64,000 nt of DNA from Phaeosaccion multiseriatum (taxonomy: Eukaryota; Protista; Ochrophyta, other classes). The notes under the pieces were generated by a model, which had not been told where the DNA came from, searched no databases, and saw only the letters and a program-made list of their open reading frames with translations. The stretch covers positions 1,116,001 through 1,180,000 of the forward strand of contig OZ218957.1 in assembly GCA_965112735.1 (NCBI GenBank), given 5' to 3'. The first letter of the stretch is position 1. The number at the start of each line of letters is the position of its first letter. Of this stretch, positions 1-64,000 are shown piece after piece. The translations under genes and the position numbers were made by a program.

Positions 1-1493
1 GGATACCATCATCACTAGGCTCCGATCCATGCCTTTGCGTGTGTTTGTGAAGAGTGCGTCTTGGTGGGGAGATGTCATACGCTTTTGTTCATCCTCGCTC
101 CCGCTCTCAATAAAGCAGAAGAGCGAGCCGACCACTCTGCGAGTTCGCGCAGATCTCGAGGATGACAAGGCAGAGGACTTTATTCTCTGTGAGCTGTCAG
201 CCGGGGCAGGAGGGAGGCAATGCGCGCTGACACACAAACTCAGCGTGGTAGACAGCCCAATATTCAACATCACGGGGCCCGGCTCCATTCACTTGACGGG
301 CTACTTTGAGAGAGATCCGTGGGCGGAGGATGAGGAGTCAGAGTATGGAGATGAGGAGGAAGAGGAGGAACAGCAAGTCTATGACGAGGAGTCAGAGGAA
401 GAGAGGGTGGCTGAGGTTTCCAATACTGGAAAAAAGGTGAAAAGACGTCAGCGGGAGGAGGAGGAGGAGGCGGAGGAGGAGGAGGAGGAGGAGGAGGAGG
501 AGGAGGAGGACGCCCATGGCCCAGGGTCATTGTCTGCTTCTCCGCCCAAGAAGAAGAAGCGAAAGCAGCAGCTGTCGGAGAAGGAAAAGCAAGACCAGGA
601 GGAGCTAGTGAAGATGGAAAAGAAGGAGAAAAAGAGGCTGAAGAAGAAAGAGGTGAGGGATGAGGGCCAGACAGAGGCAGGGTCACTGTCTTTGCGTAGA
701 CAAGCGTGTCGAACTGTGAAAGCGTCTCCCCCCGCCCCGCGTGTTTGCCCCTGTGCCGAACCTTAACCCCTAGGCGGCGGAGAAGAAGAAGGCTCTTTCG
801 GATGCCTTCGCTCGGGACGCGGAGGCAGACACTCTGGCGAGAGTCAAGCAGGAAGGCGGCGGCGGCATTGCAGTAGGCGTGCCCCTCAAGAAGCCCATTG
901 AGCGTCGCGCGCCTGGGGGACTCAAGATTACGGTATGTGGCTTGTGTGTCACCGTCCTCTCCTTTGTCAATGAGGCCTGGGCTTCACACGACGCATCGCT
1001 TTCTGACTCTTTTGTCATCCAATTATTTGCTGCCCTTTTCTTTACGCCTTCCGTGCGCTGCCAGGATGTGGTGCTTGGTGGCGGTAAGACCGCAACTGCG
1101 GGGAAGAAAGCGGAGCTCCTGTACGAAGGGTGCTTTCCAGACGGGACAGTGTTCGACAAGAACTGGAACCGCCGCAAGCCCCTCAGCTTCCGCGTAGGTG
1201 AGTCAGAGCGGCAGCTGCTCCGCTGCATGTATTTCATTACAGTACCGCTACCACCGCTCCCCGTGTCTCACACGCAACCCTCGGCCATGTCTGCTCCCCT
1301 CCTACCCGGCGCAGGCATCGGACAGGTGGTGAAAGGCATGGACAGAGGCGTGGAGGGTATGCGCGTCGGGGGCATCCGCGAGCTCTTCATACCCGCTGCT
1401 CTCGGCTACGGGAAGCGGGGCGCGGGACCCATCCCTGCCAACCAGGACTTGGTCTTTAGAATAGAGTTAGTGGCTGTGAGTGGAAGAAAATGA
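1..1493 (+). CDS. Nucleoplasmin-like domain + acidic/basic tracts + FKBP-type PPIase (Fpr3/Fpr4/FKBP53-like histone chaperone); 5' end outside window, spliced
   Basis: NPL-like 'ILCEL...QCAL...FNITGPGSIHLTGY', poly-E and K-rich tracts, then FKBP motifs 'GLKIT|DVVLGGG...YEG..DGTVFDKN...F..G.GQVVKGMDRGVEGMRVGGIRELFIPAALGYGKRGAGPIPANQDLVFRIEL'; GT-AG introns; stop at 1493. Confidence 0.9.
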
Positions 1494-1606
1494 GATGATG
1501 AAAAAGAAGGAGTGTAGGAGTTGGTGATCTGTACTTTTTTCTGTGAGCCGGAAATTCTCTCCAATGGCTTGGCGCTGGTGGCTGGCTGCGCTCTCTGTCG
1601 AAGGCC

Positions 1607-2658
1607 ATGTCCTCCTCCCCCCTTCTCGCTCTGTTTGTCTTGATCACTGCCGTGCTGGCGAGAGCGGCAGCTGCGAGCTCGTCAAGATGGACGCTGAAGG
1701 GCAAGTCTGTCCTCGTGACAGGAGGAACGAAGGTGGGTACAACAAAAATATAACACTCCCATGCAGGCGCGGCGACTCTTACGTTGCTTTGATCAAAATC
1801 CTCTCCTCGTTCTTTCAGGGCATAGGGAGAGCCATCGTGGAGGAGATGGGCGCGATGGGGGCCTCTGTGCTCACTTGCGCCAGAAATGAGGCAGAAATGC
1901 AGGCGGCCCTCAGTGAATGGCAGAGTCAGGGCATGGAAGTGGAGGGTGTCATTGCCGACGTCACGAAGGACGAAGACCGGCAACAACTGCTCGCCAAGGT
2001 CTGTTCTTCAGTGTGGAGTTCCCCCACCCCCTCAACTTGGGAAAACGACTCACCCTGCCCCCTCCTCCACACCCCTTTGATATAGGCCAAGGACCTGTTC
2101 AAAGGCCGCCTCGATGTGCTTGTCAACAACGTAGGGGCCAATATTCGCAAACCCACTGTAGAGTATGATGAAGCGGAGTTCACGCAGCTTTTCCAGGTCA
2201 ACCAGAACAGTTTCTTCTCGCTCACCAAGGGGGCTCATCCGCTGCTGAAGGCTGCGGCGCAAATGGGGGGCCAGGAAGGCACAAACAAGTGCTCCTCGTG
2301 CATAATCAACATTAGTTCAGTGGGCGGGATGGTGCCCATCAAGTCAGGCTCTCCATACGGAATGAATAAAGCGGCCATGAATCACGCCACGCGCTTTTGG
2401 GCGTGCGAGTTTGCCAAGGATCACATTCGAGTGAACTGCGTGTGCCCATGGTATACCGACACTCCCCTAGCTGCGCCTGTGCTTCAGGACAAGGCGAAGC
2501 TAGCGGAAATCATAGACCGAACGCCAATGGGGAGGATAGCAACCGCGGAAGAAGTATCGGGATTGTGTGCATTTTTAGCCATGCCCGCGGCCAGCTACAT
2601 TACTGGGCAGAACATCGCAATCGATGGAGGCTTTACGTGCAATGGTTGGATGAGCTGA
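1607..2658 (+). CDS. Tropinone reductase-like short-chain dehydrogenase/reductase with a predicted N-terminal signal peptide (2 introns)
   Basis: Spliced reading MSSSPLLALFVLITAVLARAAAASSSRWTLKGKSVLVTGGTK|GIGRAIVEE...LVNNVG...SS...YGMNK (YxxxK)...IRVNCVCPWYTDT...RTPMGR...YITGQNIAIDGG. Confidence 0.9.
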
Positions 2659-2869
2659 GGCTCTCTCTCGGCTGCAGATGTATGGTGCCCAACATCCTCT
2701 CCCCAAACCCTTGGCTGGGGTGACTTAAACACGCCATACACCGCGGTGCCTTCTCAGAAAGGTCTGGCGCAGGGCTGGGCGGAGAGAGGGCTCTGTGTCG
2801 AAAGCTCCGCCAGAGAAAGGCGCTGGAGGGGACGAGTTCAGGAGCGACCTCGTCGCTGCTCGCTCACTG

Positions 2870-3010
2870 GGCACAGCAGTAGCAGCTGTAGTAGAGGCAG
2901 CTGCGGGACAGCACCAGCGGCAGCAGTCGTATCAGCAGCCGCAGCAGTCGCAGCAGCAGTTGTATCAGTAGCCGTATCCGCAGCAGCAGCAGTAGTAGCA
3001 GCAGCAATAG
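2870..3010. repeat. Degenerate (GCA/GTA)n trinucleotide tract between convergent genes
   Basis: Runs of gcagcagca/gtagca visible directly. Confidence 0.75.
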
Positions 3011-3064
3011 CGCTACAGCCCTTGGAATATTCGAGAGAAGTCTCTCTCCTACTCGATGAGAGCG

Positions 3065-4428
3065 TCAGGTCACCAGGTCTTCCCTCTTGGCGGCATGTCG
3101 CAGCAGGACTTGTCTCGTGGGCGTGGCCCCCGTCTCGTCGGCGTCGTCCATGAACTGCACACCAACTGTGGCGCTCCCACCCTGCGGGTTTGCGAGGAGC
3201 GTTTTTTTTTTTTTGAGTTTTAACAAGTTTTCTCCCCCAAGACTCAACTGCGAAGCTTGGTCTATTTCCAAGCACACGTACCGCTCCACCTCTGCGAGGC
3301 ATTTGTGTGACAATGGCCCTGTAGAAACTCGTCGTGTCGGGATACACTGCCAAAATCTCCTCTCCCTTGGTAAGCTTGGTCGCTCTTCTTTCCAGCTCGA
3401 TGACTCGAGACTCTGGCAGGTCGTACGTTTTCGAATTGTCGTCCTCGTCCATCACCTGCGAGGAGGAGCACCAGCAGCAGCAGCGGGGCAGACGCCTGCT
3501 TCAATTCCCCGCCCCAGCGAGCACGCACTACAAAATTACCGCCCCACACACTAACCTTGTACTCGCCAATGTCCCGATCGTACTCCAGCACTCGCGCCAG
3601 CACCCATAGATCTTCGGAGGGGTCGGTTTGGATGGCCACCTCTTCTCCGGGCTTGGCCCCAACAGTGTCAAACTCCCCTGTGTGTTGAATTTTGCAATGA
3701 GATCACGCGCACATGTGGCCCACAAAAGGCCTCTGAAATTTCTCACCGGCATCCTTGAGCTTTTCCTCGAAGATTTGGAGGTCCGTCCTGAGGCGATGCA
3801 GGTGCGACTCCACCCCTTGGTACACCTGGTCGGCGATGGCGACCTTTTCTTCCACGATTTGCTGCGCTTTGAGCCTCTTCTCTGCAATGTCCGCCTAATA
3901 GTCACAGACAGAGACAGGTCTCGACGTTAAAGGGAAGAGTTGAGACAACCCTATTTCCTTGCCCTGGAGACTCACCATCGCTGCCTCATCTTGCACCACT
4001 CTCAGTGGCGACATGTCCGCCCCCCCTTCGCCCTGCTCACTGCTCTTCGCTTTGAGCTTCTTCTTGGCCTTGACCAGGAAGGCCTTCTCCGCCTCCGCCA
4101 GCTCACTGCGTTGTCGGGAGACTGACTCTGTGAGGCACTACATTTCGAGCCTTCGATGCAGCTTTGCGGGGCAACTCACTTGACTGAGTCGATGGCCTGC
4201 TTATCAAGCGTCTTCATAAGGTCGAAAGAGCGCTTAATCTCGTTGGGTAGGGATGTCACCCCCTCCATAAAGTCCTGCAAGCACACAGTGTAGCGTTGAA
4301 GGGTGGTAAATCAGTCAGTCAGTCAGTCCTTACCCGCCCCCAATCTCTGTAGCGCCTGTGCATGAAGTCACCTCGATAAACGTGGTCTCATCGCCCCCGG
4401 ACTGCGACGGCCCTCCTCTGTATGCCAT
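3065..4428 (-). CDS. ING N-terminal helical domain fused to an SGF29-type tandem Tudor domain (multi-exon)
   Basis: Exons give MAYRGG..TTFIE|DFMEGVTSLPNEIKRSFDLMKTLDKQ...EEKVAIADQVYQGVESHLHRLRTDLQIFEEKL (ING-N), then LWVLARVLEYDRDIGEYK|VMDEDD...RVIEL...ILAVYPDTTSFYRAIV...VQFMDDADETG (SGF29 Tudor pair). Confidence 0.85.
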
Positions 4429-4646
4429 GTCCTCTGCTCGTTGGTGAGGAGTGGGCGGGCGGGAACTCCACAATCGCTCCGTTAGTTCGGGTTATAGTTG
4501 CGCGGGATTTTTGAAGAAACCGAAGAGTCGTATGGGAAGGCGCCCAAAACTTTCAACTGCTTATACGAGCCTTCAGCTCCTCGGGAGTCCAAAGAAAATG
4601 ACCTGGAAATGGGCGCTCGCTTCTTCCCATTCCATCGATAGCAAGC

Positions 4647-7600
4647 ATGCGAGGGAGGCTCCTCTGGCCCTGTGGTAGCTTTGCATTGATCCATCTTCTC
4701 GCCCTTGCCGGACGTGGAGATGCTCAGGTGACAACAAGTGACCAAGGTCCCCTTTGCTTCCATCTCTTACCATTATCTACGTTACATGCCTCCTACACCA
4801 TGCACCAACCACAGATTGCACCACCTTTTTGGGAGAGAAGGAGGAAAGAGTCTCGCTATGACGAGAGCGACGCTCCCACAGGGGTAAGGGACTGCAAGGG
4901 GATACAAGGGAATGCAGGGAAGAAGAAGGCTTGATGTAGCACAGTAGACTAGATTGAAGGTCCTCGTCCACCCCATACGCCCCTCACTCTCTCTCTCTGT
5001 TTCTGTATCCGCAGGTTCTACCCAATCAGGGAGGGAGGGAATGTGAAGATGCCTGCTTCGCAATCAACCCTTTGGAACCATGCTTCTTTGATACTGCCTG
5101 CGTGAAATCGTGTGGAGATGGAGAAAGTTGTAAGTCGTGCTGCTTGCGAAAGGTCTCCAACATTCATTGTGCCTCTCGCATCTCATTTGTCCCCAGATGA
5201 TGATGCTTTGACCACCTCCCCTGTCTTCTTAACCTCTCTTTTGTGTGGCCATGCTATCCACTGCTAGGCTTCGGATGCAATGCGGCTGGTATTCGACGTG
5301 AGTGTCGATTCTGTGGCTTCTCTCTGTTCAAGGCTTGTCCCGAGGGATCTGCGCCAGCACCAGCCCCGAGCAGTAAGTGCCCCTGTCGGACCTCATACGT
5401 TTCAATACAATCGTAGCTCACCGTCATTCTTTCCCCCTTGCGTCATTTGCAGCAGGGCCACCCATAGCCGTGACAACCCCCGTCCCTGCTACAGCAACGG
5501 TACCCGTACCCACTGAGACACCCTTTCGTCCAACCAGCAGCGACGAGTGCTCGCAGATCTGCCGAGTCACGAACCCAAGAGAGCCCTGTTTTTCGGACGA
5601 TACTTGCCCAGGCAAACTCGGCTGTGGAGCGCTGGTCAGCACAGGAGCTCCAGTCACAGTGACCCTAAAATGCCGCTTCTGTGGTTTCTCTTCGTTCCCT
5701 TCTTGCCCCAAGGAGGTATTGCCGACACCAGCACCAGGTAAACCCTCTGCACTATCCAACTCATCCCTCGACATCACTTCGGCTCACCATGTCCTCCTGG
5801 TTTTCATGGACCATCTGCAGTACCGGAGCAATCTGCAGCTACGCCGACCCCAGCGAGGACTCCTGTACCAGCAGTCCCTACAACAACCACTGCACCAGTA
5901 CCGCCTGCGACTGCAACGCCGGTGCCCACCACTGCTGCTAGCGACGAGTGCTCCCAGATTTGTAGCACCGCCAACCCTAGCGAGCCCTGTTTCACTGATG
6001 ACTCCTGCCCAGGTCTCCTCGGATGTGGAGCACTTGCCAGCACAGGCATTCCCATTGCGACAGCCTTGAAGTGCCGCTTCTGTGGGCAAACTTCGCCGCT
6101 CTTCCCAGCCTGCCCCGATGTGCCCACTGCAACACCGCCCGTGGCAACCCCTGATCCTACGGTGGCACCTACCATGACAACCCCCGAGCCGACGCCTGTA
6201 CCTCTGGTACCTACGACTTCAGCCCCTACACCTGCACCTTTGGTTCCTACGACTTCAGCCCCTACACCTGCACCTCTGGTACCTCCGACTTCTGCCCCTA
6301 TCACTGCAACTGCTACGCCTACGACTGCACCGACCCCAACATTCGCTCCTCTTCCTCCATCGCCAACCGACGCGCCGACTCTGGTGAGTGTGGCTTTGTT
6401 GTTAGGGAGTAGTAGGACCGTTGGATTGATCTGAGTTCGTAACCTACACGAGAGAGAAGCATGTTGAGCTTCTCTGGCTCAGGTGTTGCTTGACGTTTTT
6501 CTTGGGCTTGTACCCTACCTGCCCACCTCTATTTCCCTCCCTACGGTATCTCCTCTTCTTCGCCAAGGGGCACTCAACGCTTTTACGCAAGACTTGCTTC
6601 CTTTGAGTGTGTAATTTTTAATTTTAGTTGCAGACCACCACTCAGCTCCACCCCCCCCCCCGCGCTGTCTTGTGTCCTTGCCTTTGCTCGTACTCCAGGC
6701 ACCAACCTCAACACCGAGCTTGGGACAAACTTTGCTGCTGGACAGCGTGTATGAAGTGGGTTTTCCTATCAAACTCGTAACGTGTTCGATCGATACCATC
6801 ACATTCCGTGACGTGCCCAGCGAAGAACTGCAGTCGTTCGCTATTGGGACGGTATTGTACGCTCCATTAATCGGACTGTCATCAGTCGTGGACGCAGTCA
6901 CCTTTCCCGCACTGGATGTGTCGGAGGCCGAAACGGGTGATGTTGCGTGCACGTGCAATCAGTTTGCACGCGTAGTCACAGGGGCACCTTCACAGCAGCT
7001 GAATGGCCTTACTGTCGTTCCTACGAGAGGAGCGACCTTGGGGGAACTCTTCCGCGCATCGGTCTTGGAAGATGTGCACGGCACAGACTCCATGGTGTCT
7101 TCTCTTCGCGTGGAGGAGGGGAACCCAGGGCTGTGCGCGGCATCCATCCCCGTGCCGTGGGGGGAAGCAGGCATCATCAACGCCTCAGGGAGGGTGCAGC
7201 GACGACTTGACGTCACCGACGTCAGTCAATGTTTGGCCAAGTGGGACCCCCAAAATGGCGGAGCGTGCCCATTCAATGGGAATTGCTCGCCGCTCCAGTG
7301 CTACTTTTGCGGAAACACCGAAGAATGTACGTTCTTTGAGCGTTTAGAGTACTCTTTGTCTTTTCTGCCCTACTCGAACCTCGCTCAACACATCCTTTCT
7401 TGCTCTTGCTCGTGTCACAGGTCTTGAGCCGGGCCCTGGCTTTTTTAATGTTTGTTCGCTCTTCGTTGGTACGTGCTGGAGGAGGTCACGCGTCCGCCTC
7501 AACTCTCTGTCTGTGGTCGGCTCTGACGTAGTGCTTGATTTCCCTCTGTACTCACCCTGCTCTCCATATTCCCCATATACCCTCTCTTCCACTCCACGTA

Positions 7601-10600
7601 CTTGGGGGCTGTACGTCCAGACTTTGTTACTACGGACCTGTCCGTCGTAGACATCAAGGGGCCTTGCTGTGAGCACGACATGTGCTTCTTCACTGCAGAC
7701 ACTGCCGAGCAAACCAAAGTGTGTAGCAATGCATTCATGGACGACGTTTTCTTTGCATGCGGAAATCAGGTAAGATCAGAGACCTCCTCAGGGGGGCGGC
7801 AGCTTTCGGTATCGCTGTTGGGGTCGCGTGTCAGGTCGTATTGCCACCCCTCCCGGTCCTGCTCTCGCCTGTGCTGGAGCTATACCCTGTACTATGGCTG
7901 CTGGAGGCTAACATTAAGTACAGTAGTAGTCGCATCACATGTGCACTCATGGAGACCCCCAACCCCCCTCTCGCCCCCCTTTCCGACTGGCAGTGCGTCG
8001 CACAGTACAAGGGCGATGAGGATGAGGAGGGATTCTTTGAAATTGTGGCCACAAGAGCGTGCATCGGGAGATGCAAAGGGGTGTCGCTGTTAGTTGGCGG
8101 TGTCGTGGTTGGGTTAACGAACGCCGAGAAGGTGGGCCAGGATGATCTTGGGTCTCAAACCAAGTACGAACAGTTGTGTGACTGCGATGCGGACCCTGGC
8201 ACTATTGTCAGTCCAAGCCCAGTGCCTGGATCGTGGGTGCAAGAAACAGGGACTCTCGGCGGCCGCGAGTACACTGTGGTTGGTACGTGTGGGCCTTCGC
8301 CGGGGCCGCCACCTGTACCGCAGACAGCGCAACCTGTCCTTCAGCCGATCGCTCCGCAGCCCGTTGCCGTACCACCATCACCGCCACCACCACCGCCACC
8401 ACCACCACCGACACCGACGCAGACCTTCTGCTGTGGATGCGCAAATGGAAGATGCAACAGCTTTGCGGGTCCGGGTAACGCCATCGGATGCTGGCCCGCC
8501 AGTCAGGATAATTGTGCAACAGATCCACCAACCCCTGAGCCGACCCCTGAGCCAACACCTGAGCCGACGCCGGAACCAACACCTGAGCCGACGCCGGAAC
8601 CAACACCAGAGCCGACCCCTGAGCCAACACCAGAGCCGACCCCTGAGCCAACACCAGAGCCGACGCCGGAACCAACACCAGAGCCGACGCCGGAACCAAC
8701 ACCAGTGCCGACGCCGGAACCAACACCTGAGCCGACGCCGGAACCAACCCCTCAGCCCTCTCCCCAACCCACCCCGCGACCTTCGCCACAACCGACGTCG
8801 GAGCCTCCTCCACCGCCTCCTCCCCCACCACCACCTTGTTGTGGTTCCACGAGCGGAGGAGGTCGAGGCGATCCGCACATAGATACTTTCGATGGGCTCG
8901 CTTGGGACTGTCAGGTTACAGGCGAAGTGTGGTGGATGAAGGCGTCGGGTCCTTCCAACTTCAGCGTTCAAGTGCGACAGAGCCCCCAGAACGCGCTCTC
9001 CTTTGGGTCTTTTTCGTATCCAACCGGCGTTGCGGCCACTGAGGATGGCGCCGCGGTTGTCGAGCTGCGCGGTGGACAGGTAGCGACAACTGCGGGCTAC
9101 AGCGTGTTCGTCGACGGTGAAGAGCGTCAGGAGCCTTTCGTGGACGGCGTTCGGGTGATAAACGTCGATGGCGTGGAGATCAAGGACACGAAACACGAAG
9201 TTCGGGAGTCGCGAAGAACAACCACCCTCTCGTTCGCGTCTGGGGTAGTTTTGTCTTACTCCCCATATCTCTTGTTTGGCTTAGTGAACATTATTGTTCC
9301 TGACTCCTTCCGCAACAGCACGACGGGAGTCCTTGGCGACTTCAATGGCAACCCCGCAGACGATCTCATGGTAAGGAAAGCCCAACCAATCTGCAGTTTT
9401 ATCGTAGAGATCAACACAAATTGTATCGAAGCTACTTCTACCCACACCATCTCACCTACATGAATGGCTCAACCAGGTAAACGGAGCAGAGGAGGCTTTC
9501 CTAGAAGCACAAAAAGACCGCACGTCTAGGCAGCGTGAGCTTGAGTACACAGTGTGCGCCTCCTGGTGCACATCAGCCGAAGATTCGCTCTTTACATACG
9601 ACGCGGAAGGCGAGAGCCATGCTTCTTACGACTTCTGTGACGTGCCATGGATGGCCTTCTCTGCGGGGTTTTCGCCAGAGATTCGATCATTCTGTTGCGG
9701 AGAGTGGACGTGCATGGTGGACCTTGCTTTGACTGGTTTGCTCGAGCTGGCGTTGGAGAACCGTGTGTACGCTGAGTCTGGGACGCGGCGTCACGCGCTG
9801 ACGCAGGTTTGGTGGAAGTTCGGGAAAGGGGTCGACTGGGTGAACAACGAGGGCTGGCCCACGAGTGATCCTTGCTCATTCGATTGGTTTGGTGTCGACT
9901 GCACGACCAACTCGGTGTGTGCCAGCGATTTGGACCCCCTTTACACCCTCAACTCGATCAGGCTGGCCGCCAACGGACTGGCGGGCTCTGTGGCAGGCCT
10001 CGTTCCGGATCTTGCAGACCTCCCTCTCGTGGACGTGGATTTGAGCGATAACACTATCAGTGGTGAGCTTCCGGAAGAGCTGGCGAGTGCGCGTTGGACT
10101 GGGTCATTCCAGCTCGAAGACAATAATGTGTCTGGACCCATTCCTGCGGCGTTTGGAAGCGCCTCTTTCTCCGAGCTCCGTTTGGACGGAAACCTTTTGG
10201 AAGGAGCCATCCCTATCGAGTGGTGCACCAGAACTGATATTGTACTCAGCTTGCAGAGGCTTTCTGCCCCAACCAATCGCTTGTGCATGCCCGACGGCTG
10301 TGGGGCCGATGATGTCGGTGGAGTTGGACGTGTCTGCTCGACGATTGCCCGCGACGTTGAGATTCTCTTGCAAGTCTACGATGCTGCAGGAGGGGACGGA
10401 TGGACTTCGTCTGGAGAGGACTGGGTGGAGCAGGGCTTCCCATGCCTCGCTGCTTGGAGTGGGGTGCAGTGTGCGTTTTTCAACGGGCAGATTGGCAAGA
10501 TAGACTTGTCTGTGCAGAACTTGGTGGGCACGCTCTCTGCAGTGGTGACGCCCCTTTTGCAGCTGGACACTCTGAAGGAGTTGGATTTGAGCGGTAACAG

Positions 10601-11504
10601 TATCAGTGGTGAGCTTCCGGAAGGGCTGGCCACTATGCCTTCATTGACTGGGTCGATTGATTTGCAAGAAAATTCTCTTTCTGGATCTCTTCCTGTGGTC
10701 TACGCAAGCGCCCCTTTCTCCGAGCTCCGTTTAGACGGAAACTCCTTGGAGGGGCCTATCCCTGCGGCGTTTGGAAGCGCGCCTTTCTCCGAGCTCCGTT
10801 TGGACGGAAACCTTTTGGAAGGAGCCATCCCTATCGAGTGGTGCACCAGAACCGACATTGTACTCAGCTTGCAGAGGCTTTCTGCCCCAACCAATCGCTT
10901 GTGCATGCCCGACGGCTGTGGGGCCGATGATGTCGGTGGAGTTGGACGTGTCTGCTCGACGATTGCCCGCGACGTTGAGATTCTCTTGCAAGTCTACGAT
11001 GCTGCAGGAGGGGACGGATGGACTTCGTCTGGAGAGGACTGGGTGGAGCAGGGCTTCCCATGCCTCGCTGCTTGGAGTGGGGTGCAGTGTGCGTTTTTCA
11101 ACGGGCAGATTGGCAAGATAGACTTGTCTGTGCAGAACTTGGTGGGCACGCTCTCTGCAGTGGTGACGCCCCTTTTGCAGCTGGACACTCTGAAGGAGTT
11201 GGATTTGAGCGATAACAGTATCAGTGGTGAGCTTCCGGAAGAGCTGGCGAGTGCGCGTTGGACTGAGTTATATCTCGAAGAGAATATTGTGTCTGGACCC
11301 ATTCCTGCGGCGTTTGGAAGCGCGCCTTTCTCCGAGCTCCGTTTGGACGGAAACCTTTTGGAAGGAGCCATCCCTATCGAGTGGTGCACCAGAACCGACA
11401 TTGTACTCAGCTTGCAGAGGCTTTCTGCCCCAACCAATCGCTTGTGCATGCCCGACGGCTGTGGGGCAGATGATGTGGGCGGAGTCACCCAGGTCTGTGT
11501 GTAG
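4647..11504 (+). CDS. Large secreted mosaic protein: signal peptide, 3 Cys-rich 'CRFCG' modules, Pro/Thr linkers, PLA2-like module, (PEPT)n stalk, VWD domain, repeated LRR cassettes
   Basis: [27 protein letters not shown] splices in phase to an exon at ~5014. EPCF.D..C..GC.A.G..CRFCG occurs 3 times; CCEHDMCF; [13 protein letters not shown]...[16 protein letters not shown] (VWD); plant-type LRRs LxxNxLxGxIP with LRRNT caps (W..GVxC). Compatible splice phases were found at the junctions checked. Confidence 0.75.
8530..8760 (+). repeat. 12-bp coding minisatellite encoding (TPEP)n
   Basis: About 18 copies of ACM CCT/CCG GAR CCR-type units. Confidence 0.9.
10140..11490 (+). repeat. Near-identical intragenic tandem duplication of the LRR cassette (offsets 618 and 543 bp)
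   Basis: 'tttggacggaaaccttttgg' at 10181, 10799 and 11342; peptide [42 protein letters not shown] occurs three times. Confidence 0.95.
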
Positions 11505-11559
11505 ACCATCAGCAATAAATGTGGTTTCTCACATCATAATATTATTCATAGGTGTGATA

Positions 11560-13154
11560 CTATTTGTAGGCCTGGGCGAAGTAGGAGATGCCTTTGTGTG
11601 GTTGGTGTCGCGAAAGGCTTGTCAAGGCACTCGCAGCGCACTTCTTGGCGTCTATCCACTTTCTTTGAGAGGAGGCCTTTGATATAGCTGCCAGTGCTGG
11701 AATCAGTCGTGAGAAGGCGCCCGCTCGAGCGCACAATCTAATGATCGAGCCCAGGGGGAAGGCAAGGACGAGGAAGGCAGCGAGGTCAGCTTCGGAGGGA
11801 AAAGAAGGGGGGAAGGCAGCTTCTCCTGTGCCGTGCTCCACTTACCTGCCGTCATGCTCAAAGAGAAGTGACAACAGCTCGAGGCTGGCCTCTCGGACGT
11901 CGCTGTCACAAGTAACATGTGATGTTGGGAGAGGTAGTTTGTTTCGCTCTAACCAAGAACTGGAACAGCTTGCAGCTTCATCTGTCAGCAGCGCTCCCCA
12001 GCCATCCTGAGGAAGAGAGAGTAGCTCCACTAGTCTGTGCAGCAGCTGGTCTGAGATATGGCAGAACACCTGACGCTGCGAAACAACAAAATGAAAGGAC
12101 AAACGGATGAATGCGAGTGAGCTCGACGCATCAATCGGGGCTCCTCACTTCCCGCTTCGCAAAACTCACCCTGTTGACCTCAACTTGAGCCAGTCGCTGC
12201 AAGAGATCCAGTCCTTTCAAGACCCAAATCCTGTCTTCCGACAAGACAAGTTGCTGGAGAATGGGGAATATCATGACAACCACACCCACGTACTCCAAAG
12301 CGGACGCCGTCTCAACCTTCAGAGGATAATCAGATGGGGTTGGAAATGGTTCGTCAAGGTTACTCGTGTACCCACACCACCGACACGTGTGTCTCCATCT
12401 CCAACTGACTCACTTGCTTGATCTTGGTTTCTGCCCAGACATGGGCTGGGGCGAGAGAGCCCAAGCTGTCCTCCATCCAGCCGTCGTTTTCATCAAGGTC
12501 TGTTTTGCGCAAGCCCAGCACATCTAGATGCTTGTGGACATGGGTGAGGATATCCGCGCACAGGGCTCCCGCCTCCAAGAGTGCCTCGTCTCTGCAGGCC
12601 CTCCGGCTCACACACGCAGCCAAAAATATCGTGTACACATGGCCCAAGATGCGCGTGCTGTGTGCGATGGGTCGCTCGTTGCGTACCACGAAGGATGCAT
12701 TTCGAAGAGCGAGCAGAATGCAAAGCAGAAGGTCGTCCTGCCCATGATGTCTATCACGGCCGACCCAGAAATGAAGGTCACTCTCTAATTCTGTGAGATC
12801 TACCTCCCACAGCCCAGCCATGTTGCTCTCTGGGCCACCGCTGACAGCTTCATCGTGTCGCCTTTTCCGGCTGCTCTTCCCCGCCATACAGCTCTTCAGT
12901 CTCTTCTCGCCCAGAGATGTGAGGAGCGAACGTGACGCAGTCAAGCGATCTAACAGATCGCAGATGGACTCGAGGAGATCTGGTGTATCTGTGAAGCAAA
13001 AGTCACGATTGGTGTCCGCGGTGAAACGCATCATGCTGTTTACTGCCTGTTCGGACGCGAGGGTGTAGAGGTGGTTGGTCCCCATGGCTTAGGGCGGGGA
13101 TGCATATCAAGCATCAACAATAACAACAACAATGCATGTCAAGCAACAACAAAA

Positions 13155-13190
<36 letters not shown>

Positions 13191-14280
13191 GAAGAAGAAG
13201 AAGGTACACTCTTACTTGTAAAACGCGGGGCATGTCGTGGCTCCGGATGGCGGCAGGCATATCAGCTTGCGACAAGGGTTCCCTTTCGCGTTGTTGAGCC
13301 TCCTCGTGCGGCCTGCTGCTTTCAAAAGAAGACATGTGCTGTGGCCTTCCGCTGGTGTGCAGCATGGGTGGAGCCTCAGCTGCATCATCTCGATGCATAA
13401 ACTGGTTGGGTATCGCGGCAGGATATATCCCCCCCTTTCTCCTGCCACCCTGCTGCTGCTCTTGCAATTGTTGTAGGTGCTGCTGCTGCTGTTGCTGGTG
13501 TAGCTGCAGCTGCTGCTGTTGCTGTTGTTGTTGCTGCTGCTCCCTCTCCAGCTGTTGCTGTTGCCGTTGCTGCTGCAGTAGCAGCTGCTGCTGTTGCTGC
13601 TGCCGCTGCTGCTTCTCCCTTTCCAGCTGCTGCTGCCGCTGCTGCTGCTCCCTTTCCAGCTGCCGCTGCCGTTGCTGCAGCTGCTGTTGCTGCTGTTGCT
13701 GCTCCCTTTCCAGCTGCTGCCGCCGTTGCTGCTGCTGCTGCTGTTGTTGTTGTTGCTGCTGCTGCTGCCGCTGCTGCTGCTGCCGCTGAGCAAGAGCCTG
13801 ATCCTGAGACTCCTTGCCTGAGGTAGGTTGGAGGAGTCCGGGGGCAGGCAGCTCCACATCCTTGTTGAACACTTCCTTCTGCTCGAAGGCGAAGAGATAT
13901 CTCCGATAGTGCACCTCCAGAACATTGCCTGCATGACTGTGGCTCCGAGGAATACCCATGGCTGTGGCCACTGACGTCCAGCGCTTTTCCCTCTCCACCT
14001 TTTCACTTCCTCCCCGGTACTGCACCTCGTTGTAGAGGGAGCAGAGGTCCAAAGGCTTGCCCACCAATATCGGAACCTGAGAAGTGGGCAGCAGCAGTCA
14101 GCGGGACTCGGTACTCCTCCCTCCCCTCCCCGCTTTTCTCTGACTGACCTTTGTAATGCTCTCTCCCCGCGACTGCCAAAAGGAGGTCACTCTTGACAAG
14201 AGTTCGGCATGCTTGTGGTTCTTGGCCTCATTATACATGGCCACCAAGTCCGAATACGGGGCTTTAAGGGAGTCCGCCAT
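11560..14280 (-). CDS. ARID/BRIGHT DNA-binding protein with polyQ tract and ARM-like C-terminus (ARID1/ARID2, SWI/SNF-subunit-like)
   Basis: VPILVGKPLDLCSLYNEVQYRGGSEKV...KRWTSVATAMG...LEVHYRRYLFAFE (ARID); long Q tract; 'ILLALRNASFVVRNERPIA' resembles the BAF250/ARID2 helical region; 3' exons approximate. Confidence 0.8.
13110..13790. repeat. (CAA)n/(GAA)n intronic microsatellite (13110-13203) and coding CAG/CAA polyQ tract (13450-13790)
   Basis: Visible directly. Confidence 0.9.
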
Positions 14281-14413
14281 GACGAAATCCCACAGCTGCT
14301 GACTAAACAGAGGCTCTCTTTTGGTCCGGTCAAGACGCCGAGGGAGCCGTCTCCGGACAAATGTTGACATATTCTCCCCTCTTCCCTACTTGAGTGACCG
14401 AGCCGCTGGTGTG

Positions 14414-17400
14414 ATGGCGTCTTCCGCTGCCGCTGCGGACGGTCTCGAGGCCTTGCAGCAGCAGCTGGTGCATTTTCGTTCGCACCAGGGGCAGAAGGAG
14501 AGTAGGAAGACAGCCCAAGCAGGACGGGGCGGGCCGAAGGATTCGATCAGCGAGCAGCTGTCGCTGGCCACAGAGCTTCTGCAAAGAGTGCATGAGGTCG
14601 GAGAGGGGATTATGCTTTCTTACGCGGTGTTGGACGCCCTTCTTCAGTGGTGTCTTCGCCTCGTCGCGAGGACTGGAGGCGGTCAGGGGGGAAAGGCCGA
14701 TGCGGCAGAGAGGAGGGTGCTCAGCGACAAGAGGTTCTGGCTGGTTCTTGCGGATGGATTGCGCGGGGGCAGGCTTCTGGTGGCTCAAAACTCCGTGCTG
14801 GCCATATTGCAAGTGGCATCGACTCAGCTGCGAGACAGCGTGGGGACTGAAGAGAACCTTCTGATGATGAAAGAGGCCGTGCGGTGTGTGGATGCGCTGA
14901 GTGTTGTGGCGACATCGACCACCGCGGGCCGATTGAGGCTAAGCTTGGACGCATATCGTCCATTTTTGCTGGCGGAGCTGCGGCTGTTCATGCAGGAGGC
15001 TTCGGGGGGGACGGGCGGCGGCAGCGGCAGTGTACAGACAGACAAGGCACCTTGCGAAGTGTTCCGTCAGCAAATGGTCACCGCGCTCTTGCGCATCTTC
15101 CGCACTTTGCAACGTCACCAGCCCAACCAGAGGAACGTGTTTACGCAAATGTGCCAGCATACGCTCGGGCCCCTTGTTCAGCTCAACGCCGTGTGCACTT
15201 CTCGGCCGTGGCTGAAGAGTCTGAGGGCCGAGGCAGGGGGCGTGCTCTGGGATGCAATTTTTGGTGCCGCGCACATTGAAGGCTACAAGTCTGTGTTCGC
15301 AGTGACAGCTGAAGCCGAAGCCCGTGTCGCGAAAGTAGGAGGTGACCGGCAGTCACGAAAGCGACCACGGCAACAGAAGGCCTGCTACCAACAGCAGCTA
15401 TTTGATCGACTGCATGAGCTCATATCAGGCGAATGTGAGAAAGGGGACGCACCCTCAACCGGGGCAGACGAGCTTGCTGCTTATTTGTCAGGACTTCCCA
15501 TGCTGTTCCGTGGCTTCGCACAGCGCGCAATCAGCCACAGATGGACAGACACGAAGCCACTCTTCTCAATGTGGGAAATGCTTTCGAAGCTCTTTCTCTC
15601 CGCGTGTGACGCCACAGACTCGGTGCATGTGCAGGTGGGGAGCTTGTTGCTTACGTCCCTTGAGGACCACAACGTGTACGGGGTCAGCGAGGATGTGAGT
15701 GGGACACAGCTAGCATTCTGCGCGACTTTTGCCCAATTCCTTGTTGACGGAGGCAGCAGCGAGGAGTGTCGCATTTCTGGAGCAGCTCCCCTGAGGACAG
15801 CGTACTGTGCTGCGTTCTCTTCTCTGGTCAATCTGAACTACCTCACGCTGCACGATCGCCTGCATTCTCTGCTGGCCACTCTCTCCAGCTGGTGCGCTTT
15901 TGAACAAGGCAATACGGTCAAACCCCTGCTGCTCCACCTCATTGAGACGTACCGCCGATTGCGGCAAATGCAGCATTTGGTGGGGGCACTTATGCAGCCC
16001 TCCGTCACTAGGCACTTGCAGGTCGGATCCGATGAAGGGCTCTCGGCTGCGTTTTCGCTCGCCTTTCAGGTCCTTCCAGAGGGACAGATTTCTGAGCTGT
16101 GGACGGTCTTTGCTTCGGAACTGGCGGGGGGCGGCGTGGGGGGGGAGGAAGCACAGCACTCTATTTTACGAGTCGAGCTGCTGTTCAAGTGTTTCATCAA
16201 GAATGTCCGGGTGACGACTCGGACTTTCGGAGTGGTGAGCAAACTATGTGCATCATTCCTGGCTTCCGGTGCATGCCTCTCTCTCGAGGCCTTGCTAGAT
16301 CTCGAGTCCGCCCCTCTGACTGTGATGGTTGCATGGCTCGACCTTCACAGCTGGCTGCTAAACTTGGAGACTCGCTGTCGCTTTTGGAGCAATGAGGATC
16401 AGGGGGGCGCATGCGGGGGGGAGTCTCCCACGCTTTTTTACCGGCTACGGCAAAAGTGTGTGCAGGAACGCCCAGCTACGGCTGAACAGACATATCTCCT
16501 GAACCGTGCGCTTCAGCAAATTGCCCTTCACCGCCTGCAGAAGATTCAGGGGGTGCTCGCAATAGCAGTGGACATGGACGCAGCAGGAAGAGCAATGCTG
16601 AACGGAGAAGCCAAGGGCTTCACTACCTTCATCTTTGAGCATGCTGGAAGCTCGGATGCCTCCTTCTTGGATCTATTGCCCCATTTGCCGGCGTGGGTGG
16701 AGTACGCCTCGAGTGCAGCGGTGCAGTCTTTTGTAGAGTGGGTGGTGCAGTCGGTCACGAACCCTGCAGGCGCTGGCTCAGAGAGTGCAAAGCGTGTGAG
16801 TCAGCTGCTTTCAGATGCTTCAGTCCTTGAAATTGAGCAGGTGGCGAATGAGGTGCTTTTGACTGTCCTGCGGTGCCTCTATGCTGCTAGTGGGATGGGC
16901 CTACTTGGCGAAGTTCAAGGCTTGGAGTCGGAGGCAGTGCTGCTCCTCATGGTGCAGAAGCGGCAGCAAGCCGGCGTTTGTGACAGTGATCGCGTGGTGA
17001 ATTTATTGCACTTGCTGGCGGCTTGCTCTCCTGAGTACTTTAGGCAAGAGGATGCTACGGATGCAGTTGCGGCCGCTGGCGTTTTGGACAACGTCTTTGT
17101 GGAGCACTACCTTGCCAGAAAGAGTAACAGCCAGTGCGCTTTGAAGGTGCTGGCCGCCCTGCGTTCGTTTTGTGCGAGATGGGGCCTCGAGACCACGAGT
17201 CGGAGCTTCCTGTACCACCAAGTGAAGAAAGTGTGTGATCTGTCTCCGCTTCTGGATATTACGCTTGCGCAAGGAGGCGATGAAGCTCTGCGTTCCGTCA
17301 ACGAAAACTTGATTCTCTCGACGGAAAGCTTGTTGCGCACGCTAGGCCGGCAGGTGGTCTTGTGGCAGGGAGATGCTCTGCGCGAGGCACTATCGGATGC

Positions 17401-18763
17401 CGTTTCCCGCCTCTGCTGTGCCAATGGTGGCGACGTCAACGACGCCCTGCTACACGGTATAGTGAGTGGGCTTTGCGACGGTTACGCCTTCTCGTCCGAA
17501 ACTCCTCTGTGGGGTGTGCCTAGGATAGCGGCAATGTTGCCAAAGTGTTTGCAAGGACGAGACCAAGGTTCTTCGACGAGTAGCAGCAGCAGCAGGGCCG
17601 CATCGCTTCGCCTGACGACCCGGATCTTGTCTCTTTGGAAAATGGCCCCCTCTCTAGCCGAGCAAGTCTTCTCTGGGGTAGACATGGACTTGTGGTTGCA
17701 GGTGCACATTCAGCACCTGGCACTTCTGCTCCCTATGCACCCAGAGGGAGGCGAGCTTCTGGCCACTGCGTTCACCTGTCTAGGGGACGCGTGTGAGCGC
17801 AGGGGTGCTTTCAAAGAGGCCATGACGAGCCTGTTCTCCGAAGGGGTGGTCTTGCTAGCGCTGGAGCCGAGGAGGGCTTTATCCATTTCGACTGCTGTGT
17901 GCGCACTAACTCGGAGCGTGGCTGGAAGTGAGGAAGGCTGTGGTTTGCTACTAGCTTACCTCCTCGAGCGCATTCGCATGGGCACTTGCACTGCTCCTTT
18001 CGATTCGGCGTGTGCGGCTGCCTTGATGTACATAGGACTTGTTGTTTCCAGCGGGAGGGGGGCAGCCTTCACGTCAGCTCTGTGCGCCTGCGCACAGGAG
18101 CTTGTCTCCGCGCTCAGCACAGCGCTGTGTCTAGCGGCCGCAGGTGGGCACAGCGCGATTGTCCTTCAGGCTTTGGTCGCTTTGGAGACTGTGCTGGCGC
18201 GACAGAGCTTTTCTGGACTGCGAGCGCGAGACGTGGCCGTTGTCATCAGTTCTCTTCAACCCGCTGTGCATTTGCTAGAGGACGAAGCGTGGGCGTCACA
18301 GGGCCTCGGCGTGATGTGTCGCCTCGTGTCAGCGCTCTTGAAGCACTATCCTCGGAAGGCGTACAAGTGCGCCTCACCCCTGACTTCAACGTGTCGCCTC
18401 CTGCTTCGCGCTTGTGTAAGGGCTTCTGCCAAAGCGCCTGGTGACACTCCTCTGGGAGACGTGGAAAACCCGGCCAAAAGTCTCGGCCGTCTGCTGCAGC
18501 GTATGGCCGACCACGTCGATGTACTTAGGCGGTACACTCCGTACCTGCTTGTTGAGTTCATCGGGTTGCAGAGAGAGGCCACGTTTTCCATGCCAGCGAC
18601 GGTGAAGGCTGAGTTGATGGGAGGGGTCTTTGCGCTGGTGGACACCTTGTCTAGCTTTGAGATCCAGCATTTGAACGGATTGCTGGGCCCTGCAGAGCGA
18701 GTGCTTTTCCAGCATGTCTATGCGGATTTCCAGCGCTCGTTCAAGTACAAAGGTCGGGTTTAA
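14414..18763 (+). CDS. URB2: Nucleolar pre-ribosomal-associated protein Urb2/Npa2, intronless
   Basis: ~1450 aa helical ORF ending 'RRYTPYLLVEFI...AELMGGVFALVDTLS..EIQHLNGLLGPAERVLFQHVYADFQRSFKYKGRV', the Urb2 C-terminal signature. Confidence 0.85.
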   Translation: MASSAAAADGLEALQQQLVHFRSHQGQKESRKTAQAGRGGPKDSISEQLSLATELLQRVHEVGEGIMLSYAVLDALLQWCLRLVARTGGGQGGKADAAERRVLSDKRFWLVLADGLRGGRLLVAQNSVLAILQVASTQLRDSVGTEENLLMMKEAVRCVDALSVVATSTTAGRLRLSLDAYRPFLLAELRLFMQEASGGTGGGSGSVQTDKAPCEVFRQQMVTALLRIFRTLQRHQPNQRNVFTQMCQHTLGPLVQLNAVCTSRPWLKSLRAEAGGVLWDAIFGAAHIEGYKSVFAVTAEAEARVAKVGGDRQSRKRPRQQKACYQQQLFDRLHELISGECEKGDAPSTGADELAAYLSGLPMLFRGFAQRAISHRWTDTKPLFSMWEMLSKLFLSACDATDSVHVQVGSLLLTSLEDHNVYGVSEDVSGTQLAFCATFAQFLVDGGSSEECRISGAAPLRTAYCAAFSSLVNLNYLTLHDRLHSLLATLSSWCAFEQGNTVKPLLLHLIETYRRLRQMQHLVGALMQPSVTRHLQVGSDEGLSAAFSLAFQVLPEGQISELWTVFASELAGGGVGGEEAQHSILRVELLFKCFIKNVRVTTRTFGVVSKLCASFLASGACLSLEALLDLESAPLTVMVAWLDLHSWLLNLETRCRFWSNEDQGGACGGESPTLFYRLRQKCVQERPATAEQTYLLNRALQQIALHRLQKIQGVLAIAVDMDAAGRAMLNGEAKGFTTFIFEHAGSSDASFLDLLPHLPAWVEYASSAAVQSFVEWVVQSVTNPAGAGSESAKRVSQLLSDASVLEIEQVANEVLLTVLRCLYAASGMGLLGEVQGLESEAVLLLMVQKRQQAGVCDSDRVVNLLHLLAACSPEYFRQEDATDAVAAAGVLDNVFVEHYLARKSNSQCALKVLAALRSFCARWGLETTSRSFLYHQVKKVCDLSPLLDITLAQGGDEALRSVNENLILSTESLLRTLGRQVVLWQGDALREALSDAVSRLCCANGGDVNDALLHGIVSGLCDGYAFSSETPLWGVPRIAAMLPKCLQGRDQGSSTSSSSSRAASLRLTTRILSLWKMAPSLAEQVFSGVDMDLWLQVHIQHLALLLPMHPEGGELLATAFTCLGDACERRGAFKEAMTSLFSEGVVLLALEPRRALSISTAVCALTRSVAGSEEGCGLLLAYLLERIRMGTCTAPFDSACAAALMYIGLVVSSGRGAAFTSALCACAQELVSALSTALCLAAAGGHSAIVLQALVALETVLARQSFSGLRARDVAVVISSLQPAVHLLEDEAWASQGLGVMCRLVSALLKHYPRKAYKCASPLTSTCRLLLRACVRASAKAPGDTPLGDVENPAKSLGRLLQRMADHVDVLRRYTPYLLVEFIGLQREATFSMPATVKAELMGGVFALVDTLSSFEIQHLNGLLGPAERVLFQHVYADFQRSFKYKGRV

Positions 18764-19122
18764 GATTGGGTCTGTATATGCTAATGTATGTAATGTATGT
18801 ACAAATACCTATGGAAGGGATTCGTTTGCGACCCTACTGGCTGTGGTTTCCACCGGTCCTCTCCTTCTCTAAACTTTCTTTGTACCCACCGAATGCTATC
18901 ACGTTGCATGGGGCCAGCCGCTCAAGGGGGCACAGCCCGTAAGTGCAAGCGCAGCGCGCCTAACATGAACAATGACTGGTCACAGAGGACTGCATCGCGA
19001 CAAGCCAGTCCTGGAGGGTCCTTCGTCTTCTCCAACACACCGCACGGCCCCTAGAGAGTAGCTAGCCCTCCTTCACGTGCCCTCTCCTAGAATCAGTCCA
19101 AGACCCAACCCCACCCCGGTCG

Positions 19123-21765
19123 TCAAAAGGAGAAAGTAAAGTCTGCGAATATCTCGTCTCCTCGGCGGCCTTTACCGCTTTCAGACGTGCTCTGGTTGGT
19201 AGCCTGGTGCTGACGGGAGCGAGGAATGGCACCATCGCGCTTGTGGGACTTGTCGCGCCTGACCGGGGGTGCTGAATTTACGCCACCATCAAGCGGGGCG
19301 CGGTTTGGCACGGCACGGTGGTCGCCGTCTCCACGCCGTTTACGCCCCGAAGGCAATCGTTCCTCCTGTGACTTGCTCGTGTAGTCCCCTGAACATTCCT
19401 CCCCAACCTTGACAATGCGCTCGGCAGGCTCTGGTAGCACCGTTGTCCTACTCGTTGTCGCCATATCTTCCAAAGCGGTGCCCTCTCCTTGCGATGCGCC
19501 TTCCACTGGAAAGAGCTCCTCCTCATCAAGCGGCGAAGAGGAGGGCCCAACGTCGTTGGATCCGTCCTCTTCCTCGAAGGAGGGAGTTACACTGGCCTCC
19601 GCATTCGCCACAAGGGCATCAGCATCAGCCTCTGCCTGCAGGAGAGAGGAATACAGATGCCGAAGAGCGCTGACGCCGCCCTGCCGTTCGCCGACCGTCT
19701 TGCGCAGCTGACCAAGGCGACTGTCCGTGACACTTTTCTGGCTGCGCAGTTGGTAGACTCCTTGTCGCTCTGCGGTGAGGAGCTCGGACCTCAGGTGTCG
19801 TACTTTCTGTGCTCGTTGCGGCGAAGGGGGGCTCGCCTCCAGTTTATCGAGCAGCTCCGCTCGCCTCACCTCGAGCTTGGCCATCGCCGTCTGGCATTGC
19901 CTAATGTCTAGTTTGGGGGGGGGGGGCGGAGGGGCGGAAAAGTAAGTAAATGGCAACACGATCAACCCGACTCCGTCCCTGCTCACCTTGTCCAAGCTTG
20001 GTGATGGTCCCCGAAAGGCGATGCTCCCCGGGTACAGCTTTGGACTCGAGGGCCTTGCGTTGGTCAATCTCTTTCCCCCGCTCACCTGCGCTGGTCAGCC
20101 TCTGCTGCCCATCTGCCAGTGCCTTCCTTGCCTGCTTGACGTCCCTCCCGAGTGTCTCGTGAAGCTGTGCAGCTGCATCCGCGGTGCTCTGAGCAGCCCT
20201 TTTCTCTCCTCGAGCACCTTTGAGAGCTGCTTTCTCTGCTGCGACTCCATCTCTCGCTGCAACGATGTGATGACGCCTAGCGCTGCGCTCGTCCGCTCTG
20301 CGCCGTCTTGCCTCTTGCCTGTCTGCCTCCGCAACGGCGGCTTGTCGGGCGGCCAGCAAATCTCTGAGCTTGGCCATTCCCGCCGACATGCGCCCACATA
20401 GCGAAGATCTTTCCAGGATGGCTTCTTCTACCTGTCTCGTATCCCTCTGCACGGCCACCCGCATTGCTGCTAAAGCGGTTTCGGATGCGTCGGCTTCCAC
20501 ACGGACTTCCCTCTCCACGACGGCATCTGCGCTCGCCTTGTTCATCGCATCCGAAAGAAGGCCAGCGAGTCTGCTTTCTTCCGCCTGGCCCCTAGCTTTG
20601 CCAGATGCCTGCATGGAAAGGGCACTACGAAGCTCAGACGAGGCGAGGGTATCCCTCTCCACGCTCAGCCCGACTGCTTGGGCAGCAGATTCCCATTGCT
20701 CTTCCTTCCGCTGCCTCTTGGAGGCTGCTTCCTCTTCAGCACTTTTGGAAGACCGCGCCTCATTCTCTGCACACGCCAGCATACTGCGTAGCCGCCTCCG
20801 CTCGTCTTCCTTGGCTGTGCTCGCATCCACCAGTAGCTGAATGTTCTCAGTTGTCTCTTGGAGGGCCCCTTGCTGTCTCTGAGCCTCGCAAGTGCTGTGC
20901 GCCGCGTTCGCTCTCTCCTCAGCGATGTGCCCCTCCAGCTGCTCGAGTCGCTCTTTCGCTGCTGCGCACGACGACGCGACTGCCTCAAGACGGGCTTCCA
21001 GGGCTATGCAGCTGCCTTGCTCACGGTCGAGCCTCTCGCGGACTCGGGTCATCATCTCCTGCGCCTCCAGCTATTCGGGTTTTAGAGTGAGGTGAAGAAG
21101 GATGGTTACGCAGGGCTATTTGCCCCCCCCCCCATGGAGCACTGACCTGTTCGTTCCGAAGAGTCTGGCACTCCTCCAAAGCGATTGCAAGAAGGCTCTC
21201 AAGTCCCGCATCCTTGCCCAAGAGGTTGTCGGCCAGCCCGCGCAGTCTCTTCTCATGCTCCTTCGTTTGCATGTGAACTCTTTCACCCCGCTCCCTCACC
21301 AGTTCAGTCCAGCAACCATTGGAAGATGCCTCGTTCTCTAGGTGCGCATGTAGGGAGCTGAGCTGTCTTTGATGAGCAGAGACGGAGGCTTGAAGGACCT
21401 GCGGGAAGCAACAGGCGCAGTTGACAACAAAAAGACTTCAGGGGCAGCCCGTCTAAAGCACCAAGCACAGAGCACTTACCTCAGCTTCCTGATGGACGGC
21501 ATGAAATTCACGCTCATAATTCCCGACGAGGTCTCGCACACTGAGTGCGAGCGTGCTGAGGGAGGCTTGGCCCGCCAGCGGAGAGCGTACGATGCTCTTG
21601 GCTTGTGGCGTCGCCGCCGCCGGTTTTAGCTTTCCTCTCAGCACAGCGGTTATCATCTCAGCCCACACTTCACTCACTGAAGCTAAGCTAGGCTATGCTG
21701 CGCTCACCCCCCCCTTTGAAGCGCAAGCTGTGGTCACTCGCGAAAAGGCGGGAAGATGAAGACAT
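19123..21765 (-). CDS. Uncharacterised long coiled-coil protein with disordered C-terminal tail (multi-exon)
   Basis: Heptad-rich A/E/R/L exons (19901-21055, 21021-21299, 21453-21677) joined by GT-AG introns; start codon tentative. Confidence 0.65.
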
Positions 21766-22049
21766 CACAGGTTGGCGAGAAGATGGATTCTACCGCGAGA
21801 AGATGAATTTTCTTCCCTGTCGTCCCGTCCTTCTCTTCTTCATTCTTTCTCTCTCCTTGGAACTTACTGATTTCCGCTCTCCACACAGCTACTTCCTGCT
21901 CAGTGTGTCTTTGGGGAAAGCTCGTAGAGAAGTGGAAGCTCCTCTTTCCTCCTTTCCTTCTCCCTCTTTCTTGATTGATTAACTGCTCCCTCTCCTTTTT
22001 AAGCTTTGAGCCTCGTCTCTTGAGGGTACAGTGATACGGGGGTGAAGAC

Positions 22050-23118
22050 ATGGCGCGGAGGGTGTCGGAGGAGGGAGAGGAAGTTCGCCTGTATTCAAGC
22101 ACACGGGACAGGTAGGAAAGGGAGGCGGGGGGGGGGGTGGGGAGGAGCGATAGCTGACGCCCCCTTGCGCTGCTGCTGTGTGTGGGGGGCGTGGACAGGC
22201 GGCGTTGGGATCAAATGCAGGAGTTCTTTGCCATCATCAAGACCACGGAGCACCTCGAGAATGCGCGCATCAAGAGCGCCATCTCGAACGAGGAGTACGA
22301 AAGAGAATGCAATGTGCTAATCTCCCAATTCAAGGACACGGAACGCGCTTTGGTCACGTCCAATGTCATCACCAGTACCCAGTAAGTGTATGATTTGGGG
22401 CTTGGGCTTTATTTGTTTACCTCTTTGTCTCTAACCAGAACTGCTTAGAACACCACAACACTGGAGGGAGGGAGGGAGGGAGGGAAGGAGGGAGGGTCGA
22501 GTATGGTTTGGGGCTTGCGCTTTGTTTTTTCCGCCGTGTGAGTGTCTGACCAGAACTGCTGACCTGTCTCTCTCTCTCTTCTCTCCTTATTGTTGGTCCT
22601 GGGAAGGGACTTTCTGTCTGAATACGGTCTAGGAGACTGTGCCTACGCCATCGAGCGTCTCGTGAAGTATGGCGTCCCTGCCACTGTAATACATCGTGGA
22701 GTGGACGACGGTCACCACGTGGGCAGGGCCAGACAAGCCGCAGAGGCGACGCAATGCTTCATTACAGCCATGGATGCGCTGAAATTGGAACAGCGAGCAG
22801 TGGATGAGATCCAGCCCCTGGTATGTTCCTTTCTCTGCACTGCACGTGGACATGTGAGTATGGAGCTGAATACACCTCTTTCCGTTCTCTCCTCCCCGGT
22901 GTATTGCACAGATGAGCGACCTGATGGACCGGCTGAACAAGGTTGATGGACTCCCCCAGGACTTCAGTGGAACCTTACGAGTCAGGCAGTGGCTCATCGA
23001 GCTCAACAACATGCGTGCAGCGGACGAGCTCTCGGAAGAGCAAGTGAGGCAGCTCAGCCATGACATCGAAAACTCGTATTCAGACTTCTTTAAGCATCTT
23101 GAAAACGCCAAGCAGTGA
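22050..23118 (+). CDS. VPS28: ESCRT-I subunit Vps28
   Basis: EEVRLYS..RDR|RRWDQMQEFFAIIKTTEHLENARIKSAI...YERECNVLISQFK; AEATQCFITAMDALKLEQRAVDEIQPL; WLIELNNMRAADELSEEQVRQLSHDIENSYSDF. Confidence 0.95.
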
Positions 23119-23137
23119 GGCTGCACAGGAGGGTCCA

Positions 23138-26100
23138 TCACTCGTCAACATCGCCCGCCTCTTCCTCGTCTTCGGGCTCTCCCTCAATGTCGATGATGAA
23201 GAAGCGCCCACTTTTGGCGTACAGACAAGCAGTGCCTCTTGATGCGCTTATCGCAAGCTTTGCATCAACAAGGTGTGCGGGGACGCTTCTGTACTGACAA
23301 CCCTCGATGTCGTCCATCGGTATCTGCCCCGAACCCCCTAGCCCCCCCCCTGAGCTCCCGCCCGCGGCGGTGAAGGCCAAGGCATCGTAGGGCATCATGA
23401 CGAGTAAACCTCCGTCCTCACCCGAATGGTCCGAGCCTCGGGCGAGGAGTAATAGCAGCAGCTCCGGGTTGGGCATTCTGACTCCGGGTGGGGTGCCGTA
23501 AAACGCCATTTGCTTACACGTGGTCCAACCCTCCGGGAAGGAGACTTGCGCAGCCCAGGTGTGGCCTTTTGAGGTGTTGCTACCAATCTGTGTATACGAA
23601 GCGCACAGAGGTCAACTTAGTCACCGGACAGGGCTCTAAAAAACGAAAAAGATATCCCCGTTTCATACTCTCATTCAGTGTACGTGCAGCAGTGGCGTTT
23701 CTGATGCCGAAGCAACCGTCGAGACTCTTTCCTGCACAAATCGGACTCACCTCATCCTCGCTATCGTTGCCATCACTACTATAATCTTCCGAGCCACCGC
23801 TGGCTCGGCCCTCTATTGATGCCACGGCACACGACTGGGCCACAGAAACTGAAAGCAAGCCGGGCCGCGCTGCCGCCGTGACTAACTTTGAGCGTCCAGA
23901 GTCCTCCCTGAAGTCCCATCCCTGACGAAAATGCTGCGATACAACCCTGTGTAGAGACGCGGCACACGGTAAAACATGTTGTGAATCCGACAACAAACAG
24001 ACCGTTGAAGCCTTTCCCGTGCAAGTTTCACCCAACCCCCCATCCCCTTTCGCAAAACCAGGGCCTCTGCTCCGGACGTACTTACGTGAATGAAGTGCCC
24101 AAAGCGGTGATGTGCTTCGCACTGTCGGTCACCTTCAGCCACCGCCGGGGTCGTTCCAAAAGGGCGTCGTAAAGCTTGCGCACTTTCCGCAGGGTGTGGA
24201 ACAGAGAGCTGGTTTGGACCGTAGTGTCCACAGGCAGGAAGGTGGGAAGATTCTGCCCTGTGGGTTTGCGATAGAGTAGAAAGATAGGTGGTCTGATTGG
24301 TTGGATTTTGGGACAGCCCAAAGCCCAGCTCGTCACCCCGAAATCACCTTTCGGGTCCTGCACAGGAGCCTTCGCCCAGCAGGGATCCACCTCTTCCTCG
24401 GAGGAGAGCATTGCTGCAACATTGGTACCCAAGATGGCCTCCAAACTAGCTCCGTCCCTCACTTCTTCGGTGCCCTTCCTCCGAGTCCCCGGCTCTCGCA
24501 AGAAAACGAGCATTTCCTGAACGAAAGTCATCCATCAGAGCACTTTGGGGTGAGCGCAATGACGAGTGGTGTCCTTTTCTGCTGCAAGAATCGGCGTACC
24601 TTGATGAGAGAGAGCTGTGGCGCTGCTCTGGCAATTCCGTCCTGCCCCGCCTGGGCGTCTGCTGCCTGCGCCCTGGCCACTTCCATGAACCAGGTGATGG
24701 TACTCGCCATCCTATCTCGTGTAAGCTGGACTTGCCGGGACACCTGGGGCCATGGTTTGGGGCGGGGGCGGGGATTGAGGTAAACTCCCAACTTCGAACT
24801 TTGCCACACACACCTCCACTCACCGCCTCCGCCTTTGTAAACGCATCATTGCAAGCATGCTCGAGGTCGAGTCCCTCCCGCCCCTTTATCCCATCCCTCT
24901 TGTCGTAAAAGCTCTGGGCACGGAGCAAGCACAACAGCTCCGAAGCGCGCAAGTGCACTGCCCTGCTCAGGAGGCACACGTGGTTCCGGAGCAAGGTCTC
25001 CACGGCCGCCGTACTACTTTCAGCGGACTTGCTGAGCTTTAGTATGTGGTTCTCCGTCATATCGTTCGCGAAGAATTGGCGCAGTGCCGCGCTGAAATGC
25101 CCACAGGTCACCTGCGGTGCGCAGAGCATTCTTTATGAATCTCATGCAAAGTTTAATTCCTCTCCGCTTTCTTTTAACACTGTACCCACTCACCAGGTTC
25201 AGCAGCGCGTCCCGAGGTGATGCATCCTCGCCATGACCAGCAAGTAGCCGACAGAGCACCTTGAGCTTGTCTTCCAAAGGTTTGAGCGCCGCCGTCCACT
25301 GTTGGCCCGCCCTCTTCACAGCGACCTCGAGGTGATTCAGATCTGCCTCCAAGGCACCGTACTGCTGCGTGAGCTGGCACAAGGAGTGACGCCGGGACCA
25401 TAGCTGCGGCAGGTTGACCGACATGGTCTGTTTTGGCAGGCTTGGAGTATCCCCGTCACAGACAAGCACCTGTGGTACGGCGGCAAAGGTCGGTGATTCT
25501 TCAGCAAGACACGCGCTTTCCGGATGGAGCGGCGCACGACACCACGCACCGAGAGGACTCCAAGGTTTCTCGAGAAGACCACTTGTTGAGGCAGGCCCCC
25601 GTCGACCTGGAAGCGCACGAGCTCGAATATCCCTGCCAAGGACACAACCACCTGGCGTGGCCGGGGGGAGCGGGTAAACGGGGCTCCCCTGTAAGTTCCA
25701 AAAAGAGCTTCCTTTTCTTCAGTATTCCCTGTCCCGAAGAAGCTCACCTGACCGGACCTATCCGCACTGACAAAGACGTTGAGGGGGCCCGACATGGCTT
25801 GGCCACCTTGTCTGCTCTTCCTGCCCCCAGTGTCCTGCTCTGGAGGGAGAGGCATTTGTCCTAGCACGCAATGACACCGGGACACTATTGGGGTAGTGAG
25901 ATGTGAAATCGAATCTTCCTGAGGCACGAAACGAGTGAGACGGGGGAGGGACGGGGGCGCCGTGTCATCCTTGCTTTGCGCAGATTGCGACTGTGGTGTG
26001 GATGATAGAAACTCGCCTACCTTGGCGTCGCGAGCTCCGTACTCGCCCTCCTCCTGCGCCACCCACGCCATCGTCGACACCTCTGCGGTGTGATAAGAAG

Positions 26101-26466
26101 GTGTGTACCCCAACTCAGCACCAGTCTCGACAGAGATCAGCCGCACCCCACCACTCGTGTCTCCCAGCGCCAGCGTCTTGCCATCGGGAGACCACACTAT
26201 GCAAGAGATGGCCCTAAAGAAGACGAAGGCAGCAAGCATGAGCTAGGGTCTACTTTCCAGTAGGCGTAAGAGCCACTTCTTGCCACGAACCTGTTTTCTA
26301 GGTCCTCCGCAGAGATGTTGAGTGTCTTTTGCCAAGGCACCGACGTCCGGAAGACAGAGAGGCCGTTCTCTCTCAACCCAACCGCCACGAGATCCATCGT
26401 CGGACACAGGGACGCAACCTTGCACCCCAGCACCCTCTCATGGAGAACGCTTAGTCTGGACACCAT
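23138..26466 (-). CDS. ANAPC4: Anaphase-promoting complex subunit 4
   Basis: N-terminal 'LCPTMDLVAVG...LSVFR..WQK', 'WSPDGKTLALGD..G.VRLISVETG'; helical middle; C-terminal 'FYG...LLLLL...SASRGTACL...RFFIIDIEGEPEDEEE'. Confidence 0.9.
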
Positions 26467-26625
26467 GGAAAGAGGAATGGGGCGATAAAAGCGAGCGAAA
26501 TAATAAAGAGAAAAGGAGCCCACGAGGAATCGTTGACATATGAATTAAATTGTTGACATATTGCTTCTCCCTGTAGAAAGCAGCGAAGGTGGAAAGAGAG
26601 TGGACAGCAGGCAAAGGCCTCCAAC

Positions 26626-27102
26626 ATGGAGCAAATGCTGGAGCGGACGATACAGACGGAAAGGCAAGAGAAGGACGAGGCACGGCTCTTGGCGCTCGTG
26701 AGCAATGATGCGCACGGACTCTGCTTTGGAGGTACGACGTTCGATGCCAGCGAATGTGGAAGTGTCCGATTGCGAACCATTCCCCGACCCCAACGTGTGT
26801 GCTTTGTCTCGTCCGCCCAGCTGCTCCTAAGGAAGAAGCAGCGTATGCGGGGTCGTATCAGTCGATCGTGGGCAACGCGTCGCGGCTGTTCTCAGAGGAG
26901 TACGCGCCCATCGTTTTGATTGAGACGAACAAACGGTAAGTTGGCTTAGCTCGTGCTGTCTCGCAGGTGCTAAAGGATGCAAATCTCAGCTCCATCCATC
27001 CCCCACCCCCCCAACACACCCAACAGGTGTATTTTGGTTCGTCAGTGCGACGAGGTTGTGCTGGCCGCTTCCCAGCAGGAAGAGGGCTCGCCGATGCCAT
27101 GA
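26626..27102 (+). CDS. LAMTOR5: Ragulator subunit LAMTOR5 (HBXIP)-like roadblock protein, 3 exons
   Basis: Spliced MEQMLERTI...LLALVSNDAHGLCFG|A..EEAAYAGSYQSIVGNASRLFSEEYAPIVLIETNKR|CILVRQCDEVVLAASQQ*; parallels the LAMTOR5 pattern (D.QGL.LG...AG....A.KL...P.V.LE....I.I...D...A). Confidence 0.75.
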
Positions 27103-27358
27103 GGCGTGACACATCACTATGTGCATGTATATATATACGTAACGATAGAGCCCGAAGACTTGCATTGTTCGGACTCGCTCTCCTACATGTGCTCCGTTGC
27201 TGAGGCATCCTATCATGAGCGTGTTATTCTGTGTCCCGTGCTGCCCTCGTGTCCAGAGAGTGACACATGGAGGTGCAGACGCAGATCTTCAGCTTTTGTA
27301 TCCACTATTTGGATAACAGGCTCCGAAAGAGTAGCAGGCGATGGCCACGCCCCCCACG

Positions 27359-30300
27359 TCATTGCTCTCGCTCAAGGTACTGCCTGGCTGCCTGTACCGC
27401 GTCATCTATGTTCCTGGCGTCGGCGGCCTGCCCCTGGGCGTTGCCTGGCCGCCCACCCCCTCTGCCTCCCACCGGCTCCAGCGCGGCGTTGAGCCACTCG
27501 TTCGCCTTCAGACCGGAGCTCTCTTGGATCTGCACGAGCGTGGTGGTGGGTCGCGGTGAGGAAGCAATGCCCGAAACCCCGCCCCTGCCCCGTCTTGACT
27601 TGCACTCACCTTGTCGGGCACCAGTGTGAAGACGAGCAGCTTGCCTGACCCCGTCTCTGCGTCTTCCGGGGAGAGGCCCATGAACGCCAAGCCTGGGGCC
27701 TCTTTTTGTACTGCGGTGAGGACTTGCTTGACGGCTTTGCTGTCCCCTCCAATATTGACGACAGTCACGAGCCCAACGCTGCCAGCCTCGACAGCAGCAG
27801 CAGCGGCAGCCTGCAGATAGAATATAGATAGTTAGTGTGGGGGAGGGGGGGGGGGTCTTTCCAAAATCATCCTTGCGGGAAATCACTAACCCTCGCTTCC
27901 TCGACGCCCTTCTCAGCGGACTGCGCAGCGAGCAGCTTCTGCTGCTGGCTGACCCTCTTGAGCTGCGACTCCAGCTCCCCTCGCAGGCGGCTCTTGAGGG
28001 CTGCAGAGGCAGGCGAGGCGTCAACAGCCTGGCGGACGCTGTTAGCCTTCTTGTCCACCTCCGTGATGGGCAGAGTCTTGAGCTGAAGCGAGAGGGAGGG
28101 ACGGATCCGGCTTTGAGAAGCCCCCCCCCAATGCAAAATAAACATCTCCCAGTTTTGTAACATACCTGCTCCACCTGCTCTTCCAAGGCCCTCCCCTCCT
28201 TCAAGGCCGTGGTGGCGGCCTCCCCAGTCACCGCCGTTATTCTCCGGATGCCCTTGGCTACGGCCGTCTCCTCACACAACACAAAGGCGGCGGCGTCTGC
28301 GGTATTGCTCAAGTGTGTGCCGCCGCAGAACTCCACGCTCGACGAGCCCCACTCCTGGTCCTCCGGGTTGCTGACCATCTCCTCAATGGGTAGACCCACA
28401 GAGATGACCCGCACGGGGTCCGGGTACGCCTCCCCGAACACAGGCCTCAACCCGCTGATAGCCTTTGCCTTTTCAAGCGGCACTACGGCCGAGTAGACCG
28501 GCTGCTCCTTCTCAATGACAGACTGAACAATGCCCTCCACCTTCTCGAGCTCCTTCGAGGTCAGAGCCTTGTTGTGGGAAAAGTCGAACCGCAGCTTCTG
28601 CTGAGAGACCAGCGAGCCCCGCTGATCCACACTTCCCCCCAGCACTTGACGCAATGCAAAGTTAAGGACGTGCGTCATAGTGTGATTCGGAGCCACGCGG
28701 CGGCGGGCTTCTCCGTCCACTGCCCCTACGCAACCCGCCCCCACCGAAATTTCTGCGCCAGAGGAGTCTGCAGCCACAGAGCAAATGTGCAACACATATC
28801 CAGCAAAGTTCTGTGCATCCAAGACGTCCAGCACGGCGCCGTTCGTCAAGCGAATGTGTCCGATATCCGCTTCCTGCCCTCCTGACTCGGCGTAAAAGGG
28901 ACTCTTGTCCAAAATGACTCCGATCCGTCGCCCCTCCTCCGCCGAGTCTGCACCCAAGGACTGCATGAAAGTGGCACTATCCCCGTCGAACAAGGCCAAC
29001 ACCTTCACCTCTTCTTTACAAGTCTGGCTCGGGTCGCGGTACTTGGCCGCATCGTCTGTCGTGGGTATCTCCTCCTGTGCGAGCCAGGCAGTCTCTGCGG
29101 CTTCCAGCACCATGGGCTTGGCCCCGCCGCTCTTCCTGAGCTTCGCGGCCTCTCTACTGCGCTTCTTCTGCTGTTCCAGCTCCAGTTCGAAGCCCTTCGC
29201 GAGACGACGTACAGACAGACACACACGCACACACACGCACACACGTCGGTAACCCACTCCTTTTGCCTACGCTCGGCACCCACAACACCTACATACCTGC
29301 ATGTCGACAGTCATGTCCACTTCCTCGGCCATGACCTGCGTCAAGTCGACGGGAAAGCCGAGGCTGTCGTACAGAAAGAAGGCCTGTCCCCCCGAAATGG
29401 CGGCGTCCCCCGTGGCGCGGTTCTCTGCAGAAATCTCCTCAAAGTACTTAATGCCCCTGTCCAGCATGGCATTGAAGCTTGCCTCCTCCTCGGCAATGAC
29501 CTCCTCAATCATCGCTTGCTTGCCCGGGAGCTCGGTGAAAAAGGGCGCTGCGCGCTCTACCACCACGGGAACCAGCGAGGTCAAGACCCCAGGCTTGGCG
29601 CCCAACTTCTGCTGCGCATACCGCACTGCTCTGCGCAAGATTCGGCGGAGAACGTAGCCTCTCCCCTCATTGCTCGGAATCGCTCCGTCGCCGATGGCGA
29701 AGACCAGCGTCCTCATGTGGTCTGCCACAACTGTCAGACAAAGAGGTGTGCATTACAAAAGAGTTGCAAATAGCCCCCTCCAACCCCTCACAACCATCAA
29801 CACAGCAACTCACCTCTATAGGCGGTGTCTACAAAGTCAGGGTCCTCCTCTCCCAGCTTCCCTCCGTACGCTGGCGCACCCGTCTTCTCACGGATTTCGT
29901 CGAAGATGGGTGTAAACACGTCTGTGTCATAGTTGGACTTTTTGTCCTGAAGGACTGTCACAAGCCTTTCAAGACCCATACCTGTGTCAATATGCTAAAG
30001 AACGCGCGGGTACCGGTGTGAGTCAACCACCACATGCAGCACACACGCCCTCCCTCTTCCCCAGCTTCGCACCTTGGCCGGAAGCGTCTTGAGGCTGCCG
30101 TCCTCTTCCCTATTGAACTGAATGAACACGAGGTTCCAGATTTCGATCACTGTGGGGTCGTCCATGTTCACCAAAGGCGCAGCATCCCTGCCGCCTAGCA
30201 GGTCATAGTGCAGCTCGGAGCACGGCCCACAAGGCCCAACATCTCCCATCTGGTCGAGGAGGGAGGACATGACACAAGTTGAGTGTCCACGACCCCACCT

Positions 30301-31231
30301 CTCAATGAGGAAACTGGTCGTGACCCACCTCCCAAAAGTTGTCCTTGGTCCCGAAGGGCACGACTCTCTCTGCAGGAAGTAATCGGAGCCAAAAGTCTCG
30401 AGCTTCGGTGTCAGCCTCCAGTCCCATCGCCTCGTCTCCCCCGAAGTAGGACGCATACAGGCGGGAGGTCTGGAGCCCATATGTCTTGGTAAGTATGTCA
30501 AACGACCACTCGATAGCCTCACTCTTAAAATAATCTCCGAAAGACCACGTCCCGAGCATCTCGAAAAAGGTGTGATGGTACGTGTCCCGGCCGACCTGGG
30601 GAGTTGGTACAAAGCAAAGGATGGGCTGTGAGCTCTTGTTCCTACGCCGTACACCCCCGACAAAGACGGGAGCTTACATCTTCCAGGTCGTTGTGCTTTC
30701 CTCCTGCTCGGATGCACTTTTGGCTGTTCACCGCTCTCGAGAGGCCAGCCAAGGGGCCCTTGGGGTCCGTCTGTCCCAAGAATACGGACTTGAACTGGTT
30801 CATTCCTGCCAGGGTAGCAGCACAGCAGCAACAACAGCAGGAGGAGGAGGTAAGAGGCCATCCTTGTTCAAAGGGAGGATCACCTGATGCAACTTGCCTG
30901 CATTAACAAACAAGAGCGTAGGGTCATCGAAAGGCACCACTGGGGAGGAGGGATAGAAGGTATGCGCCTGTTTCTCCTGAAAGTACTCCACGAACGTCGA
31001 GCGAACACGCGCACTACTCCATTCCTCTTGCAGAGAAGGAGCGGCAGCTGCGGGAGTCTCACTGCTGCTACTGCTGCTTCGCAGAGGGCCCCTCCTGGAG
31101 CCAGCCCATGAGGAGGAGAAACGCACGCCTCTCTTCAGCACGCCGCTCTGGAACCCGGCGATGCGAGCTGCACAGGAAGACAGCATCAGCAGCAAGTAGA
31201 GACCACCGAGACCACCGAGCCGGGCCCCCAT
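27359..31231 (-). CDS. AARS: Alanyl-tRNA synthetase (eukaryotic type) with bipartite signal + transit presequence
   Basis: [10 protein letters not shown]...[67 protein letters not shown], editing HTMTH and EFCGGTH, C-terminal GGRGGG; N-terminus hydrophobic then 'IAG-F'. Confidence 0.97.
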
Positions 31232-31373
31232 GTCCTCTCACGTCACTGTGGAGGAGGGGAAAGGGAAAGGGGACAAAATTATGTCATTCGCCATCTGTGA
31301 TGGGTTGTTGGTCGTCCGTTCCCCCTCGAATCACCTCCATTTTTTCCGAGTATTAGCAAGAGCCAAAAAAAAG

Positions 31374-32551
31374 ATGAAAACAGCAGCCGCCGCTGTCGTG
31401 GTGGCGGTCTTGTCTCTTCTGGGAGGCAGCGTGGCAGATGTGAAAGAGCCAGCGACCCACATCTCTTTCAAAGAGAGCATGAAGCTGCCCGGAGGCTCAC
31501 AGACCAGGTGTGTCGTGCCCTCTCTCTGCCCTTCTCTTGCGCCTTTCTCGTTGCCTCATTCACACCTCTCCTTGCAGTCTCGCAGGTGTAGGTGTCCGGG
31601 TTAAGAAGATAGGGCCCGTCAAGGCGAAAGTGTACGCCCTCGGGATGTACATGGACAAGTCGGGGGCCCAAAAGACCCTCTCCAAGTACACGTGCGTTTC
31701 TGGGTTACTGGGGAGGGAGGAGGGCGGGAAGGAGTCAACCCGTGACGTGCTATCCATTTTTCTCCACTAGCGTGCTTTCGGTTCCATGGGCAGCCGTAAA
31801 TAGTAGATAGCATGCTGGCTGACGCGGGCAGCAGCAGATACCACGTCCGCCTGAGCCGGGCGATAGCAGATAGCGATGCCAGATAGCAGACAGGCTGCCG
31901 CTGCCAATGGTAGATACCAGCTCGACAATATCAACGATAGTAGATGACTGGTAGCACGTATGGGTCGAAAGGAGGACGCGGTGTTGCCCTCTTCAGCCCC
32001 TTCTTCAACATCCTTCTCCGCTTGGCTTCCCCACAGGAACGTGGACAAGTCCTCCCTGAAGAAAGACCAATCCTTCTTCAATGCCATCAAGGGAGGGAAG
32101 TTTGAGAAGACTTTTGTAAGTGGTTGCGGCTGTAAGTTGCGGGGGGGGGGCGGGGTGGCGAGAGGGTGGTCTCTCACCCTGTAAGCAATTCTCTCCTTCT
32201 TGCTTGTTGCAGGTATTGAAAATGGCGCGCAAGGTTGGCACGGAGAAGATGGTGTCTGCGCTGGCTGAAAGCGTCAAGCCGCGCATGCGGGGAAGCAAAG
32301 CCCCACTCGAGGAGTTTGAGTCCATTCTGCTCGAGGCAGTGAGCGCCGAAGGAGCGGCCAACAAGGGGATGCAGTTCGGCTTTGTCTGCAAGCCCGGGTC
32401 TCTGTGTGTCAGCATCAACGGCAAACAAGCTGGAACGATCAGCAGCGGCTCCCTTAGCGACGCTATGCAGGACGTGTATCTCGATGGAAAAGGCGTCTCG
32501 CCAGATTGCAAGGCTAACGTAGCGCAGACGATCTCGGGTTGGCTCGCGTAG
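31374..32551 (+). CDS. Chalcone-isomerase-fold (FAP-type, non-catalytic) protein with signal peptide
   Basis: VKEPATHISF...LAGVGVRVKKIGPVKAKVYALGMY...LKMARKVG...ALAESVKPR...LSDAMQDVYLDGKGVSPDCK. Confidence 0.85.
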
Positions 32552-32844
32552 AGAGAGAGCTCAAGCGCGAGGCCCTGCTGACCCTGGGGCTCTCGTACTT
32601 CCTTTTATATGCAGATAGACTTAGACGCCAAAGACCTCAAAACGCCAAAAAAAAAAGAGAGATCAATAATTCTCTCTCTCTGGTGTAGCGTAACGCCATA
32701 TTTATTTTTTATTTCCATTTTCGCTCGGTGTGATACTGGCCCCTTTTGTCGTGCAAGGAGGGAGGAAGACAGGAGAGCGAAGAGCGCGTGTCGGTATTAT
32801 TATGCATTGCCCGGCAACTCCCTTTCGACCCTGGACAAGATTAT

Positions 32845-32955
32845 CTGATTCCTGATTATGACCGGCGCCAGCCGGCCTGATTACTGATTATGGCGCCAGC
32901 CCGATGAAATGGCCGGCGCCAGCCAGCCTGGTTGCTGATTATGCGCCAGCCGGGG
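32845..32955 (+). promoter_or_regulatory. Cluster of reiterated GCGCCAGCC and CTGATT(ATG) motifs upstream of the giant gene
   Basis: GCGCCAGCC occurs 4 times and CTGATT about 5 times in ~110 bp; regulatory role is inferred only. Confidence 0.35.
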
Positions 32956-33218
32956 GGTTTTGTTCGGCGCACACCGTAGATCTGGTGTTTGTGGAGTTGG
33001 GTGTCCTCGCCCCCCCGCCCCCCCCAAACGTGGCCACTAAACGGTTAAATTCCGATCAAATTCCCGCTTCCCCTCTTTATCTGCGCCACACTATTTTGCT
33101 GCAGCAGCAGCAAATCTACCGCCGCCAAAAGTAGGATCATAGATAAAGACATGAGTTGTGAAGCCCAGGTCTCCCTCCCAAGGCGATCTGGAGAGTCAAT
33201 CTGCAGATCCAGCCTAAA

Positions 33219-36200
33219 ATGGTGATGGGGCTCTTCCGGCGTCTGGCGCTGGTATGGATCCTCCAGCTCGCCCTCTCCTATGAGTTGCGCTTGCGAGTGC
33301 AACCAGGGCGAGCAGAAGGAGGGCTGGAGTTCTTGGAACAGCCTCAGGTGATCTTTGTCCCTCTCCTCTCGACGTACAAGCTTTCGTCCTCATCCTTTCC
33401 CTCCCGGCTTTGCCTTTGACCCAGCTTGAAATCCTCGAGGATGGAAGCGAAGAGCTGGCTAAAGGCTTCCTCGGGTACGGCACATGTCACCTATATTCTA
33501 GGCCCTCCGGACAACAGCACCAAGAGGTTTGGAAGGATGGGGGAACCAGCTTGATTGAGACTGCAGCATCTTTCAGCGGGTGAGTCGGGAAGAGAAGCGG
33601 GGCAGGCCAGCGAGCAAGCTGCCCCCTGACGCACTGCTTTCCATCTCAACGCAGAGGGAGGGCTACATTCTCGGGGCTGTCCATCTCTGGGGCAGGCGTG
33701 GGCTATGAGCTTCGCTTCACTGCGTACACCAGGTAAGACACCACGTCCAGGGCTCTTTGGAAGGGTTGGAAAAGGGATGCAGGCAAAGCTAAGTCAGACC
33801 TTCTCTCTTTGTGCACAGTGCTGGTGTCGGAGTCGCCTTTGTGGACAGTGAACCTCTTGATGTTCAAGTCGGCGATGCTTACTCCATCGCTTTTGTGGCA
33901 CCCGTTGGCTCCGTCTGGGGTGGGGAAACTTTTGAGGATGCACCCGTTGTCGCTGTGCGAGACAAGGGAGGAAACGACGTAACATACTTCAGTGGGGGCT
34001 TTGTGCACGCCTTTCTAGCCGAGGCTCCGGAAGGGGGCTTCTTGCAGCCCTCGCACTCGGTGAGGTCCAAGGTGGTGCGAGGCTACGCAGATTTGAGCAG
34101 CCTCCGCATTGACAAAGCCGGGTCCGACTACGTGCTGGCCGTCAACACTTCGCTGACGCTGGCTGGAGTGGATTATCTCGAATCAGAGCCCTTCACAGTG
34201 GCAGTCGGACCGCCCAACCGCCTGGTCCTGTCCGAGGTGGGTTACATTCCATCTCTTGCCCCCGAAGCGCTCTCTCGTTGCTGACTGTCGGCGTGTCTCT
34301 GACAGGACCCCGTCAATGGCACCATCCGGGCGGGTGTGCCATTTGAAGTGCAGCCCACTGTGATGGTGTATGACGCAGGAGGGAATGTGCTTGATGAAGA
34401 CAGCGAATCAGGTAGGCAGGGAAGGGGGAAGTTGGGGACAGGGTTCGCGTGTGGGTGCGTCTGTCCGTCTGTCTGTCTCTGTCGACTGACACGGTGCGTC
34501 GTGACCCCACCCTGCAGCGGTCCTTGTGGCCATTCACAAGAACACTGCAAAGGCATCCCTGGGCCCAGACGACAAGGTAAGATCCACGTACAGCGCTTTC
34601 CACGGCCCACAGAGCCCTCGGATCGCTGAGCTGTGGAGCCTGCCCTATTTGCCCGGCAGGTATTCGAGGTCCTTGACGCTGGGGTGGCCACGTTTGGAAG
34701 CCTCTCCATCGACCGCGTGGGCTACGCCATGTCCCTACGTTTCACTCTGTACGAGTACGATCACTTCTCCGACGATTGGCACGAGGTGAGATGAGAGCGT
34801 CTGAGCGAAGAACGAACCGTGCGCCTCACGCTGCTGCTGCTGCTTCGCCTCCCCCTCCCCCGCTCTCTTCTCTTTCCCGATCATCAGACGGGCATCTTCG
34901 CAGACTCAGCCTCCTTTCACGTGAGGGAAGGGCCCGTGAGGGGCCTGAGAGTGGATCGGAGTATCGACGGAGGCTGGGCAGGAGGTGAGGAGAAGGGCTA
35001 TATCTGTGTGGCGGGCATCTTGGTCCGGAGTAACAGAGCCGCCCTCGGCCGCTTTCCTCTCTCGGATCTCAGGACGAGCCTTCAAGGGTCAGCCGCACCT
35101 GTCCCTGGTGGACTGCGGAATGAATGTAGTGACGGCCGACAACGAGACAGTGGTGGTGGCCTCCATCACCCCGTCCCTGGCCGTGAGCTACGACGTGGCT
35201 GTCGACACTTCCGCAGATGCAGCGGTGCACGTGCTTGACGTGTCCACCACATCAGGTACGGGAGGGAGGGTGGGAGGAATGCCCCTACTGGGTTAACCTG
35301 TCCCTGTGCCGCTGCTAAGCCTTGTGCAACTCACGACGGCCTTCTTGAACCTCCTCTCCCTCTCTCTCTCCGCAGCGCTCGGGACAGCGGCAGTAGGGGA
35401 TGAGGTCCCCATTCAAGTGACCTTCAACGCGGAGGTTGTCGTGGACACTGCGGAGGGAAGCGCCATTCCCACGCTCTCTCTGAACAACTCGGCTTCAGCC
35501 GTCTTGGTGAACAGCACCACAAACACGACCAGCTCGGTCCTCACCTTTCTATACTCGGTGGGGACAGGCGACGAGAGTGGCTTTCTCGCCTACTCAGACG
35601 TAGATGCTTTGGAGCTGAACGGAGCGAGCATGGTGCGTGGATGAAGAAAACTCCTTCTCTGTTCCAGTGGGAGGGAGACAGGTTCCAATTTCGCCCCCCC
35701 TGCCCCCCCCCCCCCTTCTTTTTCTTTGCTTAGGTTGACTTGTTGGGGAGGAGTGCAAACATCACTCTCCCCTCCGTAGGACAGAACGGAAGCCTGTCGG
35801 GGGGGGCGGGGGGCTTTTTCATCGACACTGCCGTGCCCTACGTGACCGCCGTAGGGACCTCTCTGGACAGCGGGGAGTACGGAGTTGGTCAAGCCTTGGT
35901 GAGGAGTAGAGCCGTAAAGCCCCATCCTGCTCCAGCCGTCTCACACCCTTCGCTCTCCTGCTCTCAGGTTGTGGCCGTGAATTTCAGTTTCCCGGTGACT
36001 GTGGCCACTGCTAGCTCTGCGCCCCCTCCGCTCTTTCCCCTCGAGCTGAATGCGACCAACCTCGTCTACGCGACGTACTTCACCGGTAGTGGCAGCAACC
36101 AGCTTCTGTTCAAGTACTCCGTAAAGGTACGCTCGAGCTTCCCTGGCACCCTCGCCCGCCCACAAGCGCCGCGCACACCCCCACCCCCGACATTGCTGTG

Positions 36201-39200
36201 TCTTGTCTATTGTCTCTCTTGCCTCTTATCTTATCCTGCGCATCGCGCGACAGGCCGGCGACTCCTTCGCAGCAGGCGTATCGTTTCCCTCCACAGGCGC
36301 CCTAGCCAACATCACTTTACCCGTGGTGGACTGGGAAACATACTCAGTGCCCGCCGCCGTGCTCCAAGCCTCTGAGGACCCCACATTGTATGCTAATGTC
36401 AGCCTGAAGCACCTGACGGGTGATTTCGGAGCCAACATCACCATCGACACCACCAGACCCTCCGTCGACTCTGAGCTAGGGGTCTGGGCGAGATCCAACG
36501 GTACCTTCTATGCCTTGGACGAGGTTAGTATTTGCCCTCCCCCTCCTCCCCCCCCTAGAGAAGGCACCAATGGCTGAGCACCTTCCCCTTCCCAAATCCT
36601 CCCCGCCTTCGAAGGTGCTCATCACTGTGTCCTTCACCAAGCCTGTGAGCGTGGAGGGCGACGTCGGCCTTAGGCTGGAGACGGGCTCCACAGACACGCG
36701 AGCAGAGCTGCACAGTGGGGGAAATGGAACCACCGACGTGACGTTCATGTACCGCGTCAAGCAGGGCGACACGGCGTCTTTGCTCAACTACAAATCCAGG
36801 TAAGTCACATCTAAGCGCTATCGGAACCTCGGGCGATTCCGATTAACGAACTTTTCGATTCGCCCCTCCCCGCCGACCTCGCCGTCGACAGATTCGCGCT
36901 GGAGCTCGGCGGTCACGGCGCCGTGTACAGGCACTCCACGGCCCCTTCGCAGACGTGCGACTTGGATCTACTGCAAGCATCTCAAGGTAAGCATCTGTGG
37001 TGGATGGTGTTGTCGGTCCGCTCGTGCGTGCCGTACGGTCTGTGACCGGTCTGTCTGTCTATGTATTCCTCTGCTCTCTCTTCCGGCCTCGCGTCGCCTT
37101 GCACAGCTTCGCGGAGCCTCGCGGACACGTCAGTCGTGGTCATCGACGGAGGGAGACCAAAGGCCATCAGCGTGGCGTTGAATAGCGCGACGTCGGATAA
37201 CAGCACGTGAGTGAGCCACCGTTTCCCTACGCCCCCTTCTCGGGCCCTTTAGACTAACTCCGCGCTCCCTTTCTCCACTCGACGCTATAGCCTACGCACC
37301 GGAGACGAGGCATATGTGGATGTCGTGTTCGACAAGCCGGTGAGTCCGCCCCTGCCCTGCCTCCCAGAGCGTGGCGGCAAATCTCTAAGCAACCCTGCCT
37401 CTCCTTTGTTCCCCATCCTCTCCCTCTCCAAAGCTCTTCGTTAGAGGGGACCCTGTGCTCGTGCTCAACGTCGGCCGAGCTAGGGAGGCGACCTACGTCA
37501 GTGGAAACCTGTCCTCCAACATGACCTTCAAATACACGGCTCGGAAGGGCGACTACGCGGACACCTTGAGCTACCGGTTCACGGATGCTCTCTGCGCGGA
37601 GAGTGGATGCCCAGCCGCCGCCTCCACCTCCACTGGAGCGGTGGGCGTGTACGGTATGCCTCTGCACACGCAAGGGGTCGTAGGGGTCGCCGCCAACTGG
37701 CTGCTCCCCAACGCCTTGGGACAACGCACGGAGGGAGTGCCCATCGCCGCCAACCTCAGCGTCGACACTTCCGGCGGGGCCTCCACCACCGTACAGAGCA
37801 TCTCCACCACGAGAGAGACAGGCCCGTGGGGGGTGGGGCAGCAAATCGACGTGAGCCTCGTCTTTACGGACGAAGTAGATGTGGGCACCCGTCTGCCCCG
37901 CCTGGCCCTCAGCAATGGAGCATTGGCAACCTACTACGAGGGAGGCGGGACAGACACTCTGACGTTCTTGTACACTGTGGGCGAGGGTGACAATAGCACG
38001 GAAGCGCTGGACGTGGACATGACGAATAGGTGAGCGAGCAAGTACCATTGGGCAAGCAACCTTGGGCAAGTGCCCCCTCTGGCAAGTACCCTTGGCCACT
38101 CCCATGTTTCCCCTACGCTCGGCTCACCGAAGTGTGCGAATCGCGTGCCAATCTCTGCCTCCCTCGCAGTACTGGGACCGGCTCAGCGCTGCACTGCAGC
38201 AGTGGCATTTGCGCTCTCACGGATGGCAATGGAGCTGCGGTGGACATGACTCTCGGCGCCAACCTGACGCTGGCACAGGCCAACGTGACCATCGACACCT
38301 CCCCACCGAGGGTCACAGACGTGTACTCGGCCAAAGCCACGTCCGAGTACTCCGGCGGCGTGTACACTGTCGGGGAGGAGCTCGACGTGTCAGTGCGCTT
38401 CGATCTGCCCGTTGTGGTGCGGGGCACGCCTCGGCTTCGCTTGGAGACTGGAGGGTATGCCACCTACTCGGGCCTCTCTAGCGACGGCCTCGTGCTCAGC
38501 TTTGCCTACTTGGTGATTGAGGGGGACAGCAGCACCAACCTCACGTGGTGGGGGGTAGGGGACGGGGGCGCCGCCCTGGATGCCAATGCCGACAGCATCC
38601 TGCGCCTGTCCAGCCGCCCAACCACGGCAGCGAATCTTTCTCTGCCGTTGGTGGCCGCACCACTCGCGAGGGGCGGCAACACAATCGCCCTCAACACCAC
38701 CGGACAGCCTGTCGTGACCAATGTGTCGTCTCTCTCAGCGGAGGGCAGCGTGTACGCCCCTGGCGATGAGCTGTGGTTCGAGGTGACGTTTGATCGCTCC
38801 GTGTCAGTGAGTGGAGTGCCAGTGCTGCACCTAGACACAGGCAACTGCCAGCCGGGCAGGGCCTACTACTCGCACGGCAGTGGCAACACCTCCCTCGCCT
38901 TTGTGTATACCGCACAAGAAGGGGACTCCACTCCAGCAGTGCGCTTGTCGGACACACATGCTCTGCATTTTGGATACAGCGAGGACCACCCAGACCGACA
39001 TATCGCCACGGGCAGGGGCGAAGGGGTGGGCTACGAGGAGGGCCTGCGCAGCTCGATTAGATGGGCGAGCACTAGCCCCACGGTGGGCGCCTCCAAACAA
39101 TTGGATGTGCCCGAGGGGATTATCGGCTCGCCAGCCATCGATGGGGCAGTGCCGCGGATAGTGGCGCTGGATTTCCAGGGGGGGCAGAACGAGTCCTATG

Positions 39201-41304
39201 CGGGAGGAGACGTGGTTGGGATCAATGTGACTTTCAGCGCGCCTGTGATGGTCGTCAATGGCACCCCGAGCATCAAGCTGGAGACGGGACCAATCAGCAG
39301 GAGGGCGCACTTTGTCGGACTCGGCCCTGACGGAAACGCTACCGAGGGTACGTGCCATAATATGCCGTGTGGCTCTGAAGGGTTCGCGAGAGACCGTCGC
39401 TTATATCCAAAGCCCCCCTTCGCTTCCCTGCTCGCTTGCTTGGTCTCACATCGTCCTCGTTGATGCTGCTGCTAAACAACAGGGAGTGAGCTGCTCTTCG
39501 AGTACACGGTCGTGACGGGGGACTCTGCCTCCGACCTGGACTACTGGAGCGACGCCTCCGAGTGGCGCCATGCCGCGGCGTCCTTCGAGCTCAATGGGGG
39601 GGGCGTGTACCGCGCGGCAGGGAATGCTGTGCTGGAGGCAGACACGCACCTCAATCCCCCGGGGGGCTGGCTCTCGGGCGACACGCAACTCACTGCAGTG
39701 GCGGGAGAGGCGCACTTCAGGGACTTGATGGTGAGGGGGGAGGGCCGCGGCTGCTTCTGACGGCCTGACCGACTGACGGCCTGGCCGACTGACTGCCTGC
39801 TTGCCTACTGCCTGACTGACTGCCTGACTACATGTGCTGTCCGCCCTGGTTGCAGGTACTTGTGCGAGGTCGAGGGTACCGTGTGTGGTTCTCTGCACAG
39901 CCCAGGCACCTGCAGAACGCATCGTCCCTCGCTACTTCGCTGACGTTTGAGGCGGGCTTCTCCGTGGAGGTGAGACAGGATTCATCATCTGCCCACCCCG
40001 CAATTTGAATCAATCATCTCCAGCGCTCACTTCACTGTGCGTCTCTCTCCCTTTCTCTCTCTCTCTCTTTGCACCCCCCAGACGGAAGTGCACGCGTCCG
40101 ACGGTGCCTCGGGCGACAAGATGGGCTGGTCAGTTAAGGTGGATGGCGATATGCTCATAACAGGGGCCCCTGGTAAGAGCCTGGCCACATCCGAGGTGCA
40201 GCTGCTCAAGCTCACCGGGGGCCGGAAGGAGCAGGTGCGTGTATGAAAGAGAGATGAACAAGGACAAGGGTTGGGAGGGGGGAAGCGGTGTACATGGCAC
40301 TCGAGCCGCCAACTGCTGCCCTTCCCTTGGTCGCAGGTGTCAGAGGTGCAGCTGGTGTCGGTCGAAGCCGTCCAGCAGAAGGAGATTCAGCAATTCACAA
40401 CTTCTGCGGACGTGTCTGCGTCCGTCGGGGGGCACTGGAGCCTCACTTACCCCGGCCTTGGCAGCATGAGGACCATTCCGGCGGACGCCACCATCGACCA
40501 GGTTTGTCTACATAAGAAGGGGCAGAGAGAGAGAGCTTGCTTTGGCCCTGTTCCTTGCCCGCTCTTACAGACTACGGCTGACACCGAGACCCCATCTCTG
40601 CGTCCGTCCCAAAAGGTCCAAGTGTTCATCCAGGAGGACTGGCCCAGCCTCGGTAGAGTGCGCGTCTCCCGAGAAGGTACGGCGCCCTCCCTCCAGCCCC
40701 GCACGATGAGGCCTCTGTTTTCCTTACGGCTGCTGCTCTTGATACTGCTTGTGCTACATCTGCTGCGTTCCTGGCCCTCTTGCGTCTGTCATCCCCTCCC
40801 CCCTCCCCTTCCCATAGTCAACACATTCTGCGAGTGCACGGACGGCTTCGTGTGGACAGTGAACTTCGAGGAGGCGGAGGGAGAGGTCGCCACCATGATA
40901 CCGGACGGGAGCCTCCTCACAGGAGACGGGGCCTCCATCTCCAACGTCACCACTCTCCAGGTAGGCACAGGGGAGGCCTGAGCTCACTCGCCATGCTTCG
41001 CGCTTGGTTGTTCACTGGCAACTACTGCCTCGCTACCTCCCACGCAGGACTCGCCCTCCTTAGGGGGCACCTTCACGTTGATGTACGACGGCTGGTCTGC
41101 AATCAGAGCCAACGCCAGCCGAGGCGGCCAGGGCTTCAACTCCACACGGCCCCTCCCCTTTGACGCCAACGCGTCCTACCTCGCCGACGTGCTCCACACG
41201 GACCTCAACCTCACCGTTATCGACATCGACGCGCAGACTCCGGACCCACGAGGAGGGCGCAAGTAAGTGGGGCGAGTGCCTGTCTCAAGCTCCCCTGATG
41301 CCCG

Positions 41305-41335
<31 letters not shown>

Positions 41336-44300
41336 GAAGCGATTTCTCGACCCCCCACCCACCCCCTTTTGTCTTCTCTTATCTTTGTGTCAAGATGGGT
41401 CATCACGTTTGGGTCTGATTGGGGCGACTTTGATATCAACGAGCTCACCTCGGACCCTTCGGGCCTCACTGGTAACGGAGCGCGCGTGTGGCACCAGACG
41501 GGTAGGAACGGTACCGGCCCCATCACGGGCGAGTGGCGGGTGCGCTACGGGGGGAGCAGCTACACGGCGTGGATGCCGCACGACGCCTCCGCCGCCACCG
41601 TCCAAGAGGAACTGGAGCTGCTCGAGAGCATCGACGAGGTGGACGTGACAAGGACGGCCCTGGGAGACGCAAATGAGGTGAGAACCAAGGAGGGAAATAG
41701 GCGGCTCCGCTCCACACCCCCACACCCCCATTGCTCCACTCTGACGACGATGTCTGTCTGTCTCTTGGCGTCGTTTTGGCTATGTTTTGGCCGTGCCTCG
41801 GCTGTGCAGGTCTCTTGGTCCGTGACGTTCGTCACCGTGCGGCTGCAAACGGACTTTGGTTTCGTGCCGATAGCGATGGGCAACTTGCCCGCAATGGAGG
41901 TGGACTCCGCCATCCGGGGAACAGACGCGGTCTTGCAAGTGCGTGGGACGAAGGGAGGGGATCAGGTCCTAGTCGCATATGCTTAGAGTGCGGTTCCCCT
42001 CACTGCAGCTCTTGTCGTTGTCGCGCCTTCGCCTGTCTGCCTGCCACACTGCCTGCCACAGGTCTCTTACATGTTCGGTGGAGCGATGGACTATGCCCCG
42101 TGGGAGGGGAAGGTCATGGGGGCAGCTGGGGTGTCCGCAGGGGCCGCCTATCTCTTTGAGAGAGAGGCCCTGCCGGGTAAGACGCAAGGGCGAATGAAGA
42201 AGTGAAGGCAAAGGGTGCCTGCCGCACTCACTTTGCTTCCCTTTGCTTCACTTTGCTTGGTGTTGCCACATCACAGGCAGCAGCGGTGCGTCCCAGTGGT
42301 TGCCGGCACAGACACTGCTCGGCTCTGACACCAATTCAGACGACTCCTTCGGGTACTCAGTGGATCTGGACAGAGACTCGAGGCTTGTCATCATTGGGGC
42401 GCCGTACGCTGAGGTACGATTGGATAGACATGGACCGCATGAATCGCCTTGACAAGAGAGGATCTTCGAGAGCATTATTGCCTCACTTCCTCTAACCTCT
42501 ATGCTACGTAACGCTACGGGTGAATTGCACGCAGGACACGGGCGTGAGGGAGAAGCAGGCTCTGCGGTGCAATGCCACCTTGGATGGAACCTTCTCTATT
42601 TCCTTCCGCGGCTTCACCACCGACCCCATCCCCGCCAACACGAGCCTGAGGGGTCTGTACGAGGCCATGAAGGGGAACTTTGGCGGGACCACAGATCTGC
42701 ACACCCTTCCAGAGGTTGGTCTGTCTGTCACACGCACGTACACACACAGTGCACTGAGCCCCCCTTCCCCTCCCCTCTCCCTCTCTCTCCTCCGCATCCT
42801 TTGCTCGGCCCGCAGCTGGACGTGGATACGGCTTCCCCTTGGCCCTCCGACTCGTTCTGCAGCAACAACACCGCGGTGGTCACCTTCCGCACCCCGCAGC
42901 ACGATCAGACGATGGGCGAGGGCGATTTGGAGCTCCTCAGCGTGGACTCGAGCGGCCTCGGCGACGGCACCATCAAGGTGAGTGAGTCGTCGCTGATATT
43001 TGGTGATACCTGCTGCAGCTCCCTGGCGCCTATGGAGGTCCCCAGTCCCACCCTTTTGTGGCTCATTCGTGCTTGTGTTTGCTGCTTTTGCCTCAAGGTG
43101 TGGGAAGTACGCAAGGGAACCGTCAATCCCGACGGGCCGTACTCTCGCGGGCTCCAGAGGGGGGCAGCGTATGTGTTTAGATACAGAGCACGCGAGGGCA
43201 GGTGAGACAGAAGGAAGCCGTCGCTGTCTTGCAGTAATGGGAAGAGTCGTTGATGACTTACCTCTCTCTCTCTCTCTCTCTCTCCTTCTCTGTCCAATAG
43301 GTATGTCGAGGAGGAGAAGCTCATATCAAAGCAAGGCTCGGGGCAGGACCGCTTCGGGTGGGCGGTGTCCGTGCAGGGCAGGGCCGCAGATGTGGATTAC
43401 GCGTACGTTGCTTCGCCCGGCTCGAACAGCGAAGAGGGGCAGGTGGACGTGTTTGCACACAAACCGGAGACGGGGTCGTGGGCCTGGCTGCAGACACTCA
43501 CCTCCACTCTATGGACAGAGGAGGCAGACCAGTTCGGCACCAGCATCGCCCAGAGCGGCGACACCTTGGTGGTGGGGGGGGCGGCCTTCAACAGCAGCGC
43601 AGGGGCCATTTACGTGTTCACCACCTCACGCACCGAGCTGTTTCAGGGCGATCAGAGGATCATGTTGCCGAGTCCCGAGGCGGGTGACATGTTTGGCGCC
43701 AGCTTGGCTTTGTACAATAATTTGCTCGTTGTGGGCTGCCCCGGGCGGGACGACAAGTGGCTCTACATCGGCAAGGAGGAAGACCGCTCGGACTGGCGGG
43801 GCAGGGACACAGGGGCCGTGTACGTGTACCGCAGAGAGACGAGTGAGAACAGCTTCGAGCTGAGCCAGACCCTCACAGCCAGCAACATCAAGCCCTTCGA
43901 CCGTCTGGGCGTGAGCGTGAGCGTGGGCAAGGGTATCATCGTGGCTGCCTCGCACAGCGCCTACGAGCCGGGCCAGCTGGCCTACCAACGCGCTGTGCAA
44001 GTGGTCACCGTGCAAGCGAGCTCCGCAGAGGGGAGCGAAAGAGTGGGCAACTGGTTCAGACTGGGCTGGAAGCAGCAGTGTGGAGGAGACGGCGAGAACT
44101 GCTCGACCAGGTACGGCCAACGCAATTGAGCTCCGTGGTCGTGCGGGCTCTCGCTTGAATGCAGCTCCTCATTGTAATGTCTGCCCCCTCCCCCCCGGCG
44201 CTCTCTCTGCCCTTCTTTGCCCCCCCCCCCAAAGGTGGACGAATCCCATCGAGACGGATGCAAGCAGCGTGTCTCTGAAGAACAGCCTGCAAGACGCCTT

Positions 44301-47300
44301 TGGACTCGGCATTGGAAAGTCAGAGCTGCTGGTGCGCAGGTCAGACGTGGACGCTGTGACGGGCGGGTACCGATTCACTGTGACGTTCCTGGAAGAGGAC
44401 GGGAGAGTGCCGCTGATGGAAGCAGACGACTCGCACCTCAGCGGGACAGGCGCCTTCGTGACTGTGGAGGCGGTGACGGAGGTGCCTCGCAGGCTGCGGC
44501 GAGTGGTACACACCTTCCGCAGTAGCAACGCCGACGATGCGGAGAGCGACGACGACGACGCTCTGTTCTCGGAGGAGTGCTTCCTCGTGCCTTGGCTCAA
44601 GCAGCGCCAGGACCTGTTCGGCTCCTCCATCTCTATGTCGGGGGATGTGGTGGCTGTGGGCTCACCCAACAGAGATACCCCGTCAGGGTCCATTGCAGAC
44701 GACACGTTGGTTGTCTCCAACACGGGCTCTGTGAACTTGTTCAGCCTGGACTTTCTTGGCCACCGCTTCGGCTCCCTCAACTACTCTGTCACAGAGGGCG
44801 ACGACCTGACCTTCGCTTTGGAGAGGAGCACGCGGCTGCAGGACGAGCAGACGCTGCGGCTCGTGAGCTTGGATCGGAACGCTCCGGCGCCGCTGCAGGA
44901 GCTCGTCAGGGAGATCTTTGATCTAGAGGACGAGGTGCGTGTGGATGGGTGCGTGCGTGTGTTTGTGCGCGCGTGAGTGTATGGGAACGAAGCGAAGAAT
45001 TTGCAGGAGAAGGTGATCTAAAGTGCTCCGCGTGTTGTTATTCGTACCACCATACCACCGCAGATTTTGCCGACCACAATGACGCCTGCAGACATCATTG
45101 GCGCCGGCTCTGCTTTCGCGCGCTCGCAGCCCTACGGATCGCCCTTCTCCAGAGACGGAGAGGGCAGCGGCAACCACTCGCGCTGGTTGTCGGGCATGAT
45201 GGACTACCGAGGCCTCGGCGACTACGTACCCATGGACGAGCCCCTCTTGCTCCTGCCCGGCACTAAGGCCGTATATGTGGACCTTCACACCAACGACGAC
45301 AGCGTGGTGGAGCTGCCCGACGAGACGCTCTTTGTGACAGTGTACATCCCCGGCATGTTCCCGAGCCTCCTGGGAGGGCTCTCAACGACGGTCACCATCG
45401 AGGACAATGGAGACGGAGAGGGGCCCTACAACACGACAGGAGCTGCGAGCTCTAGCAGCAGCAGCAGCAGTGTGGGGTTCGCCACGCTCTGGGACCGCAG
45501 AATGTACGTGGACAAGCTCTCTGCCGAGGAGTGGACCGCGGCGGGCGAGAGGCACGGCGGAGCCACCGATGCGGACGCCTCGGAGCAACTTCTCGTGGTG
45601 GGCGACGAATGGGCAACGGTCAATGGAACGGCCCAATGCGGGGCCGTGTACGTCTATCGCGAGGAGAGTGGGACGTGGATACTCGAGGAACGACTCGTTC
45701 CCAGCAACGTGCACAAAGGCGCAAGGTTTGGCCAGAGCGTTCAGGTGAGGAGGCTTGGGGTGGATTGGGTTGGGGTTCAGGGGGGCTGGTGGGGTGGGTG
45801 GGTTGGGGTGGTTTACTTGTTTCGCCTTCGAAGCCATGCACAGCAGCACTCCCTCACAGAGCCCCATCCCGTCATCGACTGCGAACAAACAACAAACAAC
45901 ACGGCACAGGTGTCGAGCACCCTAGGTGGCGAGCGCGTGACGGTGATGGTGGGCGCCCCTGGCCAGGCTTCAGTGTACGTGTTCGACCTCTCCTTGTCGA
46001 CCGGCGAGTGGCTCCAGACCGACGTTCTGCAGGGCACCGGCGGCTGTACGAGCACCACCTCTCTCTTCGGCGGGGCCAACGCCCTGGCGCTGGAGGGAGA
46101 TGTGGCCGTGGTGGGCGGGGCGGGCTGCGAAGCGGCCTTTGTGTACACGAGGGGCTGGAACGACACCGCTGGAGACTGGACGTGGTCGAGCCCCGAGATG
46201 CTCCGCAGCAGCGATTACGACTTAGATCGAGTGCATATCCTCGACTATGTACACAGGTGGGACTGACTAACTGGCGCTGACTCCTACTGGGCTGCTCCTT
46301 CCCCTCCCCTCCCCTCCTCGCCCCTAAGACCCCTCTCCGCCCGCCCCTGTTTGCCCCTTCGCCCCCCCTTCCTCCCCTTTCTCCCTGCAGGCAAGACTAC
46401 GGGGCTGCAGTGAGCGTGGATGCCGCCACGCGCACGGTGGTGGTGGGCAGCCCCCTGGCGGACTACGACAAGCTCGGCACGGACAAGTTCGAGACGTACA
46501 ACACGGAGCTCTACAAGAGCTCTGCGAGGGCGCGCGGCAAGGTATGGAAGGAGGCAAGCGGTGCGGTCGGCAGGGGCAGCACGAGACTGACGGTTTGACG
46601 GACGCGACTAACGCCGTGGGCGCCTTGCTTGCCGCATGCGTCTCTCTTCCCCCTCCATAGGTCTATGTGTATTACCGCAGCCCCTCTGCCCAACGTGTGG
46701 TCATGGGCTCGGATATTGGCCTCAATGCGGGCACTTTCCAGCTGCAACTGACGCACAGAAACGTCACCTCCAACACCACAGAGGTACAGGGACATAGTCT
46801 CATGTGTTCACGTATGAACAATTCGAACACGACCCTGAAGCACGCCTCGCCCCCCCCCAACCCCCCTTTCTCTATCGAACGACGCAGGTCGTTTTCGATG
46901 CCACTGCAGGGGTTCTGCAAACGGCGTTGGAAGCCCTGTCCAACGTAGAGGAGGTGGAAGTGACGAAGGCGGAGTGGGAGGACGGCAGGGGGCGCTCTCT
47001 CGTATCGTGGGACATCACCTTCGCCGCGGAGCACTGGCAAGACCCGCCGCTACTGGACGTGCTGTGGGCGAACCACAGCTGCCCGTCCTGCACTCCATTC
47101 TCCGACGACCCCACGGGCTGGATGCCCACCAAGGAGCGCTTCAACGTCTCACGCCTCTCAAACATGAGCTCTGTGTGGGCGGAGCAAACCACTCTGCAGG
47201 TGCGTAGCTCGATCGGTCGGTCGATCGGCCCTGTCGGAGGGGTGGTGGGGATGACGCGTTTCTCCCTTGAGACAGCACTCTCTAAAGAAAGCTTCACTCT

Positions 47301-50108
47301 CTTCTCTTCCCTCCCCATGTTTGCAGGCGTCAGACAAGCAAAGCGGCGATCGCTTCGGCCACTTGGTGGCTGTGGATGGGGAAGAGCTGCTCGTGTCGGC
47401 CTTCCACAGCTCGGGGGAGTCCGCTGCCACTTGGGACTTCGAAACGGGAGACCTTGTGGGTTGGGACAGAACGGGGGCCGCCTTCGACCACCAACCAACC
47501 TTTGGCGATAACCCGTACTTTAGGCCCGTTTATCAGGTAGGTCGACTTGCTAATCCTCTCCTCTCCTCTGCTCTCGCCCTCTTCAGCAACGTGACCACGA
47601 AGCTCCTGGTGTGTGTGTGTTGGTATGGTGGACTCATGTGCAGGGCATCCAGGGACAGTCCTGCGGGGAGCAGTGCCTCCGCAGCCACGGCCAGCCGCAG
47701 AAGAGCTTGCTGGAGGGGAGGTACTTCGTGGGGACGTTCGAGCGCCGCCCTGGGGCAGGGCCGGACAACTACACGCTGCCGCACGCAGACTATGCGCCGG
47801 GGAGCGTGCAAGGCGACGAGGCCACTGGCACTCTGACTTCGCAGGTGTTCACCCTAGGCGGCAGCTCCATATCGTTCCTCGTGGGCGGCGGGTGTGCCAT
47901 CGAGGCGGTGTACGTGGAGCTGTTGGTGGACGGAGCAGGCGTCGCCAGAGCCACGGGCCAGTGCCGGGAGAGCATGCGGAAAGTAACGTGGGATGTTGGA
48001 GCGTACGTGGGGCGAGCGGCGCAGGTCAGTCGTCCTCGCTCTCATCCTCCCTGCCAATTGGCAGAGTCAGTCACTCTAAACTCGACGCCCCTGTTCTTTC
48101 TCTTGTCCGTAGATCCGAGTGGTGGACTCCTCGGCGGGGCTGTGGGGGCACATCAATGTGGACGCCTTTTCCTTCAGTTGGGATATCCGGGGAGGGCAGC
48201 TCAACGACCGGAGAGGAAGCGACGACTGGAGCGAGGGCCTCTCCAAGGCGCACTACGCCGAGAAGGAGACAACGCCGAGGTGAGAGTACCCTGCCTTGCC
48301 TGGCTTGTTGCGTGGCGTACATCGCTCTCTGGGTTCTCTCTCCCTCCCCTCCTCCAAGTCATGTTGTGTTACTGAAGACCCGCCTCTCCTTGCCGCCGCA
48401 GGGCCGGAGTCGCCTACGTGTTTGGGAGGCGCCAGTCCAACACCACGGCCGATCAGGAGTATTGCCCAGTGGGCACCGTGCGGAGTGCCTGCGAGTGGGT
48501 GCAGCTGCAGCGCCTCGTGGCCAGCGACAAGCGCAGCGGGGACCTCTTCGGCTCCAGCCTCGCTCTGGACTATGAGGGAGGAGTCGCCGCTGTCGGTGCA
48601 GGTAAAAAGGCAAAAGAGCAGCAGTACAAGGCTGTGCTCTATCCTCGCCCCCTTACCGCCACCGATCGTCGCTGTGTCCCTCCCTTGTTGCTTCGCTCCC
48701 CTGCCAGCTCACGCGCGGCTCACAGGTCTGTGGCGCGAGCGGCCCTCGGTATACACGAGCTCCAACCCCATTGGCACCCCCCACGACGCGTCACTCGCCG
48801 TGGCGGTCCCGTCCATGCAGTCCCGGAGAGCGCTTTCTCTGCGACTCGATGGCGCGTACGGAGGGCACCAGCAGGCCGGCAGCGGAGGGCCCGCCGTGTG
48901 GCAAGCGGCGCAAGAGCGCAGGGCGGGAGAGGCGGAGAGAGAGCGCCTGCTGGAGGAGGCTCTGGTGTCGGGTGCAGGGGCCGTTTACTTGTTCTCTCGG
49001 TCGGAGGAGAAGCGCCGAGGCAGCGGGCCGCTCATCGTGGGGGGGCACACACACGCCTTCTGGAACGCCACAGAGACGGCCAAGCTGCAGCCTCACGACG
49101 CGGCTGCGGCTGATAGGTGCGTGTAGTACGTAAGCATGCGTGTGTGTGTGTGTGTGTGTGTGTGTGGCCCTGCCCTGCCTGCACTTACAAGGACAAGTCT
49201 TTCCTCCCTCTCTCTTCGATCTTGGCACCAAGCAGTTTCGGTTCCAGCGTGTGCCTTGAAGGCGCGGGGGGGAGGCGCGTGTTCGTGGGGGCTCCACTCT
49301 GCGACGCCTTCGCCACAGACGCAGGGGCCCTGTACGTGCTGGACGTGGGCATACTCAGAGCGCGCTTCACGCACACTGAGGTGAGTTTCCTTCCCTCTAG
49401 GGCCTGCAGGACTCAGGACTCTATGAGTCAAAGCTCCTTAACTCCCTTTCGGCTTGCTGCACTCTTCCCTCTGTATCCACAGTATGTCGTGGTGGAAGGA
49501 GACTGGAGAGGGCTGCACAGCACACCCACCCACCGCAACGACTGGAAGGTGCGTAAGCAGGGAGGGTGTTGCGCACACTGTACATCCTTCTTCTGGTCGC
49601 TCCTCTTACCGAGCAAGAATCCCCTGGATCCGAGACAGGTGTCCATCACGGTCGAGCGGGACCCGTCTTACGCGTCGGACTACTTGACCATAGGGTTCGC
49701 CACGAGCGACCTGACGGCGGTGGGGGTGGACCTTCTTGCGTACGAGGCATGCTTCGCACTGCCTGTGCAGGATCGACGCCCCGAGGCGTGTGGAGACTAC
49801 CAGCTCACATCGGGAGAGGTGAGAGAGAGAAGGATAAGATAGATTGGTGCACAGGGGACTCGCGCACTGATACCCCTGTTTGCGTGTGACCTCGCTCGCA
49901 GGTGACGTTCGAGCCTGGATCCACGCTTGAATCGTTCGACGTGCGATTAATGGATGACGACTGCCGCGAGCTGTACCCCAAATACGTGCAGCTCAGCCTA
50001 AGTATCCCCGGGGGGAACGCAGTCCAGGGCAGCGATTACATGGCCAAGATTCGCATCGACGACGACGATTGGACAAAGCCCTTTTGTACAGATATGAGGT
50101 TAAGTTAG
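33219..50108 (+). CDS. Giant secreted/surface adhesin-like protein: bacterial-type Ig-like repeats, 'EVQ' repeats, FG-GAP propeller repeats, GH32-associated-type beta-sandwich, Calx-beta-like C-terminus (dozens of introns)
   Basis: Signal peptide MVMGLFRRLALVWILQLALS. Repeats 'DT..P.V..V....Y..GD.I...V.F...V.V.G.P.L.LETG..A.Y..GSG...L.F.Y.V..GD'; 'EVQ.V...GG.F.L'; 'D.FG.SV......VGAP....GAVYVF'; final 'DYQLTSGE|VTFEPG...V.LMDDD...IRIDDDD'. May be more than one gene. Confidence 0.75.
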
Positions 50109-50159
50109 CAAGGCTTATAGTAGAGTTTGCGATTTCAAACCCTGCCATAGTTAGTATAG

Positions 50160-51473
50160 TTACTGCTGCATGGGTAAGAGGATGAGTGCGAGCGTCTCCG
50201 AGAGGTCCGCCCCGTCCTGCGTGGTCCTGTATGCCTCCAGCGCACCCAGCAGCCCGCAGTGCCCCTGCAGGGCCAGGGTCTTTAAGCTACCTACCGCCCG
50301 CTCCTTGCCGCCCAGGGCCACCCAGTCCAGCGCCAGCTCCTGCTGCAGCCCGCGAATGGTCACCAGAGCCTCCGCCACAAGGCTCGACGCCTCTCTCGTA
50401 TTGTCCTCCTGCGAACCACGACACGCAAGCACGAAAGGTGAGCCTTCGTACTTCTGGACAGCACTTTCAAAGAGAGTGGAGCAAACGCACCGTCTTGGTT
50501 CGCTTGCTATCGGGCTCCGTTGCGGCGGGCACTCCGCCTGATACGCCAGTGCTGCCGAAGCCCCCCTCACCCCTCTCGGTGTCGGGCAGCTCGCCGACCT
50601 CCTCCACACTGGCCATGCAGATGCGCTCCAGAATGAGCTGCGCGATGCGATCGCCCTTGCTCACCTTGAAGGTCTGCAGTTAGAGGGAGAGCACAGAGCC
50701 GTTTGAGCATGTCTTTGAGACGCGGGCTCCCAGCTTGCTTGCCAGCCAGCCTTGCGTACCTCTTGGCCAAAGTTGTACAGCAGCACTCGCACGTGTCCGC
50801 GGTAGTCGTAGTCCACCACACCTGTATTTCGTATTCAGACCAAGGGGGCTGAGAGTTGGGCGCCAATCAACGACATCAAGCATAGAGAGACTACTCACCA
50901 GCTCCCACGTCAATCATCTTGCAAGCCAGCCCACTTCGCGGTGCGATTCTTGCGTAAGTGTTTGGGGGAATGGCGATAGCCAGCTCCGTCTTCAGCAGCC
51001 CCTTGCCGCCAGCAGGAATCTCTATGTCGTAGGCACTTGAGAGCAATGAGAAAGGGGCGCAGCGGAAACGCATCGAATGAGGGCTGCGCCGCCTTCTGCA
51101 CTGAGCTTTCAGAAACACCTGCTCACCTAGCCAGGTCGAAGCCCGCGGAGTCCTTGGAGCCCCTCACAGGCAAAGAGGCATCCTCAGTAAGCTTCTTCAC
51201 CCGAAGCACCTCCTCCTCTACTCCTCCCGATGCCACATGTGCTGGTCCAGGCTGCACGGTGGCCATGGGCGCGGCCACTCCCCCGGGCACGCTGGTGGCC
51301 TTGAGGGGAGCCAGTAAGTGCTTCTCATCCCCCCCTCCGCGAAGAGTGGAAGTCATTCTGGCGTGGGTGAGTTGGAAGGCGTGTGTGCTCGTGGGCGACC
51401 GAAACAGGGAAGACGCAGCAGTGGAAGCAAGGAGCAACAGCGGTCTTCGCATGCGATGGATGAGTTTTGGCAA
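50160..51473 (-). CDS. DUT: Trimeric dUTPase with N-terminal targeting presequence and a probable spliced C-terminal helical extension
   Basis: All five motifs across exons: [42 protein letters not shown]; presequence ...THA-F...LRGGG. Confidence 0.93.
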
Positions 51474-51994
51474 ATTGAATTTTGAAAACTATTACCCAAA
51501 TGTGATTGATTCCGTGGAGGACCAACGGGCGGAGATGCAGGAAGCAGCCTTTTTTTTGGGCCCTCATCATTGCCTTATTACATGGCTTTCCCCCAGAACC
51601 TGGAACCTGCCTGGCCGGCTGGCACCGGCCAGAAGCAGCCAGCCAGGAAGCAGGCCGGCTGGCGCCGGCCAGAAGCAGGAAGCAGGGTCGCCTCAGAAGC
51701 ATGTCAGCCAGGGGCCGACCGAATTGAGCCGGGAGATCAAATCATGCTTGTGGACACAAGGCACCAGTTCGCGCTTTGATTGACGATGCACGGCACTGTT
51801 TTAGTCGAGGGCCGGCAGCTCTTCCTTGGTTCTGATCGTGAGGCATACGCACCTCTGCAGAGGGGTGTGTTCACTGGCTGGCAAGACCATCGATCTCTGT
51901 ATCGCTAGTGGTAGACATCGACAACTCGCTCTATGTAGCTAACAAGACGCTTTCCCACAACCCGTGCAAATATGGCAATGATCTCTAGGAGAGA

Positions 51995-51996
51995 GA

Positions 51997-52028
<32 letters not shown>

Positions 52029-52190
52029 CATCCGTTCGTAACTCACTTACTCACTCAATCACCCACTCACCCACTCGCTCACTCCCTGACTCACGTACTC
52101 ACTCACCCAGGCAAACACCCACCCGTCCACTCCCGCACTCCACTCCCTCACTTCCGTCACTCACTCACTCCCGATTGATCGATCGATCGC
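51995..52190. repeat. Compound microsatellite (CA)n, (CACT)n-like, (GATC)n marking the edge of the gene-dense region
   Basis: Visible directly. Confidence 0.85.
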
Positions 52191-52529
52191 TAAGAGGGAG
52201 AGGGAAGGGGTGACAAACCGAACACTAACGCTCTTCTTCTCGGCTCGAACCGTGCCTTTCCACGCGGTCGCCCCAGTGCATCACACTCGGCCAGCAGCGC
52301 TACGGCTCGGCGTCGCCCTATGTGTGCCTTAACGTCAGTGCCCGCTTCGGCTGCTGGCCGGACAAGAACTCGTGGGCTGCTGCACCCGATACCATGTGCA
52401 GCTCTTGCTGCAACTCCTCCTCGGAGTAAGGAGCCTCTCGGGAGGAGTAGTTGGTGTGGTACTACTAGAGCCGGCAGGGATAGATAAGAAAGAGAGGATT
52501 GCCAGGTCAACCCTCTCTAGCTCTTGTTG

Positions 52530-54040
52530 TTGCGTCGCTCATACTCTGCCCATATCGAATAGTACTACTCGTTCTCTCCCCTCATGATTCGAGCACAATC
52601 CAATGTTTCTCCAGCCACGTTACGGTGCTCCAGCCCCTTGTCCCTGAAGTCCTTCTCCAAGGTACTTCGTACCTTCTGTCGCAATCTAGCAAGATCTTCC
52701 GTCGGTACCGGCGTAACATGAGGCATACGTAGTGCCCATCTCCCGCTCCACTGCTCCACGAGCGCTGTTCCCAACCAGGGATAAGCAAAATCCCATCTCT
52801 CTCTCTGTTCTTCACTCCCAAGGAGCTTGTTCGGAAACTTGAGCACACACGCAGCCCCACTACAGTTACACATCAACTACACTCGCCCATCTGCTCCTCT
52901 ACCGAGATCCTGAAGGGCCAATAGGTGTGTGGTTCGGCTGTCAGGATACTGATTCCATCTTCCTCTCTCCTCCAGCTTTCCGATACGCTTCAAAAAGATA
53001 TTCACGCATGACCCCTTTACAAATTCCAGTACTGTCCGGGTCGTAAGCCTGCTGAAAGGGTCCTTCATAGGTGTGAGCCTTGTACACAAACTCAATTTCC
53101 ATAGTGCAGCCCCTCTCGCCCTCACGGGTTCATCATCAGGGTCTGTACGATGATATATACACCTTTAACGCGCAGCACCGACGCTCCCCTTCCTCTGAAT
53201 CTTCCTCGTCCTCTTCGCTCACCACCTCTACACGATGAACTAGGGGGCATGAGCCCCCCTTGCCACCACGCCACTCCCACGACTTCCGGCCAGCCTTGAG
53301 AGATACTTCTTTCTCCGCCACGTCGTTCGCACCCAAGTCGTCCAGCCAGCAGATTCGTCACTCCTCAAATGCGGTCAGAATACAAAATGCTGGTGTCACT
53401 CCGTAAAAGTTTGGGAGATGTAGGAGGAAATCATGTAACTCGCCAACAACATAAGGCTTCCCCAACACGTTCGAGTCGGGGGCTCCTGGCTTTTTCACTT
53501 CGACCAGCCACAACCACGGGAATATTTTGCATTGTCAAGACCCGTAGATCTGGGCGCATACTGAAGGTCCCCACTTCGGAAAAGATGCAAGACTCAAGCC
53601 TCAATGCCTTCATGCAAGTCTGCAGCAGCATTTCCACAATAATGCTCGCCACATCATTTTCAGACGCATACATACGGTCTTTGTGGGCCCAAAAGTACGA
53701 CTCCTGGTGCTTGATAGTGTAGAAGTCGCTTAGCGTCAGAAGGGCAAAGTCTCGCGTTGTGGTGTTGACACTTTGATGCTGCTTCTCTGTGGGAATCCTT
53801 CCGGAGGAAGAGCAAAATTATCCTATTAGCTGTGGGATACCATCGCCTAGAGTTTTTTGTCGCTTTCTCTCGCTCAAGAGCCTGCATTTCCTCTGCGTGT
53901 CTCAACCGAAGAGCCTGTAGCTCAGCCGTCAACGCCTCCACTCTCACCTGAGCTTGCGTCTCCTCGTCAGTGCTGGCGGGAAGGATAACATTGATTTCAT
54001 TCGCAGCCTCCATTGTTTTCCCTCTCGCCAAAGTCACAAC
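52530..54040 (-). pseudogene. Decayed PD-(D/E)xK nuclease-like + protein-kinase-like gene (Crinkler-type REase-kinase architecture)
   Basis: Across frameshifts: YASENDV..RPDLRVL..IPV/VEVKKPG..VVGELHDFL..FYG..ILTAFEE*RICWL; then LQDLGRGADGRV..ACVLKF..ALRMPH..GLEHRNV/WRNIG..VVLFDMG; at least 3 frameshifts and stops; no introns seen. Confidence 0.7.
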
Positions 54041-54359
54041 CTGGTACTACTGCATGGTGCGCAGAAGGCCCTCTTTGCTCTGTAGACAGCGGCGTCTCTC
54101 TACCCTTTGTTCTCCTGTTTTATCTCACTTGCTCCTCGGCCTTCCACTGTTTCTACTCCTCCTGCCATCCCTCTGGCCTTCCTTCTGCTCCATCATTGGC
54201 TTGGTCGTCCTCCTCGATCTTCGCTGTGCCTTTGGTCCGTGCTCATCTCCCGCGTTCTAGTCTCTCTGTCATCCAGCTTGTCATCCCGCCGCGCTGCGCC
54301 GGGCGCGAAAAAAAATAGCGGGCTCTCCGACGGCGGCGGTTTCGGCGCTCCGCCGAGAC

Positions 54360-54665
54360 TCGCCACGGCGACGACACCATCGTGTGGGCGTTCCTGGCCA
54401 CGTGCCCGCCTCCCAGCGCGGCGAAGGGGCCTTGAAGTTGAGTGCCCTCATCCTTTCTACGCACTACAACCTCTTCAGCTGGCCGGAGGAGCACCGCCAT
54501 GTGCCCTCCTGCATCAACCTCGAGAAGCACGGCGTGGAGGGGAGCTGGCTCTCCTGCCAGCGGGTCCTACATGGGCATCATGATTGACAATTTCAGGGGC
54601 ACCGCTTCGCTCCGCCACGAGAGACTGGCAAAGCTACAGGCCGTCCTGGCCGAGTGGGGGCCCGC
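54360..54665 (+). mobile_element. Probable degenerate reverse-transcriptase remnant (DIRS/Ngaro-like)
   Basis: Broken frames give 'GDDTIVW', 'INLEK' and 'SYMGIMIDNFRGTASLRHERLAKLQAVLAEW', resembling the RT C-terminal 'LG..ID...l.Lp..kl.kl...l..W' of tyrosine-recombinase retrotransposons. Confidence 0.45.
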
Positions 54666-55738
54666 ACGGCTTATATATTTTTTGCTTGGGCCATTTAAGC
54701 CCATCCAAGACCCCACTTGGCGCTGTTATGGCAATGTAGTACCTCACTTGGGTCTGTTGTCCTCAGCACATGCTCGGCGCGGGCCTGATGCGGCCAGCAA
54801 ATGCGTCGTCCGGGCTGTGTGCGCCACAAAAATCCAGCAAGGAGCCAGATTGGGCCATTTGAGCCCATCCAAGGCTTTACTTGGCGCTGTTGCGGCACTG
54901 TAGTATCTCAGCTGGGCCTATTGACCTGAGCATATGCTCGGTGCGGGCATGCTGCGGCCAGCAAATGCGTCGTTCGGCCTGTGTATGCCCCGCAAATGCC
55001 GGCTTGGGGTCTTTTTGATCCCAGCAAGGAGCCAGATTGGGCCATTTGAGCCCATCCAAGGCCCCACTTGGCGCTGTTGCGGCACTGTAGTATCTCAGCT
55101 GGGCCTATTGTCCTGAGATTCGGCTCGGTGCGGGCATGATGCGGCCAGCAAATGCGTCGTTCTGGCTGTGTGGGCCATAAAAATCCAGCAAGGAGCCAGA
55201 TTGGGCCATTTGATCCCATTCAAGGCCCTACTTGGCGCTGTTGCGGCACTGTAGTATCTCAGCTGGGCCTGTTGACCTGAGCATATGCTCGGTGCGGGCA
55301 TGATGCGGCCAGCAAATGCGTCGTTCGGCCTGTGTATGCCCCGCAAATGCCGGCTTGGGGCCTTTTTGATCCCAGCAAGGAGCCAGATTGGGCATTTTGA
55401 GCCCATTCAATGCCCCACTTGGCGCTGTTGCGGCACTGTAGTATCTCAGCTGGGCCTGTTGTCCTGAGCACATGCTCGGTGCGGGCATGATGCGGCCAGC
55501 AAATGCGTCGTTCTGGCTGTGTGGGCCATAAAAATCCAGCAAGGAGCCAGATTGGGCCATTTGAGCCCATCCAAGGCTTTACTTGGCGCTGTTGCGGCAC
55601 TGTAGTATCTCAGCTGGGCCTATTGACCTGAGCATATGCTCGGTGCGGGCATGATGCGGCCAGCAAATGCGTCGTTCGGCCTGTGTATGCCCCGCAAATG
55701 CCGGCTTGGGGCCTTTTTGATCCCAGCAAGGAGCCAGA

Positions 55739-56206
55739 AAGAAAAGAAGAGGTCCGGCACTCAACACCGTGGAGGCTACTGTCGGCACTCAACACCGACA
55801 CAGCCTCCTAAGCTCTTCTTCCCTCTTCCACGGAGGCCCCGGCTCTCAACACCAAGGCAGGCCTCCTTGGCCGACACAAGCGCTCTGTCCGGGCCCAGGA
55901 CAAGAGGCTCGCTTTCCACCACACCAGTATCTACTCTCCTCCTTGACAGTGTGCTCCACTCTTCCTGGGCTCTGTCTCCGCCGCCTCAGTAAGTGACAGC
56001 ACACGCCAAGGTCTCTCCTCTTCTGAAAAATCTAAATTCCCTGCTTCACTGACATACTGTACATCTCCCCAGAGGGGACCCCCCCCTTGGGGCGGTACCA
56101 AGCACCTACACTGACGCTTCGCCCTGCTGGCTCCCATGTCTCCCACCTCTTCCTCGTCTCTGTTCCGCGAGAAACAAAGTTCCGTTGCTGCGCTGCTGAA
56201 CAGGCT
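55739..56206. mobile_element. Non-satellite insert in the array, copy 1 (truncated)
   Basis: Reverse complement of 58237-~58705; ends ...gctgctgaacaggct. Confidence 0.75.
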
Positions 56207-58236
56207 TACTTGGCGCTGTTGCGGCACTGTAGTATCTCAGCTGGGCCTATTGACCTGAGCATATGCTCGGTGCGGGCATGATGCGGCCAGCAAATGCGTC
56301 GTTCGGCCTGTGTATGCCCCGCAAATGCCGGCTTGGGGCCTTTTTGATCCCAGCAAGGAGCCAGATTGGGCATTTTGAGCCCATCCAAGGCCCCACTTGG
56401 CGCTGTTGCGGCACTGTAGTACCTCACGTAGATCTGTTGACCTCAGCACATGCTCAGCGCGGGCATGATGCGGCCAGCAAATGCGTCGTCCGGGCTGTGT
56501 GCGCCACAAAAATCCAGCAAGGAGCCAGATTGGGCCATTTGAGCCCATCCAAGGCCCCACTCGGCGCTGTTGCGGCACTGTAGTACCTCACGTAGATCTG
56601 TTGACCTCAGCACATGCTCAGCGCGGGCATGATGCGGCCAGCAAATGCGTCGTTCTGCCTGTGTGGGCCATAAAAATCCAGCAAGGAGCCAGATTGGGCC
56701 ATTTGAGCCCATCCAACGCCCTACTTGGCGCTGTTGCGGCACTGTAGTATCTCAGCTGGGCCTGTTGACCTGAGCATATGCTCGGTGCGGGCATGATGCG
56801 GCCAGCAAATGCGTCGTTCGGCCTGTGTATGCCCCGCAAATGCCGGCTTGGGGTTTTTTTGATCCCAGCAAGGAGCCAGATTGGGCAATTTGAGCCCATT
56901 CAATGCCCCACTTGGCGCTGTTGCGGCACAGTACCTCAAGTAGATCTGTTGACCTGAGCACATGCTCAGCGCGGGCATGATGCGGCCAGCAAATGCGTCG
57001 TTCTGGCTGTGTGGGCCATAAAAATCCAGCAAGAAGCCAGATTGGGCCATTTGAGCCCATCCAAGGCCCTACTTGGCGCTGTTGCGGCACTGTAGTATCT
57101 CAGCTGGGCCTATTGACCTGAGCATATGCTCGGTGCGGGCATGATGCGGCCAGCAAATGCGTCGTTCGGCCTGTGTATGCCCCGCAAATGCCGGCTTGGG
57201 GATTTTTTGATCCCAGCAAGGAGCCAGATTGGGCCATTTGAGCCCATTCAATGCCCCACTTGGCGCTGTTGCGGCACTGTAGTATCTCAGCTGGGCCTGT
57301 TGTCCTGAGCACATGCTCGGTGCGGGCATGATGCGGCCAGCAAATGCGTCGTTCTGCCTGTGTGGGCCATAAAAATCCAGCAAGGAGCCAGATTGGGCCA
57401 TTTCAGCCCATCCAACGCCCTACTTGGCGCTGTTGCGGCACTGTAGTATCTCAGCTGGTCCTGTTGACCTGAGCATATGCTCGGTGCGGGCATGATGCGG
57501 CCAGCAAATGCGTCGTCCGGGCTGTGTGCGCCACAAAAATCCAGCAAGGAGCCAGATTGGGCCATTTGAGCCCATCCAAGGCCCCACTCGGCGCTGTTGC
57601 GGCACTGTAGTATCTCACGTAGATCTGTTGACCTCAGCACATGCTCAGCGCGGGCATGATGCGGCCAGCAAATGCGTCGTTCTGGCTGTGTGGGCCATAA
57701 AAATCCCGCAAGGAGCCAGATTGGGCCATTTGAGCCCATCCAAGGCCCTACTTGGCGCTGTTGCGGCACTGTAGTATCTCAGCTGGGCCTGTTGACCTGA
57801 GCATATGCTCGGTGCGGGCATGATGCGGCCAGCAAATGCGTCGTCCGGGCTGTGTGCGCCACAAAAATCCAGCAAGGAGCCAGATTGGGCCATTTGAGCC
57901 CATCCAAGGCCCCACTCGGCGCTGTTGCGGCACTGTAGTATCTCACGTAGATCTGTTGACCTCAGCACATGCTCAGCGCGGGCATGATGCGGCCAGCAAA
58001 TGCGTCGTTCTGGCTGTGTGGGCCATAAAAATCCAGCAAGGAGCCAGATTGGGCCATTTGAGCCCATCCAAGGCCCTACTTGGCGCTGTTGCGGCACTGT
58101 AGTATCTCAGCTGGGCCTATTGACCTGAGCATATGCTCGGTGCGGGCATGCTGCGGCCAGCAAATGCGTCGTTCGGCCTGTGTATGCCCCGCAAATGCCG
58201 GCTTGGGGCCTTTTTGATCCCAGCAAGGAGCCAGAT

Positions 58237-59280
58237 AGCCTGTTCAGCAGCGCAGCAACGGAACTTTGTTTCTCGCGGAACAGAGACGAGGACGAGGTGG
58301 GAGACATGGGAGCCAGCAGGGCGAAGCGTCAGCGTAGGTGCTTGGTACCGCCCCAAGGGGGGGGTCCCCTCTGGGGAGATGTACAGTATGTCAGTGAAGC
58401 AGGGAATTTAGATTTTTCAGAAGAGGAGAGACCTTGGCGTGTGCTGTCACTTACTGAGGCGGCGGAGACAGAGTCCAGGAAGAGTGGAGCACACTGTCAA
58501 GGAGGAGAGTAGATACTGGTGTGGTGGAAAGCGAGCCTCTTGTCCTGGGCCCGGACAGAGCGCTTGTGTTGGCCAAGGGGATCCGCCTGGTGTTGCGAGC
58601 CGGGATCCTCGTGGAAGAGGGAGGAAGAGCTAGGGAGACTGTGTCTGGTGTTGCGTGCCGACAGTCTCCACGGTGTTGCGTGCCGGAACTCTTCTTTTCT
58701 TTCCTTTGCCGGTGTTGCGGGGCTCTATGGCTTGGGACAAGCGGTGTCTGGTGTTGCGTGCCGACCGCCTCCACGGTGTTGCGTGCCGGCGCCTTTTGCC
58801 CTCTTCGCCCTTTCTTCCTTGCTGGTATCGCCGTAGGCTACGCGTTCGGTGTTGAGGCCGACGCCCTACTCATCTCTCCGCTCTCTCCTCTCTCCCGTGG
58901 CCCAAGGTGTGGGGGGTGTGGTCCACGGCATTTTATGTATTTACGACTTTTGGAACAGCCACACGCCGCCCCAGCTTCTTCGGCACCCGGCTCCCACAGC
59001 CCTTTCAAAATCAGCAGAGGCTTTTGCTTTTGGTCTCAAGGCGGCAGGCGGGCCGGTGTAGCGGCTGTACCATGGCCCCACACGACCTACCCTGATTTTT
59101 CACCGTTTCGAGAAACAAGGCGCCATGTACCAATTACAGCAACAGCAACAGAGACCATGTATTTGCTGGGGCCCCAGTCTCTCTACACGTGGGGGTATTC
59201 CGCTTGGTACGTGTGGCGGTCAGCATTCCTGCTGCAGTATCGCTCGGAGTTCTGGTGTTTTTCATGTTGGGGGGGCGGGG
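58237..59280. mobile_element. Non-satellite insert in the array, copy 2 (inverted, longer), with reiterated GGTGTTGCGTGCCG motifs
   Basis: Begins agcctgttcagcagc, the reverse complement of the copy 1 end; no recognisable transposase ORF. Confidence 0.75.
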
Positions 59281-62200
59281 CCCCACTCGGCGCTGTTGCG
59301 GCACTGTAGTACCTCACGTAGATCTGTTGACCTCAGCACATGCTCAGCGCGGGCATGATGCGGCCAGCAAATGCGTCGTTCTGCCTGTGTGGGCCATAAA
59401 AATCCAGCAAGGAGCCAGATTGGGCCATTTGAGCCCATCCAACGCCCTACTTGGCGCTGTTGCGGCACTGTAGTATCTCAGCTGGGCCTGTTGACCTGAG
59501 CATATGCTCGGTGCGGGCATGATGCGGCCAGCAAATGCGTCGTTCGGCCTGTGTATGCCCCGCAAATGCCGGCTTGGGGCCTTTTTGATCCCAGCAAGGA
59601 GCCAGATTGGGCCATTTGAGCCCATCCAAGGCCCCACTTGGCGCTGTTGCGGCACTGTAGTATCTCAGCTGCGCCTGTTGTCCTGAGCACATGCTCAGCG
59701 CGGGCATGATGCAGCCAGCAAATGCGTCGTTCTGGCTGTGTGGGCCATAAAAATCCAGCAAGGAGCCAGATTGGGCCATTTGAGCCCATCCAAGGCTTAT
59801 TTACTTGGCGCTGTTGCGGCACTGTAGAATCTCAGCTGGTCCTGTTGGCCTGAGCATATGCTCGGTGCGGGGATGATGCGGCCAGCAAATGCGTCGTTCG
59901 GCCTGTGTATGCCCCGCAAATGCCGGCTTGGGGCCTTTTTCATCCCAGCAAGGAGCCAGATTGGGCCATTTGAGCCCATCCAATGCCCCACTTGGCGCTG
60001 TTGCGGCACTGTAGTATCTCAGCTGGGCCTGTTGACCTGAGCATATGCGCGGTGCGGGGATGATGCGGCCAGCAAATGCGTCGTTCTGGCTGTGTGGGCC
60101 ATAAAAATCCAGCAAGGAGCCAGATTGGGCCATTTGAGGGGAGTCCATCCAAGGCCCCACTTGGCGCTGTTGCGGCACTGTAGTATCTCAGCTGGGCCTA
60201 TTGACCTGAGCATATGCTCGGTGCGGGCATGATGCGGCCAGCAAATGCGTCGTTCGGCCTGTGTATGCCCCGCAAATGCCGGCTTGGGGTTTTTTTGATC
60301 CCAGCAAGGAGCCAGATTGGGGGCCATTTGAGCCCATTCAAGGCCCCACTTGGCGCTGTTGCGGCACTGTAGTATCTCAGCTGGGCCTGTTGTCCTGAGC
60401 ACATGCTCAGCGCGGGCATGATGCGGCCAGCAAATGCGTCGTTCTGGCTGTGTGGGCCATAAAAATCCAGCAAGGAGCCAGATTGGGCCATTTGAGCCCA
60501 TCCAAGGCTTTACTTGGCGCTGTTGCGGCACTGTAGTATCTCAGCTGGTCCTGTTGACCTGAGCATATGCTCGGTGCGGGCATGATGCGGCCAGCAAATG
60601 CGTCGTTCGGCCTGTGTATGCCCCGCAAATGCCGGCTTGGGGCCTTTTTGAACCCAGCAAGGAGCCAGATTGGGCCATTTGAGCCCATCCAAGGCCCTAC
60701 TTGGCGCTGTTGCGGCACTGTAGTATCTCAGCTGGGCCTATTGACCTGAGCATATGCTCGGTGCGGGCATGATGCGGCCAGCAAATGCGTCGTTCGGCCT
60801 GTGTATGCCCCGCAAATGCCGGCTTGGGGCCTTTTTGATCCCAGCAAGGAGCCAGATTGGGCCATTTGAGGGGAGTCCATCCAAGGCCCCACTTGGCGCT
60901 GTTGCGGCACTGTAGTATCTCAGCTGGGCCTATTGACCTGAGCATATGCTCGGTGCGGGCATGATGCGGCCAGCAAATGCGTCGTTCGGCCTGTGTATGC
61001 CCCGCAAATGCCGGCTTGGGGTTTTTTTGATCCCAGCAAGGAGCCAGATTGGGGGCCATTTGAGCCCATTCAAGGCCCCACTTGGCGCTGTTGCGGCACT
61101 GTAGTATCTCAGCTGGGCCTGTTGTCCTGAGCACATGCTCAGCGCGGGCATGGTGCGGCCAGCAAATGCGTCGTTCTGGCTGTGTGGGCCATAAAAATCC
61201 AGCAAGGAGCCAGATTGGGCCATTTGAGCCCATTCGAGGCCCCACTTGGCGCTGTTGCGGCACTGTAGTATCTCAGTTGGGCCTGTTGACCTGAGCCTAT
61301 GCTCGGTGCGGGCATGATGCGGCCAGCAAATGCGTCGTTCGGCCTGTGTATGCCCCGCAAATGCCGGCTTGGGGTTTTTTTGATCCCAGCAAGGAGCCAG
61401 ATTGGGGGCCATTTGAGCCCATTCAAGGCCCCACTTGGCGCTGTTGCGGCACTGTAGTATCTCAGCTGGGCCTGTTGTCCTGAGCATATGCTCAGCGCGG
61501 GCATGATGCGGCCAGGAAATGCGTCGTTCTGGCTGTGTGGGCCATAAAAATCCAGCAAGGAGCCAGATTGGGCCATTTGAGCCCATCCAAGGCTTTACTT
61601 GGCGCTGTTGCGGCACTGTAGTATCTCAGCTGGTCCTGTTCACCTGAGCATATGCTCGGTGCGGGCATGATGCGGCCAGCAAATGCGTCGTTCGGCCTGT
61701 GTATGCCCCGCAAATGCCGGCTTGGGGCCTTTTTGATCCCAGGAAGGAGCCAAATTGGGCCATTTGAGCCCATCCAAGGCTTTACTTGGCGCTGTTGCGG
61801 CACTGTAGTATCTCAGCTGGGCCTGTTGACCTGAGCATATGCTCGGTGCGGGCATGATGCGGCCAGCAAATGCGTCGTTCGGCCTGTGTATGCCCCGCAA
61901 ATGCCGGCTTGGGGCCTTTTTGATCCCAGGAAGGAGCCAAATTGGGCCATTTGAGCCCATCCAAGGCTTTACTTGGCGCTGTTGCGGCACTGTAGTATCT
62001 CAGCTGGGCCTGTTGACCTGAGCACATGCTCAGCGCGGGCATGATGCAGCCAACAAATGCGTCGTTCTGGCTGTGTGGGCCATAAAAATCCAGCAAGGAG
62101 CCAGATTGGGCCATTTGAGCCCATCCAAGGCTTTACTTGGCGCTGTTGCGGCACTGTAGTATCTCAGCTGGTCCTGTTGACCTGAGCATATGCTCGGTGC

Positions 62201-64000
62201 GGGCATGATGCGGCCAGCAAATGCGTCGTTCGGCCTGTGTATGCCCCGCAAATGCCGGCTTGGGGCCTTATTGATCCCAGCAAGGAGCCAGATTGGGCCA
62301 TTTGAGCCCATCCAATGCCCCACTTGGCGCTGTTGCGGCACTGTAGTATCTCAGCTGGGCCTGTTGACCTGAGCACATGCTCGGTGCGGGCATGATGCGG
62401 CCAGCAAATGCGTCGTTCTGGCTGTGTGGGCCATAAAAATCCAGCAAGGAGCCAGATTGGGCCATTTGAGGGGAGTCCATCCAAGGCCCCACTTGGCGCT
62501 GTTGCGGCACTGTAGTATCTCAGCTGGGCCTGTTGACCTGAGCATATGCTCGGTGCGGGCGTGATGCGGCCAGCAAATGCGTCGTTCGGCCTGTGTATGC
62601 CCCGCAAATGCCGGCTTGGGGCCTTTTTGATCCCAGCAAGGAGCCAGATTGGGCCATTTGAGCCCATCCAACGCCCTACTTGGCGCTGTTGCGGCACTGT
62701 AGTATCTCAGCTGGGCCTGTTGACCTGAGCCTATGCTCGGTGCGGGCATGATGCGGCCAGCAAATGCGTCGTTCGGCCTGTGTATGCCCCGCAAATGCCG
62801 GCTTGGGGTTTTTTTGATCCCAGCAAGGAGCCAGATTGGGGGCCATTTGAGCCCATTCAAGGCCCCACTTGGCGCTGTTGCGGCACTGTAGTATCTCAGC
62901 TGGGCCTGTTGTCCTGAGCACATGCTCAGCGCGGGCATGATGCGGCCAGCAAATGCGTCGTTCTGGCTGTGTGGGCCATAAAAATCCAGCAAGGAGCCAG
63001 ATTGGGCCATTTGAGCCCATCCAAGGCTTTACTTGGCGCTGTTGCGGCACTGTAGTATCTCAGCTGGTCCTGTTGACCTGAGCATATGCTCGGTGCGGGC
63101 ATGATGCGGCCAGCAAATGCGTCGTTCGGCCTGTGTATGCCCCGCAAATGCCGGCTTGGGGCCTTTTTGAACCCAGCAAGGAGCCAGATTGGGCCATTTG
63201 AGCCCATCCAAGGCCCTACTTGGCGCTGTTGCGGCACTGTAGTATCTCAGCTGGGCCTATTGACCTGAGCATATGCTCGGTGCGGGCATGATGCGGCCAG
63301 CAAATGCGTCGTTCGGCCTGTGTATGCCCCGCAAATGCCGGCTTGGGGCCTTTTTGATCCCAGCAAGGAGCCAGATTGGGCCATTTGAGGGGAGTCCATC
63401 CAAGGCCCCACTTGGCGCTGTTGCGGCACTGTAGTATCTCAGCTGGGCCTATTGACCTGAGCATATGCTCGGTGCGGGCATGATGCGGCCAGCAAATGCG
63501 TCGTTCGGCCTGTGTATGCCCCGCAAATGCCGGCTTGGGGTTTTTTTGATCCCAGCAAGGAGCCAGATTGGGGGCCATTTGAGCCCATTCAAGGCCCCAC
63601 TTGGCGCTGTTGCGGCACTGTAGTATCTCAGCTGGGCCTGTTGTCCTGAGCACATGCTCAGCGCGGGCATGGTGCGGCCAGCAAATGCGTCGTTCTGGCT
63701 GTGTGGGCCATAAAAATCCAGCAAGGAGCCAGATTGGGCCATTTGAGCCCATTCGAGGCCCCACTTGGCGCTGTTGCGGCACTGTAGTATCTCAGTTGGG
63801 CCTGTTGACCTGAGCCTATGCTCGGTGCGGGCATGATGCGGCCAGCAAATGCGTCGTTCGGCCTGTGTATGCCCCGCAAATGCCGGCTTGGGGTTTTTTT
63901 GATCCCAGCAAGGAGCCAGATTGGGGGCCATTTGAGCCCATTCAAGGCCCCACTTGGCGCTGTTGCGGCACTGTAGTATCTCAGCTGGGCCTGTTGTCCT

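What the first reader, a model, noticed from the sequence alone, without database searches (positions are those of the whole stretch)
3065..4428. ING protein whose PHD finger is replaced by an SGF29 tandem Tudor: an H3K4me3 reader swap
Seen: the 5' exons, largely missed by the ORF track, read TTFIE|DFMEGVTSLPNEIKRSFDLMKTLDKQ...EEKVAIADQVYQGVESHLHRLRTDLQIFEEKL. They splice to a tandem Tudor that keeps SGF29's acidic pocket (VMDED) and aromatic cage (YPDTTSFY...QFMD). No Cys4-His-Cys3 PHD finger is present. Established: ING proteins join NuA4, NuA3/HBO1 or Sin3/Rpd3L through this N-terminal helical domain and read H3K4me3 with a PHD, while SGF29 reads H3K4me2/3 for SAGA/ATAC. Inference: one methyl-reader has been swapped for an unrelated one with the same target, which could rewire which acetylase or deacetylase complex is recruited to active promoters in this lineage. 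I know of no functional study of such a hybrid, though it may already exist in stramenopile annotations.
Basis: partly seen in the sequence, partly recalled or inferred. Interest (0 to 1): 0.8.

Follow-up and report, generated by a model that had tools for sequence, protein, structure and literature searches.

The report
ING adaptor with SGF29 Tudor reader
This alga has a real seven-exon gene for a chromatin adaptor of the ING family whose usual zinc-finger reader of the "active promoter" histone mark is replaced by an SGF29-type double Tudor; the design is shared by photosynthetic stramenopiles from diatoms to brown algae, is already in databases, and I found no study of it.

Summary
On the minus strand, 4428-3065, seven GT-AG exons give a 280-residue protein. 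Residues about 15-143 are an ING N-terminal domain: two exons each pass Pfam's PF12998 cut-off on their own. Residues about 146-270 are an SGF29 tandem Tudor (PF07039). It keeps the counterparts of human SGF29's Y238, Y245, F264 and D266 cage and its D194/D196 positions. The protein has no cysteine, so no PHD finger.

The gene is not unique. At least 60 related proteins in the databases have the same layout. Every named one comes from an ochrophyte: diatoms, Triparma, pelagophytes, chrysophytes, raphidophytes, eustigmatophytes, xanthophytes and brown algae. Several come from transcriptomes as complete ORFs. Automatic names include "SGF29 tudor-like domain protein" and "Inhibitor of growth protein 4". 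I found no paper on the architecture.

Among solved structures, the N-terminal profile is closest to ING4/ING5. The likeliest role, inferred only, is an ING-type subunit of a MYST acetyltransferase complex that reads H3K4me2/3 through a Tudor.

Earlier notes of this scan report SAP30-Tudor fusions elsewhere in this genome. Their Tudors form a separate clade.

Caveats: there is no RNA data for this organism, and two of four contig sets show a frame-breaking one-base difference in exon 3.

The parts
3065..4428 (-). Whole coding gene: 7 exons (4428-4372, 4274-4180, 4105-3976, 3894-3747, 3677-3556, 3455-3282, 3181-3065), 280 aa, stop TGA at 3067-3065
   Evidence: all introns are GT-AG and 69-100 nt, and the frame is continuous; about 50% identity over the full length to the Chrysoparadoxa, Discosporangium and Tribonema homologues, with conserved columns kept.
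3747..4428 (-). Exons 1-4, encoding the ING N-terminal helical domain (residues about 15-143). Includes the LPNEIKRSFDLMKTLD motif in exon 2 and EEKVAIADQVY...HRLRTDLQIFEEKL in exon 4
   Evidence: PF12998 scores 25.9 and 27.6 bits on exons 2 and 4 separately (cut-off 23.9); family N-terminal profile against PDB gives ING4 4.5e-23, ING5 3.5e-22, ING3 2e-13; the homologue model has helices 6-24, 28-67 and 84-136.
3065..3677 (-). Exons 5-7, encoding the SGF29-type tandem Tudor (residues about 146-270)
   Evidence: PF07039 scores 48.3 bits on exon 6; human SGF29 at E 2.7e-12 (single homologue) and 2.8e-23 (profile); the best structural matches of the homologue model are SGF29 Tudors (3me9_A, Z 13.5, 124 residues aligned).
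3441..3449 (-). Codons D187-E188-D189 (in VMDEDD), aligned to human SGF29 D194-I195-D196. I recall these as the acidic pocket for the H3 N-terminus
   Evidence: alignment. These are invariant columns D180 and D182 of P0001. The residue roles come from my recollection of the structural paper cited by PMC4589357.
3321..3344 (-). Codons Y222 (3344-3342) to Y229 (3323-3321) in YPDTTSFY, aligned to cage residues Y238 and Y245 of human SGF29
   Evidence: Alignments. Cage residues named in PMC4589357. Invariant in the family.
3146..3154 (-). Codons F252-M253-D254 (in VQFMDD), aligned to F264-E265-D266 of human SGF29 (cage edge and acidic cage residue)
   Evidence: alignment. F is invariant in the family.
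4021..4027 (+). C7 run inside exon 3 (G7 on the coding strand) whose length differs between public contig sets of the same sample
   Evidence: table 4: contigs of X2 and X3 have one letter fewer, while X1 and X4 agree with the window; one C fewer would stop translation after 84 residues.
4429..4646 (.). Short intergenic region between this gene's ATG and the ATG of a divergently oriented plus-strand ORF (4647 onward). Presumed shared promoter region
   Evidence: ORF 4647..4934 +. The promoter role is inference only.

Best explanation
The locus is one intact protein-coding gene for a 280-residue chromatin adaptor. It belongs to a family that is widespread in ochrophytes, in which the ING N-terminal helical domain runs directly, through a conserved G-E-F junction, into an SGF29-type tandem Tudor. 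That Tudor stands where other ING proteins carry a PHD finger.

Shown here: the gene model, both domain assignments, the absence of a PHD, conservation of the H3K4me2/3 cage and of the acidic D-x-D positions, and conservation of the architecture across ochrophyte classes, including transcript-derived ORFs.

Inferred: the Tudor binds the H3 N-terminus carrying K4me2/3, as SGF29 does. The ING domain is closest to ING4/ING5 and then ING3 among solved structures. It would dock the protein into an ING-type complex, most likely a MYST-family acetyltransferase complex built on an EPC/JADE/BRPF-like scaffold with EAF6. The complex would then be brought to H3K4-methylated promoters through a Tudor instead of a PHD.
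For: Gene model with canonical splice sites.

Pfam ING hits above cut-off on two separate exons, and an SGF29_Tudor hit.

Of the 150 nearest cluster representatives to the Tudor exon, 147 carry SGF29_Tudor and 38 also carry ING at E <= 0.001. Several rows that lacked an ING label turned out to be sub-threshold ING or truncated models.

Named full-length homologues carrying both Pfam domains come from Chrysoparadoxa, Discosporangium, Tribonema, Nannochloropsis, Chrysophaeum, Pelagophyceae sp. CCMP2097, Seminavis ('Inhibitor of growth protein 4'), Pseudo-nitzschia and Epithemia. Homologues matched here over both halves come from Phaeothamnion (partial record), Vaucheria, Chaetoceros, Fibrocapsa, Epipyxis and Triparma.

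Several of these are complete ORFs assembled from RNA (MMETSP or Trinity).

N-terminal profile against PDB: ING4 4.5e-23, ING5 3.5e-22, ING3 2e-13, Yng2 4e-6, Pho23 6e-3.

The full-length profile hits both human SGF29 (2.8e-23) and ING4 (2.3e-19), and it aligns the cage and acidic positions. Cage residues are defined in PMC4589357.

The AlphaFold model of the closest homologue has pLDDT 89 and shows a helical hairpin followed by a double beta-barrel. Its best structural matches are SGF29 Tudors.

Intron positions are shared with the Chrysoparadoxa gene at or near the ING/Tudor junction and before VMDEDD.

The gene is boxed in by plus-strand genes on both sides. No other minus-strand gene can therefore own the 5' exons.
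Against: No RNA run holds this stretch, so the single transcript in this organism rests on homology.

Contigs of two of the four runs from the one sample have one C fewer in the exon-3 C7 run. If real, this would truncate the protein at residue 84.

No binding or complex data exist for any member.

Human ING1/ING2 N-termini were not among the PDB matches. The ING4/5 assignment is therefore relative only to ING3 and the yeast proteins.

Structural matches of the helical N-terminus are unspecific. ING3 (Z 9.7) and Yng2 (Z 9.0) sit among many unrelated coiled coils.

I could not test whether canonical ING-PHD or canonical SGF29 genes coexist in this genome or lineage.
Confidence: 0.75

Rival explanations
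1. The protein is functionally the lineage's SGF29. It would sit in the GCN5/ADA2/ADA3 acetyltransferase module (SAGA/ATAC-like), and the ING-like helices merely replace or resemble the SGF29 N-terminal coiled coil as the docking element.
For: Automatic annotations call several members 'SGF29 tudor-like domain protein' or 'SAGA-associated factor 29'. Size (260-300 aa) and domain order (helical N-terminus, Tudor C-terminus) match canonical SGF29. No canonical SGF29 appeared among the roughly 200 closest Tudor relatives.
Against: The N-terminus passes Pfam's ING cut-off and matches ING4/5 at E about 1e-22 over its whole length. The PDB matches to SGF29 cover only the Tudor region. The lack of canonical SGF29 in a list ranked by similarity to this Tudor says nothing about its absence from the genomes.
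Confidence: 0.12
2. In this organism the gene is a pseudogene or carries a disabling allele, namely the one-base shorter C-run in exon 3. In that case only a short N-terminal peptide would be made.
For: Contigs of runs X2 and X3 lack one C at 4021-4027. That version stops after 84 residues.
Against: The window and the contigs of X1 (depth 141, 8.1-kb record with 0 differences) and X4 have C7. Only C7 keeps both flanks in the frame that aligns with homologues, and all conserved residues downstream are intact. All four runs are one sample, and X2/X3 have far more tiny records at lower depth. I read that, as inference, as noisier data prone to homopolymer miscalls.
Confidence: 0.05
3. The model wrongly joins two neighbouring genes: an ING-domain-only gene (exons 1-4) and a Tudor-only gene (exons 5-7).
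For: There is no RNA evidence from this organism. Database models with 'ING only' exist.
Against: Those 'ING only' entries are truncated or intron-read-through predictions that still begin the Tudor. The gap between the parts is a 69-nt GT-AG intron in phase. Exon 5 has no Met. RNA-derived complete ORFs in relatives carry both domains. The junction intron lies at or near the same position in Chrysoparadoxa.
Confidence: 0.03
4. The Tudor has drifted to read another ligand (a different methyl-lysine, or a non-histone protein). The protein would then not be an H3K4me reader.
For: No binding data exist. The loop after the cage differs from human SGF29: an invariant extra Asp (D255) and D257 stand where human has T267 and Y269. 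Identity to human SGF29 is only about 32-34%.
Against: All four cage residues and the D-x-D positions are conserved and invariant or nearly so across about 50 family members. SGF29 is the top structural match with a clear margin over other Tudors.
Confidence: 0.1

Closest known systems
ING4/ING5 (human; HBO1 and MOZ/MORF acetyltransferase complexes) and the wider ING family (ING1-3; yeast Yng1, Yng2, Pho23)
   Same: The N-terminal helical ING domain is the same: PF12998 above cut-off, and profile E 4.5e-23 to ING4 (4afl) and 3.5e-22 to ING5 (5mto), with the LP-x-E-hxR-x-h-x-LM-x-LD and D/E-E-K-V motifs. The overall logic also matches: a small adaptor with a complex-docking N-terminus and an H3K4me reader at the C-terminus.
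   Different: The C-terminal PHD finger, which is a defining part of ING proteins, is absent (0 Cys) and an SGF29-type tandem Tudor stands in its place. From what I know of ING proteins, a long flexible linker separates their two domains; here the last helix runs almost directly into the Tudor.
SGF29 (human SGF29/CCDC101, yeast Sgf29; SAGA/ATAC acetyltransferase module)
   Same: The tandem Tudor is the same: PF07039, E 2.8e-23 to human SGF29, Z 13.5 over 124 aligned residues. The counterparts of Y238, Y245, F264, D266 and D194/D196 are conserved.
   Different: The N-terminus is an ING domain, not the SGF29 coiled coil. No part of the N-terminus matched any SGF29 chain in the PDB. From what is known of ING domains, a different host complex is expected.
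SAP30-SGF29 Tudor(-winged helix) fusions of ochrophytes, reported by earlier notes of this scan elsewhere in the same genome
   Same: They share the same Tudor subfamily (YPDTTSFY-type) attached to a docking module for a histone (de)acetylation complex. 15 of the 150 nearest representatives carry SAP30_Sin3_bdg, and some also carry a Forkhead-like domain.
   Different: The docking module differs (SAP30 Sin3-binding region instead of ING), as does the position of the Tudor within the protein. Their Tudors form one separate clade (SH-aLRT 99) that contains no ING-type protein, so the two fusions are old and independent lineages.

Membership tests
ING (inhibitor of growth) family | N-terminal ING helical domain (Pfam PF12998) | tested here: met
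   exon 2 scores 25.9 bits and exon 4 scores 27.6 bits (cut-off 23.9); the closest homologue, P0001, scores 44.3 bits over profile positions 1-99. ING4 and ING5 at about E 1e-22.
ING (inhibitor of growth) family | C-terminal PHD finger (Cys4-His-Cys3) that reads H3K4me3 | tested here: not met
   0 Cys and 3 His in 280 aa; no PHD hit. The stop codon lies where the homologues end. The protein is therefore not filed as a canonical ING protein.
ING (inhibitor of growth) family | Stoichiometric subunit of a MYST acetyltransferase or Sin3/Rpd3 deacetylase complex | not testable with these tools
   This needs IP-MS. There is only a hint: the hybrids are closest to ING4/5 and then ING3 among solved N-termini.
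SGF29 family | C-terminal tandem Tudor (Pfam PF07039, SGF29_Tudor) | tested here: met
   exon 6 scores 48.3 bits. P0001 scores 80.8 bits over profile positions 2-132; the best structural matches are 3meu, 3me9 and 3mp1.
SGF29 family | Aromatic/acidic cage (human Y238, Y245, F264, D266) and acidic pocket for H3A1 | tested here: met
   alignment gives Y222, Y229, F252 and D254, and D187/D189 for D194/D196. The cage residues are named in PMC4589357. Actual binding was not tested.
SGF29 family | N-terminal coiled coil that docks into the GCN5/ADA2/ADA3 module | tested here: inconclusive
   The N-terminus scores as ING, and PDB matches to SGF29 are confined to the Tudor. None of the PDB matches included an SGF29 N-terminus, so I could not compare against it directly.
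ING_N + SGF29_Tudor hybrid family of ochrophytes (no name or description found) | Both domains in this order in one protein of about 260-300 aa, joined at a conserved G-E-F junction, with the Tudor motifs D-E-D-D, AVYPDTTSFY and F-x-D-D-x-D | tested here: met
   the window protein keeps the invariant and nearly invariant columns and is about 50% identical to P0001, P0152 and P0169; its Tudor lies outside the SAP30-type clade and is nearest to P0001.

The most novel reading that the evidence does not exclude
In ochrophytes the SGF29-type tandem Tudor may have displaced the PHD finger as the H3K4me2/3 reader of the ING4/5-class subunit, so that the hybrid is the only protein of that class in these genomes. 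Together with the SAP30-Tudor fusions, one reader fold would then steer both a MYST acetyltransferase complex and the Sin3 deacetylase complex to methylated promoters. That would be a lineage-wide rewiring of the H3K4me-to-acetylation circuit, dating back to the ochrophyte ancestor.
Probability: 0.2. Interest if true: 0.7.

Novelty: new variant of a known kind. Interest (0 to 1): 0.5.

Why it matters
ING proteins are the textbook link between H3K4me3 and histone acetylation or deacetylation, and the PHD finger is regarded as part of their definition. Here an entire major algal lineage (diatoms, brown algae, eustigmatophytes and others) carries an ING-domain adaptor in which an unrelated fold with the same known ligand stands in for the PHD.

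That makes a clean natural experiment on whether reader modules are interchangeable. It also gives a concrete candidate for how promoter H3K4 methylation is coupled to acetylation in ecologically dominant and genetically tractable algae such as Phaeodactylum, Nannochloropsis and Ectocarpus.

The value is tempered on two counts. Lineage-specific swapping of reader domains is a recognised pattern in general (bioRxiv 10.1101/2021.11.30.470311). The proteins are also already in public databases under automatic names.

Tried and rejected
1. A word-indexed protein search with the read-through ORF 2838-3455 (region 1-58) found no candidate. The window's own protein did not turn up in that search.

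2. A search for RNA runs found only four holders from one sample and study, none on record as RNA. Laying their contigs showed no splice joints, only genomic contigs. The single-transcript question therefore could not be settled directly.

3. The last word-indexed search, with an N-terminal alignment (A3), was meant to recover ING-PHD proteins of ochrophytes for a class-level phylogeny. It returned only more hybrids. The entries listed with 'ING only' proved to be truncated or intron-read-through gene models of hybrids. The coexistence of canonical ING-PHD and SGF29, and the exact ING class, remain untested.

4. The top 50 Foldseek matches are all to Tudor-type domains, none to an ING N-terminus. 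The exhaustive structural search lists ING3 and Yng2 only among many unrelated coiled coils. I therefore give the structural match of the helical part no weight.

5. The protein-atlas look-up of the N-terminus gave ING clusters at scores of 0.83-0.85. These are below the level the tool calls reliable, so I treat them only as a lead.

6. Seven literature searches and two papers read for ING+SGF29, stramenopile, diatom, Nannochloropsis, Ectocarpus and Pfam accessions found no description of the hybrid.

7. The spliced 280-aa sequence has no reference. I did not paste it into any tool. Domain scans used exon references, and the fold used the closest homologue, P0001 (about 51% identical).

Full report
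**1. What is in the sequence**

The stretch 3065-4428 carries a minus-strand gene. From the raw sequence I built a seven-exon model. The exons are 4428-4372, 4274-4180, 4105-3976, 3894-3747, 3677-3556, 3455-3282 and 3181-3065. All six introns begin with GT, end with AG and are 69-100 nt long. The CDS is 843 nt and encodes 280 residues, ending at TGA 3067-3065.

The ORF track shows only fragments, because most exons are shorter than 60 codons.

The gene is flanked by plus-strand genes on both sides. A short-chain dehydrogenase gene ends at 2658. An ORF with a signal-peptide-like start begins at 4647. No other minus-strand gene can therefore own the 5' exons.

**2. Domain identity**

Because the spliced protein has no reference, I scanned the exons one by one.
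- The ING N-terminal domain (PF12998, cut-off 23.9 bits) is hit twice independently. Exon 2 scores 25.9 bits on profile positions 4-32, and exon 4 scores 27.6 bits on positions 63-100.
- SGF29_Tudor (PF07039) is hit by exon 6 (48.3 bits, E 1.3e-12) and weakly by exon 5 (13.2 bits).
- The protein has no cysteine and three histidines, so there is no zinc finger of any kind.

**3. Relatives**

An exhaustive HMMER search with exon 6 found 208 cluster representatives at E <= 0.001. Pfam scans of the best 150 gave SGF29_Tudor in 147, ING in 38, SAP30_Sin3_bdg in 15 and Forkhead in 4.

Local phmmer with the two halves of my model showed many proteins of 255-300 aa that match both halves in the same order. 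Word-indexed searches seeded with these added more. Every full-length one has both PF12998 and PF07039 precomputed.

Entries that appeared to have ING alone are truncated or intron-read-through models that still begin the Tudor. Several rows that lacked an ING label have sub-threshold ING hits.

Named sources:
- Related PX-clade algae: Chrysoparadoxa australica, Discosporangium mesarthrocarpum, Tribonema minus and T. gayanum, Phaeothamnion confervicola, Vaucheria litorea.
- Eustigmatophytes, raphidophytes and chrysophytes: Nannochloropsis gaditana (EWM21243.1), Fibrocapsa japonica, Epipyxis and a 'chrysophyte H1'.
- Pelagophytes and Parmales: Chrysophaeum taylorii, Pelagophyceae sp. CCMP2097, Triparma columacea and T. 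retinervis.
- Diatoms: Chaetoceros dichaeta, Thalassiothrix antarctica, Asterionellopsis glacialis, Seminavis robusta, Pseudo-nitzschia multistriata and Epithemia.

Apart from one entry, all are ochrophytes. The exception comes from a foraminifer transcriptome (Bolivina). I suspect it is of diatom origin but did not test this.

Several entries are complete ORFs from assembled RNA (MMETSP 'type:complete', Trinity). This shows that the two domains are on one mRNA in relatives.

The window protein is about 50% identical to the best of them and keeps the conserved columns. That includes the MAYR... start and the G-E-F junction.

In the Chrysoparadoxa locus the HSP ends place introns at or near three of the window gene's intron positions. 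These are before exon 4, at the ING/Tudor junction, and exactly before VMDEDD.

**4. Which ING, which Tudor**

A profile of 36 hybrid N-termini, searched against all PDB sequences, gave these matches:

| Protein | E-value | Score |
|---|---|---|
| ING4 | 4.5e-23 | 85 bits |
| ING5 | 3.5e-22 | 82 bits |
| ING3 | 2e-13 | 54 bits |
| Yng2 | 4e-6 | 30 bits |
| Pho23 | 6e-3 | 20 bits |
| Yng1, Png2 | about 0.8 | 13 bits |

The ING4/5 alignments cover the whole crystallised coiled-coil domain. Human ING1/2 N-termini were not among the matches. The statement 'closest to ING4/5' therefore holds only relative to ING3 and the fungal proteins. One diatom member is automatically named 'Inhibitor of growth protein 4'.

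The full-length family profile hits human SGF29 at 2.8e-23 and ING4 at 2.3e-19. In that alignment the cage residues of human SGF29 (Y238, Y245, F264, D266, as named in PMC4589357) correspond to Y222, Y229, F252 and D254 of the window protein. D194/D196 correspond to D187/D189. I recall D194/D196 as the acidic H3A1 pocket; the paper itself names only a negatively charged pocket. These columns are invariant or nearly so in a 50-member alignment.

An AlphaFold model of the closest homologue (P0001, with that alignment) is confident (pLDDT 89.1). It shows helices 6-24, 28-67 and 84-136 followed by two small beta-barrels. Its best structural matches are human and yeast SGF29 Tudors: Foldseek E 2e-10 and VIA Z 13.5 and 12.9. 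The helical part matches ING3 (Z 9.7) and Yng2 in NuA4 (Z 9.0), but only among many unrelated coiled coils, so I give that no weight.

**5. Context in the lineage**

Earlier notes of this scan describe SAP30-SGF29 Tudor fusions at other places in the same genome. I saw that family among the relatives too: SAP30_Sin3_bdg, then Tudor, often followed by a Forkhead-like domain.

In a maximum-likelihood tree of 111 Tudor domains, the SAP30-type Tudors form one clade (SH-aLRT 99) that contains no ING-type protein. All ING-type Tudors, including the window's, lie outside it. The tree is unrooted and has few columns. It shows only that the two fusion families are distinct and old.

**6. How it most likely works**

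Shown: one gene, an ING docking domain, an SGF29-type Tudor with intact ligand-binding residues, and conservation across ochrophyte classes.

Inferred from what is established for the parent families:
- The Tudor binds the free H3 N-terminus carrying K4me2/3.
- The ING domain inserts the protein into an ING-type complex.
- Because the domain is most like ING4/5 and ING3, which serve MYST acetyltransferase complexes (PMC12876503 abstract), I favour a MYST complex.

The rival that the protein acts as the lineage's SGF29 in a GCN5 module cannot be excluded without proteomics.

**7. Caveats**

No RNA run holds this stretch. The four holders are contig sets of one sample. They carry the introns and show no joints.

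Contigs of two of these runs have one C fewer in the C7 run at 4021-4027 (exon 3). That version would end the protein at residue 84. The other two runs, including an 8.1-kb contig with no differences, agree with the window. Only C7 keeps both flanks in the frame shared with homologues. I take the shorter run to be a homopolymer miscall, but this is inference.

**8. Novelty and score**

The architecture is real, ancient and widespread, and it already sits in public databases under automatic names. I found no paper that mentions it. A broad survey of chromatin evolution notes lineage-specific swaps of reader domains in general but not this one.

I class it as a new variant of a known kind, with interest 0.5. 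It is a tidy natural example of non-homologous replacement of a reader domain in a textbook adaptor family. It is directly testable in model diatoms and eustigmatophytes, but it is neither a new mechanism nor a new fold.

Noticed in passing
window 4021-4027 (exon 3 of the gene): The length of the C7 homopolymer differs between public contig sets of the same sample. X2 and X3 have one C fewer, which would shift the frame, while X1 and X4 match the window.
   Followed up: partly
relatives P0064, P0141, P0111, P0107, P0168 (not in the window): A second ochrophyte family joins a SAP30 Sin3-binding region, an SGF29-type Tudor and a weak Forkhead/winged-helix-like C-terminus. Its Tudors form a clade separate from the ING-type ones.
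   Followed up: partly
window 2865-3010: A long imperfect GCA/GCT (CAG-type) trinucleotide repeat lies just downstream of the stop codon, probably in the 3' UTR. Contigs of the public runs break or pile up here (tables 1 and 2).
   Followed up: no
window 4311-4334 (intron 1) and 3460-3487 (intron 5): A GTCA tetranucleotide microsatellite (intron 1) and a GCA/GCT-rich stretch (intron 5) match other contigs of the same runs (loose ends and extra depth). They are dispersed simple repeats inside the introns.
   Followed up: no
window 1543-2658, plus strand: A short-chain dehydrogenase/reductase gene (adh_short_C2, E 1.4e-41 on its last exon) converges on the 3' end of the ING-Tudor gene.
   Followed up: partly
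window 4647 onward, plus strand: A divergently oriented ORF with a signal-peptide-like start begins only 218 bp from the ING-Tudor ATG, which suggests a shared bidirectional promoter. Another note of this scan (s1-360537) places a secreted VWD-LRR protein at 7290-8080.
   Followed up: no
relative P0013 (EukProt 'Bolivina argentea'): An ING-Tudor hybrid is recorded in a foraminifer transcriptome. Every other named source is an ochrophyte, so it may come from diatom prey or symbionts.
   Followed up: no
relatives P0002 (2087 aa), P0079 (1528 aa), P0115 (1473 aa), P0038, P0080, P0108: Long proteins with 3-6 separate matches to the Tudor exon, also hit by other Tudor-type Pfam families across the set (Tudor_5, DUF4537, Agenet), rank among the nearest relatives. 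They look like multi-Tudor proteins of unknown origin.
   Followed up: no
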